Of a stretch of DNA of 64,000 bases, positions 1 through 64,000 are shown piece after piece. The notes beneath the pieces are model-generated. The model saw only the letters and a program-made list of their open reading frames with translations, had not been told where the DNA came from and did no database searches. Origin of the DNA: Candidatus Sulfobium sp. (GTDB taxonomy: Bacteria > Nitrospirota > Thermodesulfovibrionia > Thermodesulfovibrionales > UBA6898); the NCBI GenBank assembly GCA_037380845.1, contig JARRRI010000015.1, positions 1-64,000 of the forward strand, given 5' to 3'. The position numbers and the translations under genes are program-made. How positions within the stretch are numbered: position 1 is the stretch's first letter; every line of letters begins with the position of its first letter.

Positions 1-285
1 CAGACTTCCAAGACCGTGCCTTCTCTCGGCGGCGGACAGAGTCCCGGGAGTAATGTAGATAGGCAGGCCGTACTTTCTATGGTAGACCCCCGCATATAGT
101 ACGTGGTCGGCATGATCATGGGATATAATGAGGGCATCGACCTGCCGTATATCGTATCCCCGGGAGGAGAGCCTTCGTTCCGCCTCGGCACCGCAGATGC
201 CCGCGTCAAAGAGCAGTCTCACACCCCCGGCCTCAACGAATATGCAGTTGCCGTTGCTCCCCGACTGGAGTGAGACGGCTGCCAT
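1..285 (-). CDS. MBL-fold metallo-hydrolase (YycJ/PhnP-like), 3' end outside window
   Basis: Not in ORF track. Manual translation from ATG 285: MAAVSLQSGSNGNCIFVEAGGVRLLFDAG...IISHDHADH, with HxHxDH motif and SGSxGN start. Alternative in-frame ATG at 315. Confidence 0.85.
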   Translation of the reverse strand, partial: MAAVSLQSGSNGNCIFVEAGGVRLLFDAGICGAEAERRLSSRGYDIRQVDALIISHDHADHVLYAGVYHRKYGLPIYITPGTLSAAERRHGLGSL

Positions 286-556
286 CGAGCCGTCACTGAC
301 GGAGCCCCTCCCCATCGGAGCAATGGCTTGAGATGCTCCTTGACGTCCTCTTATTCCTTCCGGCCCGTCAGAGGTTTCATGGTCTGAAATGCTCACCCGG
401 GTAGTATACCACCTGTGACTCTTCACCTGTGCTCCAACTTGAAGCCCCCGCCGCCTCGCTTGACTTGAAAGCTGTATCGTGAGATTCTTGACCTATGGAA
501 CGCACTATTCAGATATTGCCGGCCTCAGATGATATAAAAGAAGCGGGAGGATAAAA

Positions 557-1036
557 ATGAAAAAAATGCTTATCGCCATCGACGGTTCCAGCAACGCCAT
601 GAAGGCGGTGGAGTATGTCGGCAGGCAGTTTTCCGGAATAAACGACCTGTTTCTGACCATCCTTCACGTACTGCCATACCCCCCTGCCCCGTTGTGGGAC
701 GATGGACATATACCTACGGAAGAAGAAAGTGAGATAAGGGCAAAGTATCTCGAGAGGTGGTTGAAGAACGAAAAAGCCAAGCTCGGACCCGTCTTTGACA
801 AAGCGGTACAGATATTGACGGGAGAGAATATAAGACCCGGAAACATAGTTACTAAATCGATCTCCGATTCCATAGACGTGGCCGGGAGCATCCTGGAGGA
901 AGCCAGGGATGGCGGCTACGACACGCTCGTACTCGGCAGACGAGGCCTGTCGCCCGCAAGGCACTTCCTGATGGGAAGCGTAACCAGCAAGATCATCAAC
1001 CATGGCGCGGGAATAGCGATCTGCGTCGTCGAGTAA
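557..1036 (+). CDS. Universal stress protein (UspA family)
   Basis: MKKMLIAIDGS start, GRRGLS...MGSVT ATP-binding motif, GGAGG RBS. Confidence 0.9.
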   Translation: MKKMLIAIDGSSNAMKAVEYVGRQFSGINDLFLTILHVLPYPPAPLWDDGHIPTEEESEIRAKYLERWLKNEKAKLGPVFDKAVQILTGENIRPGNIVTKSISDSIDVAGSILEEARDGGYDTLVLGRRGLSPARHFLMGSVTSKIINHGAGIAICVVE

Positions 1037-1063
1037 CTCATCGACCACGTCGGCTGCCGTACG

Positions 1064-2476
1064 TCATCCCGTCATTTTCTCAAAATGCCCGAAGAGAACC
1101 GGATCGAAGTGCTCCGCCTCAGTCTCCCGCATTATGTCTATCGCTTCTTCCCTGCCAAGAGCTCTCCGATAGGGCCTATCGGTCGTCAGAGCGTCAAAAC
1201 AGTCGGCTATCGCTATTATCCGCGACACAAACGGGATTTCTTCGCCTTTCAAACCCGAAGGATAGCCCGAGCCGTCGTATTTCTCATGATGGTGCCGGAT
1301 CCACAGGGAAATACTCTTCAGCCGCGGTATATGCCGGATCATTCTCGCTCCGATCACCGGGTGCTCTCTGATCATGACCATTTCTTCATCGTCCAGCTTG
1401 CCGCGTTTGTGCAAAATACTTTCAGGCGTGCCTATCTTGCCGATATCATGCAAGAGGGCAGCGAGTCTGAGCCAGTTCATCATATCGGCAGAAAATCCGG
1501 CCTCCTTAGCGATACCAACAGCCGTTTCAGCCACCCTCCTGGAGTGCCCGTAAGTGTAAGGGTCCTTGGCATCTATTGCAAAGGAGAAAGCCTCGGCAGC
1601 ACCGAAAAGCATGCCGCGCAGGTCATCAAAGAGAAAGGCTTTCTTAATGGAAACAGCACAGGCCGACGCCATGCCGGATATGAGTTTTATATCCGTAGAA
1701 TAAAATTCTTTCCCGTCGAGTTTGTCGCTGGCAATAAGGGCCCCTATCATGGCGTCCTCAACAATAAGAGGAACTACGAGAAGGCTCTTGACAGGATAAG
1801 GGAACCCCTCAAAACGTTCGTCCATGCTCACGTCGAAGATGGTAACAGGCTCTTTCTTTTCGCGCACATATCCGAGCAGGCCTCTGTCCGCAGTCAGCGT
1901 CATCATTGAGGCCATACCCGAGTATGCGCCCAGGGACACCTTGGGGAAAAGGATTGCCTTTTCCGGCGGCGGGACCGCTCCCCCCGCACTGCGCGGTTCC
2001 ACTGGAAGCAATCGGTCGGAAGGCATCTCACCCAGCAGGAATATCGAAACGGCGTTCACCGGACAGAGCTTCATCATCTCATCGGCGAGAACGGTGCAGA
2101 TGGTATCCACATCCAGGCCGGTCCCTAATCTCGTCGAGATGCTCCACAACAGGGCGAGTTCCTCGTAGTTCCTTGCCACTTCCCCGGAGAGACTCTCGAT
2201 ATCGTATGCCATTTCGATGATGCCGGAAAGGTTTTCAGCTATGAAGCCCAGCGCCTGTCCCCCGTTCTCCCGGCATGCGGCAACATAACCGACCACGGAC
2301 TCCCTGAGAAGGAGCGGTTTTTCGGCCAAATCAATATGTGGCACGTCGTCGCGAACACCCGTTATTACTTTCTTCTCCCTGTCCAGAAGAAAAAGGTCGG
2401 CTTTCAGACCTTCGGCGTACTGGGAGACAAGTTTCCTCAACGCCTCGATCCCTATCAATTCAGAAATTCTTGACAC
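1064..2476 (-). CDS. GAF + HD-GYP c-di-GMP phosphodiesterase
   Basis: GAF segment (SLLVVPLIVEDAMIGAL), DAKDPYTYGHS, HDIGK, HHEKYDGSGYP. Confidence 0.9.
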   Translation of the reverse strand: MSRISELIGIEALRKLVSQYAEGLKADLFLLDREKKVITGVRDDVPHIDLAEKPLLLRESVVGYVAACRENGGQALGFIAENLSGIIEMAYDIESLSGEVARNYEELALLWSISTRLGTGLDVDTICTVLADEMMKLCPVNAVSIFLLGEMPSDRLLPVEPRSAGGAVPPPEKAILFPKVSLGAYSGMASMMTLTADRGLLGYVREKKEPVTIFDVSMDERFEGFPYPVKSLLVVPLIVEDAMIGALIASDKLDGKEFYSTDIKLISGMASACAVSIKKAFLFDDLRGMLFGAAEAFSFAIDAKDPYTYGHSRRVAETAVGIAKEAGFSADMMNWLRLAALLHDIGKIGTPESILHKRGKLDDEEMVMIREHPVIGARMIRHIPRLKSISLWIRHHHEKYDGSGYPSGLKGEEIPFVSRIIAIADCFDALTTDRPYRRALGREEAIDIMRETEAEHFDPVLFGHFEKMTG

Positions 2477-4210
2477 CGGGCACCCTCACCTCCAGGCATT
2501 TGCACAGTTCCTCCAGCCCCCGCCCGTAGCGCGCCGCACCGAGCCCCACTCCTCTTATTCCGCCTATCGGAACGTTCAGAGTCAGTATTACCGGCACACC
2601 GGCAAAGGAGGAATGTTTTCTGATATCGGAGATCGTCCTGTAAATCTCCTCTTTGGGACAGGGTCCGACAATGACCCCGTCAGGCAGGGGACCTGTCTGT
2701 ACGCCGCGCGCATCAGGGACTACAATTGTATCATAGCCTTTCGTACCGATCAGGGTCTGAAGGTTCCTCGCGTCCTCCGGATTATATGACACAATAAAAA
2801 TCCTGCCCGTCTTTCTCAGAGCGGCCTCCTCGAGCGCGGTATTCAGCTGAAAGCTGTCGAAGGGCTTCGAAATGTAGGCTCGTCCACGTAATCGGCATTG
2901 TCGGGATAACCTATAATAATCGCATCCGGTCTGGATGCCTTGACGACTTCAGCGGCCATTCGGCTGTCTGCGCCCATCGTCTTGTAACCGGCTTTTTCAA
3001 GTGCCAGCCTCATGATATGTCGCATGGTCACCGAATCCTCCAGGACAAGAACATGTCTGCCCGAGACGTATTCAAAATACCGGGCCTCTTCAGCCGAGTC
3101 CTCTACTCCCAGCTTCGGCAGCTTGAAGAAGAAGGTGCTCCCCCTGCCTATTTCACTATCCACCGATATGCTGCCCCCGTGTGCCTCGACGATCTTCTTG
3201 CAGATGCTAAGACCCAGCCCCGACCCCTTCGGCCGTCCGTGCAATTCGTCCCCTATGCGGTAGAATTCCTCAAATATTTTTTCCCTCTCTTCAGGATAAA
3301 TCCCTTCGCCCGTGTCCGTCACGAATATTTTCTCCTCGTGGGGCAGGTCCTCAACCCCGACGGTTATACTGCCGCGCGGAGTAAATTTAACGGCGTTACT
3401 GATGAGATTCAACAAAACCTGCAACAGCCTGTTCTTGTCCCCTTTTACCGGCGAAAGCCTGTCCGGAACCTGCTTTTCGATCACAATGTCGCTGCTTTCA
3501 GCGAGGGGTTGCATCATCCTGATTGCGGAATCGATAATCTCACTGGTATTGACATAGTCCATGTGCCATTCCACCTTCCCGGCCTCCATCCTGACAACAT
3601 CGAGTATTTCGTTGGTAAGCCGGGCAAGCCTCTCGCTCTCCTCGTTGATTATGCTCAGGAACTCTTTCCTGGTCTCCATGTCTATGTCGTCGTAAGTAAG
3701 CAATATCTCTGAAAAGGAACGGATGGAGGACAGAGGCGCCCTCAGTTCATGGGAAACGCCCGAAATGAAATGCGTCTTGTTCCTGTCGGCGGCGAGCAGC
3801 CGCTCATAGCTTTCAGAGATCGAATCCATCTTTGCCTGCTGGTTCATGACCTTCAGATTTAGAGAGTTCGTCAGCCCATGAAAGATATCCGTGGTCTTCT
3901 GGAGTGAATCCCGCTCCTTCTGAAGATAGTCCGAGAGCTTGCCGCAGACTACGGCGGTCAGCAGGAACGACACCACGTTCACAGCCACAAAATAAGAGGG
4001 ATACTGTCCGTGTCCCGGCAATGGCAGGAGCGCATAAAGCATAATGAACGTGAGGGCTGCCTGCAGCACCGCCTCGGCATTCAGCCCCGGTATAAGCAGT
4101 ACCATGAGCGGATAGTAAAGGAGTCTGAAATAGCTCTCCACTCCCCCCGTAAAATACAGGGCCGGGATCAGGCAAAGCAGTCCGAAAAATGGATAGATCT
4201 TTTTGTTCAT
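2460..4210 (-). pseudogene. Membrane hybrid histidine kinase, split by a frameshifting deletion in its receiver-like domain near 2879 (kinase core 2843..4210 intact)
   Basis: TM helices, H-box SHELRAPL, N-box NLISNAVKFT, G-boxes DTGEGI and GSGLGL. After ...DYVDE the end-of-receiver motif AYISKPFDS continues in another frame into ORF 2460..2792. Confidence 0.75.
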
Positions 4211-4578
4211 CAATGAAAAGCCCCAAGCAGCGCCCTGACTTTTGAAACTATTTCTCTCGGACTGAACGGCTTCGTTATGAACTCGTCGGCCCCTTCCCTG
4301 AACCCCTGCTCTCTGTCGATTTCCTGCCCCTTGCCGGTCAGGATGATGACGTAAATCTCTTTCAGCTCCACGTCTTCCTTGATCGACCTGCACGTGCTGA
4401 AACCGTTCATCTTCGGCATCATGATGTCCAGGAACACGATCTTCGGCCTCGTATTCCGGGCCTTGAACATGGCTTCCTCGCCGTTTGAGGCAACTTCAAC
4501 GGCAAAACCCTCCCGTCTCAGCACGAATGTGAGCGAACGCTGGACATAAGGATCGTCATCCACTACCAGGACATCCAT
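4210..4578 (-). CDS. Single-domain response regulator (CheY-like receiver)
   Basis: VLVVDDD, FLDIMMP, LTG, TKPF. Confidence 0.92.
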   Translation of the reverse strand: MDVLVVDDDPYVQRSLTFVLRREGFAVEVASNGEEAMFKARNTRPKIVFLDIMMPKMNGFSTCRSIKEDVELKEIYVIILTGKGQEIDREQGFREGADEFITKPFSPREIVSKVRALLGAFH

Positions 4579-4585
4579 AGCTTAT

Positions 4586-4614
4586 TTCTTAGCACATAAG
4601 GAAAACCGCGTCAA
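4586..4614 (-). promoter_or_regulatory. sigma70-like promoter, probably leaderless transcript
   Basis: TTGACG-17nt-TAAGAA with TG extension, 7 nt before ATG 4578; no SD. Confidence 0.5.
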
Positions 4615-4774
4615 CTTTTCCTTACAGCTGCAAAAACATCAGGTAATCACGAAGGGCGCCGAAAAATGTCCTGCGGCGCCGTCCCGCAGTCCTATGAAAC
4701 GCCCAGGGCGTCATTACAATACTTTTTCCCCTGTCCCTTTCCGTATTTCCTGCAACGTGGGGGGTTTTCAAAGG

Positions 4775-4942
4775 TCAGTCCTGTTCCTTCTCCCTTATAA
4801 AGGCCACCATTCCGACCGGAAGCACGATCCATCCCGATTCCGATTCCAGGTATACGTCTTCTTCACCGACCTCGACAAGCTTGCCCGTATACATCATATC
4901 CGCTGTATGGACCTCGACGACCTTGCCGACAAGTTCTCTCAT
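4775..4942 (-). CDS. Small 55-aa beta-rich hypothetical protein (Sm-like/YuzF-like pattern)
   Basis: Below ORF-track cutoff. GGAGGTGG RBS; MRELVGKVVEVHTADMMYTGKLVEVGEEDVYLESESGWIVLPVGMVAFIREKEQD; co-oriented downstream of der. Confidence 0.75.
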   Translation of the reverse strand: MRELVGKVVEVHTADMMYTGKLVEVGEEDVYLESESGWIVLPVGMVAFIREKEQD

Positions 4943-5005
4943 CTTCCACCTCCGGCATGAGGTGCGGCATGGATCAACCGCACTCCAGCAAAGAATCCTC
5001 AGAGC

Positions 5006-6328
5006 TCAGGAAACTTTTTCTCTCTTTCTCGCCCTCACATAGATGCGCAGCGGGGTCCCCTCAAAGCCGAAATATTCCCTGAGTTCCCGTTCAATGAATC
5101 TCAGGTGATGCTCCCTGACCTCTTCCGGATAATTCGTGAAGACGACGAAAGCGGGCGGCTCTCCTTTAACTTGTGTCATGTAATATATTTTGACTTTTCT
5201 CCCCTTATGAAGCGGCAGTGACAAGTTCGCCGAAATACGGCTGAAAACCCTGTTCAGCTCGCCAGTCAATATTCTCTTCTTCCTTTCCAGGACTATCCTG
5301 TCGATGACAGGAAAAACCTTGGTAATCCTCTTTCTGGCAAGGCCCGACACAGTCAGAACGGGCGCGTACTGGGTAAACCACATCCTCCTTTTCAACTCCG
5401 CCTTCATGGCCTTAACCGATTCGTCCGGGTCACCTACCAGGTCCCACTTGTTCAGGAGAAAGACTGCGCCCTTCCCGTATTCCTTCACTATCCCGGCTAT
5501 CTTGACGTCCTGTTCCGTTATCCCCCCTGCCGCATCGATAACGATGAGGGCTACATCGCAGCGCTCTATGCTCCTTACCGCCCTTACCATGGCGAACCTC
5601 TCCAGGGAGTATCCTATCTTCCCCCTTCTCCGTATCCCGGCCGTATCGATCAAAAGATACTTTCTGGTGTAATATGTGCAATAGCTGTCGATCGAATCAC
5701 GCGTCGTTCCGGGAGCGGAGCCGACGACCATCCTCTTTTTCCCGAGCAGGGCATTGACAAGGGTAGATTTACCCGAATTGGGCCTGCCCACCACCGCCAC
5801 CTTCGGGCACTCGACGGTTTCCTTTCCGTATTCCGGAAGCAACGAATCCAGCCTCTCCATGAACTCTCCATAACCATAGCCGGTAGCGGCAGACAACGGT
5901 CGCAGTTCGTCCGAACCGATGGCATAGAAATCGTAGAGCCTGTCTTCCCTGACGGGGGCGTCTATCTTGTTCACCGCCCATAACACGGGTTTTCCCGAAG
6001 TACGGAGCAGTCTGGCAAGCTCCATGTCTGCCGGAAGAAGTCCCTCCTTCCCGTCCAGGAGATGGATGATGATGTCTCCCTCTTCTACGGCGAAAATAGC
6101 CTGTTCCCTGGCCTGTTCGAACAGGTCTTCGGTGGGGCCGGTATAAAATCCGCCTGTGTCGACAACCATGAACGTTTTGTCGTCCCAGACAGCGTCAAGG
6201 TAATTCCTGTCCCTTGTAACACCCGGTATGTTCTCCACTATCGCGGAATGAGTCCCTGTCATTCTGTTGAACAGGGTCGACTTGCCCACATTCGGCCTGC
6301 CCACGATCACCACCACAGGTTTTGCCAT
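5006..6328 (-). CDS. der: Ribosome biogenesis GTPase Der (EngA)
   Basis: Two tandem G domains (GRPNVGKST, GRPNSGKST), DTGG/DTAG, KH-like C-terminus ending FGFEGTP. Confidence 0.97.
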   Translation of the reverse strand: MAKPVVVIVGRPNVGKSTLFNRMTGTHSAIVENIPGVTRDRNYLDAVWDDKTFMVVDTGGFYTGPTEDLFEQAREQAIFAVEEGDIIIHLLDGKEGLLPADMELARLLRTSGKPVLWAVNKIDAPVREDRLYDFYAIGSDELRPLSAATGYGYGEFMERLDSLLPEYGKETVECPKVAVVGRPNSGKSTLVNALLGKKRMVVGSAPGTTRDSIDSYCTYYTRKYLLIDTAGIRRRGKIGYSLERFAMVRAVRSIERCDVALIVIDAAGGITEQDVKIAGIVKEYGKGAVFLLNKWDLVGDPDESVKAMKAELKRRMWFTQYAPVLTVSGLARKRITKVFPVIDRIVLERKKRILTGELNRVFSRISANLSLPLHKGRKVKIYYMTQVKGEPPAFVVFTNYPEEVREHHLRFIERELREYFGFEGTPLRIYVRARKREKVS

Positions 6329-6379
6329 AAGACTATTCTACTATAAACCCCGACATCGCACGATAATCCGTAAAATATT

Positions 6380-7287
6380 TTGCATTTTCTTCAGGCCTCC
6401 GTTCCTGTTTGGCAGGCGGACAGCCGTTTGGTGCTGTTTTTTTATCTCTTCAGCCGGGGGAGGCCGGTTATCGTTCCGGCTGCCGGGAAAAGGCCGAACG
6501 AGCAGGAAACTACCGGAATAGGGGTCCCCCTGGAGGTAAAAGGGCATGTTATCGGAGCCCTGATTCTGGAAAGTGGTCCGGCCCGCCGCCCCTTTGAGCA
6601 GGAAGAACTGGAAGCGCTCACAACACTTTCGAACCAGGCCACGGTGGCCATAGAAAACGCATGGCTTTATGAAAGTGTGAAGAACAATTACTTTGCGACG
6701 ATTCAGTCTCTGGTAAATGCCCTCGAGGCGAGCGACAGATTCACAAGGGGTCATTCCGAAAGAGTCAGACTGCTGTCCGTCGGACTGGGAAAACACCTGG
6801 GTCTGGATTTCAGGGAACTGGAGCTCCTGGAGCACGCTGCCATTCTGCATGATATAGGCAAGATAGGGATTGACAACTTCGTCCTCCAGAAACAGGGAAA
6901 ACTGACATCCAGGGAATACGGTCTGGTAAAAACTCACCCCCTCATAGGAGATGAAATACTGGGGCCGATTGAAAATCTTGAAGCCGTGAGGAAGACGATC
7001 ATTCAGCACCATGAAAGATATGACGGCACAGGGTATCCTTATGGACTCAGGGGAAATGAGATATCGCTGAAATCCAGGGTCCTGTCCGTAGTCGGCACTT
7101 TCGACGCCATGATGACCGACAGGCCCTATCGGAGGGCACTGGACCTAAATCAAGTGAAAGAAGAATTGAAGGCCAACGCCGGCACCAGTTCGACCTGGAG
7201 ATTGTGCAGGCATTCATAGAGGTGCTGGAAACCGACCCCGACCAAATCCTGTCCGAAGCCGGTTACAACGCTCTGTTGTCGATTTAG
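6380..7287 (+). pseudogene. GAF-HD-GYP phosphodiesterase remnant (no good start, partial GAF, 1-nt frameshift near 7185)
   Basis: HDIGK and HHERYDGTGYP present. GGCACCAGTTCGAC lacks one C of GTQFD; restoring it gives GTQFDLEIVQAFIEVL... to TAG 7285-7287. Confidence 0.75.
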
Positions 7288-7306
7288 GGGGAGCCAGGTA
7301 CAAAAT

Positions 7307-10300
7307 TCAGGCCGGCATCGGCATTTCAGCGGCGGCGGCAAGCTCGCTGAATATCTTTCCGACTTGGGCGAGCGCTTCCCGGCCGGTCCCCTTGCAGCTG
7401 ATTTCGAAGCCCTCCGGCAGGAACTTGATTCTCCCTTTTCTTCCTTTGTGGAGACCAAGTATATGAGGCGGCTGCACGGGGGTGTCGGAGAAAAAAAGCA
7501 CCCGGACCCTGTCCCCGGCCTCCTGCAACCGCTCTACGCCGAGTCCCCTCGCCGCCGTTTTCAGTTCCGCGATTTTCAGGAGATTGCCGACCTGCTCCGG
7601 CAGCGGGCCGAACCGGTCCTCAAGTTCGCTCCGGAACTCCTCCACTCCGGCGGCCGTCCTTAGGGATGCGATCCGTCTGTAGAAACTGAGTCTGAGCGTA
7701 ACGTCTTCTATATATTCTTCGGGAATAAAAGCGGATATCTGTATTTCCATTACCGGCTCCCGATCCTCCTTCACTTCTTCGCCCTTGAGTTCGGCGACCG
7801 CCTTTTCGAGCATCTCGATATAGAGATCAAACCCTATTTCATGTATATGTCCCGACTGCTCGGCTCCGAATATTTCGCCGGCGCCCCTTATCTCCATATC
7901 TTTGAGCGCCAGCCTGAAGCCCGCGCCGAGGTAGCTCATCTCCTGCACCGCCTGCAGCCTTTTTCTTGCCTGCTCCGTCAGCAGCGACTCCGGAGGCGCG
8001 AGGAAAAAAGCATACCCCTTCCTGTTGCTTCTACCCACGCGTCCCCTCAGCTGGTAGAGGTCGGCCAGACCCATCCTGTCGGCCCTGTCTATGATGATGG
8101 TGTTGGCGCGCGGTATGTCAAGGCCTGAACCAACTATGGCGGTCGAAACCAGAATACCGACCTCCCCCTCAAAAAATCTGTGCATGACCTTTTCCAGGGC
8201 CCTTTCGGGCATCCTGCCGTGGGCTACTCCGACTTCGGCGGAAGGGACGAGATGCTTGACATGGTCGGCAACCCTGTGGATGTCATTCACCCTGTTGTGG
8301 ACAAAGAAGACCTGCCCGTCCCGCTGAAGCTCGTTCACTGCGGCATCCTTGATGAGGGAATCACCGGACACGGCGACCACGCTCCTGACGGCAAGTCTTT
8401 CTTCCGGCGGGGTCTCTATGACGCTGATATTTCTGATCCCGGAAAGGGCCATGTGAAGGGTCCGCGGGATCGGTGTCGCCGTCAACGTAAGAACGTCTAT
8501 GTTCTTTTTAATCTCGGTAATCCGCTCCTTCTGTCCCACGCCGAACCTGTGCTCTTCATCGATGATGAGCAGTCCGAGATTGCTGAAGGACAGTCTGCCC
8601 GAAAGGAGAGCATGAGTTCCTATTACTATGTCGATTTCGCCTCCGGCGACCCCCTTCAGGACCCGCTTGATCTCCTCCGCCGACTTGAACCTGCTTATAA
8701 AATCTATGCTTATCGGGAAACCGGAAAACCGCTCTCTGAAAGTCCTGTAATGCTGCTCTGCAAGAATAGTTGTGGGAACGAGAACCGCAACCTGCCTGTT
8801 GTCGTACACCGCCTTGAAGGCTGCCCGCATAGCCACTTCCGTCTTGCCGTATCCCACATCGCCGCAGAGCAGCCGCTCCATCGGCGTGTCCGACTCCATG
8901 TCCCTCTTTATGTCGGATATCGCCTTCAGCTGGTCGGCCGTCTCCTCGTAAGCGAAGAAACTGTCGAACTCCCTGTGGAGTTCGGTATCGGGACTAAAAG
9001 AGAACCCCCGGGCCGCTTTCCTGCCCGCATAGAGTGAAAGGAGCCGGGCCGCCAGTTCCCGCACCTTCTTTCTTACCTTCTCCTTCTTCCTCTGCCAGGT
9101 CTTGCCTCCCAGTCTGTCCGTCCTGGGAACAATACCCTCTTCGGAGCGGTATTTTGAAAGGATCCTGATGTTCTGGACCGGTATATAGAGTCTACCGTTT
9201 TCGTACTCGATCAGCATAAGCTCGAGTTCGGTGCCGTCGCTCTCCTTCTTCTTGTCCACCCCGGCAAACCTGCCCACCCCGTGGTCCCTGTGCACGACAA
9301 AATCGCCGGGAGTTATATCATCGAGTGAAACCAGAAGATTAGCAACCTTCGATTTTCTGATGGCCCGGAAAGACGGCCGCTCTCCGAACATCTCCCTTGC
9401 GGTCAGAACCAGCAGGCCCTCCATGAAAAGTCCCGACGAAAGCTCGGAGGCCGTGAGGGAAATCGGCCCGGGAAATTCCGCAAGATCTCCGGTCCCTACA
9501 ACGGGAACTATGACGTCTTTTTCCCGAAAGAGGTCTCTGATTCTCTCGGCCTGCCCTGAAGAAGAGGCGATGATCATCACTCTGTGGCGTCTGTCGAGTC
9601 TGCCAATCACTTCCGGAAGCCCCGCGACCCCTTCCCTCTCTTCCGGAAGGATGCCGTGGCCCCGTATGGGATACATCGGGGCTTTGACACCTGTCGCTTC
9701 CCCTTCCTCGCCAGGACCGGGGCCTTCAAAAGAATACCTGGAAAGCAGGACCGTGTTGCCCGGGAACTCTTCCTTTTCAACCTCGGGATAAAGTGAGTAA
9801 AAAGTTCTGTCCCCGGCAAGCGATTGCCACCCTCCCGTCTCTACCGGTTCGGCGGACGGAAAAAGCAGATATTCTTCAATATGTCGCCTCGATCTCTGTG
9901 TTCCCACATCAAAGACCTTTACCTCCTCTATCCGGTCTCCGAAAAACTCTATTCTCAGGGGGTCTTCCGCCGTGGAAGGATAAACGTCGAAGACCCATTC
10001 CCTCCTGCTGAATTCTCCCTTTTCGACGACCATCGGCACTTTCGAATAACCCAGGCCAACGAGTGCTTCCTCAAGTACGGACCTCGACAACTCTGCTCCC
10101 GCCCCGATCTTGATGAGACCCGCTTCAAGGGACCCTTTATCCCAGCCGACCTGCAGGCCCCTGAACGACGTCACCAGCGAGTCGGACTCCGTCATAGAAT
10201 AAATCATATGCGCCCTTCTCCCTGAGGCATCGGGACCGTTGGATTCCGGAAGGAAGATGACCTCTCTGCCGGAAAAAACCTTCCGGAAGAAATTTATGTC

Positions 10301-10465
10301 CTTGCTGAGCAATTCTGCCGCGGTCTCGTCCTTCTCCACGGCAACGAAAGGCCGGTCTCTGAGGGCAAGAAAGAGCGCTGCGGACGAACCCGTCAGGTTG
10401 AAGATACGGGAGCCTTCACAGCCCGGATCGGGGAAGGCGTTTTTCAGGAGAGAAAAGAGTTCCAT
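7307..10465 (-). CDS. mfd: Transcription-repair coupling factor
   Basis: CarD-like [42 protein letters not shown]-terminus. Confidence 0.97.
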
Positions 10466-10479
10466 GGCTGACGTTGAAC

Positions 10480-10941
10480 CTATGAAGACAGGCGGTGTAT
10501 CTTTTCGATTATGTCCGTTGTGGAAGCACCCCTGACATAAGGGAGACTATAAGTTTCATCCACGACGTCATGACCGACAATGTCCTCCTTCCTCCAGTCG
10601 CCTCCCTTAACGAGGACGTCGGGACGCAGCGTCTTTATCAAACGGTAAGGAGTGCTCTCACTGAAAATTGTCACATAGTCGACCATCGAAAGGGCTGCCA
10701 GCACTTCAGCCCGGTCCTTATCCGGATTGATCGGTCTGCCGGGCTTGATCCTTCGCACGGAACTGTCGGAGTTGACACCGACTACAAGGACATCGCCGAG
10801 TTTCCTCGCCCGCCTCAGGTATCGCACGTGCCCCTTGTGCAATATGTCGAAGCAGCCGTTGGTAAAGACTATTCTCATGCCCGAAACCTTCAGGGACCTG
10901 CATATCTTTCTGAGATTATTTCTGTCCTGAATTTTCTTCAT
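10480..10941 (-). CDS. rfaE2: D-glycero-beta-D-manno-heptose 1-phosphate adenylyltransferase
   Basis: [27 protein letters not shown]. Confidence 0.92.
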
Positions 10942-10960
10942 GTCAGCTTGTTCGCCCGTG

Positions 10961-11407
10961 TCAGATCCGGTCTGTCTCTCTCAGCTTCGACTCCGCCCGT
11001 TCAAGGATGGACCTGTCTCCCTTGAAGCTGATTTTCTCAAGGGCCTCTCCAATGGGAAACCATTGTGAGTCGTCGACCTCGAGATCATGCTGGCCGGTAT
11101 TGCCGCTCACATATTCCAGGAGAAAAAAATGGACCGTCTTTCTGCATTTTACATTTTCTCCTTTTATGTAATACCAATAGGTAATGTCACCCAGGCCGTC
11201 CACAATCTTTCCCGTCAGTCCGGTTTCCTCCCGGACTTCCCTGACCGCAGTCACCTCGGGCGTCTCTCCCTTGTCGATCAGGCCCTTGGGCAGGCACCAC
11301 ACTTTGCCGCCCTTAACCGACACAAGGACTACTTCCGCTCTCCCCTCTCTGCGTCGGAATATGACACCGCCCGAAGACGTCTGCCGTCTCAGAGACGCCG
11401 GTTTCAT
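10961..11407 (-). CDS. NUDIX hydrolase (Ap4A-hydrolase-like)
   Basis: Nudix box [25 protein letters not shown]; start trimmed to MKPAS. Confidence 0.9.
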
Positions 11408-11600
11408 ATGTACCGTCCGCCAGCCGACACCGGATGGGCCGCCGGGATGAAGAAGCTGCAGACAGGGCAAGCCAGCTCTTTCCTGAAGTAATTGTGCGCC
11501 GGGTCTGCACTTATTTGGAAGATAAACAGAATCATGTCGTCATTACGGGACTCTCCGGCCGTCCCTTCCGGGCTCTCCGATTATTTTGGTAATTGCAGGT

Positions 11601-12005
11601 TCACATAAAGCGGGCCGCCACCGCTTCCACGACATCTTTTCTCAGCCTGACCGGCTTCATATCGCTTCCCACGCACCCGAGCTTCACGGTCGCCTTTACA
11701 AGGTCCTCACCGGTCTGCTCCCTCCGCGCGGTATGACTGAAAATTATGGAAGCAGGTCCGGCCCGGTCAACCGAGGTGCCCACGGCGAGAATGTCGCCGT
11801 ATCTGCCGGGCGCCACATACCTGAGCGCAGCTTCCGAAACCACAAAGTAGAACCCTTCTTCCATGAGGGCTTTCAGGCTGACTCCCCGCGACTCCAGAAA
11901 CTCCGTCCGGGCGCGCTCGAAGTACCTGAGATAATTGGCATAATAGACGACCCCGCCACAGTCCGTGTCCTCATAGTAAATCTTCACCAGGATCGTATGG
12001 GTCAT
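11601..12005 (-). CDS. YbgC/FadM-family acyl-CoA thioesterase
   Basis: YYEDTDCGGVVYYANYLRYFERAR. Confidence 0.9.
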   Translation of the reverse strand: MTHTILVKIYYEDTDCGGVVYYANYLRYFERARTEFLESRGVSLKALMEEGFYFVVSEAALRYVAPGRYGDILAVGTSVDRAGPASIIFSHTARREQTGEDLVKATVKLGCVGSDMKPVRLRKDVVEAVAARFM

Positions 12006-13348
12006 TTCGGAAACATCGTCCCTGCGATCAGCTTCAATATGTCGTTGTAGAAGGCAAACGCCATGAGTGATATAAGGAGGGCCAATCCTACCTTCTGAGC
12101 CAACATGACAACCTTTTCACTCACCGGTCTCTTTCTTACGGCTTCGATGCCGATAAAAAGCAGATGCCCACCGTCGAGAATGGGTATCGGCAACAGGTTC
12201 AACACTCCCAGGTTTATGCTTATCACTGCCATAAAAGTAAAGAAATCTATTGCCCCCCTGGAAGCCGTCTGTCCCGCCATCTCAAATATCATGATCGGCC
12301 CGCCTATCGTCTTGGCCGGGATAACCTTCTGGATCAACTTTATTATCGACTCGACAGTCAGGACGGAAATCTCCCAGGTCTTGCCGAGGCCCAGAGATAA
12401 AGCGGATACAGGCCCGAACCTCTTTATAAAAGTGTTCTCCAGAGGCCTGATACCGATGAGGCCGACTTCCTTTTCACCGCCGCCGGGAACAGTGATGGTG
12501 TTCTTTTCGGGGGTAATCGTCCGCTTTATAAGATTGTCGCCCCTCTTAATGGTAAACTTCAGAGGTTCGCCCGGACTCCCGTGTATCACTTCCGTCATAT
12601 CCTGCCATGTCCTGATCCTGATCCCCTGGATCGCATAAATACGGTCATCTTTCCTTAATCCCGCCTTCTCCGCGGGGGACCCCTTGAGGACCCCTCCGAC
12701 TACCGGATATATCAGAGGAGACGCCCCTATCTCCCAAGCTTCTTTTTTCTCTCCGAATACGTTTCTTACAGCCTTCCTTTCAGGAATGACTCTCACGCTG
12801 ACCACTTGGCCGTTTCGTTCGACTTTAAGATTTAAGAGGGCCCCGTTGCTTCCCTCCACTTGAGTCTCCACTTCATCCCAGCTGCGCACGCGATGTCCGT
12901 TGATCTCCGTTATCCTGTCGCCGGTCCTGAGGCCGCCCGTTTCAGCAGGCGAGTTTTTAGAAATATTCCCCACATCCGGGTGTAACACCGGGACCCCGGC
13001 CATAAAGATAGCTATAAATACGACCGCCGCAAAGATGAGGTTGAAGATCGGCCCGAAAAAAACTATCGAAAACCTCTTCCAGACCGGCTGGTTGCTGAAG
13101 GCCCGCTCCTTTTCAGTCTGCGGGAGTTCTTCTCCCGGCTCTTCCCCCAGCATCTTGACATAGCCGCCAAGGGGAAAAGCCGAGATGCAATACTCTGTCT
13201 CGCCGACCGTTTTTCCTGCCAGTTTGGGGCCGAAGCCGAGGGAGAACTTCAGGACCTTTACGCCGAGCAGTTTGGCGAACAGGAAATGGCCGAGTTCGTG
13301 AACAAAAATCAGGATACCGAGCAGAAATGCCGCGTAAAGTATAGTCAA
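12002..13348 (-). CDS. rseP: RIP metalloprotease RseP
   Basis: HELGH, GGYVKM, two PDZ domains, NLLPIPILDGG; TTG start overlapping dxr stop. Confidence 0.95.
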   Translation of the reverse strand: MTILYAAFLLGILIFVHELGHFLFAKLLGVKVLKFSLGFGPKLAGKTVGETEYCISAFPLGGYVKMLGEEPGEELPQTEKERAFSNQPVWKRFSIVFFGPIFNLIFAAVVFIAIFMAGVPVLHPDVGNISKNSPAETGGLRTGDRITEINGHRVRSWDEVETQVEGSNGALLNLKVERNGQVVSVRVIPERKAVRNVFGEKKEAWEIGASPLIYPVVGGVLKGSPAEKAGLRKDDRIYAIQGIRIRTWQDMTEVIHGSPGEPLKFTIKRGDNLIKRTITPEKNTITVPGGGEKEVGLIGIRPLENTFIKRFGPVSALSLGLGKTWEISVLTVESIIKLIQKVIPAKTIGGPIMIFEMAGQTASRGAIDFFTFMAVISINLGVLNLLPIPILDGGHLLFIGIEAVRKRPVSEKVVMLAQKVGLALLISLMAFAFYNDILKLIAGTMFPK

Positions 13349-14499
13349 TTCAACAGCCCCTCGACACAACGTTGCGAGGCTTCCCGGGCCCAACGGTCGG
13401 CCGCCAGCACCTCCTCCAGCGAGGCGGCGGATGTGGTCCGGTGAAGCCCTGAGACCCTCTTTATTATGTAAGGAATATCGTTGAACCTGATGCTGCCCCT
13501 TAAGAAGGCGCTAACGGCAACCTCATTGGCGGCATTGAGCACGCAGGGCATAGTGCCCCCGGCCCGCAGCGCATCATACGCATAAGACAGACACGGGAAA
13601 TTCCGGTTGTCAGGTCTGCTGAACGTCAATGACTTGAGGCTGTGGAGTTCAAGCCCCTCTATCGGCCCCTCGAGCCGTCGGGGGTAAGCAAGCGCATAAG
13701 AAATGGGACCCTTCATGTCAGGCATCGACATCTGGGCCAGACAGCTCCGGTCCTTGAACTCTATGAGAGAGTGAATAATACTCTGGGGATGGACCACCAC
13801 GTCTATCTTCTCGGGAGGGAGATTGAACAGCCAGAACGCCTCGATGACCTCTAATCCTTTGTTCATCAAGGTGGCGGAATCTATCGAGATTTTCTTCCCC
13901 ATGCGCCAGTTAGGATGCTTCAGGGCATCCTTCACCGTAATATATTGCAGGTCTTTTTTCCTTTTATTCAGGAACGGACCGCCGGAGGCCGTCAATATGA
14001 TGCGTTTGATGTCTCCCGGTCTTCTGCCCTCCAGACACTGAAAGACCGCCGAATGTTCGCTGTCCACGGGTATGATCTTCACCTTATTCCTGCGAGCCTT
14101 CTTCATAACTATTTCACCCGCCATAACGAGAGCTTCCTTGTTGGCAAGACCGACATTTCTGCCGGCTTCGATGGCTGCTATAGTCGGAATGAGGCCGGCC
14201 GCACCGACGATGGCTGATATAACAAGATCCGAATTCCCGCACGAAGCAACGCGCCTGATTCCCTCCACCCCGAAATCTATGTCCGGACCGCCGACTCTCT
14301 TTCTCAGTCTGTCAGCGTCTTTTTTGTCGGCTACAGCTACTATCTCAGGTTTGAAAAGTCGTATCTGACGCTCAAAAAGGTCTATGTTCTTTCCCGCAGT
14401 GAGGCCGACAACCCTGAAGTCTTCTCCGTGCCGGGCGACAATATCGAGTGCGCTGCGACCGATGGAACCGGTAGAGCCCAGTATCGTAAGTCTTTTCAT
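13345..14499 (-). CDS. dxr: 1-deoxy-D-xylulose-5-phosphate reductoisomerase
   Basis: LGSTGSIG, LANKE, PVDSEH, TASGGPF, HPNWRMG, NKGLEVIEA. Confidence 0.97.
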   Translation of the reverse strand: MKRLTILGSTGSIGRSALDIVARHGEDFRVVGLTAGKNIDLFERQIRLFKPEIVAVADKKDADRLRKRVGGPDIDFGVEGIRRVASCGNSDLVISAIVGAAGLIPTIAAIEAGRNVGLANKEALVMAGEIVMKKARRNKVKIIPVDSEHSAVFQCLEGRRPGDIKRIILTASGGPFLNKRKKDLQYITVKDALKHPNWRMGKKISIDSATLMNKGLEVIEAFWLFNLPPEKIDVVVHPQSIIHSLIEFKDRSCLAQMSMPDMKGPISYALAYPRRLEGPIEGLELHSLKSLTFSRPDNRNFPCLSYAYDALRAGGTMPCVLNAANEVAVSAFLRGSIRFNDIPYIIKRVSGLHRTTSAASLEEVLAADRWAREASQRCVEGLLN

Positions 14500-14702
14500 T
14501 ATCTTTAATTATACTAAAAGCAGAGCTTTTTATCCCCGTAAAGACATCCGAAGACCGCCACTGCAACCGGCGGGAAAGCTGGTAGCCACATAAGTTTGAC
14601 GCGGTCTGTGATTCCATTTTCGCCGCCTTTGGCCGACGGAAGCTTCACCTGCCGGAACTCCGCTTCGCCATACCGCTCCGGTCGCTCTCCCCCTGAGCCG
14701 GC

Positions 14703-15494
14703 CTACCTGATCAGTCCCAGCCCCAGACAAAACCAGTAGAGCACCGGTCCGGCGAAGGTAACACCGTCAATCTTGTCGAGAACCCCCCCGTGCCCGGGGA
14801 TGATATGGCTGGAGTCCTTTACGCCGGCGTCCCTTTTGAACATAGATTCTACGAGGTCACCGATGATCGTAACTACCCCCATGGAGAGCCCGAGCAGGAT
14901 GACCTGAGAAAGAGAAACCAGATGAAGCAGTACCGCATTTATGAACAGGGCGCCAAGGATGCCTCCTATTACAGAACCAACCGCCCCTTCCACAGTCTTG
15001 TTGGGGCTGATCCGCTCGTAAAGCTTCCTCCGGCCGATCCCTTTCCCGACATAATATGCCAGACTGTCGGCAGCCCACACGGATGCGTAAAGGAAAATTA
15101 TCCATATGGGGGAAGCCTTTGCAAGGCCAAGCTGGAATGTAAGCAGGCCGGGGATGTAAAGAAGGCCGAGCACCGCGATGGACACATCCCCATGAGAGGA
15201 TTCCGGGTCGTTCTTGAAGAACAGCCTCACAGTCATGATAGTTAACAGAAACAGAAATACTACGGTCGCAAAATGCTCCCGGGATGTATAGAAGACGGCA
15301 AGCAGTGCGGCCCCCCACAACATGCCGATATATTTCATCAGACCCTCCAGCCTGAACATGGCATAGAATTCAAGGAGGGCGAGAGAAGACAGAATAACAA
15401 TCAGGAAAAAGAAATACTCGGCAGGGAGAAACATGACCACAGCGTAAAGGAAAGGGACCAGGATTGCAGCTACTATCAGTCTCTTAATATGCAT
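14703..15494 (-). CDS. cdsA: Phosphatidate cytidylyltransferase
   Basis: ISPNKTVEG, GDLVESMFKRDAGVKDS..PGHGG.LD. Confidence 0.95.
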   Translation of the reverse strand: MHIKRLIVAAILVPFLYAVVMFLPAEYFFFLIVILSSLALLEFYAMFRLEGLMKYIGMLWGAALLAVFYTSREHFATVVFLFLLTIMTVRLFFKNDPESSHGDVSIAVLGLLYIPGLLTFQLGLAKASPIWIIFLYASVWAADSLAYYVGKGIGRRKLYERISPNKTVEGAVGSVIGGILGALFINAVLLHLVSLSQVILLGLSMGVVTIIGDLVESMFKRDAGVKDSSHIIPGHGGVLDKIDGVTFAGPVLYWFCLGLGLIR

Positions 15495-16203
15495 CAGACT
15501 TCACAGGTATGCCCCCGAAACGGCGCTCTCTGTTCTGAAAGTCCTGCAAGGCCAGCATGAGTTCCTCTCTGTCGAAGTCTGGCCATAAGGTGTCGGTAAA
15601 ATACAACTCGGCGTAAGCACTCTGCCACAAAAGAAAGTTGCTCAACCTTCTTTCACCGCTTGTCCTTATAATAAGATCCGGTGCCGGCAACCCGCCGGTA
15701 TCCAGATAACCCGTAAAAAGTTTTTCCGTCAGTTCCGCTGGCCCGCATCCCGAAGTCACGATCTTTTTGATCGCCCTGATAATCTCGTTCCTCCCACTGT
15801 AACTCAACGCGGTAACCAGGGTCATGCCTTCGTTGGATGCCGTCCTCTCCTCCGTATCTCTCACCAGTGTCTGAATATTATCGGGCAGCCGCCAGAGTTC
15901 TCCGATAGCCCTGAATACAATACCCTTCTTCATCAGACCCGAGATTTCTCTCTTAAGATACAGCTCGAGCAGCTTCATGAGGGTTGACACCTCGGAAGAC
16001 GGCCGCTGCCAGTTCTCCGACGAAAAAGTATACAGGGTAAGGTATTTTATTCCCAGGTCCGAGGAAGACTCTATTATCTCCCTGGCTCTCTCGGCCCCGA
16101 CCCTGTGACCTTCTATCCTGGGCAGACCCCTGATCTGCGCCCACCTCCCGTTGCCATCCATGATGACCCCGATATGAGTCGGCATCTTTTCGGAAAAGCT
16201 CAT
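15484..16203 (-). CDS. uppS: Undecaprenyl diphosphate synthase
   Basis: IMDGNGRWA, FSSENW, IRTSGERRLSNFLLWQ. Confidence 0.97.
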   Translation of the reverse strand: MSFSEKMPTHIGVIMDGNGRWAQIRGLPRIEGHRVGAERAREIIESSSDLGIKYLTLYTFSSENWQRPSSEVSTLMKLLELYLKREISGLMKKGIVFRAIGELWRLPDNIQTLVRDTEERTASNEGMTLVTALSYSGRNEIIRAIKKIVTSGCGPAELTEKLFTGYLDTGGLPAPDLIIRTSGERRLSNFLLWQSAYAELYFTDTLWPDFDREELMLALQDFQNRERRFGGIPVKSDAY

Positions 16204-16209
16204 CTCAGA

Positions 16210-17823
16210 CTACCTGCCCTTCACCAGATAAACATATAATACCGTCCCGAGAGGGTTTTCGCCCTTCAGGATATTCTCAAATTTTATTCCCATAAAAGGG
16301 CTGGCCAGGACAATGACCTCGTCCCCTGACAGCGCGTAATCCAGCAGCGATCCGTCGACGCCGTCGATAAGCTCGCCCTGCTCCATGGAGAAACCGTTCC
16401 ACCAGTAGTTCCTTATGCTGGAGCTGGTGTAGCCCAGTCCCTTGGCCACACCAGTAAGAGGCTTCCTGTCGATGACCAGGACCTCCTTACGCATGGCGGC
16501 CAGCCTGTCCTTTATCGCCCATTCCCCGGGCTCAAGGATCGTCCCGACTGATTCCTTCCTGAAGGTAGTGAGAAACCCCCCTGTGCCCTTTCTGCTCCTC
16601 CATACCCTAAGTCCGTTCCCGTTATAAAGGTTCAGGAATCCCTGATCGTCATAGGCGAGAACCAGGCTCTCACCGGAGGGGCCCTTCATGGTGATAAAAT
16701 CATAAATGTTCACGCCCTTCGGAATATTCAGGGGTTTACCGGCAACGCATCCACCTGAAGCCCAATTCAGAGAAAATACTTTCCCCTTGAAGCCCTGCGA
16801 AGCCGAATACTGCTGGGCGGCAAGGCCGTTGCCGATCCTCCGGACGAAATATTTGCCCTTCCACATGCGTTTAAAGCCGGACCCCGTAAATTCATAAATA
16901 TAAGAGAGGACCTCACCGTTCTTCATGGACGTGCCGACTATCTCGTCTTTTCCATCTTTATCGACATCAACCGAATCCAGCCATATGAAGTCATCCGTCG
17001 CCGATCCTTTTATTTCCCATAGGAACTTGAGGTCCACACCCAGAGCGTAGACCCGCAGACTGTTGCCGTCGCTAAGGATGATTTCCTTCTTCCCGTCGCC
17101 GGCGACGTCGCCGACTGTCACCAGACCTGCTTTAAACGGAAGATTGAAGCTCATCACAGGCTCACCCGTCTGCGGCACAAAATACTCCTGGCCGAATTTC
17201 AGGTTTTTTGAATATTCCGTATCAACTGTGGTTTCTGCGTCAACGAATTTCGAGCCGTCAGAAACCCAGAAAAGCCGCTCGCGCAACAGTGTCCCGTCTT
17301 TGGCCCCTTTTGCAGTAAGAAGGAGCGCCACCTCCGCTCCCAGCCTTCTGGCTTCCGCAAGGACCTTCCCAACATCGTCCGTTTCAAGACCGGTATCGAG
17401 CATCTGGACACGACCCGTCTCCTTCAGTTTTCTATAATATTCATCGGCAAGATACCAGTCGACATCCTTTTCCTGGCAGAACATCATCTTTATCCTGGCG
17501 TCCGAAAGACGCACCCTGTCACCCTGTTTTGCCTGCCCCTCGACCAGAACACCCGAGGACGAGTCGGGGCCGACATCCCTGATTTCTATCTTCCCGACGG
17601 CAGCCTCCACTTTCCCCACCACTTCGCCGGTAACAGGATGGATAAAAGGCACGTCTTCCCTCAGCACCTTCAGTCTCATACCCGGCCTTACCGAATCCTT
17701 CTCCCCCAGGGACAGTACCACATTGTGACCCTCGACGCCGGTGACGGTCCCGCTGAGAACCCTGAAATAGGAAAGAGCGTTTTGTTTAAGGTTTTCAAAG
17801 GGGTTTTCCTTTCCCTGGACCAT
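16210..17823 (-). CDS. Exported hypothetical protein with FG-GAP/VCBS-like repeats
   Basis: GDVAGDGKKEI and DVDKDGKDEI motifs; start uncertain. Confidence 0.7.
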   Translation of the reverse strand: MVQGKENPFENLKQNALSYFRVLSGTVTGVEGHNVVLSLGEKDSVRPGMRLKVLREDVPFIHPVTGEVVGKVEAAVGKIEIRDVGPDSSSGVLVEGQAKQGDRVRLSDARIKMMFCQEKDVDWYLADEYYRKLKETGRVQMLDTGLETDDVGKVLAEARRLGAEVALLLTAKGAKDGTLLRERLFWVSDGSKFVDAETTVDTEYSKNLKFGQEYFVPQTGEPVMSFNLPFKAGLVTVGDVAGDGKKEIILSDGNSLRVYALGVDLKFLWEIKGSATDDFIWLDSVDVDKDGKDEIVGTSMKNGEVLSYIYEFTGSGFKRMWKGKYFVRRIGNGLAAQQYSASQGFKGKVFSLNWASGGCVAGKPLNIPKGVNIYDFITMKGPSGESLVLAYDDQGFLNLYNGNGLRVWRSRKGTGGFLTTFRKESVGTILEPGEWAIKDRLAAMRKEVLVIDRKPLTGVAKGLGYTSSSIRNYWWNGFSMEQGELIDGVDGSLLDYALSGDEVIVLASPFMGIKFENILKGENPLGTVLYVYLVKGR

Positions 17824-18024
17824 GGAAACGAGCGCGAAAAAATGCTTGCCTCCGCTCCGTCTCGTTCACCGGATGCATGCCGCATGCCTTCGCAATTCCT
17901 CTGTCACGCCGGTAAATGACCACAAAGTATCCGGCTATTCACTATACCACAAAAGGAGAAAAGGATTAAAGAATACCGGTTCGAGCGGCGGGAGAGGAAA
18001 AAACACCCGGGGAAATTCGTCTCT

Positions 18025-18351
18025 ATGCTCGTGTCCTATGAGCATCATATGAAGCTTGATCTTTCCGGTTACCCGCCTGCGGCTGAAGGCAGGAAACTGA
18101 ATCTCTTCAGCAGGATTGTAAGCATCGCCGACGATTATGACAGTATGGTCCTAGGAAGGGTTTACGGAAGAAGCAGGATCAGGAGGGAAGACGCCCTTGA
18201 ACTGCTCGTTCAAAAGAGCGGTACGCTGTACGATCCGCCCCTGGTAAGGGCATTTGTCGACGTATTCATTCGAAAGATCCTTTTTGCCCATAGGCGTGTT
18301 CAAAGCAGGGCAAGGTTGTCACGGTGTACGGCTTCATCGGAATACTTATAG
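18025..18351 (+). pseudogene. C-terminal HD-GYP fragment
   Basis: EHHMKLDLSGYP...SRIVSIADDYDSM...SGTLYDPPLVRAF; no upstream HD half. Confidence 0.75.
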
Positions 18352-19397
18352 CCGAGGATACGCTCTATTTCGGCGGTTTTTTTCCCCATTATCCTCCTCA
18401 GGTCCGTGGAAGAATAATTTACAAGCCCCTTGGCTATGCGTTTCCCGCCGGCGGTCACGCAATAGACCGCATCCCCCAGATCGAATTCTCCCTCGACGGA
18501 AACTATGCCGGCAGGAAGAAGGCTTCCGCCCCTATCGGTAATCGCTTTTACCGCACCTCCGTCCAGCACAAGAGAACCTTTGGGCCGGCTGCTGTAAGCG
18601 ATCCATCCCTTCCTGTGCGAAAGCCTGCTCCCGGCCGGTTTTATAAATGTTCCGTGCTCCCGCCCCCTCACGAGCGACGTCAGGAGGCCCTTTCTCCTGC
18701 CGCTGATAATGAATACGGATATTCCGTGGGAAGCGGCTCTCCTTGCGGCGAGCAGTTTGGAATACATCCCCCCCGTGCCGACGGCGCTGCCCGCACCTCC
18801 AGCCATCTTCTCCACCTCCCGCGTCACCTCCTCCAGACAGGGAATCAGGTCGGCATCGGCTTTAATTCTCGGGTCTTCTCTGTAAAGGCCCTCGACGTCG
18901 GACAATATAATGAGTTTCTCGGCCTCCACCAAAAGGGCTACCAGTGACGCCAGTGTATCATTGTCTCCGAACTTAATCTCATCGGTCGCCACGGTATCGT
19001 TTTCATTCACGACGGGAACTACCCCGTAGGATAGCAGCGTCAGCAGAGTGTTCTTCGAGTTAATATATCTCTTCCTGTCAGACAGGTCCTCCCTTGTCAG
19101 CAGGACTTGCGCCACCTTCTTCCCGAAAGCGGCAAAACTCTTTTCATAGGCCCGCATCAAACTGCTCTGTCCGACTGCAGCAGCCGCCTGTTTTAGCTTG
19201 ATAGCAGCCGGCTTCCCTTTCAGCCCGAGTTTTCTCATGCCGGCGGCAACGGCGCCGGATGACACGATCACAACTTCGTATCCCATCTGCTGCAGGCCGG
19301 ATATGTCCGCAGCGATAGACGACACCCGGCGGACATCGAGGCCCTCCTTTCCGCCCGACAGAATATTGCTGCCTATCTTTACAACCAGACGTTTCAT
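18300..19397 (-). CDS. proB: Glutamate 5-kinase with PUA domain
   Basis: VVKIGS, SSGAV, NENDTV, FGDND, GTGGM, C-terminal HRDNL. Confidence 0.97.
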   Translation of the reverse strand: MKRLVVKIGSNILSGGKEGLDVRRVSSIAADISGLQQMGYEVVIVSSGAVAAGMRKLGLKGKPAAIKLKQAAAAVGQSSLMRAYEKSFAAFGKKVAQVLLTREDLSDRKRYINSKNTLLTLLSYGVVPVVNENDTVATDEIKFGDNDTLASLVALLVEAEKLIILSDVEGLYREDPRIKADADLIPCLEEVTREVEKMAGGAGSAVGTGGMYSKLLAARRAASHGISVFIISGRRKGLLTSLVRGREHGTFIKPAGSRLSHRKGWIAYSSRPKGSLVLDGGAVKAITDRGGSLLPAGIVSVEGEFDLGDAVYCVTAGGKRIAKGLVNYSSTDLRRIMGKKTAEIERILGYKYSDEAVHRDNLALL

Positions 19398-19712
19398 GAC
19401 CCTTTCTCGGTGTATAACAGGCCCCGATGTGCTGCCCCTGATGCCATCGCTCATTATACATTACAATTGCAATAAAATATGCAAGCCGCCGCAATCAAGC
19501 GAAATCCCAAACTGGAACAGGGTGTGCGGCGGGTTGTGTGAGGCTTACGGGGGCACAGCCTCTTTTTGCCCCTGTTCATTAAAGGACCGCCAGGCGGTTG
19601 CAATAATGTATTATCTCGCCGAAAATTTACTATAACATTGGAGGCTTATTCAGGAGATGCATCTCCCCTCACCTCCGTGAGAACACACAGAATGAACAAA
19701 GGAGGTCACAAG

Positions 19713-21152
19713 ATGACGAGAAGAAGTGTTCGGACTCTTTCGGTAACGGCACTTTCCCTTCTGCTGTCTTGCACTTTAGCAAATGCTGACATGCCGAAGT
19801 CCGCAGTACATGTCACGGGCTTGCAGGACCAGACAGGCGTGTCGGTTACAGTTTACAATACAAATCTCGGCCTTATAAAAGATCGGAGGACCATTAGTCT
19901 CCCCAAGGGTACGGAAGAGCTGAGATTCATGGATGTCGCATCGCATATAATCCCGACCAGCGTATATATAAAGTCTGAAGGCGCCACCGACGGCTTCAGG
20001 ATCCTGGAACAGAACTATGAATATGACCTGTTGAATCCTCAGAAGCTCCTGGACAAGTACGTAGGCAAAGAAGTAAAACTCTATTACAAAAATCCCTTCA
20101 CCGAAAGGGAGGAAATCGTCCGCGCCACCCTGTTATCCAATAACGGAAAACCGATCTTCAGGATCGGCGACGAAATAACATTCGGGCATCCGGGCAGGAT
20201 CGTTTTCCCCCGGGTACCTGAAAGCCTGATTTCCAAGCCCACACTCGTATGGCTTGTCGAGAACAGACTCCCCTCACCCCAGAACGTCCAGGCGTCATAC
20301 CTGACAACCGGCATCAGCTGGAATGCCGACTACGTCGTCACCCTGGACAGCGGTGATGAGAAGGCGGACCTCTCTGCATGGGTCACCATTGAAAACAAAA
20401 GCGGCGCAGCCTACCGGAATGCTTCGCTAAAGCTCGTCGCCGGGCAGGTTCACAGGGTCACGCCGGAACAACAGTACCGGGGGAGAATACTGCAGGCCGA
20501 GGCCGCCAAACAGGCACCCCAGTTCAGAGAGGAAGAATTCTTCGAATATCATGTATATACCCTTCAGAGACCTTCGACTATAAGTAATAACCAGACAAAA
20601 CAGATACGTCTTATCTCTTCAGAATACATACCCATAAAAAAAGAGCTGGTCTATTCCGGCTCAGCCTACTACTATCGAAGCAGGTACGGCGGGGGCGTTT
20701 CCAGCCGGAAGATAGGCGTATTCGTGGAGATGAGGAACAGAAAGGAAGACAACCTCGGCATACCCCTGCCAAAAGGGACCGTCAGGGTGTATAAACGCGA
20801 CAGCGAAGGGAGCCTCCAATTCGTCGGAGAAGATACCATAGACCACACACCCAAAGACGAAAAAGTCAGGATAAAAGTCGGCGAAGCCTTCGATGTAACG
20901 GGGAGCAGGAAACAGGTCGACTGGGAAAAAATTGCATATGATACATACGAAGCCGCGTTCGAGATCTCTCTGGGAAACCACAAAAACAGGGATGTCACCG
21001 TTAAAGTTATAGAACCCATTCCGGGTGACTGGACGATGCTTAATTCCTCTCATCCTTACAAAAAGACCGACGCATTTGGCGCCGAATTCGATATGAAGGT
21101 GCCGAAGGATAAAACCGTGACGCTTTCTTACAGGGTAAGAATGAAGTTCTAG
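19713..21152 (+). CDS. DUF4139-type exported protein
   Basis: GGAGG RBS, signal peptide, VTVYN, EQNYEYDLL, PLPKGTVRVY, FVGEDTIDHTPKDE. Confidence 0.85.
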   Translation: MTRRSVRTLSVTALSLLLSCTLANADMPKSAVHVTGLQDQTGVSVTVYNTNLGLIKDRRTISLPKGTEELRFMDVASHIIPTSVYIKSEGATDGFRILEQNYEYDLLNPQKLLDKYVGKEVKLYYKNPFTEREEIVRATLLSNNGKPIFRIGDEITFGHPGRIVFPRVPESLISKPTLVWLVENRLPSPQNVQASYLTTGISWNADYVVTLDSGDEKADLSAWVTIENKSGAAYRNASLKLVAGQVHRVTPEQQYRGRILQAEAAKQAPQFREEEFFEYHVYTLQRPSTISNNQTKQIRLISSEYIPIKKELVYSGSAYYYRSRYGGGVSSRKIGVFVEMRNRKEDNLGIPLPKGTVRVYKRDSEGSLQFVGEDTIDHTPKDEKVRIKVGEAFDVTGSRKQVDWEKIAYDTYEAAFEISLGNHKNRDVTVKVIEPIPGDWTMLNSSHPYKKTDAFGAEFDMKVPKDKTVTLSYRVRMKF

Positions 21153-21358
21153 CCGGCCTGCAAGGCGGGACTGCAAGGACACCCTTTGACAGGATATCCC
21201 TGCAATTGCCCGAAAGACGTGCACACTTTTTATTGTCAGTGCTCGACACCGGGGTCGTCGGATAGCTTCCCAAACCTGACCGGATAATGTCGCTTTCCGG
21301 GAACGCCGTCCTTTCCGTCTCCATCATAGTATCATCGTTCTCTGCGCCTGTCTTCCGG

Positions 21359-22990
21359 TCAGCGGCCCTCGAGGAATGTTCTGAGGCCGAAGCTTCGGGA
21401 AGGGTGTTTCAGTTTTCTGATCGCCTTGACTTCTATCTGCCTTATCCGTTCCCTGGTGACTTCGAATTCCTGACCGAGTTCCTCCAAAGTCTTCGTCAAT
21501 TCCTCGCCGATACCGAACCGTCGCTTTATGATCCTGGCTTCCTTGTCATTAAGGGTCCCGAGAACGGTTTCCACCTGCTTCTTCAGGTCACGGTTTATTG
21601 CGCTTTCGAGAGGCGAGACAGACGCCCGGTCTTCTATGAGGTCCCCGAGATGACTGTCCTCTTCCTCTCCTATCGGGGTTTCGAGTGAAACGGGTTCCTT
21701 CGATATCTTCAATATTGTCTTGACCTTGGGGAGCGGTATGTTAAGCCTCGTCGCGATTTCCTCGGGTTGGGGTTCGCATCCCAGTTCCTGTACCAGTTCC
21801 CGTGTAACCTTGGAAATGCGCGCTATTATCTCACCCATATGTACGGGTATTCGTATCGTCCTCGACTGGTCCGTCAATGCCCTGGTTATGGTCTGTCTTA
21901 CCCACCATGTCGCATAGGTGCTGAACTTGTAGCCCCTCTGGTACTCGAATTTGTCAACCGCTCTCATCAAGCCGATGTTTCCCTCCTGTATCAGATCAGG
22001 GAAGCTAAGGCCTTTGCCGATGTAACGTTTGGCAATGCTGATAACCAGCCTCAGATTGGCCTCTACCATGGCCCGCTTGGCCTCTACAATCTCATCACGG
22101 CGCGCGGCATATGCCTTCATGGTATTCTTCATGTCCGCATGTGAGATGCCGACCGAATGTTCACTCCGGCTAATATTGTTTCTGCATTCAAGATACACCT
22201 TTAACAGGTGCTCTTTTCCCTTCAGTCTGGCAGCATTTGCGTTGGCCTTCAGGAAACCGGCAACCGTTCTGCAATTACCGCTCCTGCCGCTGTTCATATC
22301 AACCCCTGCGGCTTTGAGACGTTTGCCCACAGACGAGAGTTCCCTGTTGGCTTCCTCCAGCCTTTTCGCGGCTTTCTCGATTTCATTATAGAAACCGACT
22401 ACCAGGTTTTCCTTCAACCTGAGGCTGCTCACCAAATCGAGTATTCTTTCATGGCTGGAATCGGCCCGTTTCCTGTTGCGGGAAGCCGGCTTGCTTCTTT
22501 CCGTCCGCGAGTGGTTATTGTTGATCCGGGGCTTTCTGTAAAGGCGGCTTATCTCGTCAACGACAGACAATAATCTTTTGGTTTCATACATGACCGCCTC
22601 TTCCGAATCCGCACCCACCTGCATTATGTCCTCCGGCGACAGGTCACCACTTCTCACGGCGCCACCCATGGAAATCAGTCTTTCCACAGCGAAGGGTACT
22701 GAAAAAACAACGCGCACCAGCTCTTCCCTTCCCTTCTCAATCCTTTTTGCCGTTTCGATTTCACCTTCCCGGGTCAGCAAAGGAATGTTGCCCATCTCTT
22801 TCAGATACATTTTCAGAGGCTCATAATCGCTGTCATCCCCTGAATTCCTCGGCTGTTCTTCGCCGTCATCCTTTTCATCGTCGCTCCAAAAAATGTCCTG
22901 CTCATCCTTCTCTCTCCGGTCTCCGAAGTCGATATCATCCCGATCCTCTTCGACCTCTGAAAAATCCAGGACATCCAGCAACTTACCCAT
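21359..22990 (-). CDS. RpoD-like sigma70 factor (probable paralog)
   Basis: Region 1.2 [45 protein letters not shown]; short acidic N-terminus; no dnaG neighbour. Confidence 0.9.
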
Positions 22991-23123
22991 AGTTAATACC
23001 CCCTTTTAATGAGACAGATGGATAATAAACTCAGAATTTCAGTCACTTTTATAATTTACGGTATTGAAGAAGATAAAAATATCAGGCAAATTCTGTTTTT
23101 TATGTAAGACTTCAGGTGATAAG

Positions 23124-23144
23124 TTGTAGGCATTTGTCCTACAA
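23124..23144. promoter_or_regulatory. Palindromic TF-binding-site candidate TTGTAGG-N7-CCTACAA
   Basis: Perfect 7-bp inverted arms in the divergent sigma/flavoprotein intergenic region. Confidence 0.55.
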
Positions 23145-23244
23145 GACCGCCCCTGTGCAGCGGACTTCTGACTTTGATATAATCAAGATAATGCCTGTTT
23201 GCACCATGATTACCCGGTTTCATGAGGCGTAAGGAGGTTCAGCC

Positions 23245-23829
23245 GTGACAGAGTCTTTGAAAGCCATAGCCTTTCTCGGAAGCCCCCGAAAGAAGGGCAA
23301 TACCGAACTTCTGTTGCAGAGTGCGATCGGGGGTATGGAAGAGCAGGGTGTGGAGGTTAGTATCTTCAATCTCAACCAGATGAACATCATGCCATGCCAG
23401 GATTGCGGCGGCTGTGAAAAGACGGGCGAATGCATACTTGAGGACGACATGTCTCAAATTTACCCTGCAATAAGGAACTCTTCCAGGATAATTCTGGCTT
23501 CTCCCATTTTCTTTTTCGGCCTGAGCGCCCAGACAAAGATAATGATTGACCGGTGCCAGAGCTTCTGGTGCGAGAAATATCTCCTGAAAAAACCGCTTCC
23601 TGAGGGTCCCTATGGAAGAAAAGGAATGTTACTGGTCGTCGGAGGAATGAAGAAGGAGACCGGCGTGCAATGCTCCGGCGCTACGGCGACCGCCTTTTTC
23701 AGAACCGTAAGCGTAAAAGAACACAAGACGCTGAGTTTCCTGGGAATCGATGCAAAGGGAGCCGTTCTGCAACATCCTTCGGCCATGGAGGAAGCCTTCC
23801 GCGCCGGGAAGGACTTTGCAGCTTTCTAG
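23245..23829 (+). CDS. Flavodoxin family / iron-sulfur flavoprotein
   Basis: GSPRKKGNT, CQDCGGCEKTGEC (CX2CX2CX5C), SPIFF. Confidence 0.9.
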   Translation: MTESLKAIAFLGSPRKKGNTELLLQSAIGGMEEQGVEVSIFNLNQMNIMPCQDCGGCEKTGECILEDDMSQIYPAIRNSSRIILASPIFFFGLSAQTKIMIDRCQSFWCEKYLLKKPLPEGPYGRKGMLLVVGGMKKETGVQCSGATATAFFRTVSVKEHKTLSFLGIDAKGAVLQHPSAMEEAFRAGKDFAAF

Positions 23830-23832
23830 CCT

Positions 23833-24846
23833 ATGGCTCCGCCCCGTCTTCGCTACGTGCAGCTCTATCCTACCGTGAGGTGCAATCAACGCTGTTTCTT
23901 CTGCTTTAACGGACATCTTTCCTCTGGGAAGGGTGCGCTGCCGGACCTTTCCCTGCCGGATGCAATGAGGCTTCTTCGTATTCTTGAAGACCAGGGGGCC
24001 GAAGAAATAGACGTAATGGGAGGCGAACCGCTGCTGCTACCCTGGATCCCTTTTTTTGCACAAAAGGCTTCGGAGAGAGGCATGAAGGTAAACATAAGTA
24101 CAAACGGAAGCTTCCCGGCGAGCATGGCCCGGTTTAAAGACAGCCAAAATGTTACCATCGGCGTTTCGCTGGAAGGGAGCTCAGAAGAAAGACACAACAC
24201 GATCACGGCGTCTTCTCATTTTTCACTCGCCATGGACACCATCGACAAGCTCATCTCCCTCGGCCTTGATTTAGCAGTAAAAACAGTCGTGAGCAGGACA
24301 ATTGCCCCCGATATCCCGAAAATAACGGGCCTTTTGAGAAGTCTGGGCATAAGGCGTTATCATCTGATTCATATGGACATTCTGACCGGACTTCCGGCAA
24401 TTATGAAAGAGGCGCTTTCATACCCTCGTTTCAGCATTTTTTGTGATCACATCCGGGACATGAACAGTGACATGGAGATATTGACAGTCAGCGCCTCCTG
24501 CTTCACAAAAGAGCTGATCGGTTATCCCGTTCGGTGCTCCGGAGGAGTTAACAAACTCTCGATTCTGCCTGACGGGTCGGTTTTTCCGTGTAACCTTTTT
24601 CACGGTTTTCCGGACTTTCTCCTTGGCAATATCCTTCAGGACGACTTCGCCCTTCTCTGGACAAACCCGCGCCTCGACACTTTCCGGGATGCGGGTGCGC
24701 GTAGTTGCAACGATCGTTTCTGCACCAACAGAAACTCTTGCACAGGCGGCTGTCCAGCACACAACCGTTACCATTACGGCAATCTGGGAGGCCGCGATGT
24801 GCGCTGCAGGTTGTCATCCGCCGGAAGCGATACCGGACTATCTTGA
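23833..24846 (+). CDS. Radical SAM protein with SPASM domain
   Basis: CNQRCFFC, GGEP, STNG, C...PDGSVFPC...C..C...CTGGCPA. Confidence 0.9.
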   Translation: MAPPRLRYVQLYPTVRCNQRCFFCFNGHLSSGKGALPDLSLPDAMRLLRILEDQGAEEIDVMGGEPLLLPWIPFFAQKASERGMKVNISTNGSFPASMARFKDSQNVTIGVSLEGSSEERHNTITASSHFSLAMDTIDKLISLGLDLAVKTVVSRTIAPDIPKITGLLRSLGIRRYHLIHMDILTGLPAIMKEALSYPRFSIFCDHIRDMNSDMEILTVSASCFTKELIGYPVRCSGGVNKLSILPDGSVFPCNLFHGFPDFLLGNILQDDFALLWTNPRLDTFRDAGARSCNDRFCTNRNSCTGGCPAHNRYHYGNLGGRDVRCRLSSAGSDTGLS

Positions 24847-25311
24847 CACACATTCGTCGTCGTCATATTTCCCCATGATTATGCGGGTCCTTGATACTTT
24901 CATGCAGTCGAAGTTCGCGTGGGCCGGAGATGTTACCGATATAGTTCTGTTCGGCGTCAGAAGACCGCGCGTGTCGCATACTATATTCGTGGTACCGTTG
25001 TTCCATCCCAATCTGTATTTCACTTTTCTGGGGAAGCCCGGAAGCACCTCTCCGTTATCGATGTCCCCGTTTTCGTTGCGGTCTTCCGCCATCGTGTATT
25101 GATAAAACTCCAGAAAGGTAAGATACTTCACATCCTTCTCCACGGCCATTATCCTGGCATGCATCAGGTCGTGGTAGAGTTCCTTTGTTATCTTTTCCAC
25201 CTCGTAACTTTTCTTCCAGTCCTCGAATGAAATATCGAGTGCAACCAAAAGTATACCTATGATCGATATTACCACCAGAAGTTCAACCAGTGTCGTTCCC
25301 CTCTTTCGCAT
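24838..25311 (-). CDS. GspH/FimT-like pseudopilin
   Basis: Prepilin motif MRKRG/TTLVELLVVISIIGIL; C-terminal Cys pair. Confidence 0.85.
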   Translation of the reverse strand: MRKRGTTLVELLVVISIIGILLVALDISFEDWKKSYEVEKITKELYHDLMHARIMAVEKDVKYLTFLEFYQYTMAEDRNENGDIDNGEVLPGFPRKVKYRLGWNNGTTNIVCDTRGLLTPNRTISVTSPAHANFDCMKVSRTRIIMGKYDDDECVSR

Positions 25312-25403
25312 TTCTTCCCCCTTTTGATGACCTTGCACACAGACTTTATACTCCTCCGGATAAAATAAGTGTCGTCCGGTCTTTCCCGGGGCTTCCGGAG
25401 ACA

Positions 25404-26297
25404 TCAGGATTTTATCCTTTTCCACCTCCTGTGGATCCAGAGCCATTCCGAGGGGTTCTGTCGTATGTACTCCTCTATGTAAGAAGAAAACCGCGCAGTG
25501 TCATTCGCCACGGCGGTCTCGCCTTCCAGGGAAGGATTGAGCTGCACTGCCTCATGTATTTCTATCAGATGTCCCTCCGGAGTCCTCCTGATAAACGCCG
25601 GAACGACGGGACTACCCGTTTTCCTGGCTATTAAAGCCGGCATCCTGGCTGTATAATCCTTCTTTCCAAGGAATTCCGTTACCACACCTTCCGCCGCCAC
25701 CACACTCTGGTCCATTAATATTCCTACGATCTCTTTCTTACCGAGACACGAAAGTACCCTCTTCAGTGCCCCTTTCTTGTAAATCACCCGGTTGCCGTAT
25801 TTTTCTCTCGCCCGCTCGACAAGTCTGTTGATATACGGGTTGTCTACAGGACGGGCCACAATGTTGACTCTGCCAAGACGTCTGGAAAAAACAAGGGCGT
25901 TCAGCTCCCAATTACCACAGTGACCGGTGATAAAAATAACGCCCTTCCCCTTTTCCCGTGCCGCCTGAAGGTGTTCCGAGCCCGAAATCCTGACGCTTTG
26001 CATAACCTGCTCGCCGAGGCCGTAATATATCTTCAGAACTTCAACGACGGATTTGCCGAGGTTTCGAAAATTCCGCTTTATGACTTCTTCGGGGCTTGCG
26101 TCTATGCTGATGGACCTCCGCCTCACGGCGGCCCTCAGATTTTCAACCGCTATCGCGCGAAGACTCCTCCAGAAAAAAATAATGGAAGATCCCAGAACTT
26201 CACCGACCTTTAGGGATACCCTGTACGGAAGGAGGGCGACCGGCGCCGTAAAGACCACGACCAGGAAAAACTGGCAAAGCCATATCACCCGCCTCAT
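25404..26297 (-). CDS. Lipid A late acyltransferase (LpxL/HtrB family)
   Basis: HCGNWE, LMDQ, PSEWLWIHRRWK. Confidence 0.9.
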   Translation of the reverse strand: MRRVIWLCQFFLVVVFTAPVALLPYRVSLKVGEVLGSSIIFFWRSLRAIAVENLRAAVRRRSISIDASPEEVIKRNFRNLGKSVVEVLKIYYGLGEQVMQSVRISGSEHLQAAREKGKGVIFITGHCGNWELNALVFSRRLGRVNIVARPVDNPYINRLVERAREKYGNRVIYKKGALKRVLSCLGKKEIVGILMDQSVVAAEGVVTEFLGKKDYTARMPALIARKTGSPVVPAFIRRTPEGHLIEIHEAVQLNPSLEGETAVANDTARFSSYIEEYIRQNPSEWLWIHRRWKRIKS

Positions 26298-28732
26298 TTA
26301 TCATTATCTTCTTTATCTTTGTCTTTGTCGCCTTCCTTTTCTTCCTTCTCTTTTCTCATGGCAGTGGATATCTCTTCCAGACGCTTTGCCACCAGGCCGT
26401 TTATCGTGCCTTCGGGATAAGTGCCCTCCTCACGAATTTCTCCCGCTGGCATCCCCGTAAATATTTCCATGCCTTCTTCTACCCTGCTAATGGGATAAAT
26501 GGCGAACTTTCCGTCCCGCACAGCGTCGACGACTTCCTGTTTTACCATCAGATGTTTTACATTTTTCGCAGGGATGACCACGCCGTGTGTTCCATCCAGC
26601 CCCCGTATCTTGCAGAGGTCGAAGAACCCCTCGATCTTCTCGTTGACGCCTCCTATGGGCTGGACGTCGCCGTTCTGGTCCATCGAGCCCGTAACCGCGA
26701 GGTTCTGTTTCAGTGGCAGGCCGGCGAGGCTGCTCAGCAGGACATAGAGTTCCGCACACGAGGCGCTGTCGCCTTCCACCATGTCGTACAGCTGCTCAAA
26801 TGTGATGGATGCCGAAAAGCTGATCGGTTTTTTCCTTGCGTATGTACTGCCGATATAGTTGGTTATGATGAGAATCGCCTTTTCGTGGATCTTGCCGCTC
26901 ATCTTCGTTTCACGCTCTATGTTTATGACGCCGCCCTTGCCCGCGTAAGTCCTGGCCGTAATCCTGGAAGGTTTTCCGAACTGATAATCTCCCATTCCCA
27001 GAACGGCGAGCCCGTTGATCTGCCCGACCTTTTCCCCCTCGGTATCCACGATCAAAGTCCCTTCGACCACCATCTCGCGCAGACGCTCCTCGATCCTGTT
27101 GGCCCTGTATATCTTTTCCTTCAGCGCCCGGTCCACATGTCCGCTCCGGACGAGATCACTCCCTTCTTTCTTCGCCCAGTAATGCGCTTCTTTTATCACA
27201 TCTGCGACATCGCTGAACCTGGAAGACAGTTTTTCCTGATGTCCGGCAAGTCTCGATCCGTGCTCCACTATCTTGGCAACTCCGCTCCGGTCAAAAGGGA
27301 GGAATTTCTCCTGCTTGCATGTACTGGCCACAAAAGCGGCGTATTTCTGCATGGCCCCCTCATTTTTTTCCATCCTGTTGTCGAAATCGGCCTTCACCTT
27401 GAACAGGTCCCGGTATTCCTCATCGAGGTTGTAGAGCAGATAGTAGAGGTAAGGGTTTCCGATGAGAATGACTTTTACATTCAGAGGAATCGCTTCAGGT
27501 TTCAGTGTCGCGGTCGAGATGGCCCGGTATTGTTCCCATACGTCTTCAATCTTTATCTCCCTGTTTCTCAATGCCCGCTTCAGCGTCTCATACGAAAAAA
27601 TATTACGGAGGAGGTCAAGGGCGTTTATCACAATATATCCACCGTTGGCCTTATGGAGGGATCCCGCCTTGATCATCGAAAAATCGGTCGTCGTCACCCC
27701 GTACTGGAACTTGTATTCCAGTCTGCCGAAAAGATTGAAATATGCCGGGTTGCTCTCGAACACACAGGGAGCACCCTTGACATCCTTGTTGTTTACAAGG
27801 ACATTTACTGCATATCTCGTGAAAGTAGGCTCCGTCTTCTGCATCTTCATAAAGGGCAATGGGGATGCCTGTTCTTCCTGGGCCTTGAAATCGTCCAGGT
27901 GCTCCAGGATGTCTTCCGTAACGGCCGAAAGATAATGGGTGATCTTTTCGTCGTCCCGGTATTTTGTCTTCAGTTCGTCCATAAAATGGCCCACCGCGGA
28001 AAGGGCCGCTTCACGCTCAAGTTTCGCAAGCTCTTTTTTGACACCCTTTTCAGTCTCCCTCACTTCCCGCACAACATCGTTCAGCTTCTCCTGAAGGGCC
28101 TTGCCTATTTCGTCTATCTTGGCCCTTGTTTTATCGTCGAGGGCCCCGTATTCTTCCTCCGTAAGGGGCTCGCCGCCCTTCTTCACCGGGACTATCATGA
28201 GACCGCTGACCATCTTTCTGACTGAAAATCCCTTGCTCTGGGCCTCCTCCTCAAGCCCCGAAAACATCTCCTTCTGTTTGGACTGGAAAGACTCCAGGAT
28301 CTTGTTCTTCTGCCTTTCATATTCCTTCGATTCAAAAACCTTGGGGATCTCCACCTTCAGGACCTTGATCAGTTCCTCCATATCCTTGTGGAAGATCACC
28401 GCGCTTCCGGGCTCCATGGATATCGCCAGAGGGATATCAGGCTCGTCGAAATTATAGACGTAGCACCAGTCCCGGGGCACCGGCTCGTTCACCGTCTTCT
28501 TTTTCAGGAGGGACTTTATCGTGGTAGTCTTGCCGGTGCCGTTTTCGCCGAGTATAAAGATGTTAAACCCCTTACTGTCCAGATTGAGCCCGAAATCTAT
28601 CGCGTTCAATGCCCTCTCCTGTCCTATTGTCTCTACCAGTTCAGGAAGTTCGTCGGTGGTATTGAATGTGAAAACTTTCTCGTCACAGCACCTGTAAAGT
28701 TCTTCACTGCTGAGTGGCTTGGGCATCTCCAC
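26294..28732 (-). CDS. Lon-like protease (LonC/AAA_32 type)
   Basis: IGQERA, GTGKTT, GSLHKANGG, EGDSAS (Ser) and GGVNEKIEGFF (Lys) dyad. Confidence 0.9.
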   Translation of the reverse strand: MEMPKPLSSEELYRCCDEKVFTFNTTDELPELVETIGQERALNAIDFGLNLDSKGFNIFILGENGTGKTTTIKSLLKKKTVNEPVPRDWCYVYNFDEPDIPLAISMEPGSAVIFHKDMEELIKVLKVEIPKVFESKEYERQKNKILESFQSKQKEMFSGLEEEAQSKGFSVRKMVSGLMIVPVKKGGEPLTEEEYGALDDKTRAKIDEIGKALQEKLNDVVREVRETEKGVKKELAKLEREAALSAVGHFMDELKTKYRDDEKITHYLSAVTEDILEHLDDFKAQEEQASPLPFMKMQKTEPTFTRYAVNVLVNNKDVKGAPCVFESNPAYFNLFGRLEYKFQYGVTTTDFSMIKAGSLHKANGGYIVINALDLLRNIFSYETLKRALRNREIKIEDVWEQYRAISTATLKPEAIPLNVKVILIGNPYLYYLLYNLDEEYRDLFKVKADFDNRMEKNEGAMQKYAAFVASTCKQEKFLPFDRSGVAKIVEHGSRLAGHQEKLSSRFSDVADVIKEAHYWAKKEGSDLVRSGHVDRALKEKIYRANRIEERLREMVVEGTLIVDTEGEKVGQINGLAVLGMGDYQFGKPSRITARTYAGKGGVINIERETKMSGKIHEKAILIITNYIGSTYARKKPISFSASITFEQLYDMVEGDSASCAELYVLLSSLAGLPLKQNLAVTGSMDQNGDVQPIGGVNEKIEGFFDLCKIRGLDGTHGVVIPAKNVKHLMVKQEVVDAVRDGKFAIYPISRVEEGMEIFTGMPAGEIREEGTYPEGTINGLVAKRLEEISTAMRKEKEEKEGDKDKDKEDNDK

Positions 28733-28951
28733 CTCCCTTTCTCAAAAAAATTTGGCCTTTTTACAATCATTATATGAAACTTCAGATGAAAAATCATTAG
28801 GTTTTTATAACAGTGCATCTTAACAGCATAGTGCTGGAGAGACGGCGAGAAAGCCGTCCGGTTCGCAGGAGCTTCCTAACTCCTCTTCTGTGCCGACTCA
28901 CTGCTGAAACTACTGAAAGGTTCTTGTGGTGCACCCGACAGAGGGCACGAC

Positions 28952-30463
28952 CTAGCGGCCCTCTGTCGCGGCAAGCTTGTTCAATGCATTGAGATATGCC
29001 TTGGCGGCGGCGACGATAATATCAGTGTCGGCGCCATGGCCGCGCACCGTGTTTCCGCCTTCATCCAGAGTGACGGTCACTTCGCCGAGTGCATCGGTCC
29101 CGCCGGTAATGCTTTTCACTTCGAACTTGATGAGGCTGCTCTTCGTGCCGGTAATCCCGGCAATAGCCCTGTAAGTTGCATCCACAGGCCCGTCTCCGTC
29201 CTCCGTTGCGTCGACAATCTGATCGCCTGCCCTGAGTTTGACGGACGCCACCGGTTTCCGGTTCAGCCCGCCCGACAGGGACATATCGAGCAGGCGATAA
29301 TACTCGTAAACCTTGGACACCTCTTCGGAAACCAGCGCTTCTATATCTTCGTCAAAGATGTATTTCTTCTGGTCCGCTATCTCTTTGAACCTTTCAAACG
29401 CCTTGTTCAATTCCTCTTCCGTCAGACTGTATCCCAGTTTCCTGAGCCTCTCTTTAAACGCATGCCTGCCGGAGTGTTTCCCCAGCACGAGTTTGCTCTG
29501 CGGTATTCCCACCGTCTCGGGCATCATGATCTCATACGTCGAGCGCTCCTTCAGATAACCGTCCTGATGTATTCCCGCTTCGTGTGCGAAGGCGTTCGCT
29601 CCGACAATCGCCTTGTTCGGCTGCACCATCATGCCGGTTATCTTCGAGACGAGACGCGAGGTCCTGTATATCTCCTCCGTCCTGACGTTTGTCTCCGCAT
29701 TGAAGAACTTCTGTCTGGTCTTAAGGGCCATCACTACCTCTTCCAGGGAGGCGTTCCCGGCCCGCTCACCTATGCCGTTCACGGTACACTCGACCTGTCC
29801 GGCTCCCTTCAGTACCGCGGTAAGTGAGTTGGCAACGGCAAGTCCAAGGTCATTGTGGCAGTGTACCGATATTACCGCCTTGTCGATGTTGGGGACCCTG
29901 TTGAAAAGATATTCTATCAACTCCGCGTATTCCTGGGGCACGGTATACCCCACCGTATCGGGTATGTTAACCGTTCCGGCGCCGGCCTCTATGACTGCCT
30001 CCGTCACGGCGCAAAGGTAGTCCCGGTCGGACCTCGTCGCATCTTCGGCTGAAAACTCCACGTCGTCCGTATATCCCCTCGCTACCTTAACGGCATTGAC
30101 AGCGCTCTCCAGAACCTCCTTTCTCTCCATCCGCAATTTGTGTTTGAGATGTATATCGGACGTCGCGATAAAAGTATGGATCCGCCCGCCCTCGGCCCGG
30201 CTTATAGCCTCGCCCGCGCTCCGTATGTCCCTCTCTTTTGTCCTCGCAAGTGCCGCAATCGTCACGCCCGCCACTTCCGCCGCGATCCTGCTTACGGCGT
30301 GAAAATCACCCGGCGACGCCACCGGGAACCCGGCCTCTATGACATCCACACCGAGCCTGACGAGTTGCCTCGCAACCTGGATCTTCTCTTCAACATTCAT
30401 GGAGGCGCCTGGCGACTGCTCGCCGTCACGCAGTGTTGTATCGAAGATCCTTATTATTCTCAT
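28952..30463 (-). CDS. leuA: 2-isopropylmalate synthase
   Basis: [35 protein letters not shown], regulatory domain; start trimmed to MRIIRIF. Confidence 0.97.
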
Positions 30464-31185
30464 CGCCCGGCTTCCCGGCGCATCCTGCTCTTCTTGCGAT
30501 AAAGATATGCGTTTTCGACCAGCCCCTCCATAAGATAAATCATAGCAAAAACAAAGAGCGCTATGGGAGGATGGATCAGGATAAGACCGAAACCGACAAC
30601 AAAAACCACGAGAATCCAGAACGGCTTCCTCCTCCTGAAATCGATCTCCTTGAGCCCGTGGAACCTCAGGGTACTGACCATAAGGAGAGCGAGAAAGACG
30701 GTGAAGATCAGGATAAAAATATTTCCCCGCGGAGCGCCGTGCCAGATCCCGTGCCAGAAGAGAACAAGGGCCGCGACCAGGGTCGCCGCACCGGGTATGG
30801 GCATGCCCGTGAACGCCTTCGATTCTGTCGATCCCATCTGTACGTTGTACCTGGCCAGCCTCAGGGCCCCGCAGGCAGTGAAAAGAAATGCTGCCGCAAA
30901 ACCTATCCTGCCGAACGAAGAGATGGCCCACTTATAGACCAGGACCGACGGAGCCACTCCGAAGGCCACCAGGTCGGACAGGGAATCAAGCTCTATCCCG
31001 AATCTGGTCGTGCTGTGCGTCAGGCGTGCAACCCAGCCGTCCAGACCGTCGAATACCACTGCGATCATTATCGCCCAGGATGCATAATTGTAGTTGCCCT
31101 TTATTGCGGAAAGGATCGAGTAAAAGCCGAAGAACATGCCGCAGAGAGTCAGGCTGTTCGGAAGTATATAAATGCCCTTTTTCAC
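30460..31185 (-). CDS. pssA: CDP-diacylglycerol--serine O-phosphatidyltransferase
   Basis: DGLDGWVAR...G..LDSLSD, RLARYN. Confidence 0.95.
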
Positions 31186-31191
31186 CGGACG

Positions 31192-31845
31192 TCACCCTTT
31201 TGCAACCTGTTCCCCGCGTTGTATTCTGGCAATTACGGTCTCACCGGCCCTGACCTTCTCACCCAATTTTACCTTAATTTCGACATCCTTTGGCAGATAG
31301 GTGTCGAGCCTGGAGCTGAACTTTATGATCCCGTATCTCTCGCCGCTCCTGACCGTATCTCCTTCCCTCTTTCTGCATACCGCCCGCCGTGCCAGAAACC
31401 CAGCCACCTGCCTCACCAGAATGTCGCCGTATCCGGTTTCCAGGACCATCGCGATATTTTCATTCTTCAGGGAAGAATCTTCCCTGTAAGCGGCCATGTA
31501 CTTCCCCTTGTTGTGCTTCACCGCCTTGACTTTTCCGTCACATGGTGCACGATTCACATGGACGTTCAGAGGAGACATAAAGATGCTGATTTCCCTTACG
31601 TCGGAATTAAGGTACTCGGACTCGCGGGTATCCCTTATCTGCATCACCCTGCCGTCGGCGGGTGCCAGGAAAGCACCTTCCGCAACGGGGACGTCCCGTT
31701 CAGGGTCCCTGAAAAAATATATCATAAACAGGGTGGGAACAAACGGGACGACAGCCAACAGCGGTCCCGTAAAAAAGGCGACAACAAAGGTCAAAAGCCC
31801 GAAACCGGCAATAAACGGATATCCCTCGGGAGCAAGTCTGGCCAT
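31192..31845 (-). CDS. psd: Phosphatidylserine decarboxylase proenzyme
   Basis: FFRDPER, APADG, FMSPLNVHVNRAP, KFSSR cleavage motif. Confidence 0.93.
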   Translation of the reverse strand: MARLAPEGYPFIAGFGLLTFVVAFFTGPLLAVVPFVPTLFMIYFFRDPERDVPVAEGAFLAPADGRVMQIRDTRESEYLNSDVREISIFMSPLNVHVNRAPCDGKVKAVKHNKGKYMAAYREDSSLKNENIAMVLETGYGDILVRQVAGFLARRAVCRKREGDTVRSGERYGIIKFSSRLDTYLPKDVEIKVKLGEKVRAGETVIARIQRGEQVAKG

Positions 31846-31928
31846 AAGTTTCTCCGCGACATCCCCGGTCCCGGCAAAGGGGAAAAAACTTGAGGATTGT
31901 CGCTTAGTTAAGTTATCCCTGCCTCTTC

Positions 31929-32996
<1,068 letters not shown>

Positions 32997-33398
32997 TTAC
33001 AATTAGCGGGATTTTTCTATTACGGCCCTGTTCGACGGAATTCCTGTGCATGGGTGCATGAAACTTCGAAATACGGTCTTTCCCGAAAGTAAAGCGGGCC
33101 TGCCGCATTTAATGTCTTTAATTGCCCAGGCAATAATAACTATGAGAAGTCCCATAACCATATCCTCCACAGAATTCAGCAGCGTTGCAACGCAGGCGAG
33201 ACAGAGGCGCTTCCCGGCGGTACGTTCGTAAAAGCGTCGGAAGTTGCCGTAACACGAGAACAGTGCGGCCTTTTCGTTTATGGCATCAGTAAACAAATTT
33301 TTTGACGTCGTGAATCGGCCCTTGATGCTCCCGGACTTGCCCGCCGCATCACGCCGGGCAGTTGCACATCGGTCTTTATTATGATATAAATAGAGATC

Positions 33399-34085
33399 AT
33401 GAAAGTCACCTGGCTTGGACATGCGGCTTTCCTTTTCGAACATGACGGCAAAAGTGTCGTTATCGATCCCTTCATAACCGACAATCCCGCCTTTCCGGAA
33501 AAGTACAAGGGGATTACGGTGGGTGTCAATTACCTGCTTCTAACTCATATCCACTTTGACCATATGGGAGATGCAGTCACCCTCTCAAAGAAGACCGGCA
33601 AGGTTGTCGCCATCTTCGAAATATGCAAATGGCTTGAAACAAAAGGGATAACCAACTACGAGCCGATGAATATAGGCGGCACAATAGAACTTGATGACCT
33701 GGTAGTCCACATGGTCATGGCACACCACAGCAGCGGCTTCATAGAAGACGGCAGCATCGTTTACGGCGGCAACCCTTGCGGCTACGTAATCGAATTCGGC
33801 GGTCACACGTTATATCACGCAGGTGACACGGGGCTTTTCCTCGACATGCAGTTAATCCAGAGGCTTTTCAGCCCCGACATATGTATGCTTCCAATCGGCG
33901 ACAGGTTTACGATGGGCCCCCGCGAGGCGTCCATAGCTTGCAATGAATTCCTTGACGCAAGGACCATCATCCCGATGCACTTCGACACCTTCCCGGCATT
34001 GACCGGCAAGTCGGATGAATTCAGGAAGCTTGTAAAACGCGGGACCGTGGAGGTACTGGAGCCGGGCGGCTCGCTTGAAGTCTAG
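33399..34085 (+). CDS. Metal-dependent hydrolase (UPF0173, MBL fold)
   Basis: WLGHA, IDPF, THIHFDH, YHAGDT, IPMH. Confidence 0.92.
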   Translation: MKVTWLGHAAFLFEHDGKSVVIDPFITDNPAFPEKYKGITVGVNYLLLTHIHFDHMGDAVTLSKKTGKVVAIFEICKWLETKGITNYEPMNIGGTIELDDLVVHMVMAHHSSGFIEDGSIVYGGNPCGYVIEFGGHTLYHAGDTGLFLDMQLIQRLFSPDICMLPIGDRFTMGPREASIACNEFLDARTIIPMHFDTFPALTGKSDEFRKLVKRGTVEVLEPGGSLEV

Positions 34086-34204
34086 TCTTCGGCGTCAAAA
34101 CCTTCTTTAAGCAGGAAGTCCTTTTCGAAAATCCATTCTGACTTTACTGAACAGAGGACTGATTCATGTCCTCTGCCAGTAAAGCCGATCTCACATGCTG
34201 CCCG

Positions 34205-35248
34205 TCAATCCAGTTCAGGCCTTGGTGTCGATCCGGCAGGAGCGGGCAGAACGGGGTACTCCACCTTCGGCTGCACGCCCGTAGCGGCATGCAGAAAGGC
34301 CACGATATCGCTGATGTCCCTGTCGGTCAGGGATACGCCCAGCTGGACGTTGCCCATTATCGACACGGCCTCATCGAGGGACCAGACTTTCCCCGAATGG
34401 AAATAGGGCGGCGTGAGTGCGATATTCCGGAGAGAGGGCGATTTGAAGCTGTATTCGTCCGCCCCGATGGACGTGACCTTGTACCTCCCCTTGTCTCCCT
34501 TGAGAAGGCTGGCATCAGGACGTTCCCTGACGCCGAATTTGTAATAGCCCGTGCCTCCCATATTTATGCCGCCGTGGCAGGCAGAGCATCCCCTGGCCAT
34601 GAACTTCTCCAGGCCGCTCTTCTCCCTGGAACCAAGAGCGTTTTCGTCACCCTTAAGGAACCTGTCAAAGCGCGAGTCAGGAGTCAGGAGAGTCGCCTCA
34701 AACACCTCGATAGCACCGGCCATATTGTCAAAAGTTACCGGGTCCTTCTCTCCCGGGAAGGCATTTGAGAACATCTCGACGTACTGCGGCATGCTCTTCA
34801 GAGTGGCGACCACATTACCGGGCGTATTATTCATTTCGACCGCCGCCTGGATCGGGCCCTTCGCCTGCTCTTTCAGGTCGGGTGCGCGGCCGTCCCAGAA
34901 CTGGGCAATGTTGAAGACCGAATTAAATACCGTAGGTGAATTGCGGGGGCCTTTATGCCAGCCGTGACCGACTGCGGTCTGCTGGAAATCGGCTCCGCCC
35001 ATACCTATGTTATGGCAGGTGTTACAGCTTATCAGTCCGCTCTTCGACAGCCGCGGATCGAAATAAAGGGCTTTCCCGAGATCGACAAGCTGCGGAGTGA
35101 TCGGAATTCCCTTCACTTCCTTAAGCTCATTCGGAACAGGCTTGAAAAGGACCTGTGCCTTCTCCATAACGTCACCGCTTGCGAAGGCGGCGGCTGCAAA
35201 AACCGCAACGGAAACCGCCACCGTTAATATGCCGGCTGTTCGTTTCAT
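34205..35248 (-). CDS. Diheme cytochrome c peroxidase
   Basis: Signal peptide, DPRLSKSGLISCNTCH, QFWDGRA, CSACH, PSLRNI..TPPYFH. Confidence 0.93.
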   Translation of the reverse strand: MKRTAGILTVAVSVAVFAAAAFASGDVMEKAQVLFKPVPNELKEVKGIPITPQLVDLGKALYFDPRLSKSGLISCNTCHNIGMGGADFQQTAVGHGWHKGPRNSPTVFNSVFNIAQFWDGRAPDLKEQAKGPIQAAVEMNNTPGNVVATLKSMPQYVEMFSNAFPGEKDPVTFDNMAGAIEVFEATLLTPDSRFDRFLKGDENALGSREKSGLEKFMARGCSACHGGINMGGTGYYKFGVRERPDASLLKGDKGRYKVTSIGADEYSFKSPSLRNIALTPPYFHSGKVWSLDEAVSIMGNVQLGVSLTDRDISDIVAFLHAATGVQPKVEYPVLPAPAGSTPRPELD

Positions 35249-35517
35249 CCGTTCCTCCTCCTGTTTCGGCTATCTGCGTGAATAGTGAACCATTTTATGG
35301 CCGGGCCGCGAAAGCCGCCCGGCCTCGTTTCCTTAATTTTCAGATTAACAAAAAACTCTGCGTTGTCAAGACAGCTGAGGAACGGTCCCGCCCAAGCCCG
35401 CCGGTAAGTAATAACGATTGCCGGAATAGCTTCCCCGCTTTACAGAAAAAAGGGTTTTATTTATAATTGCTTTGTTGCAGGTTTATGCAATTATAATCGC
35501 TGGATAAGGAGCCGGGC

Positions 35518-36282
35518 ATGAAGAAATTGTTTTTGGGCTTACTCTTGCTGCTGTTTATAGTGAATATTTCGGAAGCAATGCAGACGCGGTTGGTCGTAAG
35601 GGCACGGGCACGGGACGCAAAGTTTATCGGTAGCACGATGGGAGGGGCCCGCGTCGTCGTCAGGAACAGCGAGACAGATGAAATCATGGCGAAAGGGTTT
35701 ACCTCGGGCGGCACCGGAGACAGCAAAAAGATAATGGTCGAACCGCGGCGAAGGGGAATTCCCTTCGCTGGAAAATCAGCGGCGGCGTTCGAGGCCGTTG
35801 TCGACATTGATGAGCCCACACTCGTCACGGTCGAGGTTTCCGCCCCTTATGCCCAGAGACAGTCGCTGGAAAAAACTTCGACTCAGTTATGGCTCATCCC
35901 CGGAAAGGACATTCTCGGCGACGGCATCATTATGGAAGTCCCGGGCTTTTCCGTAGACGTCCTGGCGCCGCAGGCTCATGAAATGCTGAAGCTTTCGGGC
36001 GGAAAACTCACCGTACCGATCAGGGCGAATGTAATGATGATGTGCGGCTGTCCGGTAAAACCCGGCGGCCTCTGGGACGCAAACAGGTATGAAGTCAGGG
36101 CGGTCGTAAAACATAACGGCGTCCCTTCGGGCACGTTACCCCTCCGGTTCGCCGGCAAGACCAGCACGTTCGAAGGAAATCTGGATGTTACGAAAAAGGG
36201 CGTCTATGAAATGACCGTATATTCCTTCGATCCCGTGACCGGAAATGCGGGGGTCGACAAGACAACTTTCATGATCCGCTGA
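35518..36282 (+). CDS. Conserved exported hypothetical protein (MMCGCP motif)
   Basis: AAGGAG RBS, signal peptide, DAKFIG and MMMCGCP motifs. Confidence 0.75.
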   Translation: MKKLFLGLLLLLFIVNISEAMQTRLVVRARARDAKFIGSTMGGARVVVRNSETDEIMAKGFTSGGTGDSKKIMVEPRRRGIPFAGKSAAAFEAVVDIDEPTLVTVEVSAPYAQRQSLEKTSTQLWLIPGKDILGDGIIMEVPGFSVDVLAPQAHEMLKLSGGKLTVPIRANVMMMCGCPVKPGGLWDANRYEVRAVVKHNGVPSGTLPLRFAGKTSTFEGNLDVTKKGVYEMTVYSFDPVTGNAGVDKTTFMIR

Positions 36283-36383
36283 CCTCGGAAGAAGCATTTT
36301 GGCCATCGATGAACACGAGCGGTCACTGATTCCCGGGGATTTGATCTTTTCATCATTTGCCCGAAAGGTTAACCGTCTTTAAT

Positions 36384-37016
36384 TCATCCCAGTCCGGGAA
36401 GTAGCAGGCTCAGGCCGCCGGCGATGAATTCCACGGCAATGGCGGCCAGGAGCAGGCCCATGAGCCTCGTTGCAATGTTGATCCCGGTCCTGCTCAGCAG
36501 TCTTCCGACGGAGCCGGCAGCGATCAGCGCAAGCCACGCCGTCAGGGCGATCAGGACGCAGATCACGACAATGAGGCCGATATGCAAGGGGTTGGACGAC
36601 GCGTTGGCATATATGATAACCGTGGTTATCGCGCCCGGCCCCGCCAGCAGAGGCATGGCAATCGGCACGACGGCGATACTCTCTTTTTCCTCGGCCTCTG
36701 CCGCTTCCTCAGGGGTCTGCTTGCTCTGTGCATACCTGGCCTGCATCATGGATATCGACATCAGCAGGAGAAGAATACCGCCCCCGACCTTGAAGGAGGC
36801 TATGCTCACACCAAAAAACCCCAGCAGCGGCTTGCCGAGCAGAGTAGCCACTATCAGTATGACTGCAACTGCGACACTGGTTTTGTGAGCAATACGTGAG
36901 CGCTCCCCTTCATCCAGGCCGCTGGTCAGGCTTACAAAAATCGGGATTATACCAAGCGGGTTCACTATTGCAAGAAGCGTAGTGAATATCTTTATGTATA
37001 CCGTCAATTCGAGCAT
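36384..37016 (-). CDS. MarC family inner membrane protein
   Basis: NPLG, VPIAMPLLAGPGAI, TRLMGLLLAAIAV. Confidence 0.92.
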   Translation of the reverse strand: MLELTVYIKIFTTLLAIVNPLGIIPIFVSLTSGLDEGERSRIAHKTSVAVAVILIVATLLGKPLLGFFGVSIASFKVGGGILLLLMSISMMQARYAQSKQTPEEAAEAEEKESIAVVPIAMPLLAGPGAITTVIIYANASSNPLHIGLIVVICVLIALTAWLALIAAGSVGRLLSRTGINIATRLMGLLLAAIAVEFIAGGLSLLLPGLG

Positions 37017-37157
37017 CGCTTTTTATAACATTGTACTCCTTTCCTTCATTTTTAAATCCTCGGGGTCCGGCAGCGCCGTCTACTACAAAATTGTATCGCC
37101 AACATTTTTGTCTCTCGACCGGCGCTTCCATTTCCTTTTAAATCAAGCGAATACAAG

Positions 37158-37174
37158 CTGGCATGCTTCTGGCA
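37158..37174 (+). promoter_or_regulatory. sigma54 -24/-12 promoter
   Basis: CTGGCATG-CTTC-TGGCA, GG-N10-GC spacing, upstream of HTH-amtB. Confidence 0.65.
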
Positions 37175-37197
37175 GCTATGAACTCAAAGGAGAAACC

Positions 37198-37407
37198 ATG
37201 AGAACACTGAGAGACAAGATAAAAGAACTGGAAAAGGAAGAGATAATAAAGGCCCTCAGGGATTGCGGCTGGGTCATGGCCCGGGCGGCGAGAAGTCTGG
37301 GCATAACCGAGAGAATGATGGGCTACAAGGTTCAGAAGCATGGCATCAGGACAAAGGAGGTGAGGTGGCTTAAACAGGAGACAGGCCGGAAATCCGGGGA
37401 AATGTGA
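37198..37407 (+). CDS. Stand-alone Fis-type HTH protein resembling a NifA C-terminal domain
   Basis: AAGGAG RBS; LEKEEIIKALRDCGWVMARAARSLGITERMMGYKVQKHGI. Confidence 0.8.
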   Translation: MRTLRDKIKELEKEEIIKALRDCGWVMARAARSLGITERMMGYKVQKHGIRTKEVRWLKQETGRKSGEM

Positions 37408-37476
37408 AGACGGGTAATACTTGCCGGTTGAAGTCATCACGTTGATACTTAATTATTCGGGAAGAGAGGAATAAAG

Positions 37477-38904
37477 ATGAGAAGGTTCTTGAGTTATTTT
37501 ATGATAGTCTGGTTTTTCTTGTTATCGGCAGGCATGGTGTATGCGGCGGATACGGTGCAGCCCGCGGCCGCCGCCGCCGCGGCGGCTTCAACAACGACGA
37601 ATACCGGGGACACCGCGTGGATGCTCGTAGCCACTGCAATGGTGATGCTGATGACTATCCCCGGGCTCGCCCTTTTTTACGGCGGTCTCACAAAGCGCAA
37701 GGACATGCTCAATACCATGGCCATGTCCTTTGTAGCCTTTTGTATCGTGAGTGTGTTGTGGGTGCTGTATGGATATTCATTCACCTTCAGCGGGGACATC
37801 GGAGGAGTGATCGGAAACGGCGCGAAACTCTTCCTTGCCGGCATCAATGTGGGCAGCGTTTCGCCCCTGGCGGGAACGATTCCCGAATATGTCTTTATCG
37901 CGTACCAGCTGACGTTTGCGGCCATCACCGTGGCCCTGGCAAGCGGGGCGTACATCGAACGCATGAAATTTTCGGCGTGGGTACTCTTCTCGGTCCTGTG
38001 GTTCACCTTTGCTTATCTGCCCGTGGCCCACTGGGTGTGGGGCGGAGGGTTCCTGGCCAGGCTGGGTGCCCTTGATTTTGCCGGCGGGACGGTAGTGCAT
38101 ATCAATGCCGGCATAGCGGCCCTCGTGGGGGCCCTCGCCCTCGGGAAGAGGCGGAAGGCCACCCTTGTGCCGAACAACCTGACACTGGTCGTTACCGGAG
38201 CAGGTCTTCTGTGGTTCGGATGGTTCGGCTTTAACGCCGGCTCCGCCCTGGCAGCGAATGGTCTGGCAGCGGCAGCCTTCATCAACACCAATACGGCGAC
38301 TGCCATCGCGGCGATGGCCTGGATGGCAGCCGAATGGGTGCACTCGAAGAAGCCGACCGTCCTCGGTCTCGCCTCCGGAGCAGTCGCCGGTCTGGTAGCC
38401 ATTACGCCCGCCGCCGGCTTCGTTAACGTCTCAGGCTCTCTCTTCATCGGAGCTGCGGCCGGCATCGTGGCCTTCGTGTCGGTAGCGGCATTGAAGCCGA
38501 GGTTTGGATATGACGACACCCTCGACGCTTTCGGCATCCATGGCGTGGCAGGGACGCTCGGAGCAATATTGACCGGGGTCTTCGCCGATCCCTCCATCAA
38601 CAGCGCAGGAGCGGGTCTGCTCTACGGAAATCCCGGACAGTTGCTCACCCAGCTGATCGCCGTCGGTGTTACCCTTGCATACACCGGCACGGTCACTCTT
38701 ATAATCTTCATGGTCGTGAAGGCCGTCGTAGGCCTGAGGGTGGATGAAGAGGCGGAGGTGATGGGGCTCGACGAGAGCGAGCACGGCGAAAGAGCATATA
38801 ATCTTGACTTGTTCCCGGGAGGTGCATCAGCACCGGTCCACGGAGAAGCGGCGATGGAGGCGTCCATGTTCGGTCATCAGCAGAGCGCTTACTCCGGAGA
38901 ATAG
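37477..38904 (+). CDS. amtB: Ammonium transporter
   Basis: [44 protein letters not shown]. Confidence 0.96.
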
Positions 38905-38920
38905 GGAAAGATTCAAATAC

Positions 38921-38959
38921 AAAAAAAGGGGGACGGCCTGAAACAGCCGTCCCCCTTTT
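38921..38959. terminator. Bidirectional intrinsic terminator
   Basis: A7-GGGGGACGGC...GCCGTCCCCC-TTTT between convergent genes. Confidence 0.8.
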
Positions 38960-39071
38960 CTCTCGTTAACCGGAAAATGCCCAGAGCGCCGTCATTCCCG
39001 AGGCAGCAGCCGGGAATCCACTCTTTTTGAGAGCCCGGCTTCCCGACTTTGCGGCAAGGCCATTTTCCTGA

Positions 39072-39734
39072 TCAGGATACTTTGCTACCCAGAACCGACC
39101 AGCGCACCAGATAGATCTCTCCCAGCTCATGGAGCACCTTCTGCGCATAAGACGGGTCGCCTCCAACATACCCGGTAAGCGCCGCTTCGATATCGCCGGT
39201 TCTTCCCACATACCTCTCCAGCACATAGGCGCCCGAGGCTATGTTTTTCGGTATCTTGTACAGGTCTCTTCTTTCGCTTACTATGCCCTTCTCCTTCAGT
39301 TCATTGAGCCATACCTTAGGCATGATACCCATGAGGCCTATAGCGCCCTTGTCGCTTCTGGCGGTAGGATTAAAGCTGGACTCGACAACGCAGACCGCCA
39401 GGATCAGATCCGCATTGCCGCTCTTCAGGGCCGCATCGTATATCCTGGACAACGTTTCATCCGGCATGTCCGACTTTGCTCTCATCCACTCCAGAACCGC
39501 CGACTTGATTGCGGCGCTCCTCAGCTCTGCTGCGCTGCGGTGCGCCGGCGCCGGCTTCGGCACAGGCATAACTTTGGGAACCGCTTTGCTGGCACTCGCC
39601 GGCATTCCCGGAACTGTGACCACATAAGTCAACCCGAGACCGCTGACAATGATCAGACCCAAAACGACAACCTTCGCGAGGAATATCCACTTATATTCGA
39701 TGATCGTATGGCCTTTCATCATCCCCCTCACCAT
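39072..39734 (-). CDS. Lytic transglycosylase (SLT domain), membrane-anchored
   Basis: VESSFNPTARSDKGAIGLMG, NIASGAYVL, N-terminal TM; GGAGG RBS. Confidence 0.88.
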   Translation of the reverse strand: MVRGMMKGHTIIEYKWIFLAKVVVLGLIIVSGLGLTYVVTVPGMPASASKAVPKVMPVPKPAPAHRSAAELRSAAIKSAVLEWMRAKSDMPDETLSRIYDAALKSGNADLILAVCVVESSFNPTARSDKGAIGLMGIMPKVWLNELKEKGIVSERRDLYKIPKNIASGAYVLERYVGRTGDIEAALTGYVGGDPSYAQKVLHELGEIYLVRWSVLGSKVS

Positions 39735-39909
39735 AACACACCTCCTCAAGCCAGAACTTCAAGGCTTTGCAATCGGGCGGTCCTTTCCTCAGCCTGTCCC
39801 CGGAAAGGCCGTCCCCTCTGATGTGACATCTTACCCCTCGTCTGATTTGAAAGAACTCTATGGAAACAGACAACCGTCTTATGGTCAAAAGAGATGAACT
39901 ATTACTTCT

Positions 39910-39938
39910 CTTGTATCACGAGAAAGAGGGCATGTCAA
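39910..39938 (-). promoter_or_regulatory. sigma70 promoter for SLT gene
   Basis: TTGACA-17nt-TACAAG on minus strand. Confidence 0.5.
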
Positions 39939-40168
39939 CTTCTCTAATGTCAGGCCTGTCGCAAGGAATTTCTCACCAGAGCCGGCCTTCCGCCTCACTC
40001 CACCGAACCGGGGGCTTCGCCGGGGTCCTTCGACTTTGCCAAAGAAGGGAATATTCTGAGAGAATGAATTTTGTTGCATCCCTTTGTGATAATACATTAA
40101 TATTTTTAAAAGGGAGACTTAACAGTGAACCGCCATAAAAGAAGCGCCAAACCATGTGAGGAAACACG

Positions 40169-40369
40169 ATGAGTGTTCTGCCCGAGGGAGAACAACTGAG
40201 AAAGGCGATCAAATGGATCTCCGACAAACGTCTCGATAACCCCGAAGCCCGCCTGTCGGGGCTGGTCCAGGAGGCCTGTTTAAAATTTGACTTGTCTCCC
40301 AAGGACACTGAAGACCTGCTCAATTTCTTCACCGGGAGAGATTCCGAAGGCCCCGGACACAAGGCGTAG
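40169..40369 (+). CDS. Small conserved-type hypothetical protein
   Basis: GAGG RBS; helical 66 aa (PEGEQLRKAIKWIS...KFDLSPKD). Confidence 0.7.
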   Translation: MSVLPEGEQLRKAIKWISDKRLDNPEARLSGLVQEACLKFDLSPKDTEDLLNFFTGRDSEGPGHKA

Positions 40370-40412
40370 CGGCATGCTGTCTTCCCCGGCGGTAATCGCG
40401 CCATGGCAATCC

Positions 40413-41414
40413 TCACCTCATCATGTACAACAGCATCAGGTTGCTCACGTAAACGCAGATTATGGCTATCGAATCCCACGCCAGAAAAAGAGGCTTTTTT
40501 TCCGTCCGATAGGTAAGCCCGATGATTGCGATCGTCGTCATGGCGATGGCCGACAGTGCGGAAATTATGTTGGAGGGGCTCACGAAGGCCAGCAATGGAC
40601 CCTTGATGAAAAAGACGTCATCCAGGGCAAGAATGAAGATGTTGAAAATATTGCTGCCGAAAAGGTTCCCGATCGCCATGTCTATTGCCTCCATTCTTAC
40701 AGCTGAAACCGACACCACCACTTCAGGCAGAGACGTGGAAAGGGCGATGAACACATTGCCGACAAAGGTCTGGCCCAGACCCGTGGCCTCCGCGATGCCT
40801 TTGCCGATTCCCGGGAGGAAAACGGCTGCCGTAATGACCACCATGGCGTTCACTCCGTACCGGATGTAAACCGCCTTCGTGTCATAGTCGGTGTATTTGA
40901 GTTCCACCGCGACCTCTTTCATATAAGCGGCGATCTCACGTTTCTCATAGGCAAAGATCAGCCTCATCGCTATGAAATAAATTATTCCGAAGAGAAGCGA
41001 ATATGGCCCTATCCATCCGAATGGAAATAGGTCCCTGGCTGCGAAGAGACCCACGGCGACGATGCTCAGAAGCAGAATCCCGATACTTCCGGACAGAACA
41101 TGACCATGGTGGGCCCTCGAAGAAATGGGACACTGGCGGCAAAAGGCGTCCAGGACAGACAGGATCAGCATGTTGAACACGCAGCTCCCGATGACATCGC
41201 CGGCGGCAATATCGGGGGCACCGGCGAAGGTGACCGAACTTATCCCGGTAATAAGTTCGGGAAGAGATGTAACCGACGCCATGAGCACAAGGCCGATCCA
41301 CGTGCGGCCCATGCCCGTCTTTTCCGCGATGATGTCTCCGTATCGCGCGAGCTTCGTGCCCGAATAAACTATCGCCCCCGTGCAGACAAGAAACGAAATC
41401 CATAGCAGAATCAC
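40413..41414 (-). CDS. Sodium/calcium exchanger family (CaCA) antiporter
   Basis: Two alpha repeats TSLPE, GNLFGSNIFN. Confidence 0.9.
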   Translation of the reverse strand: MILLWISFLVCTGAIVYSGTKLARYGDIIAEKTGMGRTWIGLVLMASVTSLPELITGISSVTFAGAPDIAAGDVIGSCVFNMLILSVLDAFCRQCPISSRAHHGHVLSGSIGILLLSIVAVGLFAARDLFPFGWIGPYSLLFGIIYFIAMRLIFAYEKREIAAYMKEVAVELKYTDYDTKAVYIRYGVNAMVVITAAVFLPGIGKGIAEATGLGQTFVGNVFIALSTSLPEVVVSVSAVRMEAIDMAIGNLFGSNIFNIFILALDDVFFIKGPLLAFVSPSNIISALSAIAMTTIAIIGLTYRTEKKPLFLAWDSIAIICVYVSNLMLLYMMR

Positions 41415-43423
41415 GTCATCTCACCTCGCTCCCGGTCAAGACGCCTCGCGGATTTGAAGAATTCAAAGGCCCGGTGTATGTCATCTTTGCCGCCGATCAG
41501 CAGTATTACATCGCCCGCCTTCATGACAAAATCAGGCGAAGGGTTGTAGTGGATACGGTCACCACGCTGAACGGAAACGACACTCGCGCCGGTTTTCGTC
41601 CTCAACCTCAGTCCTCCAACAGATTTCCCGTCAATTTTTTCTCCCTCCCTGATCAGGTACGTCTCGGTCTCGACACCCCCCAGGAGTTTAAAACGCTCGG
41701 CGAACTCCAGAGGAGGAAGGTCGGTGGTCCGGAGAGCCCTGTAGCCGTCCATCCGTACCGCCTCGATATATTCTTCAATCACGTTGCCGGGTATCTGGTA
41801 ATGCCGGAGTACCCTCGAAAAAATCTCGACCGAAGTCTCGAATTCCTGGGGGATGACCTCATCGGCCCCCAGCGCCATAAGGTCGTCGACCTCCGAGAGG
41901 TAGCGCGTCCTCACGATTATGTGGATGCCGGGGTGCTCGTGTCTCGCGATGGAAACGATCCTTCGGGAAGACGCGGGGTCGGATATCGCGATCACCAGCA
42001 TCTTCGCCTTCTCCAGTCCAAGTTTCAAAAGAACTTCCCTGCTGGTCCCGTCGCCATAATAAATCGGCTCGCCTTTCTTCTTCATCTCCCTCACCGTATC
42101 GTTGTTAATCTCCAGCACGACATAGGGGATCCTGGCTTCACGCAGAACCCTGCTCAGGTTCCTCCCGTTCAGACCGAAGCCCACAACGATCACGTGACCG
42201 CGTCTCCCCGGGCGGAATCTTTCGGCATCCGGCATTCTTCCCCTCCCCCCGGCGCGTCCCCTGAGTCCGGATACAAACCTCTCCGACCAGGCAGGCGCTG
42301 CACCGAGGACAAAGGGGGTCGCGATCATTGTCAACACTGATGCGGAGAGAAAGACCTGGTAAAAGTCCTCGGTGACAATGCCTGCCGATTTACCCGCCAC
42401 TGCGAGAACAAACGAAAACTCACCTATCTGGGCAAGTCCCAGCCCCGAATGTACGGATGCCCGCAGTGGGAACCCTGCTGCAAGACCCGACACCGTCCCT
42501 GTCACTATCTTCAGACAATAGAAGAGGGTGACTGCCGCGGCAACCAGCAGAAAGTGGTCCGCTATATATCCGACGTCCATGAGCATCCCGACTGAGACGA
42601 AGAATAGTCCCATAAAGCTGTCCTTGAACGGCAGGACGTCCGAGGTCGCCTGGTGCGAATACTCGGAGTCGGATATGACAAGCCCTGCGATAAAAGCGCC
42701 GAGTGCCAGAGAAAGGCCCGCCAGAGAGGTAACCAGCGCAATACCGAAACAGAGGAATATGATCGTGACGATAAAAAGCTCCCGGCTTCTGGTGTGCACA
42801 ACCTGATGGAGCAATCCGGGGACAATCCACCTGGCGCTCAGAAGCACAACGGCAATGATGAAGACTGCCACTGCAACCTGCTCCGCAATATCCGCCGTCC
42901 GTATCCCAACTCCGGACAACGCCGGGATAAGGAGCATAAAGAACACCGCGCAGAGGTCCTGAAAAATCAGCGTCCCGGTCATAAGACGGCCTTGGGGAGA
43001 GTCCGTCTCTCCCCTGTCGACAAGCATTTTCAGAACAATGGCCGTACTGCTCAGGGCCACCAGAAACCCGAAAAAAACAGACTTCTTCGGAGCGCCTGTT
43101 GCCAGAAACGCAATGCCCGCCGATACCGCTATCGTCAGCAGCACCTGCGCCCCGCCCCCCGCAATTACCTCCTTTTTCATCCTGAGGAGCCGTGAAATCG
43201 AAAACTCGATCCCGATGGTAAAAAGCAGAAGGATGACGCCGGCTTCGGCAAGGACTTCAACGGCGTACACATCACTTACCAGCCGGATCCCCCCGGGACC
43301 GACGATCGTCCCCGCGATGAGAAATCCCGCGACGGAAGGGATCCTCAGCCTGTGGAGCAGGAACACAACGACTGCGGAAACACCGAGGATGATGACGAGG
43401 GAACCCAGGAATTCATGTTCCAT
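41411..43423 (-). CDS. CPA2/Kef-type cation:proton antiporter with TrkA-N/C domains
   Basis: LLFTIGIE, ALSSTA, FQD, QIGEFSF, VGFGLNG, RCK_C tail. Confidence 0.92.
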   Translation of the reverse strand: MEHEFLGSLVIILGVSAVVVFLLHRLRIPSVAGFLIAGTIVGPGGIRLVSDVYAVEVLAEAGVILLLFTIGIEFSISRLLRMKKEVIAGGGAQVLLTIAVSAGIAFLATGAPKKSVFFGFLVALSSTAIVLKMLVDRGETDSPQGRLMTGTLIFQDLCAVFFMLLIPALSGVGIRTADIAEQVAVAVFIIAVVLLSARWIVPGLLHQVVHTRSRELFIVTIIFLCFGIALVTSLAGLSLALGAFIAGLVISDSEYSHQATSDVLPFKDSFMGLFFVSVGMLMDVGYIADHFLLVAAAVTLFYCLKIVTGTVSGLAAGFPLRASVHSGLGLAQIGEFSFVLAVAGKSAGIVTEDFYQVFLSASVLTMIATPFVLGAAPAWSERFVSGLRGRAGGRGRMPDAERFRPGRRGHVIVVGFGLNGRNLSRVLREARIPYVVLEINNDTVREMKKKGEPIYYGDGTSREVLLKLGLEKAKMLVIAISDPASSRRIVSIARHEHPGIHIIVRTRYLSEVDDLMALGADEVIPQEFETSVEIFSRVLRHYQIPGNVIEEYIEAVRMDGYRALRTTDLPPLEFAERFKLLGGVETETYLIREGEKIDGKSVGGLRLRTKTGASVVSVQRGDRIHYNPSPDFVMKAGDVILLIGGKDDIHRAFEFFKSARRLDRERGEMT

Positions 43424-43543
43424 GAATGACGCCCAGCGTGTCCATTTCTCACATTATATCAATACAAGCCGGGAATTCAGAGAACTTCGAGATAAACATC
43501 CGGGTTGTTTCAGGACGTTTGACGCATGCCGATGCACTTCAAA

Positions 43544-43609
43544 CTTAACCGCCTTTTAACGTTTCCGTAACATTGCCTTAACTCCCCCGTAATACGCCGC
43601 ACGTATCAT
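43544..43609 (+). promoter_or_regulatory. Pho-box-like array (5 direct repeats, 11-bp period) plus -10
   Basis: CTTAAC/TTTAAC/CGTAAC/CTTAAC/CGTAAT at 43544/55/66/77/88; TATCAT 10 nt after the last repeat. Confidence 0.75.
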
Positions 43610-43660
43610 ATCCCGAAAGAAGGCCGGGAGCGGCCGAACTATCCGAGAGGAGGAGACTTT

Positions 43661-44914
43661 ATGGAGAAAGGGATTTCATTCAGCAGAATGGGCGTGATCG
43701 TTCTTATCGTGCTCATGCAGTTGGTGTTCGCCGGGATTTTTGCAGCGTCTGCCCGCGCAAGTGATGTGGATGTTTTAATCGACAAGCTGGTCGAAAAAGG
43801 GGTCCTCACCCGCAGCGATGCGGAGGCGATCCTCAAGGAGACGAAGGAGGCGGAGAGAAAGGAACAGCCGAAGGCAGAACAGATGGCAAAGGCGGAAAAG
43901 GCAGCAGCGCCCTCATGGACAGACAACATCAAGTTCTTCGGCGACTTCAGGCTACGTAACCAGTGGGAGCACCGCGAAGGCAAAGATGCTCGTGACAGGG
44001 GACGGTTCAGGTGGAGATTCGGGGCCGAAGCAAAGGTAGTCGACAACCTGCAGGTCGGCTTCCGGCTTGCCAGCGGCGGCGACGATCCGCGTTCGACAAA
44101 CCAGACTTTTGAAGACATCTTTTCGAGCAAGAGCATGAGGATTGACCGGGCCTACGCCAGGTATGAGCCCGTCGGATGGCTTACTCTCACGGGCGGCAAA
44201 TTCGCAAATCCGATATGGACGACGGCAGACCTGCTCTGGGACGACGACATCAACCCCGAGGGTCTCGCTGCTCATGTGTATATGAAAGGCGAACCGGTCG
44301 ACGTTTTCTTCAACACGGGACTGTTTGTCATGAATCAGTTTAAAAACAGTTCCGAGCCCCTCATGTTCCCTCTTCAGCTCGGCGTAAACTGGAAGGTTGC
44401 AGAAAATACTGACCTGAAGTTAGCGGGCTCCTACTATTACTTCAGCGGCCTCCAGGGAGAGACTTTGGATTTTTCAGCTAAGACCAACACGCTTGTCCCG
44501 GGAGACGGTCTGAAATACAAGTATAACGCCTTCACGGCCGAAACCGAATTGGGTTTGAGGGATGTGATATTTCCTTATGTGGGACTGTTCGGAACTTACG
44601 TCTACAATCCCGATCCCTCCGACAATAACCAGGGCTTCCTCGCAGGTGTGAAGTTCGGCGACAAAAAGGTTTCGAAGGGAGGCGACTGGCAGGTGAAATA
44701 TATGTACCGTTATCTCGAAACAGACGCCTGGCCGGATGTCTTCCCGGATTCCGATTTCTTCGGGGGCGCAACAAACGTTAAAGGTCATGAGGCGGTGGCC
44801 TCCTACGGCCTGATGAAACATGTCACACTCGGTCTCGATTATTATCACAGCAGCCAAATTCATGGTACGACCGACGAGGACCTCTTCCAGACGGACCTCG
44901 TTTTCAAGTTCTAA
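43661..44914 (+). CDS. Putative porin (probably phosphate-starvation induced)
   Basis: Signal peptide, LIDKLVEKGVLT, GDFRLR, STNQT, WDDDINPEG, C-terminal Phe. Confidence 0.85.
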   Translation: MEKGISFSRMGVIVLIVLMQLVFAGIFAASARASDVDVLIDKLVEKGVLTRSDAEAILKETKEAERKEQPKAEQMAKAEKAAAPSWTDNIKFFGDFRLRNQWEHREGKDARDRGRFRWRFGAEAKVVDNLQVGFRLASGGDDPRSTNQTFEDIFSSKSMRIDRAYARYEPVGWLTLTGGKFANPIWTTADLLWDDDINPEGLAAHVYMKGEPVDVFFNTGLFVMNQFKNSSEPLMFPLQLGVNWKVAENTDLKLAGSYYYFSGLQGETLDFSAKTNTLVPGDGLKYKYNAFTAETELGLRDVIFPYVGLFGTYVYNPDPSDNNQGFLAGVKFGDKKVSKGGDWQVKYMYRYLETDAWPDVFPDSDFFGGATNVKGHEAVASYGLMKHVTLGLDYYHSSQIHGTTDEDLFQTDLVFKF

Positions 44915-44933
44915 AGGGCTAACCCTCCACTCA

Positions 44934-44978
44934 GACTTTGCGGGCCGGAAAGACCCGGCCCGTAAAGTCACTTTTTTT
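44934..44978 (+). terminator. Intrinsic terminator
   Basis: GACTTTGCGGGCCGG...CCGGCCCGTAAAGTC followed by T7. Confidence 0.85.
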
Positions 44979-45111
44979 AACCATAAGTTCAACTTCCGGA
45001 AACTTTCACTATCAGATCTGATACCCTCATCCCCGCTGAAGTACTTAATGGACAAGTTTTCTCAAAAGCAAATATTAGCCTGAAGCACGGTTACGGAATA
45101 TGCCGACAAAT

Positions 45112-45167
45112 TTTAATTCAAATGTAATATTCCTCTAACAGGCCCGTAATAAACCCGGTGTTATAGT
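45112..45167 (+). promoter_or_regulatory. Pho-box-like array (4 repeats) plus extended -10
   Basis: TTTAAT/TGTAAT/TCTAAC/CGTAAT at 45112/23/34/45; TGnTATAGT. Confidence 0.75.
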
Positions 45168-45310
45168 GATATAAACAGCTATGAAACCGTCTTTTTAATT
45201 TCGGTCAATTTGACTTTATCAGAGGAGGTGAGGCCACGGGATAAGAATATCGTTGGTATGTCGACTGCGGGGACGCGTGCCCTGCAACACATTTATTGAA
45301 AGGAGAAAAC

Positions 45311-46321
45311 ATGAAGAAAGTTATCACACTGATGGCAGTTTTACTTACAGCGCTTTACTTTTCGCCGGCAGGAGCCGCCGACATGCTCAACGGAGCGGGC
45401 GCTACATTCCCCTATCCGGTTTATTCGGCGTGGGCGTATGCTTACAACAAGGACACCGGGGTGAAGCTGAACTACCAGTCAATAGGATCGGGCGGCGGCA
45501 TAAGGCAGATCACTGAGAGGACGGTGGACTTCGGCGCGTCCGATGCACCCCTCACCCCCGCACAGCTGAAGAAGGACAGGCTCTATCAGTTTCCCGCGGT
45601 CATGGGTGGCGTTGTCCCGGTAGTCAATATCCCGGGGGTAAAGGCGGGGAAGATGAAACTTGATTCAGCCGCCGTCTGCAAGATATACCTTGGTGAATTG
45701 AAATACTGGGACACCCCGGAAATCTCGCGATTAAACCCGGGAATGAAGTTGCCGCATCATGAAATAACCGTTGTCCACAGGTCTGACGGCTCGGGAACAA
45801 CCGCCATATTCACCCACTATCTCAGCGGGGCATGCCCTGCCTGGAAAGAGAAAGTGGGCGCCGGAACTTCCGTGAGCTGGCCCACCGGCATCGGAGGCAA
45901 AGGCAACGAAGGTGTGGCGAACTATACGAGAAGGGCGCCGGATTCCATCGGTTATGTAGAGTTTGCATATGCAGTACAAAACAAACTTGCGTATGTCCTT
46001 CTGAAAAACCCGGCAGGCAATTTCGTTGCCCCCAGCTTCGCCACCTTCGAAAACGCAGCCGCCACGGCGAATTTCGATCCCGGACAGAATTTTCATCTCT
46101 GGCTTGTCAACGCACCGGGAAAAGACGCATGGCCCATTGCAGGGGCAACCTTCATCCTCCTTGCGAAAGAGAAAAAGGATTCCAACCTCAGGACGGTAAA
46201 GTTCTTTGACTGGGCATTCAAACAGGGCGATGCGAAGGCAAAGGAACTGATTTATGTCCCCCTCCCGGAATCTTTAAAGGACAAGATCAGGACTTACTGG
46301 AAAACAAACGGCATAATATAA
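45311..46321 (+). CDS. pstS: Phosphate ABC transporter substrate-binding protein
   Basis: GAGATFP, YQSIGSGGG, DFGASD, RSDGSGTT, GGKGNEGV. Confidence 0.96.
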   Translation: MKKVITLMAVLLTALYFSPAGAADMLNGAGATFPYPVYSAWAYAYNKDTGVKLNYQSIGSGGGIRQITERTVDFGASDAPLTPAQLKKDRLYQFPAVMGGVVPVVNIPGVKAGKMKLDSAAVCKIYLGELKYWDTPEISRLNPGMKLPHHEITVVHRSDGSGTTAIFTHYLSGACPAWKEKVGAGTSVSWPTGIGGKGNEGVANYTRRAPDSIGYVEFAYAVQNKLAYVLLKNPAGNFVAPSFATFENAAATANFDPGQNFHLWLVNAPGKDAWPIAGATFILLAKEKKDSNLRTVKFFDWAFKQGDAKAKELIYVPLPESLKDKIRTYWKTNGII

Positions 46322-46410
46322 CCGCACCGGGTAAAAACGAGGGCAGGGACGCCTGACGGGCCATCTGCCCTCCCCACTTCAACAGCCGGAAAGACATGAA
46401 ATTAATGAGG

Positions 46411-46698
46411 CTAGTCGACCGGAACAAATTCCGCGCCGGCTTCCGTGCAGCGGGGCCCCTGCCTCGCCCATCTCACCCTCGCCCTGGGAGAGGAGAAGCC
46501 GGGCAAAGAGTGTTTCGTTATTGTAAGGCTCTGTCCCTCTCTGACTTTCGCAGAGGTCATGAAACCGAATCCATAATCGGAAACATCAAGGGTAATGCCT
46601 TCAAAGACCTTTTCAGCGTCTTCATCCACATAAAACCGAAAGTTGGCGAGAATCCCATAGCGACCCGGCCGCCTGTCACTCTTTCGCGTTGATTTCAT
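46411..46698 (-). CDS. Stand-alone PilZ domain protein
   Basis: RKSDR (RxxxR) and DVSDYG (DxSxxG); GGAGGAG RBS. Confidence 0.85.
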   Translation of the reverse strand: MKSTRKSDRRPGRYGILANFRFYVDEDAEKVFEGITLDVSDYGFGFMTSAKVREGQSLTITKHSLPGFSSPRARVRWARQGPRCTEAGAEFVPVD

Positions 46699-46781
46699 GG
46701 TTCTCCTCCTCCCATGACTTCTCTTCTCCGCCCCGTGACCGCCAAATAGCCGCCGCTTTTTCCCGGCCTGATTATTATACA

Positions 46782-46798
46782 TGCATGCTGCGTGCCTG
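46782..46798 (-). promoter_or_regulatory. sigma54 -24/-12 promoter candidate for PilZ gene
   Basis: CAGGCACG-CAGC-ATGCA with GG-N10-GC. Confidence 0.55.
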
Positions 46799-47104
46799 GT
46801 TAACACCTCTTTTTCGGGTAAAAAAAGGGCGTAATCGCTCCAAAATTGACAAAAAACGGCAAAAAAACGCCCTCTTTTGGCAGATAATAAACATTGCATC
46901 CACGCGGCCCGCAGTAGAATAGCCATGGTTTAATCTTTGAGGGCGACAACGATAGGACCGGCGCAGTTTATGATCCGGAGAACGAGACGACATATAGCGG
47001 GAAGATGTACCATGCCCCGGCGGACAAACTTCACTTGAGGGGTTATGTGCTTTTTCTCTATTCGGACCACTTCCTGGACGCGGCTGAACAGTTAATACCG
47101 CTAT

Positions 47105-48088
47105 TCAGACCTTTCTCAGAAGGAAGGCGTGTGCAGAAAGTCCGGCGCCGAAGGCGACCATGATGCAGAAATTCCCCTTTTCCACCCCGCTTGCCAGAAT
47201 ATTGTCGAACACGAACCAGATTATCTTTTCTCCGCCGGTATGAAGCGCCCAGTGCCTTATATTTTCCACGGTGAGCGATCTCGGTTGAAGAAGGTCTCTT
47301 ACTACCTGTGCAACCGCTTTCTTTACCAGGTGAGGGAGTTTTGTAGAAAGCTGGTTATATAGCTGGCCGTTCCTGTGGACATACCGTATGGCGTCCCGGT
47401 CCTCGGGGACATAGCAACTTGAGGATGCGATGAGCTCAAGACCTTCCGGACGGTCCCAGAGCACCGCAGCCGCAGCCCCGTCGCCAAAGAGAGCATTCGA
47501 GACAAGCAGGCTCAGATCATCCCCCATCTGAAATGTGGCGGTACATATCTCTACAGAAACGCTCACTACTGCTTTGCCCCCCGCTCCCCTTGCAAGCGCC
47601 CCTGCTACTTCCAGGTTGGGGATCGCGCCACCGCAACCGCTGCCCACGAGATCATACACCCTGATATTGCGGGCGAACCCCAGTTTTTCGATAAGGTACG
47701 TCGATATGCCGGGACAGATGTAGCCTGTGCAGGTATTGACCACGAGTCCTGAAATGTCTTCGGTCGACAGCCCCGCCCTGCTCAGGGCCTTCTGTACGGC
47801 CTCGGCCGAGAGATCGACGGCCCAGCGCGCGAAACGCCAGATACGGGCGTCGGGGTCCTCGCTCAGGAAATCCTGCGGGTCTTCGATGGCGAAGTACCTT
47901 TTACGGATGGCGGGGTGCGTCAGCAGGCTGTGCATCAGCGAGCGACTCCTGGAACTCAGCCTGTCCGAATACCGGTCCAGGAGATGCTTCTCCACCTCTG
48001 CCTGGTCGGCGGAAAAAGATGGCGTCGCGACCGCGACGGATGCAATATAAACTTTTCCCGCCGTTTTTTCTTCTTCATCCATGATCAT
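47105..48088 (-). pseudogene. Type III polyketide synthase with in-frame deletion removing the catalytic Asn region
   Basis: GSGCGG (Cys), LFGDGAAA, HTGG (His) joined directly to WFV; no GNMSS motif; 327 aa. Confidence 0.7.
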
Positions 48089-49509
48089 ACCTCCATGCCT
48101 AATAACCTGAGTCCCCGCCTTATGGCACTGGTATGTCTCCAGAGAGGGGATCGCACCCCCATCATATATGCCAGCCGATGAATAGCCGGGAGAAGTCGCA
48201 TACCCAGTGACTCAGAATTCATAAAATTCATGTGTTCGTTCATTGAATTCTTTACCTGCTTCAGCATCCAGCCATAATCAACGGTGGGGGAGATGTAAAA
48301 AACGGGTTCAAGCATCTCGGCGGGTGTGAGCGAGAGAAGCCCCTGTTTTCTCGCTATTAAGTCGAGTTCCGTCCCGGGATAGGTTCGTATGCCCATCCCG
48401 AAAAAAGCCGCGTCCTTCGGACGGATAACAGTTTCGGCAAACCGGAGGGTTTCCCTTACCGTCCCCCTGGTCTCATTCGGCCCCCCCATCATGAATATCC
48501 AGACACAGGGGAGATCGTGGCGCCCGACCACCTGCGCCGCTTTATACACATGTTCGGCTGAGAACCCCTTCCCCAGTCCCTCAAGGACGGCGTCAGAAGC
48601 ACTTTCCACGGTAATGCCGATACCCGAAAAACCCGCTCTTTCCATTGACGAGATAAGGTCGTCATCGATAAAGAGGGGGTTCAATTCGAGGCTCTGCAGA
48701 GACGCCTGTGAGCGGGTCCGTATCAGTTCGTGACAAATAGCGAGCGCATGACTATAGGGAGCGTTGAAAACGTTGTCCACAAGCTCAATATTGCGGAATC
48801 CCTTCGATACCAGTCTGCCTATGTTGGCGGCAACCTCTTCAGGGTCGCCCAGGCGGTAACTGCCTCCCTCAATCTTCCGGTACGTACAGTACACGCACGA
48901 AAACTGACATCCAAGTTTTGTCTGAACGGGCCCTGTCGATAGTCTCCTGAGATATGCCGTGACATCGATGTATCGATGAAAATCGGGTAAATCACAGGAG
49001 CAACGGTCCTGCCGTGATCTAAAGTGATTGGAATAAAACGTCTCCTCCTCCAACCACGCTACCCCCTCAAGCGTCTTCGGACATCCATCAGCCAGTTCCC
49101 CGAGAAACTGAGGAAATACGGTCTCCCCGTCACCCAGCACGGCCCATTCGGCGCCGGTAAAACGGAGCAATTCCTCCGGCATTACGGAGACGGCGGCGCC
49201 GCCCAACACCAGAGGGGCAGAGGTTAAATCCCGTGCGGCGCCGATGAGAGGGGGAAGTTCCCTTATGAAGAATTCCGGGTAACTGCAGTCGTTATTATCG
49301 ATGTTCCTTATTGAAAGCCCGACAACGTCCGGCTTCTCCTTTTCAAGTTCGCGCCTGACCGCAACCACGGGGTCGTCCTCAAACATCACGTCCACAAGCC
49401 GGGCCCTGTGTCCGGCCCTCGCCGCGGCTTCCGCCACCATGCATGCCCCAAGGGGAATAACCGGCATAGGGAATTGATTGCGGTTGGTGCTTATAATGAG
49501 AACGTTCAT
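48085..49509 (-). CDS. B12-binding radical SAM protein
   Basis: PVIPLG, GLSIRNIDN, CQFSCVYC, VDNVFN; ATGA-coupled to the PKS. Confidence 0.9.
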   Translation of the reverse strand: MNVLIISTNRNQFPMPVIPLGACMVAEAAARAGHRARLVDVMFEDDPVVAVRRELEKEKPDVVGLSIRNIDNNDCSYPEFFIRELPPLIGAARDLTSAPLVLGGAAVSVMPEELLRFTGAEWAVLGDGETVFPQFLGELADGCPKTLEGVAWLEEETFYSNHFRSRQDRCSCDLPDFHRYIDVTAYLRRLSTGPVQTKLGCQFSCVYCTYRKIEGGSYRLGDPEEVAANIGRLVSKGFRNIELVDNVFNAPYSHALAICHELIRTRSQASLQSLELNPLFIDDDLISSMERAGFSGIGITVESASDAVLEGLGKGFSAEHVYKAAQVVGRHDLPCVWIFMMGGPNETRGTVRETLRFAETVIRPKDAAFFGMGIRTYPGTELDLIARKQGLLSLTPAEMLEPVFYISPTVDYGWMLKQVKNSMNEHMNFMNSESLGMRLLPAIHRLAYMMGVRSPLWRHTSAIRRGLRLLGMEV

Positions 49510-49672
49510 TTTCTTTCTACATCATATCACAGCCGGTACAGGACTGCTGTCTGTGAGTCAGGAAAGCAATGAAAATGGCCGTCCGGACAATTCTGTCTCT
49601 CTATTGAAGCCGTCTTAACACTTTTCGATGCTCAGGAAGAACAGCGCATTAGAAAATCACTGTTTTAATCGC

Positions 49673-49700
49673 TTGACAATTGGTCCCAACGTGATAGTCT
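49673..49700 (+). promoter_or_regulatory. sigma70 promoter for cupredoxin-cytochrome cluster
   Basis: TTGACA-16nt-TAGTCT with TG extension. Confidence 0.5.
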
Positions 49701-49832
49701 CTAAATATGCCCTTCAGCAGTCGGCGACTTTTTCCTCAAAGGCTTCCTTCGCAGAAGAGTGCTCCGATAGCTGATTGCGGAAAAAAGGAACCACAGCAGG
49801 TGGCTACTTTCCCCTTACAAATTCGGGCCGGG

Positions 49833-50240
49833 ATGAGCAGGTCGGTGCAAGAAAAGTCTTACAGATTAATAGTGCCCTTGCTTGGCTTGATGTTGGTGCT
49901 TACTGCCTGCGCAAGTCAACAGCCGCTGGTAACAATCGGACCGGCCAAAGGCGAGACGAAGATAGAGGTCAAGGCCAGCAATTTCAAGTTCCAGCCCAAC
50001 AACATCAAGGCCTATAAAGGCGGCGTGCTGGTGGTCCGGATCGAAAACATCTCGGATACGGTGCATAACTTTACGATAAACAATCCTGAAGGCCGGGCGC
50101 TGCATAGTGTGCCTCTCCCCCCCAGGAAAACTACAGCGGTCAAGGTTGACCTCTCCGAGCCGGGCACATACGAATTCTATTGCGACAAGCCTTTTCATGC
50201 CGCCTTCGGTATGAAGGGCAGGATTGAGGTCGTTCAATAG
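49833..50240 (+). CDS. Cupredoxin (type-1 Cu) lipoprotein
   Basis: Lipobox LTAC; HNF...YCDKPFHAAFGM (His/Cys/His/Met). Confidence 0.85.
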   Translation: MSRSVQEKSYRLIVPLLGLMLVLTACASQQPLVTIGPAKGETKIEVKASNFKFQPNNIKAYKGGVLVVRIENISDTVHNFTINNPEGRALHSVPLPPRKTTAVKVDLSEPGTYEFYCDKPFHAAFGMKGRIEVVQ

Positions 50241-50337
50241 CTGCAGGCTTATTTTTACAGCAAACTTGTCTTTGATTCGGGGGGATGACCGACTGTCATT
50301 AGATGGATCCTGTCCTCACATTGCCCAAGGGGGGACC

Positions 50338-51918
50338 ATGAAAAAAATGCCGGCTTTTCAGTACCGTATATGGCTCATGGTGTTGCTTACCCTCGCCGCC
50401 TCGCGGGCGCTGGCGCTTGAAAATTCACCGCAAGTCGAGAAAGGCAAAGAGATCTTTGAAAAGAAGTGTTCGATGTGTCATACCATCGGTGGAGGAAAAA
50501 AAGTCGGCCCTGACCTTCAGGGAGTCACGAAGCGGAGGGAGCGGGAGTGGCTTGTGGCCTGGATTTCCGATCCCGGCAAGATGATCAGGAGCGGTGACGA
50601 GACTGCCACAGAACTCATAAAGGGTTACGGGAATCTCCGCATGCCGGCACTCGGCCTTTCTCTTGAGGAGATATCCGCAGTGATCAGCTACCTTGACGCC
50701 AAAGAGGTCCATCGACTCGGCCCTCCCGAGGCGCAGATCATGAAAGAGACCGGAACACCCGAGGTCTATTTTCTCTCCGAGACTTATCTTCAGGCATACC
50801 AGGATGAGCGGGGGAAAAGGTATGTTCCGGTTTATGAGCATGTCTTGATGGACCTCAGGAACAGCAACAGAAAACTCGGCTTCCATGCATCGGGATGGAT
50901 AGATTACGACCTGAAGACACTCAGGACGACGAGGCGGGAGACGGACGAGCTCACTTACGCTTTCTTGAGATATGCGCCTTTTGCCGACAACCGCCTCACT
51001 TTCAATCTCGGCAGGCATCTGGTCTTCGAAGGTGTTGCATCGGAGCAGGTCGACGGACTGTCTTCGCGATGGGAGATCACGGCTAACACAGGTTTTTCGG
51101 TCTTCGGCGGAGTTCCTGTGGAGACCGAGTTCGACGGCAGGACGGGGGACCTGATTTACGGCGGACGGGTATTTCAGAGGGTTACTCGGAAGCTGGAGGC
51201 CGGGGCCTCTTTCCTGAGAGAAACCGACGATAACGGTCAATACCGGGAAGAGGCAGGCATCGACATCTGGCTGCTCCCGATGAAGAAGCTGGAATTTCAG
51301 GGCCATTCTTTCGTGAACCTGGATACGGGCGGCTGGATGGAGCATTCGTATGCCCTCCGGTACTTTCTGTCCGGTGAACTGACGGTAACGGGCCTCTTCC
51401 TCCATAGCAGTTATGATGACGCTTTTTCGGCGAGGACGCTTAATGTGTTTTCTCCGGAGTTTCTGGGGAAAGACGAGGAACTCACAAAGACAGCGGGCCA
51501 CTTCGAATATCGCTGGAGCAGGGACCTGACCGCCGTCGCGGACATTGCGGCATATTCTTACAAGGAGGCCGGCAGCGCCTTGTATTATGGCGGAGGTGCC
51601 ACGGCTACCGTCTACGGGATATCGTCGGGTATCGAACTCCACCGCATGCAGGGAAACTCGGAGAGGCTGAGGTACACCGAGTTTCGCATGTACGCAAAGA
51701 GCGGGCTCCGGAAGATGGCAATCTCGGTCGATGCCATCGACCTCCATTATGACAAGGCCTTTTCGGGTTTGAGCGACGCCTATTCCGTCGACGGTACGAT
51801 TTCTTATCCGGTGACCGGGAAGCTGAAAGCCGGACTTTCTGTCGAGTATAGCAAGAATCCGGATTTCACCGGCGACACCACTGTGCTTTTCAGGCTGGCC
51901 TATAACCTCAGGAGATGA
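50338..51918 (+). CDS. Monoheme cytochrome c fused to predicted outer-membrane beta-barrel
   Basis: Signal peptide; GKEIFEKKCSMCH...GPDL...MP...ISYL; then ~370 aa of alternating aromatic beta-strands ending VLFRLAYNL. Confidence 0.75.
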   Translation: MKKMPAFQYRIWLMVLLTLAASRALALENSPQVEKGKEIFEKKCSMCHTIGGGKKVGPDLQGVTKRREREWLVAWISDPGKMIRSGDETATELIKGYGNLRMPALGLSLEEISAVISYLDAKEVHRLGPPEAQIMKETGTPEVYFLSETYLQAYQDERGKRYVPVYEHVLMDLRNSNRKLGFHASGWIDYDLKTLRTTRRETDELTYAFLRYAPFADNRLTFNLGRHLVFEGVASEQVDGLSSRWEITANTGFSVFGGVPVETEFDGRTGDLIYGGRVFQRVTRKLEAGASFLRETDDNGQYREEAGIDIWLLPMKKLEFQGHSFVNLDTGGWMEHSYALRYFLSGELTVTGLFLHSSYDDAFSARTLNVFSPEFLGKDEELTKTAGHFEYRWSRDLTAVADIAAYSYKEAGSALYYGGGATATVYGISSGIELHRMQGNSERLRYTEFRMYAKSGLRKMAISVDAIDLHYDKAFSGLSDAYSVDGTISYPVTGKLKAGLSVEYSKNPDFTGDTTVLFRLAYNLRR

Positions 51919-52391
51919 TGATGAACAGACTGCTTATTGTCTCAATGCTGGTATCCTGTCTGGTGCTTCCAGGACTCTCGTTTCCACGGAGTCTTGACGC
52001 CGCCGAAGTAAAAATTCCGGAGACTCATCCGATCGAGCTGACCGCAAGACCGCGCTGCACCGAGTGCCACACAGATGAAACGGGCGTGGCTCTTAAACCC
52101 ATCAAGGTTTTCAGTCACAGCAGCGACTGGATCACTGTGCACCGGTTCTACGCCTCCCAGACCTTTCACCTGTGCAACGCCTGCCATAAAGAAGCCTTCT
52201 GTACGGACTGCCATGCATACAAGAACGAGTTAAAGCCCAGTAGCAGATATTCGGGCTCACCGGAGCGATGGCTCCCTCACAGGGGTGACTACCTTTTCCA
52301 GCACAGGATCGACGGCAGAATCGACCCAACGAGTTGTTTCCGCTGCCATGGCAGACAGAACAACGCACTGTGCAGGAGATGCCACCGATGA
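51915..52391 (+). CDS. Pentaheme c-type cytochrome
   Basis: CTECH, CNACH, CTDCH, CFRCH, CRRCH; signal peptide; ATGA overlap. Confidence 0.9.
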   Translation: MMMNRLLIVSMLVSCLVLPGLSFPRSLDAAEVKIPETHPIELTARPRCTECHTDETGVALKPIKVFSHSSDWITVHRFYASQTFHLCNACHKEAFCTDCHAYKNELKPSSRYSGSPERWLPHRGDYLFQHRIDGRIDPTSCFRCHGRQNNALCRRCHR

Positions 52392-53092
52392 GGCTGGAAT
52401 TCGCTCTTCTCATTCTTTTGATGCTCACCGGCTGCGGCAGCGGATCGGACGCCGGAAGGGTCTTTGTCTCCTCCTCCGGACACCCCGCCGACTGGGTCAA
52501 TCCCCTGTTCATCGGGCGAGATGACTTCCACGGCACCAGGATCAGGAATCTGAGAGATGGTCCGGAGGACGGTGTCCTGTTTGTGCGCCACTGTTCCGCC
52601 TGTCACGGTGCAAATGCAGAAGGCAAGATCGGCCCCAGCATCCGTGGTGACACCATAGACCTGATCAATACCGCTATCGGGTCCTTCCCGATCATGAGAG
52701 GCCATGCCGTCCTCAGTCAGGAGGAACGGCAGTCCATAGCAGATTATCTTTCGTCGCCCGGAGCAAATCTTCCGGCAGTGGAGTTTGTGTTCGACACATC
52801 ACTCTGCATGGAGTGTCACGGGACAGATCTCGATGGTGGCATCGCCGAGGTCAGCTGTTTTGCGTGTCATAACGGCCCGGACGGAAGCGTCGGGCACCCG
52901 GCCGGCTGGTTGTCGCGGATTGACGACCCTGCTCATTTTCATGGGAGGTATGGAAAGCGCTTTGTCGTCTCCTGTACAAACTGCCATGGTTTTGATCTGA
53001 GAGGGAGAATAGGTCCACCCTGTTCGAGTTGTCATGACGGCACGACCGCACCGGTTCTGGAACCGTTTTCATTAAACGATGCTGCAACCTGA
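52388..53092 (+). CDS. Pentaheme cytochrome c lipoprotein
   Basis: Lipobox LTGC; CSACH, CMECH, CFACH, CTNCH, CSSCH; HPADW/HPAGW repeats; ATGA overlap. Confidence 0.9.
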   Translation: MRLEFALLILLMLTGCGSGSDAGRVFVSSSGHPADWVNPLFIGRDDFHGTRIRNLRDGPEDGVLFVRHCSACHGANAEGKIGPSIRGDTIDLINTAIGSFPIMRGHAVLSQEERQSIADYLSSPGANLPAVEFVFDTSLCMECHGTDLDGGIAEVSCFACHNGPDGSVGHPAGWLSRIDDPAHFHGRYGKRFVVSCTNCHGFDLRGRIGPPCSSCHDGTTAPVLEPFSLNDAAT

Positions 53093-53183
53093 GTGCAGAC
53101 AGAAAGGAGAAAAGCGTGAAGTAGAATTTCGGCCAGGGGAATGAAAAAAAGAAGCATTAACCTAAAACATTGAGGGGGTTACC

Positions 53184-53984
53184 ATGAAAAGATTAATAGT
53201 TGTATTTCTATCAACATTTTTGTGCATGGTCGGTGGTCCGGCTTTGTCTTCAGCGGCCCAGACCTTTGATGTATCAATGGGGAATTATTTCTTCTCGCCG
53301 TCAGACCTCACGATAAACGTGGGGGACACAGTGCGATGGACTAATCCCACCGGCACTCTCCATACCACGACGAGCGGGCAAGGCTGCAGCAGCAGCACCA
53401 GCGGCGCGGTCTGGGACTCCGGAACCATGTCTAACGGCGACAGTTTTTCCGTCACCTTCGACCAGCCCGGAACGAATCCTTACCACTGCACGTTCCATTG
53501 CGGCCTCGGAATGACGGGAACGATTACCGTGATCGCGGCTTCAACGACCATTCCTCTTCCCCAAACCGCGCAGACCTTCACTTATTCCGCGGTGGCTTTG
53601 CCTTCCCTCAGCACATCGCCGGCCGAGGCACAGCCTATCGGTATCGGTGATGTTGCAACGGGCGGCGCCAATCTGGCCATAAGCGTCGCCCTCGACCAGT
53701 TTGAGGGACCTGTCGATATCTATTTCCTGCTCTATAACCAGTCAATCGATCCGGTCAACATCTACCAGTTAACGTCTTCCGGCCAGTTGCAGACGCTTGC
53801 GGCGGGGCTTGCGCCCTGGATACCGTCTTCTCCGGGCCCGATCAATCAAACCCTGTTTGGCACCATACCCCTTTCAAGCCTTCCCCCGGGAACATATCTA
53901 TTGGGAGTCGCGGTAATGCCGGCCGGCGACCAGAGCCTCGCCAAATTCTATCTCTGGGTTACGGACTTCACGGTGGTCCAGTAA
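53184..53984 (+). CDS. Plastocyanin/amicyanin-like protein with extra C-terminal domain
   Basis: FSPSDLTINVGDTVRW, HTTT, YHCTFHCGLGMTG; signal peptide. Confidence 0.85.
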   Translation: MKRLIVVFLSTFLCMVGGPALSSAAQTFDVSMGNYFFSPSDLTINVGDTVRWTNPTGTLHTTTSGQGCSSSTSGAVWDSGTMSNGDSFSVTFDQPGTNPYHCTFHCGLGMTGTITVIAASTTIPLPQTAQTFTYSAVALPSLSTSPAEAQPIGIGDVATGGANLAISVALDQFEGPVDIYFLLYNQSIDPVNIYQLTSSGQLQTLAAGLAPWIPSSPGPINQTLFGTIPLSSLPPGTYLLGVAVMPAGDQSLAKFYLWVTDFTVVQ

Positions 53985-54235
53985 TGATGACTCGTGAAGC
54001 GTTCAATAGTTCCGGTGAGGGACCTCGAAGCGTTATGAACGAAAGCGAATTGGCCCGCGCTGAGTTTCGGGCGAGGGATTCCTCACCGCCGTTGTGAAAT
54101 TTCCCATTGAGTGGGTGGCCGGGGACTCCTCACCAGGCAGGATTTCCGTGCCATCCCTCTCTTTCCTTCTCACTACCCGGATATCCTCTCTTTCTCAATT
54201 ACCCGCCGGCCCTGAGAATTTTCGTTCAACCTCAC

Positions 54236-55174
54236 TCACAGCTGGTCATACGCCGCGGTCCGGTTTTTTCTGCGTGCCAGTTCGCTGGCGTAGCGCTTTC
54301 CCAGGGTCAGAGCATGCTCCCCGGCCCATTCGGTCAGTTTTGTTTTCCCTGCGGGAGGGGAATCCGTACAGAGGAGTCCCGCCATCAGGCCTTCGATCTC
54401 GTCATGTGTCAGCGTTATATCATTCAGTACCCTGCCGACTGCCACCCCGATAAAATAGCCGAGATCCCTGGGGATAGGGACAACGGGTCTCCGGTGTCCG
54501 ATAATCCTCCCGATCTCTTCGACCAACTCCCTGTAAGAGAACGTCTCCGGACCTATGGCATCGATAATCCTGTTTTCCATATTTTGCCCTTCCTTCACGG
54601 CCAACTCTGCCAGGTCATCTACGTAGATCGGCTGGAGCCGGTATCTTCCGTCACCGAAGACCCCGAAGACCGGAAAGTGCCGCAGAAACCAGGCGATATT
54701 GTTGATCAGGATATCTTCCCTGCCAAAAAGGACCGCCGGTCTCAGGATGGAATAATGGAGTCCCGATTCCTTCAATGCGCGTTCGAGCTTCGCCTTGCCT
54801 CTGTAATATTCGAACGGCGACTCCTCGGAGGGGTTGGCTATGCTTACGTGGACAATCTTTCCGACACCCGCTACCCGGGCGGCACTGAACAATGTCAGCG
54901 TATTTTCGATCGCCCGGGAATATGAGAAACCCGGATAATTGAACCTTACCCAATAGTTATTGTAGAGGACCGCCGCCCCCTCCAGTGAATCAGCAAGCTT
55001 ATCAGGATGGTCAAAATTGTACGGATATGCCTCCACCCTGCCTTGAAAGGGATTGCTGCGATGAGGAGAGTTTGTTATCGTGCGCACCCTACGGCCGGCA
55101 TCCAGCAGGCGCTTCGCGATGTATTTTCCGGAAAATCCGAAGGCGCCCGTTACGACATGAAGATCATCTCCCAT
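54236..55174 (-). CDS. NAD(P)-dependent epimerase/SDR (NDUFA9-like)
   Basis: VTGAFGFSG, YYRGK, LRPAVLFG, QPIYVDD. Confidence 0.88.
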   Translation of the reverse strand: MGDDLHVVTGAFGFSGKYIAKRLLDAGRRVRTITNSPHRSNPFQGRVEAYPYNFDHPDKLADSLEGAAVLYNNYWVRFNYPGFSYSRAIENTLTLFSAARVAGVGKIVHVSIANPSEESPFEYYRGKAKLERALKESGLHYSILRPAVLFGREDILINNIAWFLRHFPVFGVFGDGRYRLQPIYVDDLAELAVKEGQNMENRIIDAIGPETFSYRELVEEIGRIIGHRRPVVPIPRDLGYFIGVAVGRVLNDITLTHDEIEGLMAGLLCTDSPPAGKTKLTEWAGEHALTLGKRYASELARRKNRTAAYDQL

Positions 55175-55429
55175 AGTTTCTCCCTTCTTCCACTCTCACC
55201 GCCCCCCTCCAGGTCTCTTAAATTCCTCCTTCTCTCCTTTTCCGGTAAACAAAAGGCCGAACCTGCCATGGATAATCCCAGGCAGCTCGGCCATCTTCCC
55301 CTTACTAAGATCCGCCGCTTTCCGTCCCCTTCTCACGGAGGGTTGGGCTTTTTCGGGACACCTGTCTTAATTACGTCTATCACACAATGTGCCGCCTGTC
55401 AATCGTCATGCAGGCGGCAATTGACACAC

Positions 55430-55468
55430 GTTACATTAATGTTAAACTTCAGTTAAACGTCAGTTAAA
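55430..55468 (-). promoter_or_regulatory. Pho-box-like array (4 repeats) in reverse orientation upstream of phoB
   Basis: Plus-strand GTTACA/GTTAAA x3 at 55430/41/52/63 (TTTAAC x3 and TGTAAC on minus). Confidence 0.7.
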
Positions 55469-55518
55469 TCGCCCAAAGTCTGTTGCGGCGGAGTGGGCGC
55501 AAATGTTATATCTTAATC

Positions 55519-56235
55519 ATGATGAGTAAAAAGATCCTCGTCGTCGACGATGAGGCTGACATTGTAGAACTCTGCTCTTACAACCTCCGGAAGGAGGGGT
55601 ATGACGTAGCATCTGCACCGGACGGCGAAGCGGCCCTTGGAAAAATCAGGGAAGATAATTTCGACCTGGTCCTCCTAGACTTAATGCTCCCCGGCCTGCA
55701 GGGCGTAGAACTCTGCAGGATCATCAGAAACGATCCGGCGACCGCTTCTCTGCCGATCATAATGCTTACCGCAAAAACCGAGGAACTCGACAAGGTCCTC
55801 GGCCTTGAGATGGGAGCGGACGACTACGTCACCAAACCATTCAGTCCCAGGGAACTCCTGGCCCGCGTGAGGGCCGTCCTGAGAAGATCGGGGGCAAAAG
55901 CGGAGAGGGCGGCGCCGAAAGAAAAAGAAACGGTAATAAGGCTTGGTGCTCTTGTCATCGATCTCTCCGCTTACACCGTAATAAAAGACGGCAAACCGTT
56001 GGACCTCAGTTCTACCGAGTTCCGCCTCCTGTCACATCTGGTCGAAAACAAAGGTAAGGTATACAACCGTGAGCAGCTTCTCAATACGGTATGGAAGGAC
56101 GGGGGCTATGTCGAGCCCAGGACGGTTGACGTCCATATCAGGCGGCTGCGCACGCAGATCGAAGATGACCCGGCAAATCCTCTTTACATAAAAACAAAAA
56201 GAGGAATCGGATATTATGCCAATGCGGATGTTTAA
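55519..56235 (+). CDS. phoB: OmpR-family response regulator, PhoB/PhoP-like
   Basis: LLDLMLPG, IIMLTAK, GADDYVTKPFSPREL, wHTH RTVDVHIRRLR; Pho boxes and pstS nearby. Confidence 0.8.
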   Translation: MMSKKILVVDDEADIVELCSYNLRKEGYDVASAPDGEAALGKIREDNFDLVLLDLMLPGLQGVELCRIIRNDPATASLPIIMLTAKTEELDKVLGLEMGADDYVTKPFSPRELLARVRAVLRRSGAKAERAAPKEKETVIRLGALVIDLSAYTVIKDGKPLDLSSTEFRLLSHLVENKGKVYNREQLLNTVWKDGGYVEPRTVDVHIRRLRTQIEDDPANPLYIKTKRGIGYYANADV

Positions 56236-56270
56236 CCGCCCGGAGCCCCTCTTACCCCTCTGCTGATTCA

Positions 56271-57515
56271 ATGAATCCGTCGACACGGGTCTTCTTATGG
56301 GGTGTTGCCACATCTGCATTTCAGCTTGAAGGCTCTCCTCATGCCGACTGGACGTCATGGGATGCCGCATTAAGCCGGAAGCCCGACGTCACGGACCATT
56401 ATAAACTGTACAGACAGGACCTGGTACTGCTGAGAGACCTGGGGGTAAACTCCTATCGCTTCTCTGTTGAATGGAGCAGGTTGCAGCCCCGCGAAGATAG
56501 CTGGGACGAAAATGCCATCCGGCATTACCAGGACGTTGTGACGATCCTCCGGAGCTATAACATAGAGCCGATGGTCACCCTTCATCACTTCACCCACCCG
56601 CTCTGGTTCATAAAAAAATATCCCTGGCATGAAGATGCCTCCGTAAAAAAATTTCTCGAATATGTCGGAAAGATCGTTGCCGGACTGAAAGGGGTAAAGT
56701 TCTGGATAACCTTCAATGAACCGTATGTCCTTGTGCTGGGCGGATATTTCGAAGGCTGCACTCCTCCCGCAATCAAAAATGTCCCCCTGGGAATCAGGGC
56801 GCTTACGAATATACTGCGCGCCCATGCCTCTGCCTACGATATTATTCATTCCGTCAACCCGGATGCCCAGGTGAGTGTTGCTCACAACATGGCAGCGCTG
56901 GCACCGTGGAGAAAATGGAATCCCCTGGACAAGCTTTTGGCCCGGCTGGCAAAGTCTTTCTACAATCATTCCATGCTCGACGCTTTTCTCAGCGGTACTC
57001 TTAGCCTCAAATTTCCCTTCAGGGAAGAGCAGAGCATAGCCCTGCCCATAAAGGGGAAGCTCGATTTTTTTGGAGTCAATTATTACACGAGGATCCACAT
57101 GCGGTTCAATCCTTTCAGGAAGATGGCTGTAGAGATGAGGCATCGGGACATCGACGGATACGGGCTCACCGACCTCGGATGGGAGGTACATCCCAAGGGA
57201 CTCGAAAAGGTTCTCCGACACGCCTCCCGACTCAACATACCCCTCATCGTAACCGAAAACGGAATAGCTACCCGGGACGGCCAGAAAAAGATTTCATTCA
57301 TGAAAAGACATATTGATGTTATCGAGCGGTGCATCCGGGAAGGCATGGACATAAGGGGCTATTTTTACTGGTCTCTGATCGATAACTACGAGTGGCTCCA
57401 GGGGCTTGACTCCCATTTCGGACTCTACAGGGTAGATTTCGACACTCTCCAACGCACCCCCACAAATGCCGCGTCATATTATTCCTACATCATAAAAAGC
57501 CGGAATTTCTACTGA
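56271..57515 (+). CDS. Glycoside hydrolase family 1 (beta-glucosidase)
   Basis: FLWGVATSAFQLEG, TFNEP, IVTENG, WSLIDNYEW. Confidence 0.93.
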   Translation: MNPSTRVFLWGVATSAFQLEGSPHADWTSWDAALSRKPDVTDHYKLYRQDLVLLRDLGVNSYRFSVEWSRLQPREDSWDENAIRHYQDVVTILRSYNIEPMVTLHHFTHPLWFIKKYPWHEDASVKKFLEYVGKIVAGLKGVKFWITFNEPYVLVLGGYFEGCTPPAIKNVPLGIRALTNILRAHASAYDIIHSVNPDAQVSVAHNMAALAPWRKWNPLDKLLARLAKSFYNHSMLDAFLSGTLSLKFPFREEQSIALPIKGKLDFFGVNYYTRIHMRFNPFRKMAVEMRHRDIDGYGLTDLGWEVHPKGLEKVLRHASRLNIPLIVTENGIATRDGQKKISFMKRHIDVIERCIREGMDIRGYFYWSLIDNYEWLQGLDSHFGLYRVDFDTLQRTPTNAASYYSYIIKSRNFY

Positions 57516-57594
57516 TCCAAACAACTGATTTTGCTCCGGGATAGCCCGGCATGCATAAAAAGCCAATATATGGCGGTAAGGGCACATCCCCAAA

Positions 57595-57649
57595 TTTAAC
57601 CTCAATTTAACAGCGGTTTCATAATCCTGCAACGGAAGAACATTACTAT
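57595..57649 (+). promoter_or_regulatory. Pho-box-like array (4 repeats) plus -10
   Basis: TTTAAC/TTTAAC/TTTCAT/TGCAAC at 57595/606/617/628; TACTAT 10 nt later. Confidence 0.72.
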
Positions 57650-57689
57650 AAATAGAGCATGAAAAAACAGTTCCCTGCACAGACTGGCA

Positions 57690-58382
57690 ATGCTTCTGTG
57701 TGACTTTCACATTCACACAACATACTCTGACGGCTCGGTAGAGCTGAGAAGAACCATCGATATTTTCGGACAGGCCGGCTTCGATGTAATCGCTATTACC
57801 GACCACGTTGTCAACGGCGACAATTCGCTGGGAAAACTCGCTCACCGCTTCAAATATTCAGTCACCTCAAACAACTTTTACGGGTATATCGACCACATAA
57901 ACAGAGAGGCCAGGCGGGCCCGGGAAAAATACGGCATGCTGGTCATTCCGGGCGTTGAAATTAGCAAGAACCATCTAACGCCGGACAGGTCGGCCCACCT
58001 CCTGGTCATCGACATCCGGGATTTCATTCCCGCCTGCTGGAGTTATGAAGAGATCTTCCTGGAGGTGAAAAAACAGCGGGCCCTGACGGTCGCCTGCCAC
58101 CCGCATCATATGACCCTCAAGACCGACAGGGACACCCTCTTCCTCTGGAACAACCGGGACAAGTACGCCCGCTACATCGACGCATGGGAGATAGCCAACA
58201 GGGACGACATGTTCAACGTCGTAGGGCTGAAAAAATATCCTTACATCGCAAACAGCGACTTCCACAAACCAAGACACCTTTATTCATGGAAAACTCTTCT
58301 GAACTGCGAGAAGGACACAGAGGCGATAAAGGAATGCATCAAACACAACAAGGGCGTGGCGATGACGCTCTTCAGGAATTAG
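57690..58382 (+). CDS. PHP-domain phosphoesterase
   Basis: DFHIHTTYSDG, ITDH, PGVE, CHPH, NSDFH. Confidence 0.9.
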   Translation: MLLCDFHIHTTYSDGSVELRRTIDIFGQAGFDVIAITDHVVNGDNSLGKLAHRFKYSVTSNNFYGYIDHINREARRAREKYGMLVIPGVEISKNHLTPDRSAHLLVIDIRDFIPACWSYEEIFLEVKKQRALTVACHPHHMTLKTDRDTLFLWNNRDKYARYIDAWEIANRDDMFNVVGLKKYPYIANSDFHKPRHLYSWKTLLNCEKDTEAIKECIKHNKGVAMTLFRN

Positions 58383-58391
58383 GAGGTGAGC

Positions 58392-59606
58392 ATGACCTTT
58401 TTTTGGATATGCGCCGTCATTGCACTTATTGGACTGGTCGGTTATCTGTTCCAGTCGCTATCAGTGCGGTTCTATACTGCGCCGCGTCTCACGGAGGAAG
58501 AAGGCCGTTACCGGAGTCTTCCGCCCGTCTCGATTCTCAAGCCTCTGAAGGGACTCGATGACGGTCTGTTCGACAACCTCGAAAGCTTCTGCAATCTCGA
58601 TTATCCCGCGTATGAGATCATCTTTGCGCTGCAGAACAGGAACGACCCGGCGGGCAGGGTGGCTGAAAGGATAAAAGAGAAATATCCCTCAAAAGACATA
58701 TCGGTCGTTGTCGAATTCTGTGACGATGGTTTGAATCCGAAAGTAAACAACCTCATACCAGCTTATAAAAGGGCGAAATACGACCTCCTGCTCATCAGTG
58801 ACAGCAATGTCCGCGTCGAGAAAGACTATCTGGCGGCCGTCGCCGGCCATATGACGGATCCCTCTGTTGGGCTTGTCAGCAATATGATCAAGGGGGTAAA
58901 CGGACGCTCGCTCGGCGCCGTTCTGGAAAATCTCCACCTGAATTCCTTCATCGTCGGAAGTGTCTGCTTCCTGGACAAATATCTGGGGCTGCCCTGCGTT
59001 ATCGGAAAATCCATGCTGATGAAGAGGAGCGACCTCGAAGCCATAGGGGGTTTTGCAGCTGTCAAGGACCTTCTGGCGGAAGATTACATCATAGGGCAAC
59101 GCATCCATAAACTCGGCAAGAAGGTCGTCCTGTCGAATCACATTGTCGGGAATGTCAATGAATACTGGGAATTCAGAAAGTTTTTCAACAGACATACCCG
59201 CTGGGGCAAACTGAGATGGCACATCGGAGGGATAAAGTACTTCCTAGAGCTGATCGGCAATGCGGTCTTCATTTCCTGCCTGCCCCTTGTTTTTTCTCCG
59301 CTAAGAGTGTCGCTGCCCCTTGCCGCACTGGTAAGTTCGTTGAAGATAATCTGTGACTACTATATCGGGAGGAAACTCGGAGCGCGCATGAACCCCTTAC
59401 TGTATCTCCTTGCACCGGTTAAGGATATCTTCATAGGCTGCATATGGTTCGTTCCTGTTTTCAGCAACAGGGTCGTCTGGAGAGACAACACATATCTGAT
59501 CGGCAAAGACTCTCAGCTGTTTCCATGTCCTGCCGCCGGCAAGCGGCACTGGAGACCTGCAATTATAGCGGCCATCAGGTCGAAGCTCGCATTATCCAGG
59601 TCATGA
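58392..59606 (+). CDS. GT21/ceramide-glucosyltransferase-like (HpnI-like) glycosyltransferase
   Basis: N-terminal TM, PPVSILKPLKG, NPKVNNL, ISDS, LAED, RHTRW, WR near C-terminus. Confidence 0.88.
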   Translation: MTFFWICAVIALIGLVGYLFQSLSVRFYTAPRLTEEEGRYRSLPPVSILKPLKGLDDGLFDNLESFCNLDYPAYEIIFALQNRNDPAGRVAERIKEKYPSKDISVVVEFCDDGLNPKVNNLIPAYKRAKYDLLLISDSNVRVEKDYLAAVAGHMTDPSVGLVSNMIKGVNGRSLGAVLENLHLNSFIVGSVCFLDKYLGLPCVIGKSMLMKRSDLEAIGGFAAVKDLLAEDYIIGQRIHKLGKKVVLSNHIVGNVNEYWEFRKFFNRHTRWGKLRWHIGGIKYFLELIGNAVFISCLPLVFSPLRVSLPLAALVSSLKIICDYYIGRKLGARMNPLLYLLAPVKDIFIGCIWFVPVFSNRVVWRDNTYLIGKDSQLFPCPAAGKRHWRPAIIAAIRSKLALSRS

Positions 59607-59620
59607 GAAAGGAGGCTTAC

Positions 59621-59858
59621 ATGTCGTCAGCACCTGTGCATTTTTCACAAATAAGCACCACAGACGCCGAACATGACTGCCCATTCGGAAACGTGGAATC
59701 CGGCATCTGTTCCCGGAAACGTGGAATCCGGCATCTGTTCCGCATCGTTGTCTTCCATGGTTATCGGGCCGCACCGCAGGCGGTCTTACTGCAGCAGTGA
59801 CAATTACGACAACTGTCCTGTTTTTCTTGCAAAGATGCTGCGGAAGAAAGATTGGTAA
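59621..59858 (+). pseudogene. Cys-rich microprotein A (CX9CX17CX7C), frameshifted by a 28-bp duplication
   Basis: AAGGAGG RBS; removing one repeat copy restores a 69-aa ORF. Confidence 0.75.
59686..59741. repeat. Perfect 28-bp tandem duplication
   Basis: CGGAAACGTGGAATCCGGCATCTGTTCC x2 (59686-59713, 59714-59741). Confidence 0.95.
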
Positions 59859-59981
59859 ACCTGGACTGTAAAACTCAAGCAGGACTATAGGAAGAGATGC
59901 CGACTAATGACTCGAATGCCGCAGCCGAAATCAGGAGTTCACGTACCGTCCATAAAAAACATCAAGCGTCAGGAGGAAGAC

Positions 59982-60200
59982 ATGAAATGCATGTATCTTG
60001 TCAAGAGGACGAACCTGTCCTGCAGGGCCCTGGAAAGACCTTACGCCCCCAGCCTGTTTCAGCTTACCGAATACTGCAGGAGCACTGCCTACAGGAAGTG
60101 TCCGTTTTATCTTCAGGGCATCATAAGCGCTAACCAAAGAGAAGACAGTGTTGGGCAGCGCCGCCGGAAGAAATGCTCCATGACTTCATTTTGCCGGTAG
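59982..60200 (+). CDS. Cys-rich microprotein B (CX10CX17CX7C)
   Basis: AGGAGG RBS; MKCMYLVKRTNLSC...YCRSTAYRKCPFY. Confidence 0.75.
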   Translation: MKCMYLVKRTNLSCRALERPYAPSLFQLTEYCRSTAYRKCPFYLQGIISANQREDSVGQRRRKKCSMTSFCR

Positions 60201-60208
60201 CTGAGAAG

Positions 60209-60263
60209 GTGAACGAAGATTTCATGTTGCTGAAATAATCCTGTAACTTCTCTTCATTAAAAT
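60209..60263 (+). promoter_or_regulatory. Pho-box-like array plus -10 upstream of microproteins C/D
   Basis: GTGAAC/TTTCAT/TGAAAT/TGTAAC at 60209/20/31/42; TAAAAT 10 nt later; shares ATAATCCTG(C/T)AAC-N7-CATTA with the PHP promoter. Confidence 0.6.
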
Positions 60264-60292
60264 ATATACAGTTCAAAAAAAGGAGGAGTCCA

Positions 60293-60484
60293 ATGAAATG
60301 TCCGGCATGCGGCAGAACAATGTTGGAGACTGGAAGATTCGCCGAGTGTCCCAACATCCTGTGTGATTACCAGGAAGAAATCGAAGGCAGGGAACCAGTC
60401 CTTACGGCAAGGCGTGACTTGCCGCAGATCGTCTTCATCAACAGTCCGAACTACCCTATTCCTGAGAAGCAAAGGACGATATGA
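60293..60484 (+). CDS. Zinc-ribbon-like microprotein C
   Basis: AAGGAGGAG RBS; MKCPACG...ECPNILC. Confidence 0.75.
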   Translation: MKCPACGRTMLETGRFAECPNILCDYQEEIEGREPVLTARRDLPQIVFINSPNYPIPEKQRTI

Positions 60485-60765
60485 CGATTACAATGATAAA
60501 AGAAAGAAGACAGCTTGTCGAGTGCCCTTACTGCAACGCCGAAACCGATGTGTGCTTGGCGTCCCTGAGATCCGTCAAATTGAAGAAGCTGGTAAGGCTT
60601 CACCGCTGCAATGATAACAGCTATTACAGATGCGCGCTTTTCCTGGCCAAAAGGACCGGCCTGACATGCCGGCCGGCTTCCTCTTACACTGAGAACCTTC
60701 AGCCTAGGACCACTTCTTTCCCAGGGATTCCAGACCTGCCCGCCCGAGATCTTCGGGACTCATGA
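60481..60765 (+). CDS. Cys-rich microprotein D (CX9CX17CX7C)
   Basis: ATGA coupling to C; CPYCNAETDVCLASL...CNDNSYYRCALFLAK. Confidence 0.75.
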   Translation: MTITMIKERRQLVECPYCNAETDVCLASLRSVKLKKLVRLHRCNDNSYYRCALFLAKRTGLTCRPASSYTENLQPRTTSFPGIPDLPARDLRDS

Positions 60766-61009
60766 CGATGTGGAATTCCACGCAGGCACTGAACTCCAAA
60801 AACCAGGGCTCCGCAATGCCTGGCACTTTAGAGGCGTCCGGCAGATCAACAATAATGACAGCCGAACGCAGACCGTTGTACTCCGTGAAATAGACGGATT
60901 CCGGTTTTATCTCGTCGAGAATATTTTGAATCTTTTTACCCACCGTGCCTTCTTTTACCGCTGCATTGAAGGACTCGTGAGGGAATTTCACGTGGACAAG
61001 CATTCTCAT
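60704..61009 (-). CDS. Conserved small hypothetical protein (GYD/DUF3303-like pattern)
   Basis: AGGGGAG RBS; KPESVYFTE, AEPWFL, MSPEDL. Confidence 0.75.
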   Translation of the reverse strand: MRMLVHVKFPHESFNAAVKEGTVGKKIQNILDEIKPESVYFTEYNGLRSAVIIVDLPDASKVPGIAEPWFLEFSACVEFHIVMSPEDLGRAGLESLGKKWS

Positions 61010-61318
61010 GGTGCTCCCCTTTCATAAACAATAGTTTATCGGGACCGGCCGATAATATTTGACCCATCCGTCTTTGACTTCAGAATATCATAAATAGTGA
61101 AATTGTCAACGAGTTGTCCCGGCGAGATGCTAATCTCCGCCTCCTGCCAGCCTGTCGGCCGCTTGCCCCAGACGCCTTGATTATTTTATGGTCTGAAAGT
61201 AAATTAAACAATGCGGAATCGAAGGGGCGGTCTCTTTCGTTTCCTGCTTCATAAGGGTACGGTTAAAGGAGAATATGAAGCATCTTCTATCGGTTAATTT
61301 GGCCCTGGGTCAATCGGC

Positions 61319-61519
61319 ATGAAACCAAAGGCAAGCTGCCACATCCGCCGTCTTCCCGACGGTGAAGTCATCGGCGAAATCGTCGGCGAAGACGGCCGGG
61401 TGCTGGAGACCAGGCATTTCGGAAAGTATACAGAGGAGGATTTTAAGCGTTTATCGAGCGTGATCAAGCAGGAGATGCCTGGGCTGGATGTCACCGGCAT
61501 AGAGATTTCCGGGAACTGA
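61319..61519 (+). CDS. Hypothetical protein
   Basis: 66-aa ORF with coding-like composition. Confidence 0.45.
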   Translation: MKPKASCHIRRLPDGEVIGEIVGEDGRVLETRHFGKYTEEDFKRLSSVIKQEMPGLDVTGIEISGN

Positions 61520-61725
61520 AAAGTATGAAAAGGGAGCTCATACTGATATCCTCTTTAATCCCGGCACCCTGACGATCTATATTGCATTGATCCCAAACGA
61601 AAACTATAATCAACAGGGGGAGGCGATAGCGAGGTGCACCTGACAGACCGCTTATTCAAAAAAGTCCCGATGTCTTCCGGATTGTCTGAGCCGGCGGCAA
61701 ACTTCAACTGTAGAAGGAGGTCCAA

Positions 61726-63126
61726 ATGAGCTGGCTGAATGCCCTGGACGGTTTCATGTGGGGCAAATACATGATGATCGCGCTTTTTTTCACCGGCATC
61801 GTGTTGACCGTCAGACTCCGGGGAGTGCAGTTCAGAAAGCTGGGACATGCCTTGAAACTGGCCTTCACCGGCGCTTCTTTCAAGGCCGGGGCACAGGACG
61901 AAGGAGACATCACCCCCTTTCAGGCCCTGATGACCACCCTGGCCTCCACCGTGGGCAACGGCAATATCGCCGGGGTTGCCACCGCTATTGCCCTGGGTGG
62001 ACCGGGCGCGCCGCTCTGGATGTGGATTACGGCGCTAATCGGCATGGCCACCAGGGGAACGGAGGCGATGCTCGGTGTAAAATACCGGCGCAAAGCCGAT
62101 GACGGGACGATGATCGGGGGAGCATTTTATTATCTGGAAGAAGGCGCATCCGAGCATATCGGGAAGAACCTGGGAAAACTCCTGGCCGTCTGCTTTGCCT
62201 TCGCCGGCATGATAGCCGCCTTCGGAATAGGCTGCATGGTCCAGTCCAACAGCGTTGCGCTTTCTGTTACCACCCTCTTCAATATCAAAGATGTCGCCAC
62301 CGCCAACTTGGCGGTGGGTTTCCTTCTGGCAGCTCTGACGGCCGTCGTCATCCTGGGAGGTGTGAGGCGGCTGGGCTCAGTTGCCGAATGGTTCGTGCCG
62401 TTGATGGCCGTGGTCTATATCGGCAGCGGGTTGATCGTCATCCTGCTCAGGATCGGCGCCCTTCCCGAGGCCGTTGCCCTGATCTTCCACAGCGCTTTCT
62501 CTGGTCAGGCGGCCGCCGGCGGCTTTGCGGGGGCAGCGGTTGCCAAAGGCATTCAGTTTGGCGTGGCCCGCGGCATCTTTTCCAACGAAGCCGGACTGGG
62601 CACCGGTTCGCTGGCACACTCGGCCGCCAGGACCGCCGATCCCGCCAGACAGGGGCTGATCGGGATGACGGGAACGTTCATCGACACCATCGTGACCTGC
62701 TCTGTCACTTCTCTGGCTATTGTCATGACAGGCGCATGGCAGACCGGCCAGACCAGTACCGCCCTGACCATCACCGCCTTCAGCAGTGTCATGGGAATAT
62801 TCGGGGGGTATATCGTTACCATGGGTTCGGTTCTGTTCGGCTATTCCACCATTCTGGGCTGGTCCTACTACGGCGAACAGTGCACCGAATATCTGTTCGG
62901 TTCGGCTACCAACATTCCCTATCGGGCCCTGTTTGTTATTGCCACTTTTATCGGCGCCGTGGCAAAGCTTTCCTTTGTCTGGACCCTGTCGGACGTGTTG
63001 AACGGTTTTATGGCTATTCCCAACCTGATCGGTCTGCTCGTTTTAAGCGGTGTCGCGGCCAGGACTTTAAACCATTATCTGGACGGCATTTCGGCCGAAG
63101 AGAATCCGGGCACGAATCACAGCTAG
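61726..63126 (+). CDS. Alanine/glycine:cation symporter (AGCS)
   Basis: TVGNGNIAGVATAI, GGPGA, RGIFSNEAGLG, FIDT, MAIPNLIGL. Confidence 0.93.
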   Translation: MSWLNALDGFMWGKYMMIALFFTGIVLTVRLRGVQFRKLGHALKLAFTGASFKAGAQDEGDITPFQALMTTLASTVGNGNIAGVATAIALGGPGAPLWMWITALIGMATRGTEAMLGVKYRRKADDGTMIGGAFYYLEEGASEHIGKNLGKLLAVCFAFAGMIAAFGIGCMVQSNSVALSVTTLFNIKDVATANLAVGFLLAALTAVVILGGVRRLGSVAEWFVPLMAVVYIGSGLIVILLRIGALPEAVALIFHSAFSGQAAAGGFAGAAVAKGIQFGVARGIFSNEAGLGTGSLAHSAARTADPARQGLIGMTGTFIDTIVTCSVTSLAIVMTGAWQTGQTSTALTITAFSSVMGIFGGYIVTMGSVLFGYSTILGWSYYGEQCTEYLFGSATNIPYRALFVIATFIGAVAKLSFVWTLSDVLNGFMAIPNLIGLLVLSGVAARTLNHYLDGISAEENPGTNHS

Positions 63127-63508
63127 ATTATGTGCCATGCTCCAGCCTGTCTCCAGGGACTTTCGATGTCCCGGAACTGAACCATAATAATGATGATTAT
63201 AAATGGAAATCGATAAATAAGCAGACAACTAACCTTAGCGGAGGTCGTCTGTTTACCGCCGTATTAAGAAGTTTTAATTTGACGCGCCCTGAATTTTCTG
63301 AGAGGATGGTAGTAAGAGGCTTATCAGATTCAAGAATGTTTCTTGAATGTGTTGACACGACGGCGATTTCTGGGGGCTTCTGAAATAGAGACCGTCGAGG
63401 CCTTATGGGTGGCAGAGAGGATTTCTGGATAAATTGCATGAACTGGGCTCGGGGTCCGCGAAAGGAAAATCACATAAGAATTATCAGGAATGCCTGCTGA
63501 AGTGCGAT

Positions 63509-64000
63509 ATGAAGCATAAATTGATCATCCTCCATCTTGAGGACAATAAGGACGACTCTGAACTCGTTCGAAGAGAACTCCTCAGGGAATCGCTAGAATG
63601 TGATCTGGTGCGTGTTGAAACGCAAGAAGACTTTGCGGCTGCGCTCGAAAAAGGCGGGTTTGATCTCATCGTAGCGGATTATGCTCTTTATTCCTTCGAC
63701 GGTCTTTCCGCATTGTACATGGCGAAGCAAAAGTGCCCGGGACTACCGTTCATTTTTTTGTCTGGCGCCATCGGGGAAGAATTTGCAATAGAAACAATAA
63801 AGAAAGGCGCCACGGACTATGTCCTTAAAAATAGCCTCTCGCGGCTTCCTGTTGCAATACGTCGGGCATTGCTCGAACTTGAAGAACATACTAAACTCAG
63901 GCAGGCGGAAGAAGAATTGGAGAAATACAGGAAACACCTGGAAAACATGGTAAAGGAACGTACTAACGAGTTGAACAAATCAAAAGAACGACTTCAACTT
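63509..64000 (+). CDS. Receiver-domain signalling protein (N-terminal part; runs off window)
   Basis: Manual translation MKHKLIILHLEDNKDD...IVADY...FLSG...GATDYVLK, then coiled coil. Confidence 0.85.
   Translation, partial: MKHKLIILHLEDNKDDSELVRRELLRESLECDLVRVETQEDFAAALEKGGFDLIVADYALYSFDGLSALYMAKQKCPGLPFIFLSGAIGEEFAIETIKKGATDYVLKNSLSRLPVAIRRALLELEEHTKLRQAEEELEKYRKHLENMVKERTNELNKSKERLQL

Follow-up and report, generated by a model that had tools for sequence, protein, structure and literature searches.

The locus described here raises the question of what a porin-cytochrome conduit does between two predicted blue-copper proteins, and in which direction it would carry electrons. It lies at positions 49833-53984 of the window (the whole stretch of DNA that was analysed, 64,000 nucleotides in length) and originates from a marsh-sediment Nitrospirota bacterium. 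The locus was found to consist of five co-oriented genes on the plus strand, designated g1 to g5 (Table 1). A first-pass annotation of this DNA had listed five such genes, including two flanking blue-copper proteins, and all of them are present. The ATGA coupling that it described for the middle three genes was read directly in the sequence as overlaps at the g2/g3 and g3/g4 junctions, while the outer junctions are gaps of 97 bases (g1/g2) and 91 bases (g4/g5). It was also correct that the cluster lacks a periplasmic multiheme of the ExtA type, as no gene for an ExtA/ExtG-type dodecaheme was found between positions 43661 and 55174.

Table 1. Coordinates of the genes and predicted domains of the locus (positions are those of the window).
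Feature	Position	Strand	Description
g1	49833-50240	+	135 aa; small cupredoxin lipoprotein; lipobox LTAC; C-x4-H-x4-M
g2	50338-51918	+	526 aa; signal peptide, class-I cytochrome c, linker, 22-strand barrel; one CxxCH
g2, class-I His/Met cytochrome c domain	about 50434-50697	+	PF00034
g2, outer-membrane barrel	about 50761-51915	+	AlphaFold2, 22 strands
g3	51915-52391	+	158 aa; ExtC/ExtF-family pentaheme; 5 CxxCH
g4	52388-53092	+	234 aa; pentaheme lipoprotein; lipobox LTGC; 5 CxxCH
g5	53184-53984	+	266 aa; plastocyanin-like type-1 Cu domain and 150-aa C-terminal domain
g5, type-1 Cu domain	53268-53531	+	PF00127
g5, 150-aa C-terminal domain	53535-53981	+	no Pfam match

The product of g2 combines a cytochrome domain with a barrel. 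Residues 33-120 matched the Pfam family Cytochrom_C (PF00034, 8.4e-12, 46.7 bits against a cut-off of 21.3), and the MP motif of this domain is retained in nine of nine fused homologues, in agreement with the His/Met ligation that had been proposed for the class-I heme. The C-terminal 380 aa gave zero Pfam matches even at E 10, and a PDB sequence search with the barrel gave no match. The identification of this part as an outer-membrane barrel is nevertheless supported by structure prediction, the AlphaFold2 model (mean pLDDT 79.4) placing 22 strands across residues 142-525 and joining them to the heme domain (~90 aa) by a low-confidence linker. A Foldseek search with the barrel model returned 483 matches at E<=0.001, the matches listed all being outer-membrane barrels. 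Using VIA-align, the model was matched to FimD (Z 18.9), BtuB (Z 18.0, rmsd 4.0, 337 residues aligned) and MtrB (Z 15.1, rmsd 4.9, 333 residues aligned), the match to MtrB being no better than those to unrelated large barrels. A barrel of 22 strands is of similar size to those of TonB-dependent transporters, which surround a plug, and of MtrB, which surrounds MtrA.

The heme domain is missing from about 20 clusters of g2 homologues. Other members of the barrel family carry peptidoglycan-binding domains, namely LysM (N-terminal), SPOR (N- or C-terminal) and OmpA (C-terminal), and one member has a class-I cytochrome c at its C-terminus. Because peptidoglycan-binding domains occur on the termini of these relatives, both termini of the barrel, and with them the fused heme domain, are placed in the periplasm. 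In g2 this domain has the whole class-I fold and hangs from its linker on the periplasmic side.

The affiliation of the conduit comes from g3, with which a protein of G. sulfurreducens PCA annotated as "Lipoprotein cytochrome c" (P0299) shares 49% identity across 155 residues (E 1e-50). PCA contains no such paralogues other than ExtC and ExtF, whose mutual identity is 49% (PMC6148476, supplementary file 3). P0299 is inferred to be ExtF and not ExtC, because the extC deletion primers given in the available part of PMC8357294 point to another N-terminal sequence (MLLA against MKPIQ). On account of this homology to an ExtC/ExtF-family pentaheme, g2-g4 are assigned at the sequence level as an Ext-type porin-cytochrome conduit, and the earlier grouping of the barrel and the two multihemes with the Geobacter Ext conduits is retained on the same basis. 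Five distal histidines of g3 (H38, H68, H76, H122 and H130) are invariant, and all five of its hemes are predicted to be bis-His. The protein is probably not a lipoprotein, since the Cys of its signal peptide (LVSC) falls within the hydrophobic stretch and is absent from most Nitrospirota homologues; Geobacter-side homologues possess a clear lipobox. The predicted structure of g3 was of low confidence (pLDDT 46.6).

In g4, the first heme sits in a class-I (cbb3-type) domain at residues 64-121 (PF13442, 6.5e-11, 42.9 bits against a cut-off of 27), on which the earlier annotation was silent, and this domain is followed by two diheme repeat units. The PIMRGH motif of g4 is also found in L003, the sole relative inspected.

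The copper proteins were identified by both fold family and ligands. For g1, matches were obtained to Cupredoxin_1 (PF13473, 6.9e-14, 52.2 bits against a cut-off of 27) and Copper-bind (PF00127, 7.5e-10), and its ligands H78, C117, H122 and M127 are invariant in five of five aligned orthologues. The match of g5 was to Copper-bind (2.3e-11, 44.4 bits against a cut-off of 21.2), with ligands H60, C102, H105 and M110. Both proteins are thereby predicted to be of the type-1 blue-copper class, as had been proposed, the His, Cys, His and Met ligands being kept. In two g5 homologues that contain CHRD domains, the axial Met is absent. Within the whole genome g1 and g5 are the only matches to PF00127, the plastocyanin/azurin family. 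The C-terminal domain of g5 recurs in the genome in a subtilisin-like protein and in other large secreted-type proteins.

The linkage of the five genes was found to be uneven. The pentaheme directly follows the barrel in 29/29 related loci with enough sequence, and a BLAST-detectable g4 relative follows g3 in 25 loci; judged by gene order, the barrel, pentaheme and lipoprotein genes form a conserved triad. After this triad, g5 comes next in six of 12 close-clade loci, these six deriving from different MAGs, and no g5 stands after g4 in the remaining six, including one that is fused (L027). Close orthologues of g5 (74% identity) occur in exactly the three of 41 genomes that have a close-clade barrel. 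By comparison, g1 stands beside the barrel only in the present genome (0/17 other loci). At E<=1e-19 its orthologues were found in six relatives, only two of which hold the barrel (G003 and G012) and four of which do not (G002, G014, G016 and G027); in G012 the g1 and g5 orthologues are directly adjacent. In three other relatives (L047, L048 and L050) g1 retains its B12-radical SAM neighbour in a locus without a barrel-family gene, an adjacency that is kept across families without the conduit. By its genomic distribution g1 appears as the weakest-linked member of the five.

The explanation that is favored here, with a probability of roughly 0.6 when the direction of flow is excluded, is that g2-g4 form an Ext-type conduit across the outer membrane whose ends have been re-plugged with class-I heme and cupredoxin. 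In such an arrangement g3 would lie in or at the barrel lumen and g4 on the outer face, perhaps together with g5. One class-I cytochrome c is tethered at the periplasmic N-terminus of the barrel and a second class-I heme domain is present in g4, and the lipoprotein g1 and g5 with its secreted-type domain would act as copper partners of the conduit. These class-I heme/cupredoxin pairs would replace the low-potential periplasmic multiheme of the ExtA/ExtG type, and would connect the conduit with the high-potential side of respiration, represented by heme-copper oxidase family enzymes. There is a precedent in the available part of PMC8357294, according to which electrode reduction requires extB, extC and extD individually, with extA largely dispensable. 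Three genes of this family are present in the genome and are possible candidates for the electron sink.

The most likely direction is considered to be inward, although this is put forward tentatively and at less than even odds; the electron donors would be Fe(II) outside the cell, reduced minerals or partner cells of the redox-oscillating marsh sediment. The wire should be reversible. Arguments against uptake are that NarG was not found in the genome and that the best cbb3-like oxidase match scores below the family cut-off. In addition, a chain with high-potential ends would contain uphill steps, because low potentials are expected for g3, with its five bis-His hemes.

That the locus is instead an ordinary outward conduit, serving like the Geobacter Ext systems to reduce Fe(III), Mn(IV) or electrodes outside the cell, appears somewhat unlikely. 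The fused class-I domain would then be merely another periplasmic docking site, and the blue-copper proteins would feed high-potential acceptors (Mn(IV) oxides) or play no part. Such a role would be in keeping with the characterised ExtC/ExtF-family members, which serve electrode and metal reduction, and with a multiheme-rich genome (26 c7-type matches) in which DsrAB and 38 ORFs with at least four CxxCH motifs fit an anaerobic metal or sulfur respirer exporting electrons. The part of ExtA could be filled by the 12- to 13-heme cytochromes encoded elsewhere in the genome, and extBCD clusters without extA have been reported (PMC6148476, Fig. 9 legend). The absence of ExtA, which the first-pass annotation had pointed out, is real but for this reason not peculiar to the present locus. 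However, a second, plain conduit is encoded elsewhere in this genome, on contig C64, without class-I domain and without copper protein. Class-I His/Met domains and type-1 copper usually belong to the high-potential part of a respiratory chain, and it is the genome's only two plastocyanin/azurin-family matches that stand beside this conduit, one of which (g5) has orthologues that track the close-clade barrel in all three genomes.

The weak linkage of g1 bears on another explanation, in which the system consists of g2-g4 only, and g1, possibly also g5, are chance neighbours with some other role in periplasmic electron transfer or copper handling. The failure of g1 to appear beside the barrel in the 17 other loci, its orthologues in four barrel-less genomes and its B12-radical SAM adjacency in conduit-less families are all as expected if this is so, as are the 97- and 91-base gaps on either side of the ATGA-coupled core and the lack of g5 after g4 in half of the close loci. 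The explanation is nonetheless judged unlikely, given that g5 does follow g4 in six loci from different MAGs and co-occurs with the close-clade barrel in three of three genomes, that G012 has its orthologues of g1 and g5 side by side, and that the genome has no third PF00127 copper protein.

It is highly improbable that g2 is a Cyc2-type fused cytochrome-porin which oxidises dissolved Fe(II) on its own, with its heme in the barrel and a blue-copper carrier as in the Cyc2-rusticyanin pair. In favor of such a reading are the single N-terminal CxxCH of this barrel protein, the neighbouring cupredoxin gene and the reported occurrence of Cyc2 in Thermodesulfovibrionia (PMC13647500, available part), the same source describing Cyc2 as a 16-strand barrel. 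The Cyc2 analogy of the first-pass annotation was abandoned in view of the full, linker-tethered class-I fold and 22 strands of g2, the roughly 20 homologue clusters without heme domain, the peptidoglycan-binding domains which at the same terminus in relatives point to a periplasmic heme, and the ATGA coupling to two pentahemes; moreover, g1 was rejected as a rusticyanin (17 bits against a model cut-off of 146.7), and no match to the locus among the Pfam and NCBIfam profiles was named Cyc2.

The re-plugged conduit favored above shares features with several known systems. Like Cyc2 with rusticyanin or Cyc1, it has a monoheme cytochrome fused to an outer-membrane barrel, and its periplasmic side has carriers of the high-potential kind, blue copper and class-I cytochrome c. 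In Cyc2, however, a short heme segment lies within the barrel and the protein acts alone, whereas g2 has a complete class-I fold outside a larger barrel and would depend on two pentahemes. The logic of MtrCAB, MtoAB and PioAB is also similar, in that a barrel is combined with a lipoprotein cytochrome and with another cytochrome that is proposed to occupy the barrel lumen, but no sequence relation of the barrel was detected (Pfam at E 10, PDB) and the proposed lumen cytochrome is a ~130-aa pentaheme rather than a decaheme. MtrB has 26 strands, compared with 22 in the g2 model. Membership of the MtrB/PioB family with an MtrA-type decaheme was rejected due to the absence of a Pfam match at E 10 and the five-heme partner.

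The uetABCDEFGHIJ cluster of "Ca. Tenderia electrophaga", compared here by its description in the available part of the preprint (bioRxiv 10.1101/2022.05.06.490989), likewise combines an outer-membrane barrel, small multihemes and a cupredoxin-domain protein, UetF, and is proposed there to function in electron uptake linked to cbb3 oxidases. As described, it differs from the present locus in its triheme c7-type and undecaheme cytochromes and in a barrel without class-I fusion, and UetF is much larger than single-domain cupredoxins. A literature search found no published description of the present arrangement, consistent with the first-pass annotation not having recognised it.

The closest likeness is to ExtEFG (GSU2726-2724) and ExtABCD (GSU2645-2642), in which the barrel gene is also followed by a small ExtC/ExtF-family pentaheme, with a further multiheme lipoprotein in a variable third position; the outer lipoprotein of Ext clusters has been reported to be variable (PMC6148476). 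About 18-21 strands are predicted for the ExtB and ExtE barrels, and the g2 model has 22. The present cluster differs in that its pentaheme is probably not a lipoprotein, the ExtA/ExtG-type dodecaheme is missing, a periplasmic class-I cytochrome c is fused to the barrel, a class-I heme domain also occurs in the third protein, and genes for blue-copper proteins accompany the conduit. The locus is set apart by the fused high-potential-type cytochrome and the flanking blue-copper proteins, which suggests an Ext variant tuned to high-potential electron exchange.

The five genes named in the first-pass annotation (g1 to g5) were all confirmed on the plus strand over 49833-53984, and the cluster is real and conserved, encoding a predicted conduit of the Ext type (the Geobacter outer-membrane porin-cytochrome conduits ExtABCD and ExtEFG) in a new variant. 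The ATGA coupling reported for the middle three genes (the triad g2-g4) was also seen in the sequence, at both the g2/g3 and the g3/g4 overlap, with intergenic gaps of 97 bases between g1 and g2 and 91 bases between g4 and g5. A promoter and terminator scan returned 3 promoter-like sites (2.5 expected) and 11 terminator-like sites (5.2 expected), with no convincing promoter or terminator in either gap.

Location of the features discussed (window positions, unless a contig of the same genome, C, or a homologous locus, L, is named)
Feature	Location	Strand	Description
g1, cupredoxin lipoprotein	49833-50240	+	135 aa; lipobox LTAC; Cupredoxin_1 6.9e-14, Copper-bind 7.5e-10
g2, cytochrome c-barrel fusion	50338-51918	+	526 aa; signal peptide; one CxxCH; class-I cytochrome c PF00034 8.4e-12, residues 33-120
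g3, pentaheme cytochrome	51915-52391	+	158 aa; five CxxCH
g4, pentaheme lipoprotein	52388-53092	+	234 aa; lipobox LTGC; five CxxCH
g5, plastocyanin-like protein	53184-53984	+	266 aa; PF00127 2.3e-11; 150-aa C-terminal domain
g5 C-terminal domain	53535-53981	+	
Same domain, elsewhere in genome	C17:37629-39641		Subtilisin-like protein
Same domain, elsewhere in genome	C6:33275-34990		Repeated-unit protein
Same domain, elsewhere in genome	C33:1-2980		Very large surface-type protein (two N-terminal copies)
Same domain, elsewhere in genome	C13:52450-53130		Small protein
Type III polyketide synthase-like gene	47105-48088	-	Divergent from g1
B12-binding radical SAM gene	48085-49509	-	Divergent from g1
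Cytochrome c peroxidase gene	34205-35248	-	Di-heme
Porin_5 family porin, then PstS-like protein	43661-46321	+	PstS-like protein phosphate-binding
Second Ext-like conduit	C64:1-3673	-	Barrel 417 aa; 9-heme cytochrome, N-terminal part g3-like (31% identity); lipoprotein with at least 9 hemes, contig ends within
Rhodanese-domain lipoprotein	L012:4822-5145		Small; ~800 bases 5' of fused barrel gene
Degraded cluster	L016:5899-8409		Barrel in two frames; g3 frame extended; g4 fragment only
Regulator gene	L015:5694-6101		Directly 5' of unfused barrel; Pfam Rrf2 match
Regulator gene	L016:5520-5927		Directly 5' of unfused barrel
Regulator gene	L033:3598-4005		Directly 5' of unfused barrel
Regulator gene	L036:1825-2253		Directly 5' of unfused barrel

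The type-1 copper ligands of g1 (H78, C117, H122, M127) were invariant in all five aligned orthologues, and those of g5 are H60, C102, H105, and M110. The distal Met of the g2 heme domain lies within an MP motif that is kept in nine of nine homologues with a fused barrel (one carrying a class-I cytochrome c domain). Protein g3 contains five further invariant His residues (H38, H68, H76, H122, H130), which imply five bis-His hemes. The first CxxCH of g4 falls within a cbb3-type class-I domain (PF13442 6.5e-11). Neither the remaining 380 aa of g2 (the barrel) nor the C-terminal domain of g5 matched a Pfam family, even at E 10. Two assignments were rejected: g3 as a lipoprotein by default, as its Cys lies inside the hydrophobic stretch and most relatives have no Cys there, and g1 as a rusticyanin, the NCBIfam model giving 17 bits against a cut-off of 146.7.

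The AlphaFold2 model of g2 (22-sequence alignment, mean pLDDT 79.4) has three parts, namely a helical N-terminal domain, a low-confidence linker (125-137), and 22 beta strands over residues 142-525. A Foldseek search with this model against solved structures gave 483 matches at E<=0.001, those listed being outer-membrane barrels, and the top ranks of a second, independent structural search were plugged or filled barrels: the FimD translocation domain (Z 18.9, rmsd 5.2 Å, 325 residues aligned) and BtuB (Z 18.0, 4.0 Å, 337 residues), with MtrB at rank 23 (Z 15.1, 4.9 Å, 333 residues). Since the C-terminal part models as a 22-strand barrel, the objection that it might not be one, raised when an outer-membrane barrel was first proposed, falls away. 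On this model, a barrel of the TonB-dependent-transporter size class could hold ~130-150 aa, the size of mature g3. The corresponding model of g3 (21 sequences, mean pLDDT 46.6) was unusable. Searching the solved structures by sequence with g3, the g2 profile, and g4 revealed relatives of neither the barrel nor g3, and for g4 class-I domains were the only matches (best E 2.4e-4).

The proposed likeness of g2 to Cyc2, the cytochrome-porin of Fe(II) oxidisers, was not borne out. Cyc2 is described in the available text of PMC13647500 and PMC9040806 as having 16 barrel strands and a short N-terminus that carries the heme, and membership of g2 was rejected in view of its complete, linker-tethered class-I domain, its 22 strands, and the common occurrence of unfused homologues.

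The barrel protein returned 54 proteins in an index search, with the cytochrome c domain present in 15 clusters of 522-549 aa (the window's own counted) and absent from about 20 clusters of 410-462 aa. A barrel-only profile run against a library of 1.84 billion proteins gave at least 1000 representatives at E<=0.001, 592 at <=1e-10, and 245 at <=1e-30, so that the family is large and the heme fusion a minority form. Peptidoglycan-binding domains occur in this family both N-terminally (LysM in P0346, SPOR in P0421) and C-terminally (SPOR in P0314 and P0441, OmpA in P0342). Such domains act in the periplasm, and their presence at either end indicates that the two ends of the barrel lie on the periplasmic side, which puts the g2 heme domain there too. 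In P0314 a long C-terminal extension holds stretches resembling SPOR, a class-I cytochrome c, and a multiheme end of c7 type; on account of this C-terminal position, tethering of class-I cytochromes to the barrel family appears to have happened more than once. A long C-terminal extension ending in a four-CxxCH stretch, with no Pfam match, was seen in P0311. Either could be a genuine barrel-cytochrome fusion or an artefact of merged gene calls. In the fused homologue P0305 the class-I cytochrome domain is interrupted by a His/Met-rich insert of a kind known from copper-binding proteins.

Barrel loci were compared from relatives (5), species genomes (12, labelled Nitrospirota, Nitrospirae, Nitrospira, Nitrospiraceae, or Thermodesulfovibrionales), and metagenomes (20). 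A g3 homologue was found directly 3' of the barrel gene in all 29 loci with sequence beyond the barrel (L013, L023, L028, L030, L032, L034, L035, and L042 end too early), so that the barrel and the pentaheme are co-conserved. In 25 loci BLAST detects a g4 relative after g3; a 7-heme lipoprotein ORF takes its place in L020, and L024, L033, and L041 end before this position can be read. The third gene is variable, with five hemes and a class-I domain in the close clade (the barrels nearest g2) and 6-10 hemes in repeated diheme units in the distant clade. Some unfused barrels are directly preceded by a regulator gene, matched to Rrf2 in L015 and judged by near-identical N-termini only in L016, L033, and L036; the window's cluster has no such upstream regulator.

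The family of g3 comprised 676 clusters at E<=0.001, including Geobacter-side proteins with a clear lipobox. One 90% cluster contains P0299, the 157-aa 'Lipoprotein cytochrome c' of the ExtC/ExtF family from Geobacter sulfurreducens PCA, to which g3 is 49% identical over 155 residues (E 1e-50). ExtC (GSU2643) and ExtF (GSU2725) are 49% identical paralogues, the sole such PCA pair listed (PMC6148476, supplementary file 3), and P0299 is probably ExtF, since the extC deletion primers in the available text of PMC8357294 imply a different N-terminus. As far as the accessible sections of PMC6148476 go, the lipoproteins ExtC and ExtF carry five hemes each, the periplasmic ExtA and ExtG twelve, 21 strands are predicted for ExtE and 18 for ExtB, and extBCD clusters occur without a nearby extA, the outer lipoprotein often being replaced (Fig. 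9 legend and section 19). Electrode reduction requires each of extB, extC, and extD, the loss of extA being mild (PMC8357294, available text). From the pentaheme homology and these reported features, it would seem that the window's triad fits the Ext core. Of the ExtB/C/D-like character first suggested, the part resting on g3 and the triad holds; for the barrel, the likeness would come by way of g3. The rhodanese lipoprotein of L012 recalls ExtH, the rhodanese lipoprotein of the Geobacter extHIJKL cluster. The window's genome also has a second Ext-like conduit (C64) without a class-I domain or copper protein.

The genome (3.18 Mb, 100% complete) has no PF00127 match other than the copper proteins g1 and g5. 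A g5 gene follows g4 in 6 of 12 close-clade loci (the window, L002, L011, L012, L014, L017), is absent there from L003, L015, L016 (the degraded cluster), L027, L037, and L039, and is present in four of the five loci with a fused barrel and downstream sequence. Close orthologues of g5 (74% identity) were found in the relatives G003 and G012, which with the window's genome are exactly the three of 41 genomes holding a close-clade barrel, a pattern rather than a statistic, as kin are not independent. In the 17 other loci that extend 500 bases or more 5' of the barrel, no g1 homologue was found there, and a g1 orthologue (E<=1e-19) occurs in six relatives, of which G003 and G012 alone have the barrel. 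In G012 the orthologue of g1 lies immediately beside that of g5 on the same strand, with the unfused triad on a separate contig. The B12-binding radical SAM gene also adjoins g1 in L047, L048, and L050, which belong to more distant relatives and show no barrel in the locus. From these patterns, g1 and g5 look like a pair that may be encoded together with the conduit or elsewhere; the link to the conduit is fair for g5 and indirect for g1. The recurrence of the g5 C-terminal domain in other proteins of the genome suggests that g5 may be exported or at the cell surface, and the domain itself is possibly of an export or surface type, uncatalogued so far, in this lineage. Its Atlas structural look-alikes, as leads only, were terminal domains of beta-helix, beta-propeller, fibronectin-type, and reprolysin proteins. 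The g5 homologues in L012 and L014 have extra CHRD domains and no axial Met. Nothing evident ties the peroxidase, Porin_5, and PstS-like genes of the window to the conduit, and they count as ordinary neighbours.

Porin-cytochrome conduits tend to be interpreted as wires of low potential, built of multihemes throughout. Class-I heme domains and blue-copper proteins are modules of well-known high-potential chemistry, and together form a classical couple, as in plastocyanin/cytochrome f, amicyanin/cytochrome c551i, and rusticyanin with its cytochrome c. In the mechanism proposed, electrons would cross the outer membrane via g4, g3, and the g2 heme domain, and the class-I hemes and copper proteins would couple this wire to high-potential partners. 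That the genome has a plain conduit elsewhere, and that the copper proteins accompany the g2-g4 conduit alone, points to a different redox window for the latter. The genome holds a DsrA match above the family cut-off, three heme-copper oxidase family genes (the best cbb3-like at 239 bits against a cut-off of 583), 26 c7-type matches, and 38 ORFs with at least four CxxCH; NarG was not found in it. Its DNA is present in marsh and salt-marsh metagenome runs, eight of them possibly its source, and no RNA run was listed.

Conduit direction and redox window are not readable from sequence, and nothing computed settles the direction; electron uptake is favoured, at a probability of about 0.4. Export through the conduit is considered somewhat less likely; it would suit an organism of sulfate-reducer background and rich in multihemes, as well as the low potential expected of the g3 bis-His hemes. 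Part of the remaining probability goes to bidirectional flow. It is a long shot that both faces are capped by class-I heme/blue-copper pairs, with g1 and the g2 heme domain in the periplasm, g5 (its C-terminal domain being common to secreted proteins) and the g4 class-I domain at the surface, and g3 bridging through the barrel. Were such capping true, the extracellular blue-copper protein would be a contact site for minerals, metals, or partner cells, and the conduit would be a wire dedicated to electron uptake at high potential, in a lineage known as sulfate-reducing.

If the parts cooperate, the cluster would provide a sequence signature for high-potential, possibly uptake, conduits in uncultured marsh-sediment Thermodesulfovibrionales and a compact set of five small proteins open to expression and titration. 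It would also be a natural experiment in re-plugging conduits to different respiratory-chain parts, since the barrel occurs both fused and unfused, and either with the copper protein or lacking it. The cluster had not been recognised as described at first pass, and a literature search, with most subscription journals outside its reach, likewise turned up neither this cluster nor any Ext-type barrel with a fused class-I cytochrome. Compared with other members of the Ext family, the cluster would have its periplasmic multiheme replaced by blue-copper proteins and heme domains of class I. In concept, its nearest counterpart is the Tenderiales uet cluster, where, in the available part of the preprint, a barrel is accompanied by small multihemes and a cupredoxin-domain protein (bioRxiv 10.1101/2022.05.06.490989), and a further parallel is found in Sideroxydans, where extracellular cupredoxins are induced on magnetite (PMC11429942).

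Follow-up and report, generated by a model that had tools for sequence, protein, structure and literature searches.

The gene at positions 50338-51918 (+ strand) of the window, by which we mean the whole 64,000-nucleotide stretch of DNA that was analysed, encodes a 526-aa protein in which a signal peptide is followed by a class I cytochrome c, a linker of ~17 residues and a 22-strand beta-barrel. An architecture like that of the iron oxidase Cyc2 thus arose also on an unrelated, larger barrel, one whose usual partner is a separate pentahaem cytochrome. Because it is always found with the gene of this five-haem cytochrome, the fused barrel looks like a compact trans-outer-membrane electron route. 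We lean towards the view, which we hold to be somewhat probable, that the protein is the porin of a compact Pcc/Mtr-like conduit and carries a tethered periplasmic monohaem relay similar to MtoD. The features of the gene and its cluster are these:

49833..50240, + strand: cupredoxin, probable lipoprotein with lipobox LTAC (Pfam Cupredoxin_1 E 7e-14, Copper-bind E 8e-10)
50327..50334, + strand: Shine-Dalgarno-like AAGGGGGG, 3 nt 5' of the ATG at 50338, read from the sequence
50338..50415, + strand: signal peptide, residues 1-26, cleaved between ...SRALA and LE (translation and inspection; helix 6-28 in the AlphaFold2 model)
50425..50706, + strand: class I cytochrome c domain, residues ~30-123 (Pfam PF00034; best PDB match 2l4d_A)
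50707..50757, + strand: inter-domain linker, residues 124-140 (variable columns in the alignment; low model confidence)
50758..51918, + strand: 22-strand outer-membrane beta-barrel, residues 141-526, plus the stop codon (DSSP on the AlphaFold2 model)
51915..52391, + strand: pentahaem c-type cytochrome, 158 aa, with five CXXCH and a Sec signal peptide (ORF list)
52379..53092, + strand: lipoprotein cytochrome with lipobox LTGC, a class I domain (CSACH) and four more CXXCH (Pfam matches)
53184..53984, + strand: plastocyanin-like cupredoxin, secreted, with a C-terminal extension of ~150 aa (Pfam Copper-bind E 2e-11, TIGR02656 E 1e-12)

The original prediction had described the domain after the signal peptide as a full-size class I cytochrome of ~95 aa, and this description held. 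Pfam Cytochrom_C (PF00034) matches residues 33-120 with 46.7 bits, above the gathering cut-off of 21.3. The haem-binding site C44-S-M-C-H48 (50467-50481) is followed by G57-P-D-L and R-M102-P, and the CxxCH, the GPDL and the M102 of 'MP' are kept in all 15 fused sequences that were aligned. M102 is presumably the distal haem ligand. Among PDB entries the best match of the domain is 2l4d_A (SCO1/SenC family protein/cytochrome c; E 9e-19).

Residues 124-137 of the linker have pLDDT values below 50 in the AlphaFold2 model, and with this and a pTM of 0.62 the modelled placement of the cytochrome domain is unreliable. Most likely the domain stays in the periplasm, as had been suggested from the sequence; indirect evidence comes from the flexible, variable linker and from relatives in the barrel family whose N- or C-terminus bears a peptidoglycan-binding domain (LysM, SPOR or OmpA). 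Sterically, a plug-like placement of the cytochrome within the 22-strand barrel, as in TonB-dependent transporters, would be possible.

Beyond the linker, the strand-rich region noted earlier is confidently modelled by AlphaFold2 (35-sequence alignment; mean pLDDT 80.9) as a barrel whose 22 DSSP strands lie between residues 142 and 525, most of them at pLDDT 85-96. The beta-signal-like end that had been read at its C-terminus is approximate: the last strand does end in ...LFRLAY, but because NLRR follows, the protein has no terminal aromatic residue. In VIA-align the best matches of the barrel were 22-strand TonB-dependent transporter barrels and 24-strand ushers, at Z 17-19. OprP/OprO-type porins are absent among the 50 VIA-align matches listed; this absence carries no weight by itself, whereas the strand count does. 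Foldseek searches of the PDB yielded generic barrel matches only (ushers, OccD/K porins), with a TM-score of at most 0.49. The likeness to TonB-dependent transporters (BtuB Z 18.1, 337 residues aligned, rmsd 4.2) extends to a globular domain placed N-terminal to a 22-strand barrel, but the loops are much shorter here (386 aa for 22 strands). Neither Plug nor TonB_dep_Rec matched in Pfam or NCBIfam, and the resemblance is confined to barrel size.

Residues 130-526 matched no family in Pfam (E up to 1) or NCBIfam. The family to which the barrel belongs counts 828 cluster representatives, lies outside both collections and is in its majority haem-free. The clusters of 10 family representatives, some of them from Geobacteraceae MAGs, are named 'hypothetical protein' throughout. 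The ESM Atlas suggested clusters named 'TIGR03016 PEP-CTERM-associated outer membrane protein' (score 0.97, without a common Pfam), an identity that we dropped; neither TIGR03016 nor BBP2_2 matched the target or 23 diverse family members.

Cyc2 is the marker gene in use for the oxidation of iron through a 'fused cytochrome-porin', and the present protein shares its order of parts. As in A. ferrooxidans Cyc2, Mariprofundus Cyc2PV-1 and Leptospirillum Cyt572, a signal peptide, a one-haem domain and a barrel follow one another, with one CXXCH (C44-H48) between signal peptide and barrel; the N-terminus is predicted to be periplasmic, and the protein occurs in a lineage with extracellular redox genes. 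The differences lie in the parts themselves. Cyc2 has a 16-strand OprO/OprP-like porin domain as against 22 strands here, and a short haem peptide of ~45 aa where the present protein has a linker-borne class I cytochrome of full size (~95 aa); the barrel family described here, unlike that of Cyc2, is mostly haem-free and paired with a pentahaem gene at the loci sampled.

A direct comparison is offered by the host genome itself, which is Thermodesulfovibrionales-like, contains dsr genes and encodes a Cyc2-motif protein (P0201) elsewhere. This protein is called Cyc2-like not from a database name but from its motif, from the 16 strands that the same modelling pipeline gives it and from OprP as its best structural match. 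BLASTP of the fused protein against it gave at best an E of 0.40 over 11 residues, and hhalign of the two families returned a probability of 0.7% for the barrel and 0.3% for the full-length alignment. Both expectations of the original prediction were borne out: the barrel belongs to another porin family than Cyc2 (22 against 16 strands in predicted models, with no sequence or profile similarity), and the haem domain is the larger (~95 aa against ~48 aa from signal peptide to first strand in the Cyc2-like protein of the genome). Cyc2 and this barrel are unrelated.

The haem-site motifs differ as well. Keffer et al. (2021) describe for Cyc2 the motif AxPxFAR[Q/K][T/Y] just upstream of CXXCH. The genome's Cyc2-motif protein reads AVPSFARQT-GLS-CFECH and continues as CFECH-TVY-PEL. 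In the fused protein this motif is missing, with ...SPQVEKGKEIFEKK-CSMCH in its place, and so is the Cyc2-type PxL ~4 residues after CXXCH, since in CSMCH-TIGGGKKVG-PDL the PDL comes 10 residues past the His. The latter spacing is the one expected for a mitochondrial-type class I fold. Searches by architecture (one haem site plus barrel) would mislabel the protein, because the same architecture sits here on an unrelated barrel.

How the fusion came about can be read from the unfused homologues (~415 aa, n=20), whose mature N-terminus aligns to residue ~141, that is, to the start of the barrel here. A tree of 149 barrels places 15 fused forms in one clade (support 98) nested among unfused ones, and there is one fused outlier besides. 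The N-terminal cytochrome is a derived addition to the barrel, and since the fused forms lie within the unfused, the fusion is independent of that of Cyc2, as originally proposed. No separate neighbouring gene for the class I cytochrome domain was found in 115 loci. Two family members (P0066, P0070) have C-terminal cytochrome domains. Our literature searches turned up no report of a 22-strand or Pcc-type porin with a class I cytochrome fused to it.

It may still be asked whether the protein is a functional analogue of Cyc2, in which the fused monohaem domain closes the barrel as a plug or cap and itself reacts with a soluble substrate from outside the cell, such as Fe(II), that comes in through the pore, the downstream cytochromes serving only as periplasmic acceptors. 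The common order of parts would agree with this, a 95-aa domain could fit into the lumen of 22 strands much as the plug of a TonB-dependent transporter does, and the cupredoxins of the operon are reminiscent of the Cyc2-rusticyanin pairing. We nevertheless consider it unlikely. Unfused orthologues have the same barrel and downstream genes without the haem domain, so that the core function of the barrel is independent of that domain; the Cyc2 motifs are missing, as is any similarity in sequence or profile to the Cyc2-like protein of the same genome; and LysM or SPOR occupy the same N-terminal position in relatives, which implies a position within reach of peptidoglycan.

The constant companion of the barrel is the pentahaem cytochrome, whose ATG overlaps the barrel TGA (ATGA) downstream of an AGGAG. 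A pentahaem homologue lies directly 3' of the barrel in all 29 other Nitrospirota loci and in all 41 metagenome loci, which represent a distant clade. Strong barrel matches occur in 55 of 401 Nitrospirota genomes, and these are the same 55 that have a strong pentahaem match (tables compared by eye). The pair is found in 46 of the 64 sampled genomes of one Nitrospirota family, and also in Geobacteraceae-like and other lineages. No NCBIfam or Pfam model matched the pentahaem or the barrel above threshold, the pentahaem profile gave against PDB sequences a weak NrfH match only (E 0.006), and its ESM Atlas clusters are the generic 'cytochrome c family / c7-like' ones.

A second multihaem cytochrome, often a lipoprotein, usually comes next after the pentahaem. 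Here it matches Pfam Cytochrome_CBB3 (E 9e-11) and Cytochrom_c3_2 (E 8e-4), and starts either at ATG 52379 or at ATG 52388, which overlaps the pentahaem stop. It is kept in loci L001-L005, as is the plastocyanin-like cupredoxin after the cytochromes, and was detected in 17 of 29 short loci. The same genome contains a distant paralogous cluster in which a barrel, a 9-haem cytochrome and a lipoprotein cytochrome with at least 9 haems follow in the same gene order.

Given the strict pairing of the barrel with a pentahaem gene, porin-cytochrome conduits of the Pcc/Mtr type are a better functional analogue than Cyc2. Pcc porins are described with 18-22 predicted membrane strands and periplasmic cytochromes of 5-14 haems (PMC4245776), and the present barrel has 22 strands and an adjacent cytochrome with five CXXCH. 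ExtI, for which 21 transmembrane domains are given, is encoded together with the pentahaem ExtK (PMC6148476). A candidate for the Pcc outer-membrane cytochrome is the product of the third gene, with lipobox LTGC and five CXXCH, which may sit on either face of the membrane. For similarity to OmbB, OmaB or OmcB, Shi et al. (2014) set a BLAST E below 0.01 in defining Pcc clusters. The likeness to the Geobacter systems (OmaB-OmbB-OmcB; ExtHIJKL) described here is one of counts, with 22 strands, 5 haems in the periplasmic cytochrome and 5 in the lipoprotein; what sets the present cluster apart is the class I cytochrome c fused to its porin and the presence of two cupredoxins in the operon.

With MtrAB, MtoAB and PioAB the likeness is one of concept, namely a barrel sheathing a multihaem cytochrome, with the class I monohaem MtoD as a proposed periplasmic relay (PMC5566968). 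MtrB is among the structural matches of the barrel (Z 15.6), although Pfam MtrB_PioB did not match the fused protein, and MtrB/PioB have 26 strands and a 10-haem partner as against 22 strands and 5 haems here. MtoD, moreover, is a separate protein, whereas the candidate relay here is covalently tethered to the barrel. Haem sites and a barrel in one polypeptide outside Cyc2 are also described for GM18_3465 of Geobacter sp. M18, a porin-like 10-haem outer-membrane cytochrome with ~21 predicted strands (PMC4245776). According to that source its haem motifs lie in long predicted barrel loops, unlike the discrete globular cytochrome that precedes the barrel here.

With this in mind, one may propose how such a conduit would work. 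The 22-strand barrel would operate with the pentahaem encoded downstream, which is probably inserted in it or docked at it as MtrA is in MtrB, and we infer that the two form a physical complex; the lipoprotein pentahaem cytochrome would join them in the conduit. The complete His/Met class I cytochrome c, gained at the periplasmic N-terminus of the barrel on a flexible tether of ~17 residues, may then serve as a captive relay that passes single electrons between the multihaem cytochrome associated with the barrel and soluble carriers, for which the two operon cupredoxins are candidates. In Mto systems the same part has been proposed for MtoD, a free monohaem cytochrome. As to the direction of electron flow, the weakest step of the model, we favour uptake from a donor outside the cell, for example Fe(II), because the carriers resemble those of high-potential chains.

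A more tentative extension, which we hold to be possible rather than probable, is that the barrel and its 160-aa pentahaem form a widespread, unrecognised conduit (a 'half-Mtr'). In the present genome it would be part of a complete pathway for the oxidation of an extracellular donor, standing beside canonical Cyc2 and independent of it, with the porin-tethered class I cytochrome and the two cupredoxins recruited to the operon. In the Nitrospirota genomes and metagenome loci sampled, the pair is common and its conservation strict, and it lies outside Pfam and NCBIfam; if it is a true compact trans-outer-membrane conduit, it would widen the known range of extracellular electron exchange to organisms to which this is not commonly ascribed. 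A testable constraint also comes from the natural fusion, in that the relay cytochrome must act at the periplasmic mouth of the barrel.

The two cupredoxin genes could instead point to the handling of periplasmic copper or another metal, by Cu(I) oxidation or detoxification for example, with the barrel as a metal channel and the cytochromes and cupredoxins as its redox partners. The related fused protein P0055 has a Met/His-rich insert of 36 aa inside its cytochrome domain, a secreted Gly/Met/His-rich ORF lies just 5' of the unfused barrel in locus L004, and OprC, a copper transporter, is one of the structural matches (Z 14.7). The OprC match, however, is a generic 22-strand resemblance at rank 23. 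The first cupredoxin, which opens the + strand cluster and in which the type 1 copper ligands H...C-x4-H-x4-M can be recognised by inspection, lacks a homologue next to the barrel in loci L001-L006; the universally conserved partners are haem proteins; and the scanned ORFs of the window gave no match to a multicopper oxidase, Cus or Cop family. We therefore judge a role in metal handling to be quite improbable.

We give similarly little credence to an ordinary diffusion porin or structural outer-membrane protein, to which a cytochrome is attached so as to hold a carrier near the membrane while no electrons cross it. Some relatives do have OmpA, SPOR or LysM as their only extras, as structural outer-membrane proteins have, so that not every member of the family need be linked to cytochromes, and the barrel matches no named family. 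Such a porin would hardly show strict adjacency to, and genome-level co-occurrence with, a pentahaem across distant clades, nor repeated cytochrome fusions at either terminus of family members, nor a paralogous barrel-multihaem-lipoprotein cluster in the same genome.

The reading frame of the gene is single and uninterrupted, as first described, its 526-aa translation being free of internal stops; a longer frame that starts with TTG at 50224 is probably unused. Scans for promoters and terminators gave nothing beyond the level of shuffled sequences. That a chimeric contig or an overlooked stop has merged two genes is scarcely credible: although the relative L003 has an in-frame stop just past the junction, this may be an error, because its coverage is ~1.1, and the junction between cytochrome and barrel, including the stretch 50700-50770 that had been singled out for checking, is crossed unchanged by independent contigs. 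The junction is not an assembly chimera. The contigs that bridge it come from 3 runs of a separate 2022 salt-marsh study (50556-50880, 50630-50815 and 50635-50785) and contain 0 mismatches, indels or joints, and the same junction recurs in 14 further full-length fused homologues at 50-75% identity.

The cytochrome-barrel fusion is real. The 526 residues of the protein (P0001) are coded by 50338-51918 (+) with no stop inside the frame, and a Shine-Dalgarno-like element (AAGGGGGG) lies immediately 5' of its ATG. The features of the protein and its downstream neighbour are:

Residues 1-26 (+): signal peptide, ending in ALA before LE (inspection)
Residues 33-120 (+): Cytochrom_C domain, PF00034 (Pfam, 46.7 bits against a cut-off of 21.3)
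Residues 44-48 (+): haem site C44SMCH48 (sequence)
51915-52391 (+): secreted pentahaem cytochrome, 158 aa, five CXXCH, the ORF directly after the barrel gene

Among solved structures, the cytochrome part is closest to 2l4d_A (E 9e-19), the cytochrome c domain of a SCO1/SenC-cytochrome c protein. Since GPDL and R-M102-P are kept in 15/15 aligned fused sequences, the haem fits His/Met ligation, with M102 as the putative ligand. For residues 130-526 there was no Pfam or NCBIfam match at E up to 1. The AlphaFold2 model, built on an alignment of 35 sequences (mean pLDDT 80.9, pTM 0.62), has 22 beta-strands in residues 142-525, mostly at pLDDT 85-96. The cytochrome domain was modelled as helical, in a placement that is not reliable, and the linker at 124-137 has pLDDT < 50. 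The uninterrupted run of signal peptide, class I cytochrome and barrel first seen by eye is thus borne out by translation, PF00034 and the 22-strand model.

Domain order and junction are the same in 14 other full-length proteins (522-549 aa, 50-75% identity). A separate salt-marsh study of 2022 has three runs whose contigs also span the junction (50556-50880, 50630-50815 and 50635-50785), with zero mismatch, indel or joint relative to the window. Together, these homologues and bridging contigs argue that the fusion is not chimeric. The whole stretch is covered by one marsh-metagenome contig, which may be the source of this DNA. Some related copies are possibly decayed: in L003:2-1480 a stop interrupts the frame within the first barrel strand (coverage is ~1.1, so this may be an error), in L005:7947-9982 the barrel ORF lacks its first ~250 residues and the lipoprotein cytochrome is divided between two ORFs, and L014 has a TGA within the barrel match.

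Cyc2 is described by Keffer et al. (PMC8406198) as having a single CXXCH, AxPxFAR[Q/K][T/Y] just upstream, PxL just downstream and a 16-strand OprO/OprP-like porin. Measured against the features set out in that account, our protein has the single CXXCH and lacks the other three; it is not a Cyc2. As a positive control from the window's own genome, P0201 (453 aa; L007:6875-8233 (-), contig C20 of G000) was modelled in the same pipeline. This protein carries AVPSFARQT-GLS-CFECH-TVY-PEL right behind its signal peptide and belongs to a very large family (> 4300 matches among 8000 candidates scored); its label 'Cyc2-like' rests on motif and model, as no source so names it. The model has 16 strands and a haem segment of ~48 residues, and its top structural match is OprP (2o4v_A, Z 21.2, 323 residues aligned, rmsd 3.7). 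Strand count, haem segment and OprP likeness agree with published Cyc2. BLASTP between the two proteins gave a best E of 0.40 over 11 residues only, and profile-profile comparison with the P0201 family put the probability at 0.7% for the barrel family and at 0.3% for the full-length alignment. The original prediction of a porin family different from that of Cyc2 (22 vs 16 strands) and of a larger haem domain (residues 33-120 vs the ~48-residue segment) therefore holds. Among named homologues, the one closest to P0201 (80% identity) is called a hypothetical protein and comes from a Candidatus Sulfobium MAG, and a divergently transcribed 512-aa ORF with several CXXCH (L007:8505-10043) adjoins its gene.

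The best structural matches of the fused barrel were 22-strand TonB-dependent transporter barrels (BtuB, Cir, FyuA), a SusC-like barrel and 24-strand ushers. BtuB scored Z 18.1 (337 aligned, rmsd 4.2), the usher FimD Z 18.8 (rmsd 6.0) and MtrB Z 15.6. Foldseek TM-scores were <= 0.49, so the barrel is matched by size, as a large barrel generally, and not by specific family.

With a profile of 20 unfused homologues, 828 of 1.84 billion cluster representatives matched at E up to 1e-3, 206 of them at 1e-30 or better. Most listed members (410-450 aa) are a signal peptide and the barrel alone, and CXXCH occurs in only 3/146 newly listed representatives. An NCBIfam scan of 23 diverse members gave nothing above cut-off, and the names of 10 clusters, some from Geobacteraceae MAGs, were 'hypothetical protein' only. 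Additional domains occur at either terminus. N-terminal ones are LysM (P0091) and a class I cytochrome (P0055), C-terminal ones OmpA (P0085) and cytochrome domains (P0066, P0070); SPOR is found at one terminus in P0163, P0178 and P0070. Because relatives bear peptidoglycan-binding domains at either end, their sequences indicate that both barrel termini are periplasmic. P0066 (724 aa) ends in a four-haem c7-like part, and the C-terminal extension of P0070 (943 aa) comprises a class I cytochrome c, SPOR and a four-haem c7-like domain. The class I-then-tetrahaem order of P0070 recurs in the lipoprotein cytochrome of the window, the similarity between the two being weak (E 6e-4), and the SPOR domain of P0070 hints that the extension may lie on the periplasmic side.

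The ATG of the pentahaem gene, preceded by AGGAG, overlaps the TGA of the barrel gene. We compared six related loci, all from Nitrospirota MAGs (Thermodesulfovibrionales, Candidatus Sulfobium, 'Nitrospira'). Five of them are long enough to show the full gene order, and each of the five has barrel, pentahaem, lipoprotein cytochrome and cupredoxin protein in that sequence, L004 with its unfused barrel included. The barrel profile matches 59/401 sampled Nitrospirota genomes, including 46/64 in one family of another class; in the family to which the window belongs, only 1/14 other genomes matches, and weakly. With the pentahaem profile, 62 of these 401 genomes match. At E 1e-30 or better, barrel and pentahaem are each matched in 55 genomes, and the two sets of 55 are identical (tables compared by eye). 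A pentahaem homologue (41-74% identity) directly follows the barrel in all 29 of the best non-self Nitrospirota loci, and none of these 29 barrel ORFs contains CXXCH. In a distant barrel clade, 41 of 80 metagenome loci had the >= 1200 nt downstream by which we selected them; a five-haem ORF follows the barrel in 41/41 (pentahaem profile E 1e-41 to 1e-54), and a further ORF with 2-11 CXXCH comes next in 38/41. The same gene order recurs in a paralogous Pcc-like cluster of the window's genome (L008:1-3673 (-), contig C64). There a distant barrel (417 aa, matching the family profile at E 5.5e-16) is followed by a 9-CXXCH cytochrome of 260 aa and then by a lipoprotein cytochrome, truncated by the end of the contig, in which at least 9 CXXCH are present. 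In L004 the cluster closes with a cupredoxin-like protein (4258-5628, Candidatus Sulfobium, 456 aa) that has a four-CXXCH domain fused at its N-terminus.

Pcc porins have 18-22 predicted membrane strands and periplasmic cytochromes of 5-14 haems (Shi et al. 2014, PMC4245776), and Geobacter ExtI, with 21 transmembrane domains, is encoded with the periplasmic pentahaem ExtK (PMC6148476). By analogy, the order of barrel and pentahaem genes is the grammar of porin-cytochrome conduits. The fusion itself is supported, but strand count and pentahaem synteny point to a Pcc/Mtr-like porin instead of a 'Cyc2-analogous' one; the protein is best read as a porin of that type that keeps a class I cytochrome captive, and not as another sort of Cyc2. 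No description of a class I cytochrome fused to such a porin was found in the literature searched.

That the fusion arose independently is likewise supported. The mature N-terminus of unfused proteins lines up with residue ~141, and in a FastTree tree of 149 sequences (each covering >= 370 profile positions, shorter rows excluded) the 15 N-terminally fused proteins group in a single clade (local support 98) that lies within unfused ones (95). P0055 falls outside this clade, adjoining an unfused protein (97), and the tree therefore requires two changes. Its cytochrome domain is collinear with ours (42% identity over the whole length, plus a 36-aa Met/His-rich insert), so a single gain with later loss and two separate gains are equally plausible. 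P0066 and P0070, fused to cytochromes at the C-terminus, fall in another clade. The search for fused and split forms returned fused and unfused barrels; the domain profile found no separate neighbour gene in 115 loci, matching only the fused L001-L003. Within the loci sampled, the barrel therefore gained the domain by addition and not by merger with a neighbouring gene. The nearest non-barrel relatives of the domain are the N-terminal domains (45-55% identity) of P0041, P0043 and P0044; these proteins (~300 aa) also contain a second CXXCH and, C-terminally, a hydrophobic segment. The insert of P0055 (575 aa; residues about 60-100, …HDMEGMPMGHEMPHDMGMMQMGHEM…) is like Cu(I)-binding Met-rich motifs, and in L004 the unfused barrel has a Gly/Met/His-rich secreted ORF upstream of it (869-1522).

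A mechanism can be proposed for this system. Barrel and pentahaem would form the membrane-crossing core, the pentahaem sitting, by analogy with MtrAB, inside the 22-strand lumen. The lipoprotein cytochrome, which has four haems in addition to its one class I domain, and the class I domain tethered to the barrel would pass electrons on the periplasmic side and/or at the surface, and the two cupredoxins, whose type 1 copper ligands appear intact on inspection, would be soluble carriers. The tethered domain resembles MtoD, a monohaem cytochrome that occurs as a free protein and is the proposed relay for electrons from MtoA (PMC5566968). Electrons could conceivably flow either way, given that DsrA, three proteins of the haem-copper oxidase family and a cytochrome bd oxidase are all encoded in the genome. 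High-potential chains typically use His/Met class I cytochromes and cupredoxins, and because the carriers are of this kind we weakly favour electron uptake from an outside donor.

Two genes with a stop/start overlap are divergent from the redox operon, at 47105-49509 (-); one codes for a B12-binding radical SAM protein of 473 aa, the other for a type III polyketide synthase-like protein of 326 aa. At 43661-46321 (+) the gene for a 417-aa porin of the Porin_5 family precedes that for a PstS-like phosphate-binding protein, and an OmpR/PhoB-type response regulator lies downstream of the operon at 55483-56235 (+).

Follow-up and report, generated by a model that had tools for sequence, protein, structure and literature searches.

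The locus analysed here raises the question of whether a phosphoesterase and a glycosyltransferase, encoded side by side behind a Pho box, make a phosphorus-free glycolipid when phosphate is scarce. The window, i.e. the whole stretch of 64,000 nucleotides that was analysed, comes from a sulfate-reducer-like Nitrospirota genome of 3.18 Mb (estimated 100% complete, 1.82% contamination). Four plus-strand genes were considered, and all four, as delimited in the initial annotation, have Pfam matches: an OmpR/PhoB-type response regulator (55519..56235; the ORF opens at 55483, 55519 being the likely start), a GH1 beta-glycosidase (56271..57515, 414 aa), a soluble PHP-family metal-dependent phosphoesterase (57690..58382, 230 aa) and an integral-membrane GT21 glycosyltransferase (58386..59606, 406 aa). 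The GT21 gene begins 3 nt past the PHP stop and is translationally coupled to PHP.

The promoter of the PHP-GT21 pair was analysed in the context of the whole genome. Four units of the type [CT][TG]TAA[CT], spaced at 11 bp, lie at 57595..57638 on the plus strand. They read TTTAAC, TTTAAC, TTTCAT and TGCAAC; the array ends 52 nt 5' of the PHP start, with a TATAAA-like -10 region (about 57644-57652) in between. The same repeat is found in this genome 5' of the pstSCAB-phoU operon, of a Porin_5 porin gene (43661-44914; five units, 43544..43598, plus strand) and of a PstS-like binding-protein gene (45296-46321; four units, 45112..45155, plus strand). A weight matrix trained on the porin and PstS-like promoters only placed the PHP promoter at rank 7 of all genome positions on both strands (5th among non-training sites), independently recovered the promoter of the pstSCAB-phoU operon on contig C4, and had the regulator promoter among its top genome-wide matches. 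The core-only matrix gives a score of at least 15 at 31 of 6,350,986 genome positions. Several weaker matches precede genes without a phosphate link, e.g. threonyl-tRNA synthetase and DUF3300, so that the matrix is not fully specific at a score of 15. The strict pattern GTTAAAYN4GTTAAAY, with at most one mismatch, occurs 4 times in the window against 0.04 expected, and none of its 3 exact matches in the genome lies outside the regulator and PHP promoters. The Pho box reported before PHP-GT21 in the initial annotation is real, far beyond chance. Another Pho-box-like array (60220..60263, plus strand) lies 3' of the operon, before two small Cys-rich ORFs (60293-60484 and 60481-60765) that matched no Pfam family.

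The regulator matches PF00072 (110 bits) and PF00486 (95.6 bits). With 269.5 bits against the PhoB model TIGR02154, under the cut-off of 296.2, it ranks first among the genome's 9 PhoB-like matches (runner-up 220.8) and is its candidate PhoB. Its own promoter carries four 11-bp-spaced units (55425..55473, minus strand, core score 24.4) reading TTTAAC on the minus strand and GTTAAAC/GTTAAAT on the plus strand; the array is therefore inverted relative to the regulator gene. This inversion is shared by the closest relatives (L012, L014 and L015), whereas the array is in forward orientation in 6 other loci. The inverted box and the score below the PhoB equivalog cut-off are two points against the overall reading given below. 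No kinase gene adjoins the regulator gene at this locus; the orthologue in locus L027 is followed by an sCache-HisKA kinase and has a pstSCAB-phoU operon in the same locus.

Comparison with related loci, which are kin and not independent samples, extends these observations. Of the 77 loci in which 250 nt or more precede PHP, 76 have a three-unit array between positions -51 and -143 relative to PHP, each scoring at least 15 and beating at least 199 of 200 shuffles; only 5 of 58 GH1 upstream regions score at least 15. The motif was also present in three of the four PstS promoters of relatives that were tested (L027, 24.1; L023, 24.2; L158, 23.9) and was missed in the fourth (L058, 1.4). Of 80 related genome loci, 79 have PHP directly 5' of GT21 and the last begins inside GT21; GT21 follows PHP within 400 nt in 68 of 71 metagenome loci. 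GH1 is found within the available upstream DNA of 63/80 and 34/43 loci, and the order GH1-PHP-GT21 is kept in the most divergent group, where PHP is 58-60% identical. Neighbours include phoR-like kinases, pst operons, PIN-PhoH, PhoX and OlsF-like aminolipid synthases; the order in L027 is RR-kinase-RR-GH1-PHP-GT21-PstS-PstC-PstA-PstB-PhoU. The first two ORFs past GT21 were scanned in 68 loci (131 ORFs): an OlsF-like acyltransferase+GNAT was found in 10 relatives (8 fused, 1 split pair, 1 GNAT alone), along with PstS (6), PIN-PhoH (4), DedA/VTT (5), PhoX, PsiE and a phosphate porin. The module proposed in the initial annotation, and its control by phosphate starvation, find support in the conserved Pho box and in the Pho-regulon synteny, both of them sequence features.

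We then considered what the phosphoesterase may act on. Its sole Pfam family is PF02811 (30.7 bits, cut-off 26.4), and all nine metal ligands are kept (H7, H9, D14, H39, E90, H103, H137, D190, H192). It belongs to the uncharacterised subfamily of TM0559 from Thermotoga maritima (PDB 2ANU), a structural-genomics "predicted metal-dependent phosphoesterase (PHP family)": the profile match covers the full length (E 4.6e-90), and the model superposes with a TM-score of 0.89-0.92 at 43-44% identity. A literature search for the name TM0559 gave no functional study, judging by titles and abstracts. Identity across loci is 58-89% for PHP against 49-83% for GT21, which shows a strong constraint on PHP and does not discriminate between substrates. 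Apart from TM0559 and BVU_3505, the closest structural neighbours that have been characterised, RNase AM and pAp phosphatase, use nucleotides as substrates, and the fold therefore does not suggest a lipid substrate.

The partner enzyme matches PF13506 (166 bits), has hydrophobic segments at both ends (one N-terminal, two to three C-terminal), and keeps the invariant residues D139, D233 and R269-H270-x-R272-W273. To our knowledge, all characterised GT21 members glycosylate lipids. Its best NCBIfam match is TIGR03472 (HpnI), the GT21 enzyme of the bacteriohopanetetrol glucosamine pathway, which belongs to the same Pfam family. HpnI was considered as a candidate identity, i.e. a hopanoid glycosyltransferase without a phosphate link, and rejected: the 262 bits are under the 310-bit cut-off, the conserved Pho box and Pho-regulon neighbours make a different context, and HpnI is excluded because no squalene-hopene cyclase was matched at E<=1e-5 in this genome of estimated full completeness. 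We leave this identity next to no probability.

Links between this PHP subfamily and lipid glycosyltransferases come from outside the clade. The best PHP matches there (43-48% identity, among 1.84 billion representatives) measure about 640-676 aa and carry the PHP domain at the C-terminus; they are assigned to Verrucomicrobiota and labelled "processive 1,2-diacylglycerol beta-glucosyltransferase" by their sources. MGDG_synth and/or GT28_C/GT1 domains were found in 8 of the 22 scanned, and NF010135 "diglucosyl diacylglycerol synthase" was the best NCBIfam match over its length in 5/5 scanned fusions (27-156 bits, under the cut-off of 500). These fusions to UgtP/YpfP- and MGDG-synthase-type (GT28) enzymes point to the same two-step logic in one putative bifunctional polypeptide, whereas the partner in the window is a GT-A-fold, membrane-embedded GT21 encoded by a separate gene. 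The one fusion of PHP to a GT21 (P0291) is incomplete in both domains and known from one contig, and may therefore be an artefact. A predicted complex of GT21 and PHP scored 0.63, a mark reached by 116 of 157 solved complexes versus 2 of 215 mismatched pairs; the controls passed (best control 0.00), at least 97% of contacts recur between runs, with a partner pLDDT of 84 or more. The idea that PHP stands in for PlcP thus gained independent support from the fusions and the modelled complex, its lipid substrate being a proposal.

The GH1 enzyme, the only one of the genome, matches PF00232 (271 bits) with both catalytic glutamate motifs (TFNEP, TENG). As the initial annotation had it, the gene directly follows the phoB-like gene (35 nt gap) and the product appears cytoplasmic, with no signal peptide, hydrophobic/TM segment or N-terminal extension. 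Its best solved relative is the similarly short BGPh of Pyrococcus horikoshii (PDB 1VFF, 423 aa; E 5.9e-88, aligned over 6-412 of 414). According to the part of PMC4687101 that describes it, BGPh is membrane-associated and prefers long-alkyl glucosides; a hydrophobic surface has been described for it, and it differs in being archaeal. Since GH1 lies behind the Pho-boxed regulator and is conserved in the triad, its production probably coincides with that of the synthase and does not await the return of phosphate. Head-group trimming or transglycosylation would explain this no less well than the reversible cycle first suggested.

Taken as a whole, we read PHP-GT21 as a putative Pho-regulon operon for a phosphorus-free glycolipid under phosphate limitation, with a probability of about 0.55. 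When phosphate is scarce, the PhoB-like regulator would bind the 11-bp-spaced repeats and activate PHP-GT21, as well as its own gene and the GH1 behind it. The soluble PHP would dock on the membrane-embedded GT21 from the cytoplasmic side, as modelled, and take the phosphate or phospho-head group off a membrane glycerolipid (phosphatidate or phospholipid), freeing phosphorus and leaving diacylglycerol or an ether analogue. GT21 would then glycosylate that lipid with a hexose taken from a UDP-sugar; by analogy with its family, the product would be a beta-glycosyl lipid. In what is the weakest step, GH1 may act on the same head group by trimming, transglycosylation or turnover.

The leading alternative, itself unlikely, is that PHP acts on the nucleotide by-product (UDP to UMP and Pi) or another soluble phosphoester, relieving product inhibition and salvaging phosphate while the acceptor lipid comes from elsewhere. 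This would explain equally well why PHP proteins are fused to, or predicted to dock on, glycosyltransferases of two unrelated folds, and it agrees with the nucleotide-acting structural neighbours and with weak NCBIfam matches to nucleoside bisphosphate phosphatase and RNase RNM; these matches however extend over no more than the N-terminal metal motif (residues 2-40), and RNase AM and an AMP/phosphate-bound PHP enzyme superpose with TM-scores of only 0.5-0.57. In four relatives a calcineurin-like metallophosphoesterase (Metallophos_2) gene adjoins GT21 and could be the true PlcP-like enzyme there, leaving PHP another job; used as query, it found no homologue in this genome, so that the acceptor would here be without an evident source. 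Next in rank, and improbable, is a glucosylceramide product, with GT21 as ceramide glucosyltransferase (the database name of its relatives), PHP freeing ceramide from a phosphosphingolipid and GH1 as glucosylceramidase. The genome does hold a serine-palmitoyltransferase-like gene (C9:51375-52601; NF047600 its best family, 590 bits, under the 640 cut-off) adjoining an NAD-epimerase-like reductase gene. The relevant part of PMC10667739 correlates monoglycosyl ceramides with Thermodesulfovibrionia sequence variants and cites genetic potential for sphingolipids in Thermodesulfovibrio, but it ties glycosyl diether glycerolipids to the same group too. The Spt-like gene is moreover absent (E<=1e-140) from 9 of 46 GT21-bearing genomes (151 of the phylum sampled), one of them a single-contig genome estimated 98% complete, and within family f15 this gene occurs in 14/22 GT21-positive versus 7/11 GT21-negative genomes, hence no Spt-GT21 coupling; the PHP fusions, too, are to transferases of the diacylglycerol type.

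A non-lipid beta-glucoside or envelope glycan, for example a phosphorus-free polymer in place of a phosphate-rich one, with GT21 as processive synthase and GH1 as trimmer, seems very improbable. The D, D, D, (R/Q)xxRW signature of processive GT2 polysaccharide synthases is shared by GT21, which also matches PF13641, PF13632 and, weakly, the PgaC and NodC models, and soluble glucosides are the usual substrates of GH1 enzymes. Against this stand the diacylglycerol glycosyltransferases fused to PHP relatives, the OlsF-like synthases adjoining the operon in 10 relatives, the lipid-like aglycones preferred by the best GH1 relative, and the statement in PMC8231724 that characterised GT21 members all glycosylate lipids.

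Returning to a Pho-regulated glycerolipid pathway, the best reading of the module is as a presumptive analogue of PlcP-Agt made from non-homologous parts, and the initial interpretation is on the whole partly supported. In PlcP-Agt, the PlcP phosphoesterase yields diacylglycerol that the transferase then glycosylates, and rhizobial Pgt is a GT21 enzyme (both from the relevant part of PMC8231724). Like the PlcP-Agt or PlcP and Pgt systems of Alphaproteobacteria and SAR11, the locus has an operon-like pair of cytoplasmic metal-dependent phosphoesterase and lipid glycosyltransferase under phosphate-limitation control, here predicted from promoter sequence. Unlike them, its phosphoesterase is PHP-fold (TIM-barrel-like, trinuclear) and not a calcineurin-like metallophosphoesterase, the partner is GT21 and not the GT4 Agt, GH1 is a conserved third member, and the host belongs to an anaerobic Nitrospirota lineage. 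If this reading is true, phospholipids are probably swapped for sugar lipids in these bacteria via a type of phosphoesterase without a known earlier link to lipids.

Four genes lie on one strand between 55.4 and 59.6 kb of the window: an OmpR/PhoB-type response regulator (ORF 55483-56235, likely start 55519), a GH1 glycosidase (56271-57515), a PHP phosphoesterase (57690-58382) and a GT21 glycosyltransferase (58386-59606). The initial annotation had placed GH1 directly behind a phoB-like gene, and the gap between the two is indeed only 35 nt. A 174-nt spacer separates GH1 from PHP, and GT21 starts 3 nt past the PHP stop. No hydrophobic segments were found in GH1 or PHP; GT21 has one at the N-terminus and two to three at the C-terminus. 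The genome (3.18 Mb in 104 contigs, 53% G+C) is estimated to be 100% complete with 1.82% contamination, and the source names on relatives of the window proteins are Thermodesulfovibrionales, Nitrospirota or Dissulfurispiraceae. Sequencing runs containing the stretch are DNA only and are labelled marsh or salt-marsh metagenomes, with no RNA run listed. The name phoB holds in part for the regulator: it is the best of 9 PhoB matches across the window genome, Pho boxes lie in the promoter of its gene, and kinase and pst genes adjoin it in relatives, but its score against the TIGR02154 PhoB equivalog (269.5 bits) is under the cut-off of 296.2, and the YycF model gives 272.9.

The control of these genes was analyzed through their promoters. 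Pho boxes are direct repeats with a spacing of about 11 bp, placed just upstream of the -10 region, where they replace the -35 element. In the window, copies of [CT][TG]TAA[CT] at exactly 11-bp spacing are found five times before a porin gene (43661) and four times before a PstS-like gene (45296). A weight matrix was trained on these nine units alone (43544-43598 and 45112-45155), and both strands of the whole genome were scanned for three consecutive units. The top matches beyond the two training sites include positions 60220, 57595 and, on the minus strand, 55468 of the window contig, and position 113796 of contig C4. The C4 array (113785-113828) lies 27-38 nt before a PstS gene heading pstC-pstA-pstB-phoU; the matrix thus recovers a canonical phosphate-uptake operon unseen in training. 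The minus-strand match at 55468 is the regulator promoter, and the PHP promoter (57595) ranks seventh overall. With a core-only matrix of six positions, 31 of 6,350,986 genome positions score at least 15. They correspond to 22 sites, six of which are named above: the two used in training and those of the pst operon, the regulator, PHP and 60220. Of the sixteen others, some precede genes without a phosphate link (threonyl-tRNA synthetase, DUF3300), so that the matrix is not perfectly specific at this score. Weaker matches in the rest of the genome stand before genes that have no obvious tie to phosphate or belong to no Pfam family. A scan of 55100-60400 for sigma-70 promoter and terminator consensus sequences gave counts equal to those of shuffles and was uninformative.

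The PHP array comprises four units (57595-57638), with a TATAAA-like element 6-10 nt behind it. An array followed by a -10-like element is the layout of PhoB-activated promoters. The Pho-box promoter that the initial annotation had seen before PHP-GT21 is therefore well founded, its motif being shared with the pst operon and kept in 76 of 77 relatives. The regulator's own array (55425-55473) is inverted in the window and in its three closest relatives, and forward in six other relatives.

Several features around the module were recorded on the way. The Porin_5 porin and the PstS-like protein (43544-46321) each stand behind a multi-unit Pho box, and this PstS-like protein is a second PstS besides that of pstSCAB-phoU on C4. 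The PstS-like gene adjoins a minus-strand pair (47105-49509) encoding a B12-binding radical-SAM protein and a type III PKS/FAE1-like condensing enzyme, which may be lipid-modifying. The NAD-epimerase-like gene divergent from the regulator (54236-55174) is not a conserved neighbour (tblastn match in 0/80 loci). At 60220-60263, a Pho-box-like array followed by a -10-like element and a strong ribosome-binding site precedes two overlapping Cys-rich ORFs without a Pfam family: 60293-60484 (63 aa, CxxC...C) and 60481-60765 (94 aa). They may be unannotated members of the Pho regulon. A common C-terminal motif like Cys-x7-Cys-(P/A)-x-(F/Y)-L is present in the ORFs 59673-59858, 59907-60200 and 60481-60765; for the 97-aa ORF among these three, tblastn finds relatives in 20 of the 80 related loci. 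Just 3' of GT21 lies a perfect 28-bp tandem duplication (59686-59741, 2.0 copies), and in relatives several ORFs of about 100-110 aa past GT21 weakly match PF03811 (Zn_ribbon_InsA).

Conservation of the module was then assessed by scanning a GT21 alignment against one genome per species, which gave 80 loci, all labelled as Nitrospirota lineages. PHP is immediately 5' of GT21 in 79 of them, and the 80th begins inside GT21. GH1 is present within 6 kb upstream in 63 of the 80 loci, a count that includes one locus (L066) with GH1 downstream on the opposite strand, and a regulator of at least 55% identity was found upstream in 19 scorable loci. Among the 77 loci with at least 250 nt before PHP, 76 carry, on the gene's strand and at -51 to -143 of PHP, a three-unit array scoring at least 15, each of them beating at least 199 of 200 shuffles; the only miss is L085. 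As an internal control, the same score is reached in only 5 of 58 GH1 upstream regions. An array is also present in half of the regulator promoters (10/20; 6 forward and 4 inverted) and in 3 of the 4 PstS promoters tested in relatives. On metagenome contigs, scanned with a 10-sequence alignment, GT21 starts at most 400 nt after PHP in 68 of the 71 loci with room, and GH1 is upstream in 34 of 43; two metagenome loci (L154 and L158) have receiver-domain genes instead of GT21 after PHP, with PstS next in L158. The order GH1-PHP-GT21 is kept even in the most divergent group (58-60% identity for PHP, 49-51% for GT21, 46-62% for GH1). The co-occurrence of the three genes proposed as a check of the module is thus conserved, though these loci are kin of one another and the counts show conservation, not independent events.

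The neighbourhood in relatives was examined in the same loci. In one of them (L027) the order is regulator, sCache-HisKA kinase, second regulator, GH1, PHP, GT21, PstS, PstC, PstA, PstB, PhoU. A survey of the first two ORFs past GT21 (68 loci, 131 ORFs) identified proteins of about 615-643 aa combining an acyltransferase with a GNAT Acetyltransf_5 domain, the architecture of OlsF, in 8 loci (L048, L069, L073, L079 and L087-L090), where they come straight after PHP-GT21, a split pair in one further locus and the GNAT domain alone in another. An LPG_synthase_TM protein comes next after three of the OlsF-like genes. OlsF is cited, in the available part of PMC5193443, as the ornithine-lipid synthase of phosphate limitation. 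The other downstream ORFs are distributed as follows: low-molecular-weight phosphatase or ArsC-like (7 loci), PstS (6), DedA/VTT (5), PIN-PhoH (4), calcineurin-like phosphoesterases (4), and single cases of PhoX, PsiE and a phosphate porin. In L033 a patatin-like lipase stands between GH1 and PHP. Such neighbours place the operon in a phosphate-starvation island, to which many relatives add another phosphorus-free lipid pathway. In the window genome, searches with one relative's OlsF-like protein and with a Metallophos_2 query from a neighbour gene of relatives found no homologue.

The glycosyltransferase matches PF13506 at 166.4 bits (cut-off 21.7). Hallmarks of GT21 are conserved acidic residues, an (R/Q)xxRW motif and embedding in the membrane. 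D139, D233 and R269-H270-x-R272-W273 are invariant in 32 sequences, and transmembrane segments were found at 1-29, 285-319 and 338-359. The initial annotation had proposed phosphate-starvation lipid remodelling by PHP and GT21, provided that the transferase was not the hopanoid enzyme HpnI. HpnI is the best NCBIfam model (TIGR03472), with 262.2 bits against a cut-off of 310, and the window genome has no match to hopene cyclase (TIGR01507), which excludes this identity.

Two lipid acceptors were then weighed. Source names of GT21 relatives read ceramide glucosyltransferase, and contig C9 of the window genome (51375-53426, equivalent to L107:8376-10426) carries overlapping genes for a serine-palmitoyltransferase-like (Spt-like) protein (NF047600, 590 bits vs a cut-off of 640) and an NAD-epimerase-like reductase, with a ketoacyl synthase gene divergent to the pair; this cluster is possibly a sphingolipid or related aminolipid pathway. 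Among 151 sampled genomes of the phylum, GT21 is present in 46, the Spt-like gene in 60 and both in 37, which leaves 9 of the 46 GT21 carriers without an Spt-like gene. A candidate group of carriers is one genus (g6), with 8 of 10 genomes positive. Within one family (f15), the Spt-like gene is equally frequent in genomes with GT21 (14/22) and without it (7/11). These counts do not support ceramide as an obligatory acceptor; the likelier acceptor is a glycerolipid of the ester or ether type. Both kinds of product, monoglycosyl diether glycerolipids and monoglycosyl ceramides, are linked by correlation to Thermodesulfovibrionia in the available part of PMC10667739.

The PHP protein has a single Pfam match, PF02811 (30.7 bits vs a gathering score of 26.4), and matches the CehA/McbA metallohydrolase domain weakly (49 bits vs a cut-off of 80). 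In an alignment of 36 homologues (30-89% identity), the metal ligands H7, H9, D14, H39, E90, H103, H137, D190 and H192 are invariant or at least 90% conserved. Its profile matches PDB 2ANU (T. maritima TM0559, 'hypothetical protein') with E 4.6e-90, and its AlphaFold model (pLDDT 94.4, pTM 0.92) superposes on 2ANU in Foldseek with TM 0.89-0.92 at 43-44% identity. The next structural matches are BVU_3505 (TM 0.72), then nucleotide-acting PHP enzymes (TM about 0.5-0.57). By full-length sequence and by fold, the protein is a member of the TM0559 subfamily. We found no functional study of TM0559, and no link of PHP enzymes to diacylglycerol or glycolipid synthesis, in the open-access papers searched; the Lipocone preprint, in its available part, is unrelated to such a link. 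A query of the ESM Atlas returned unnamed PHP clusters only.

To which partners this subfamily is coupled was addressed by searching 1.84 billion representatives exhaustively, among which PHP has 967 matches at E<=1e-3. Beyond the clade, the highest-ranking matches align with the entire PHP at 43-48% identity; these proteins measure about 640-676 aa, and their PHP domain is C-terminal. Of 22 proteins scanned with Pfam, picked from 150 listed matches for length or top rank, 8 contain MGDG_synth and/or GT28_C/GT1 domains; for the N-terminal 370 residues the best NCBIfam model was 'diglucosyl diacylglycerol synthase' in all five scanned, each time below cut-off. One representative without a Pfam glycosyltransferase match (P0254) aligns end to end with another that has one (P0253). 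Source names of the fusion proteins are processive 1,2-diacylglycerol beta-glucosyltransferase or MurG-like transferase, the named ones being from Verrucomicrobiota. A PHP + GT21 fusion (P0291) is doubtful, as both domains are truncated and it occurs on a single contig. In one other representative (P0273), a receiver and a histidine kinase are joined to a PHP domain of this subfamily. The 641-aa ORF between GH1 and PHP in one relative (L016:2928-4853) was considered as a GT28-PHP fusion and rejected, since it matches no Pfam family and shares with PHP only a short N-terminal HxH-type motif (DFHNHT-type), which recalls PHP or metallohydrolases; similar ORFs of about 640 aa, also without a Pfam family, are present in L023 (2800-4719) and L033 (10205-12130). 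This recurrent ORF of the relatives' Pho islands may be another phosphoesterase. A model of the GT21 + PHP complex scored 0.63, compared to 0.00 for the best of three controls, with contact agreement between runs of at least 97% and partner pLDDT of at least 84; the predicted interface comprises GT21 residues 56-63 and 88-99 and PHP residues 21-30 and 81-82. The 0.63 mark is reached by 116 of 157 solved complexes and by 2 of 215 mismatched pairs, so that the model supports binding of PHP to GT21 without proving it. We know of no solved complex like this one.

GH1 is the sole PF00232 match in the window genome (271 bits); its score against the TIGR03356 equivalog is 287 bits, under the cut-off of 478.5. 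The catalytic glutamates of GH1 enzymes are the acid/base in NEP and the nucleophile in ENG. In the window protein the two motifs read TFNEP and TENG and align with 1VFF, the closest solved relative (E 5.9e-88). The 1VFF enzyme is described, in the available part of PMC4687101, as membrane-associated, with a preference for long-alkyl glucosides and a hydrophobic mound near the active site. That GH1 belongs to the conserved triad speaks for the GT21 product as its substrate. The initial annotation had it reverse the glycolipid. Lying behind a Pho-boxed regulator gene, however, it probably shares its conditions of expression with the synthase, and such co-production would favour head-group trimming or transglycosylation over simple reversal. 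In plants, the GH1 enzyme SFR2 carries out transglycosylation on galactolipids.

The sequence data establish which genes are present and that their catalytic motifs are intact, the existence and conservation of the repeat array, its setting in a Pho regulon, the occurrence of fusions, and the lack of a hopanoid pathway. The mechanism we propose is that the regulator would bind the Pho boxes and induce PHP-GT21; PHP, predicted to dock on GT21, would produce its lipid acceptor, the product would be a hexosyl-lipid, and GH1 would take part in the module as above. The fusions, the synteny and the complex model suggest that PHP may work like PlcP, converting phospholipid to diacylglycerol. The main rival is that PHP hydrolyses UDP or another soluble phosphoester at the transferase. 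A bolder reading, with a probability of 0.4, is the following: TM0559-type PHP proteins would be a previously unrecognised class of lipid phosphoesterases (phosphatidate phosphatase or phospholipase C) acting in complex with lipid glycosyltransferases, as a separate subunit alongside GT21 in Nitrospirota and as a domain fused to UgtP-like enzymes in Verrucomicrobiota. Together with a lipid-directed GH1, they would form a Pho-controlled three-enzyme system by which anaerobes set how much glycolipid their membranes contain and how long its head groups are. Genes of this system could underlie the glycosyl diacyl and diether lipids observed in phosphate-poor anoxic settings.

Exchanging phospholipids for lipids free of phosphorus is one of the major ways in which microbes cope with scarce phosphate; the genes involved have been described mostly in Proteobacteria (PlcP, Agt, Pgt, OlsB/OlsF). 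The available part of PMC8231724 describes a PlcP-Agt/Pgt system with the same logic as that proposed for PHP-GT21. The window module differs from it by a phosphoesterase of unrelated fold and uncharacterised subfamily, by the addition of GH1, and by a lineage new for such a system; the PF00149-type metallophosphoesterase fold of PlcP is not that of the window PHP, and the likeness is claimed in function, not in membership. Phosphate limitation in Desulfovibrio alaskensis was considered as a precedent and set aside: the available part of PMC5193443 concerns an Agt (GT4) homologue and OlsF, with no PHP/GT21.

If the proposed reading is true, a structural-genomics orphan solved in 2005 (TM0559) would receive a function, and the remodelling toolkit would gain a non-homologous phosphoesterase. 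PHP-GT21 and GH1 would become gene markers of glycolipid production by sulfate-reducing Nitrospirota and by Verrucomicrobiota, organisms to which the lipid biomarkers of wetlands, aquifers and serpentinising systems are now tied by correlation only. A poorly cultured lineage also gains, from the conserved Pho box, a defined motif for its Pho regulon.

Follow-up and report, generated by a model that had tools for sequence, protein, structure and literature searches.

Near the right-hand end of a 64,000-nucleotide stretch of the Candidatus Sulfobium sp. genome (the window; contig JARRRI010000015.1) lie four very short genes, A to D, whose products are rich in cysteine. They raise the question of whether such small frames encode genuine proteins and, if so, what place they have in the cell. 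The original prediction regarded A, B and D as a diverged paralogous family of cytoplasmic Zn- or Fe-S-binding microproteins induced by phosphate starvation. Comparative analysis supports the view that A, B, C and D are real, conserved microproteins of no named family, with an apparently cytoplasmic location. They look like genuine, unstudied parts of the phosphate-starvation response, since the family is widespread and found repeatedly within phosphate-starvation gene clusters. Our preferred reading, held with confidence that falls a little short of even, is that the Pho regulon includes them as metal-binding microproteins of the cytoplasm, each serving other proteins as a small partner subunit. 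The features discussed are listed in Table 1.

Table 1. Positions of the microprotein genes and associated features within the window
Feature	Coordinates	Strand	Remarks
pstS-associated Pho-box-like direct repeats	45112..45139	+	before pstS; TTTAAT, TGTAAT, TCTAAC in 11-bp steps
pstS	45296..46321	+	phosphate-binding protein; apart from B here, adjoins B-type genes in relatives
OmpR-family response regulator	55483..56235	+	PhoB-like, below curated cut-offs
Pho-box-like direct repeats	57595..57633	+	before PHP-GT21-A-B; 11-bp period; contains ATAATCCTGCAAC
PHP-domain phosphoesterase gene	57690..58382	+	first in the unit ending with A and B
GT21 (HpnI-like) glycosyltransferase gene	58386..59606	+	conserved upstream partner of A/D-type genes
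Gene A	59621..59858	+	A/D-type four-Cys microprotein; 69 aa with one 28-bp copy omitted; frameshifted here
Exact 28-bp tandem duplication	59686..59741	+	two copies, period 28, 28/28 identical; breaks gene A
Gene B	59982..60200	+	B-type four-Cys microprotein, 72 aa
Pho-box-like direct repeats	60220..60247	+	before C-D; contains the 13-mer ATAATCCTGTAAC
Gene C	60293..60484	+	zinc-ribbon-like CPxC...CPxxxC microprotein, 63 aa
Gene D	60481..60765	+	divergent A/D-type microprotein, 94 aa

The A, B and D reading frames all carry the predicted pattern C-x9/10-C-x17-C-x7-C, as C20-x9-C30-x17-C48-x7-C56 in A (once repaired; see below), C3-x10-C14-x17-C32-x7-C40 in B and C15-x9-C25-x17-C43-x7-C51 in D. 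D has an extra cysteine at position 18, giving a CPYC that is found in neither A nor B and is not conserved across the A subtype. Its conserved domain spans approximately residues 12-58, and the last ~36 residues are an unconserved extension. The product of gene C stands apart from this set, as had been proposed, with the motif CPAC...CPNILC. When the 3.18-Mb genome is scanned in all six frames (4.64 million residues, counting frames of at least 30 aa), C.{9,10}C.{17}C.{7}C is matched six times, which is more than chance; B and D account for two of the six, and clear paralogues of B located on other contigs for two more. Translation signals are as described earlier: AGGAGG is positioned 5 nt 5' of the ATG in A, B and C, and the D start overlaps the C stop in an ATGA coupling. 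Signal peptides appear to be absent from the microproteins, judged by eye from their N-termini.

A perfect tandem duplication of 28 bp (copies at 59686-59713 and 59714-59741), seen in this assembly only, splits gene A across two reading frames. Dropping one copy restores the anticipated 69-aa protein, which is letter-for-letter identical to P0157, present in JGI/IMG on 8 contigs. Exactly these 28 bases are missing from the Logan contigs of all three covering runs (X1, X2 and X7), which show no other difference; a further run, X9, is without coverage there and is left out of this count. Among 13 runs listed as carrying this DNA, none is an RNA data set. Intact A and D are recorded solely in one source's gene calls. 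Values of dN/dS are 0.24-0.28 for A against three orthologues, 0.24-0.49 for the B core and 0.20 for the C core.

A/D-type homologues form 373 clusters, all of them annotated as "hypothetical", and a precomputed Pfam domain is present in none of the 120 clusters listed. The four cysteines are invariant across 109 aligned A/D-type sequences, and 120 of 120 keep both spacings, x17 and x7. The B-type profile finds 459 representatives at E <= 1e-3 (135 at E <= 1e-10), and a word-indexed search seeded by B alone retrieves nothing but B itself. B-type genes are present in 25 of 41 relatives and, across the phylum, in 87 of 301 genomes; for f22, a distant family within it, the count is 38 of 64. Their four cysteines are invariant in 62 aligned sequences, and 132 of 150 retain the x17 and x7 spacings. 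Two further details of the original prediction, CxA after the second cysteine and an aromatic residue three before the last, prove to be characteristic of the family: A32 and Y53 do not vary among the 109 A/D-type sequences, and A16 is nearly invariant in the 62 B-type sequences.

The earlier statement that no named family could be assigned was checked against Pfam and NCBIfam, and nothing reaches a curated cut-off. For B, for D, for intact P0157 and for the C-terminal part of A, Pfam-A and NCBIfam give either nothing or matches far below cut-off, and the 62 B-type members have no Pfam or NCBIfam family in common. Zinc-ribbon families give nothing above noise with A, B and D (best E 0.034, for D, far under cut-off); the cysteines of these proteins are isolated, and the two CxxC (or CPxCG) knuckles are absent. 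The ESM Atlas places the microproteins only in unnamed Nitrospirota clusters, and the literature covered by our search yielded no paper on the four-Cys family. Among characterised proteins, ComFB of Bacillus is similar: it is reported to be small and cytoplasmic, to bind zinc through four cysteines and to have a regulatory function (PMC4381287). B, D and the C-terminal part of A are nonetheless without any Pfam match, ComFB included, at E <= 1.

Homologues of gene C are found in 5 of 40 relatives and conserve the CPxC and CPx3C pairs; two of these homologues lie between GT21 and an A-type gene. A zinc ribbon would call for two such cysteine pairs ~12-15 residues apart; C resembles one in this motif, and Pfam offers sub-threshold matches only (Sgf11, E 0.14; HVO_2753_ZBP, E 0.068 through the homologue from genome G007). 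Micro-proteins of the zinc-finger type that carry a pair of C(P)XCG knuckles, for example those of Haloferax volcanii, are reported to be shorter than 70 aa, with four cysteines and a presumed single metal site (PMC11241148, PMC10716476). The gene C product, with CPAC...CPNILC, is of the same general kind, whereas the CxxC knuckle is missing from A, B and D, which space their cysteines at x9-10, x17 and x7.

The prediction that A, B and D are paralogues holds for A and D, which belong to one family, but B is not a close paralogue of either: BLASTP of B against A and D gives nothing in register, and a three-sequence B profile misses both. At the profile level there is a weak yet reciprocal kinship, suggested by the identical x17 and x7 spacings, by hhalign (A against B, P = 8e-5, probability 33%, with subtype alignments chosen by Cys pattern, which favours both these and the cross-profile scores) and by searches of 59,051 six-frame ORFs in which the next-best match to each profile comes from the other family (E 0.029 and 0.025). 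The A/D profile also weakly matches three B-type genes in relatives (E 5e-5 to 9e-4). Relatives contain two further subtypes, E and F; hhalign gives P = 1.3e-4 for B-E, 2e-3 for B-F and 0.05 for A-E, and no similarity for A-F and E-F.

AlphaFold2 models neither family with confidence (mean pLDDT 57.9 and 55.1), so any fold or cysteine geometry read from the models is tentative. The low-confidence A and B models have an identical order of elements. A wide VIA structure search with the low-confidence B model gives a best Z of 2.3, which is meaningless, and a PDB sequence search with both family alignments finds no match at E <= 10.

A Pho-boxed glycosyltransferase operon followed by A and B, and a separate Pho-box-like promoter for C and D, had both been proposed, and a shared direct-repeat box is indeed found before both units, with a like box before pstS. 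Identical copies of the 13-mer ATAATCCTGYAAC lie at 57621 and 60235, and with up to one mismatch there are 3 matches observed versus 0.10 expected. Direct repeats with an 11-bp period are typical of PhoB/OmpR-type regulators, and the putative box is assigned to Pho from its position before pstS; the neighbouring response regulator scores 269.5 bits versus a PhoB cut-off of 296.2. A promoter and terminator scan shows little besides a promoter-like site over the box of the PHP gene. In relatives, a similar box precedes pstS, B-pstS, A-B-pstS, D-type and C genes.

Gene neighbourhoods point in the same direction. Recurrent neighbours of four-Cys genes are pstS and genes for PhoU, PsiE, OlsB-like and LMW-phosphatase proteins. 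B-type genes lie directly before pstS(CAB) in 5 of 17 loci, with one more beside phoU-pstBACS, and are found no more than 1.1 kb upstream of pstS in 8 of the 29 pstS loci of relatives; some are far from any Pho gene. Together, the shared box and the recurrent neighbours give comparative backing to a probable link between the microprotein genes and phosphate starvation.

The A/D type is tied to GT21. Twelve of 19 GT21 loci have an A/D-type gene on the same strand within 250 bp downstream, and four more have one within 3 kb. By genome, an A/D-type gene is present in 16 of 19 that contain GT21 versus 0 of 22 that do not, a statistic that overstates the association because the compared genomes are kin; three genomes contain GT21 without an A/D-type gene. 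A adjoins B in just 6 of 18 A/D-type loci. A parallel is offered by the small accessory subunits that serve family-2 glycosyltransferase synthases, as PgaD does PgaC; these subunits are membrane proteins and lack a Cys motif. The resemblance lies in a short gene that follows the gene of a membrane GT2-type enzyme, is coupled to it in translation and does not occur without it, the pattern of A/D and GT21; the difference is that A/D-type proteins, as read from their sequences, have no hydrophobic span.

The B type is associated with signalling genes. Its domain is fused in frame to a receiver domain in at least three cases (P0026, G020, G006, G005), genes for HK, RR or REC proteins adjoin B-type genes in 4 of 17 loci, and two loci have the order HK, REC, A, B, PstS. 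Two of the 17 loci (L067, L072) have a B-type gene directly after one for sigma-70. An apparent sigma-70-B fusion, P0040, was rejected as a frameshifted read-through with the linker out of frame; at L067, the locus that matches it, the sigma-70 gene is complete and the B-type gene stands separately after it. In five other genomes, the long open frames that surround B-type genes are read-through of the same kind. A profile search restricted to proteins of 330-2000 aa finds no match, and says nothing about fusions because only that length range was covered.

Small proteins contacting the phosphate signalling machinery have a precedent in the DUF1127 proteins, studied in Agrobacterium and E. coli and reported to bind the sensor kinase PhoR (PMC12501420). 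These too are well under 100 residues and linked to phosphate uptake, contact two-component signalling proteins and influence pst expression (PMC12501420). The four-Cys microproteins differ in having no sequence likeness to them and no DUF1127 Pfam match, and in that their genes themselves sit in Pho-boxed operons. To our knowledge, DUF1127 is not a four-Cys domain.

The comparisons show the family, its conservation, its gene linkages and the shared box; from these patterns we infer metal binding, induction and partners as follows. A, B and D, regularly accompanied by the zinc-ribbon-like C, would be translated cytoplasmic microproteins of an unnamed Nitrospirota superfamily, with a domain of ~45 residues that may be written C-P-x-[LF]... 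C-x-A ... [YF]-C ... [YH]-x-x-C-P-x-[FY]. The four invariant, singly spaced cysteines most likely bind one metal centre, which would fasten two short helices, the first ending at Cys3 and the second starting at Cys4, to a hairpin at the N-terminus that bears Cys1 and Cys2. The genes would belong to the Pho regulon, with A and B transcribed from the boxed PHP-GT21 promoter and C and D from the second promoter bearing the same box. The proteins would be small partner subunits rather than enzymes. The A/D type would partner the membrane glycosyltransferase GT21, predicted maker of a phosphorus-free glycolipid, with its basic ...FLAK-x-LRRR tail resting at the membrane surface, and the B type would serve receiver-domain signalling around the Pst phosphate transporter.

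A bolder extension, which we regard as rather unlikely, is that these genes represent an unrecognised, phylum-wide layer of the Pho response in Nitrospirota. The superfamily, of at least four subtypes each tied to a different Pho operon, would sense metal or redox state through its four cysteines and turn its partners on or off accordingly (GT21 for A/D, receiver signalling and Pst for B), with a new fold and a new metal-site geometry.

It is unlikely, though the strongest of the alternatives, that the microproteins are redox- or iron-sensing regulators that hold an Fe-S cluster on the four cysteines, bind transcription machinery or response regulators in a WhiB-like function, and couple Pho to redox or iron. 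WhiB-like [4Fe-4S] proteins are small four-Cys proteins that act through binding transcription proteins, and have the motif Cys-x(n)-Cys-x2-Cys-x5-Cys and a Whib Pfam domain. Consistent with such a role are the four invariant isolated cysteines, with Cys-Pro at the first and last, the sigma-70 genes directly before B-type genes, the receiver-domain fusions, and a hemerythrin-like ORF between B and pstS in L015 (a weak, sub-cut-off Pfam match, E 4.8e-4); AlphaFold2 does not model cofactors, and its models here are poor. However, the spacing of x9-10, x17 and x7 differs from the WhiB motif, the phylum is a different one, neither A, B and D nor the 62 B-type members match the Whib domain or any Fe-S family in Pfam or NCBIfam, and there is no genuine sigma fusion. 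The B type is moreover common in f22, where a labile cluster would be less expected if these organisms are, as we guess, aerobes.

More doubtful still is a role in metal buffering or as metal chaperones during the Pho response, in which the microproteins would keep or deliver Zn, or bind As(III), for the metal-dependent or arsenic-related enzymes induced alongside, namely the PHP phosphoesterase and the LMW-phosphatase or ArsC-like protein. Co-transcription with the PHP-domain metallohydrolase would fit this, as would the LMW-phosphatase-family genes that follow an A-type and an E-type gene in L052 (with a partial one in L053) and adjoin a B-type gene in L062, and the multiple paralogues per genome and the tandem arrays, such as four consecutive B-type genes in L080. 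A single four-Cys site per 60-70 residues is nonetheless a poor capacity, the strong conservation of residues other than Cys (PYVPS-F-EL-EYC; ASLSSM; NYDNC) suggests a specific surface, and the tight linkage is with GT21 and pstS, not with PHP or LMWPc genes. That the genes encode precursors of Cys-modified peptides of ribosomal origin, or are untranslated chance ORFs, is scarcely credible in spite of their short, Cys-rich, side-by-side paralogues and a B12-binding radical SAM gene 10 kb off at 48085-49509, given that the whole 45-residue domain is conserved and the tails vary, with no split into conserved leader and variable core, that no modifying enzyme recurs in the 17 + 10 loci inspected, and that there are purifying selection, a strong RBS, hundreds of homologues and in-frame receiver fusions.

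If the partner-subunit reading is true, the microproteins would add a control point in membrane-lipid remodelling and phosphate uptake in a phylum important for nitrification and sulfur cycling. Microproteins are commonly missed or left "hypothetical"; this family is hundreds strong, and its four-Cys domain is directly testable because it combines a sharp signature and a clear putative regulon with two concrete candidate partners (GT21; receiver domains or Pst).

The two B paralogues elsewhere in the same genome have different surroundings, one beside a flavodiiron-like gene and one in a different small-gene cluster. The ORF after the paralogue designated C3 has no Pfam match and shows a weak BLASTP similarity to a receiver domain (E 0.011).

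Genes of the A/D and B types (Table) are conserved, selected microprotein genes with ribosome-binding sites, belonging to two related families with four cysteines. The original prediction that A (once repaired), B and D share one cysteine spacing, that C is a separate protein type, and that the genes have a ribosome-binding site or ATGA coupling is borne out by the open reading frames, with identical x17 and x7 spacings in A, B and D. A six-frame search of the whole genome with C.{9,10}C.{17}C.{7}C (4,641,178 residues in frames of at least 30 aa) returns six matches: B, D, one gene on contig C3, one on contig C12 and two frames that look unrelated; the C-x9/10-C-x17-C-x7-C pattern is present more often than chance accounts for. 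Pairwise dN/dS ratios against orthologues are 0.24-0.28 for A, 0.24-0.49 for the core of B and 0.20 for the core of C, with one C comparison saturated.

Table. Positions of genes and sites in the window
Feature	Position	Strand	Remarks
ORF	34205-35248	-	two CxxCH motifs by reading
13-mer copy, one mismatch	35474-35486	-	divergent region between the flanking ORFs
ORF	35518-36282	+	
Porin_5-family gene	43661-44914		followed by the Pho-box-like site
Pho-box-like site	45112-45139		followed by pstS
pstS	45296-46321		14 kb away from A-D
Three TTTAAC hexamers	55441-55467	-	11-bp steps; just before gene for OmpR-family PhoB-like regulator
Exact 13-mer	57621		before PHP-GT21-A-B
PHP-domain phosphoesterase gene (PHP)	57690-58382	+	first gene of PHP-GT21-A-B
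GT21-family (HpnI-like) glycosyltransferase gene	58386-59606	+	upstream of A-D
Gene A	starts 59621	+	AGGAGG 5 nt upstream; 15 nt past GT21 stop; split over two frames
Perfect 28-bp tandem duplication	59686-59713 and 59714-59741		splits A over two frames
Gene B	59982-60200	+	72 aa; C3-x10-C14-x17-C32-x7-C40
Exact 13-mer	60235		before C-D
Gene C	60293-60484	+	63 aa; CPAC...CPNILC, unlike A/B/D
Gene D	60481-60765	+	94 aa; C15-x9-C25-x17-C43-x7-C51; ATG overlaps C stop as ATGA
Tail of D	60655-60765	+	~36 residues
Convergent ORF	60704-61009	-	101 aa

The break in A is a property of the assembly and not of the organism. The A/D-type profile search returned a 69-aa protein, P0157, that is exactly A as it had been repaired in the original prediction (C20-x9-C30-x17-C48-x7-C56); it is present in JGI/IMG on 8 contigs, and B, C and D are found there too, letter for letter. 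The stretch is present in 13 marsh or salt-marsh metagenome runs, and contigs of four of these (X1, X2, X7 and X9) were compared. X1 and X2, which may be source samples, and X7, which is not so marked, are the three runs that cover the duplication (X9 has no cover there), and each of them is exactly 28 letters shorter at 59686 and otherwise identical over 59400-60800. These contigs show that intact A is present and are compatible with a minority allele carrying the duplication, which in the genome record probably reflects a mistake of assembly or polishing, or such an allele.

Profile searches of the kind suggested with the original prediction recover many homologues with the cysteine spacing kept. 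The genes on C3 and C12 (P0002 and P0003) are clear B paralogues (BLASTP E = 1e-11, 15 invariant columns in 48), and a profile of B and these two finds 459 representatives at E <= 1e-3, 135 of them at E <= 1e-10, among 1.84 billion proteins; most are 55-95 aa in length, and 132 of 150 keep the x17 and x7 spacings. Among 62 aligned members C3, C14, Y21, P23, Y31, C32, C40 and P41 are invariant, and A16, S24, F26 and E30 nearly so. With the A/D-type profile, built from 15 sequences, 373 clusters are recovered at E <= 1e-3; the 120 listed all keep both spacings, are nameless or 'hypothetical protein' and are without a Pfam domain, the named ones coming from Nitrospirae/Nitrospirota metagenome-assembled genomes (MAGs). 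C20, P21, C30, A32, C48, Y53, C56 and F59 are invariant in 109 aligned A/D-type members. The window's A is a typical member, and D a divergent one, with NSYYRC instead of NYDNC plus a tail without counterpart in its homologues, which terminate ...FLAK-x-LR-x-R. This tail and the end of a convergent ORF share 62 nt; two relatives conserve the DNA of that ORF at 79-80%, and a search found no family match for it. As in the original prediction, no named family could be assigned to the microproteins: Pfam and NCBIfam give no meaningful-score match for A, B, C, D or the 62 B-type members, PDB sequences none at E <= 10, ESM Atlas neighbours are unnamed Nitrospirota clusters only, and a literature search found no paper on these four-Cys families.

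A, B and D had been proposed to form one paralogous family; A and D do belong together, and B falls in a sister family weakly but reciprocally tied to them at the profile level. BLASTP did not find a relationship between A/D and B, and a three-sequence B profile missed A and D. Both types have, besides the x17 and x7 spacings, CP at Cys1, A two residues past Cys2, an aromatic residue before Cys3 and at -3 of Cys4, and P-x-[FY] after Cys4. Comparison by hhalign gives P = 8e-5 and a probability of 33%, in subtype alignments chosen by their cysteine patterns, which favours hhalign and profile scores. Among 59,051 six-frame ORFs of the genome the A/D profile scores next best on the B-type P0003 (E 0.029) and the B profile on A (E 0.025), and the A/D profile weakly matches three B-type genes in relatives (E 4.8e-5 to 9.4e-4). 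Judged from these sequence comparisons, common descent is likely, though not proven. Two further subtypes in relatives have the same build, E-type (CP-[YH]-L-[KR]-GS...C...KLCM-x-R-H-[YH]-E-x-C-S-V-Y) and F-type (C-x9-C-x14-C-x6-C-P); neither was found in the window's genome. AlphaFold2 models of B and A (mean pLDDT 57.9 from 62 sequences and 55.1 from 109) are alike: in both predictions Cys1 and Cys2 flank a strand-strand element, one helix ends at Cys3 and another starts at Cys4; these low-confidence models agree with one shared build and are too weak to name a fold, and a wide structural search found nothing.

A/D-type genes are tightly linked to GT21, and B-type genes are often found with pstS and with receiver domains. 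Among 40 relatives, 18 have GT21 orthologues (E < 1e-100), at 19 loci in all, with an A/D-type gene no more than 250 bp downstream on the same strand at 12 loci, within 3 kb at four more (G035, G040, G032 and G007:C19), and none found at three (G026, G029 and G033). A/D-type genes are present in 16/19 genomes with GT21 versus 0/22 without (Fisher P = 9e-9, kin not being independent). An apparent A/D-type gene without GT21 in G016 was rejected as a cross-hit on a B-type gene. C-like genes occur in five of 40 relatives; inspection of all but the two weakest matches places them between GT21 and the A-type gene (G007:C133, G015:C4), directly after GT21 (G007:C19) or alone (G001:C50).

Of 17 B-type loci from named genome records, the gene is directly before pstS(CAB) in five (L060, L061, L063, L065 and L070), convergent with phoU-pstBACS in one, beside histidine-kinase (HK), response-regulator or lone receiver (REC) genes in four, and directly after a sigma-70 gene in two; conversely, eight of 29 pstS loci in relatives have a B-type gene no more than 1.1 kb upstream. 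One inspected locus, L015, has a ~1-kb gap between B-type and pstS, as do four other relatives, and holds there a 208-aa ORF (1728-2351, +) with a weak, below-cut-off hemerythrin match (E 4.8e-4). Recurrent neighbours are an OlsB-like N-acyltransferase and an acyltransferase (L018), LMW-phosphatase-family genes (L052, L062 and part of one in L053), PsiE (L065) and GH1 (L059 and the window). Gene orders include GT21, A, E, B, OlsB-like, acyltransferase (L018); HK, REC, A, B, PstS (L023); HK, REC, D-type, another small Cys ORF, F, B (L038); and GT21, A, F, B, PstS in G002, of the same genus. Compared with G002 (L048:950-1521), the window is without ~445 bp between A and B (59858-59982), a stretch that contains most of an F-type gene (C-x9-C-x14-C-x6-CP), only the 3' end region of which aligns to the window, together with a box-like site. 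No pstCAB was found within 1 kb after the window's pstS, the next large ORFs being on the other strand.

In P0026 and in G020, G006 and G005 an N-terminal B-type domain is fused in frame to a receiver domain (Pfam E 1e-24 to 5e-26); three of these receivers have the usual acidic pocket, Thr and Lys by reading, and an A-like Cys ORF precedes the fusion in these loci. A sigma-70 fusion and other long frames were rejected as read-through artefacts. In locus L004 of the window's genome (4794-5678, -), the C3 paralogue is followed by a 129-aa ORF, faintly receiver-like, and a ~100-aa protein homologous (E 2e-17) to the gene after the B-receiver fusions in G020 (compare L017 and L025); this cluster may represent the fusion in split form. 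A Cys-rich 116-aa ORF with several CW and CxxC motifs (4158-4508, -) lies 1 kb from the C3 paralogue.

The PHP-GT21-A-B and C-D units share a promoter box that also precedes pstS. The Pho-box-like promoters suggested for C-D and the glycosyltransferase operon have the same exact 13-mer, ATAATCCTGYAAC, and with at most one mismatch it has three matches in the window against 0.10 expected, a total of three being reached in 0 of 100 shuffles. Both exact copies are the final part of hexamer repeats at 11-bp steps, and the same arrangement (TTTAAT, TGTAAT, TCTAAC) is found 155 bp before the window's pstS. Direct repeats of this kind are the binding mode of PhoB/OmpR-type regulators; with 269.5 bits on the PhoB model, the neighbouring OmpR-family regulator falls short of the 296.2-bit cut-off. 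In relatives, scanned with a loose pattern that also matches inside genes, candidate sites of a like kind precede pstS (L015, L038, L065), B-pstS (L060), A-B-pstS (L023), D-type genes (L038, L039) and the C gene of G001.

We propose that the four invariant cysteines hold one metal, and such a site is probably present; we lean to zinc, since these genes are common in a distant family of the phylum as well, with iron or Fe-S as a possible alternative. The genes would be induced by phosphate limitation, and their membership in a Pho-type regulon is highly probable. The proteins would act by binding partners, the A/D-type, its basic tail lying at the membrane, as a small regulator or subunit of the GT21 glycolipid synthase, and the B-type as a module in receiver-domain signalling around Pst; each partner is put forward tentatively, at somewhat less than even chances. 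Rival readings would make the proteins Fe-S redox sensors acting on transcription proteins, or metal or arsenic chaperones for the co-induced enzymes; that these conserved and selected genes are peptide precursors or untranslated ORFs is unlikely. Such proteins would be small Cys4 microproteins in a stress regulon, whose domain has no name and whose two proposed partners can be tested. The nearest known systems are analogies and not relatives: DUF1127 microproteins, which are reported to bind PhoR (PMC12501420); the C(P)XCG zinc-finger micro-proteins, which C resembles; and ComFB, WhiB-like proteins and the small subunits that accompany GT2 synthases.

Of 41 related genomes, 25 carry the B-type family, often as 2-6 copies each, and sampling across the phylum finds it in 87 of 301 genomes and 52 of 122 genera; all 17 loci from named genome records are Nitrospirota MAGs by title (Nitrospirae, Nitrospiraceae or Thermodesulfovibrionales). 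In a distant phylum member (L080, G108:C11:25500-29500) four B-type paralogues lie head to tail at ~1438-2208 (-), so arrays of such genes recur beyond the window's lineage.
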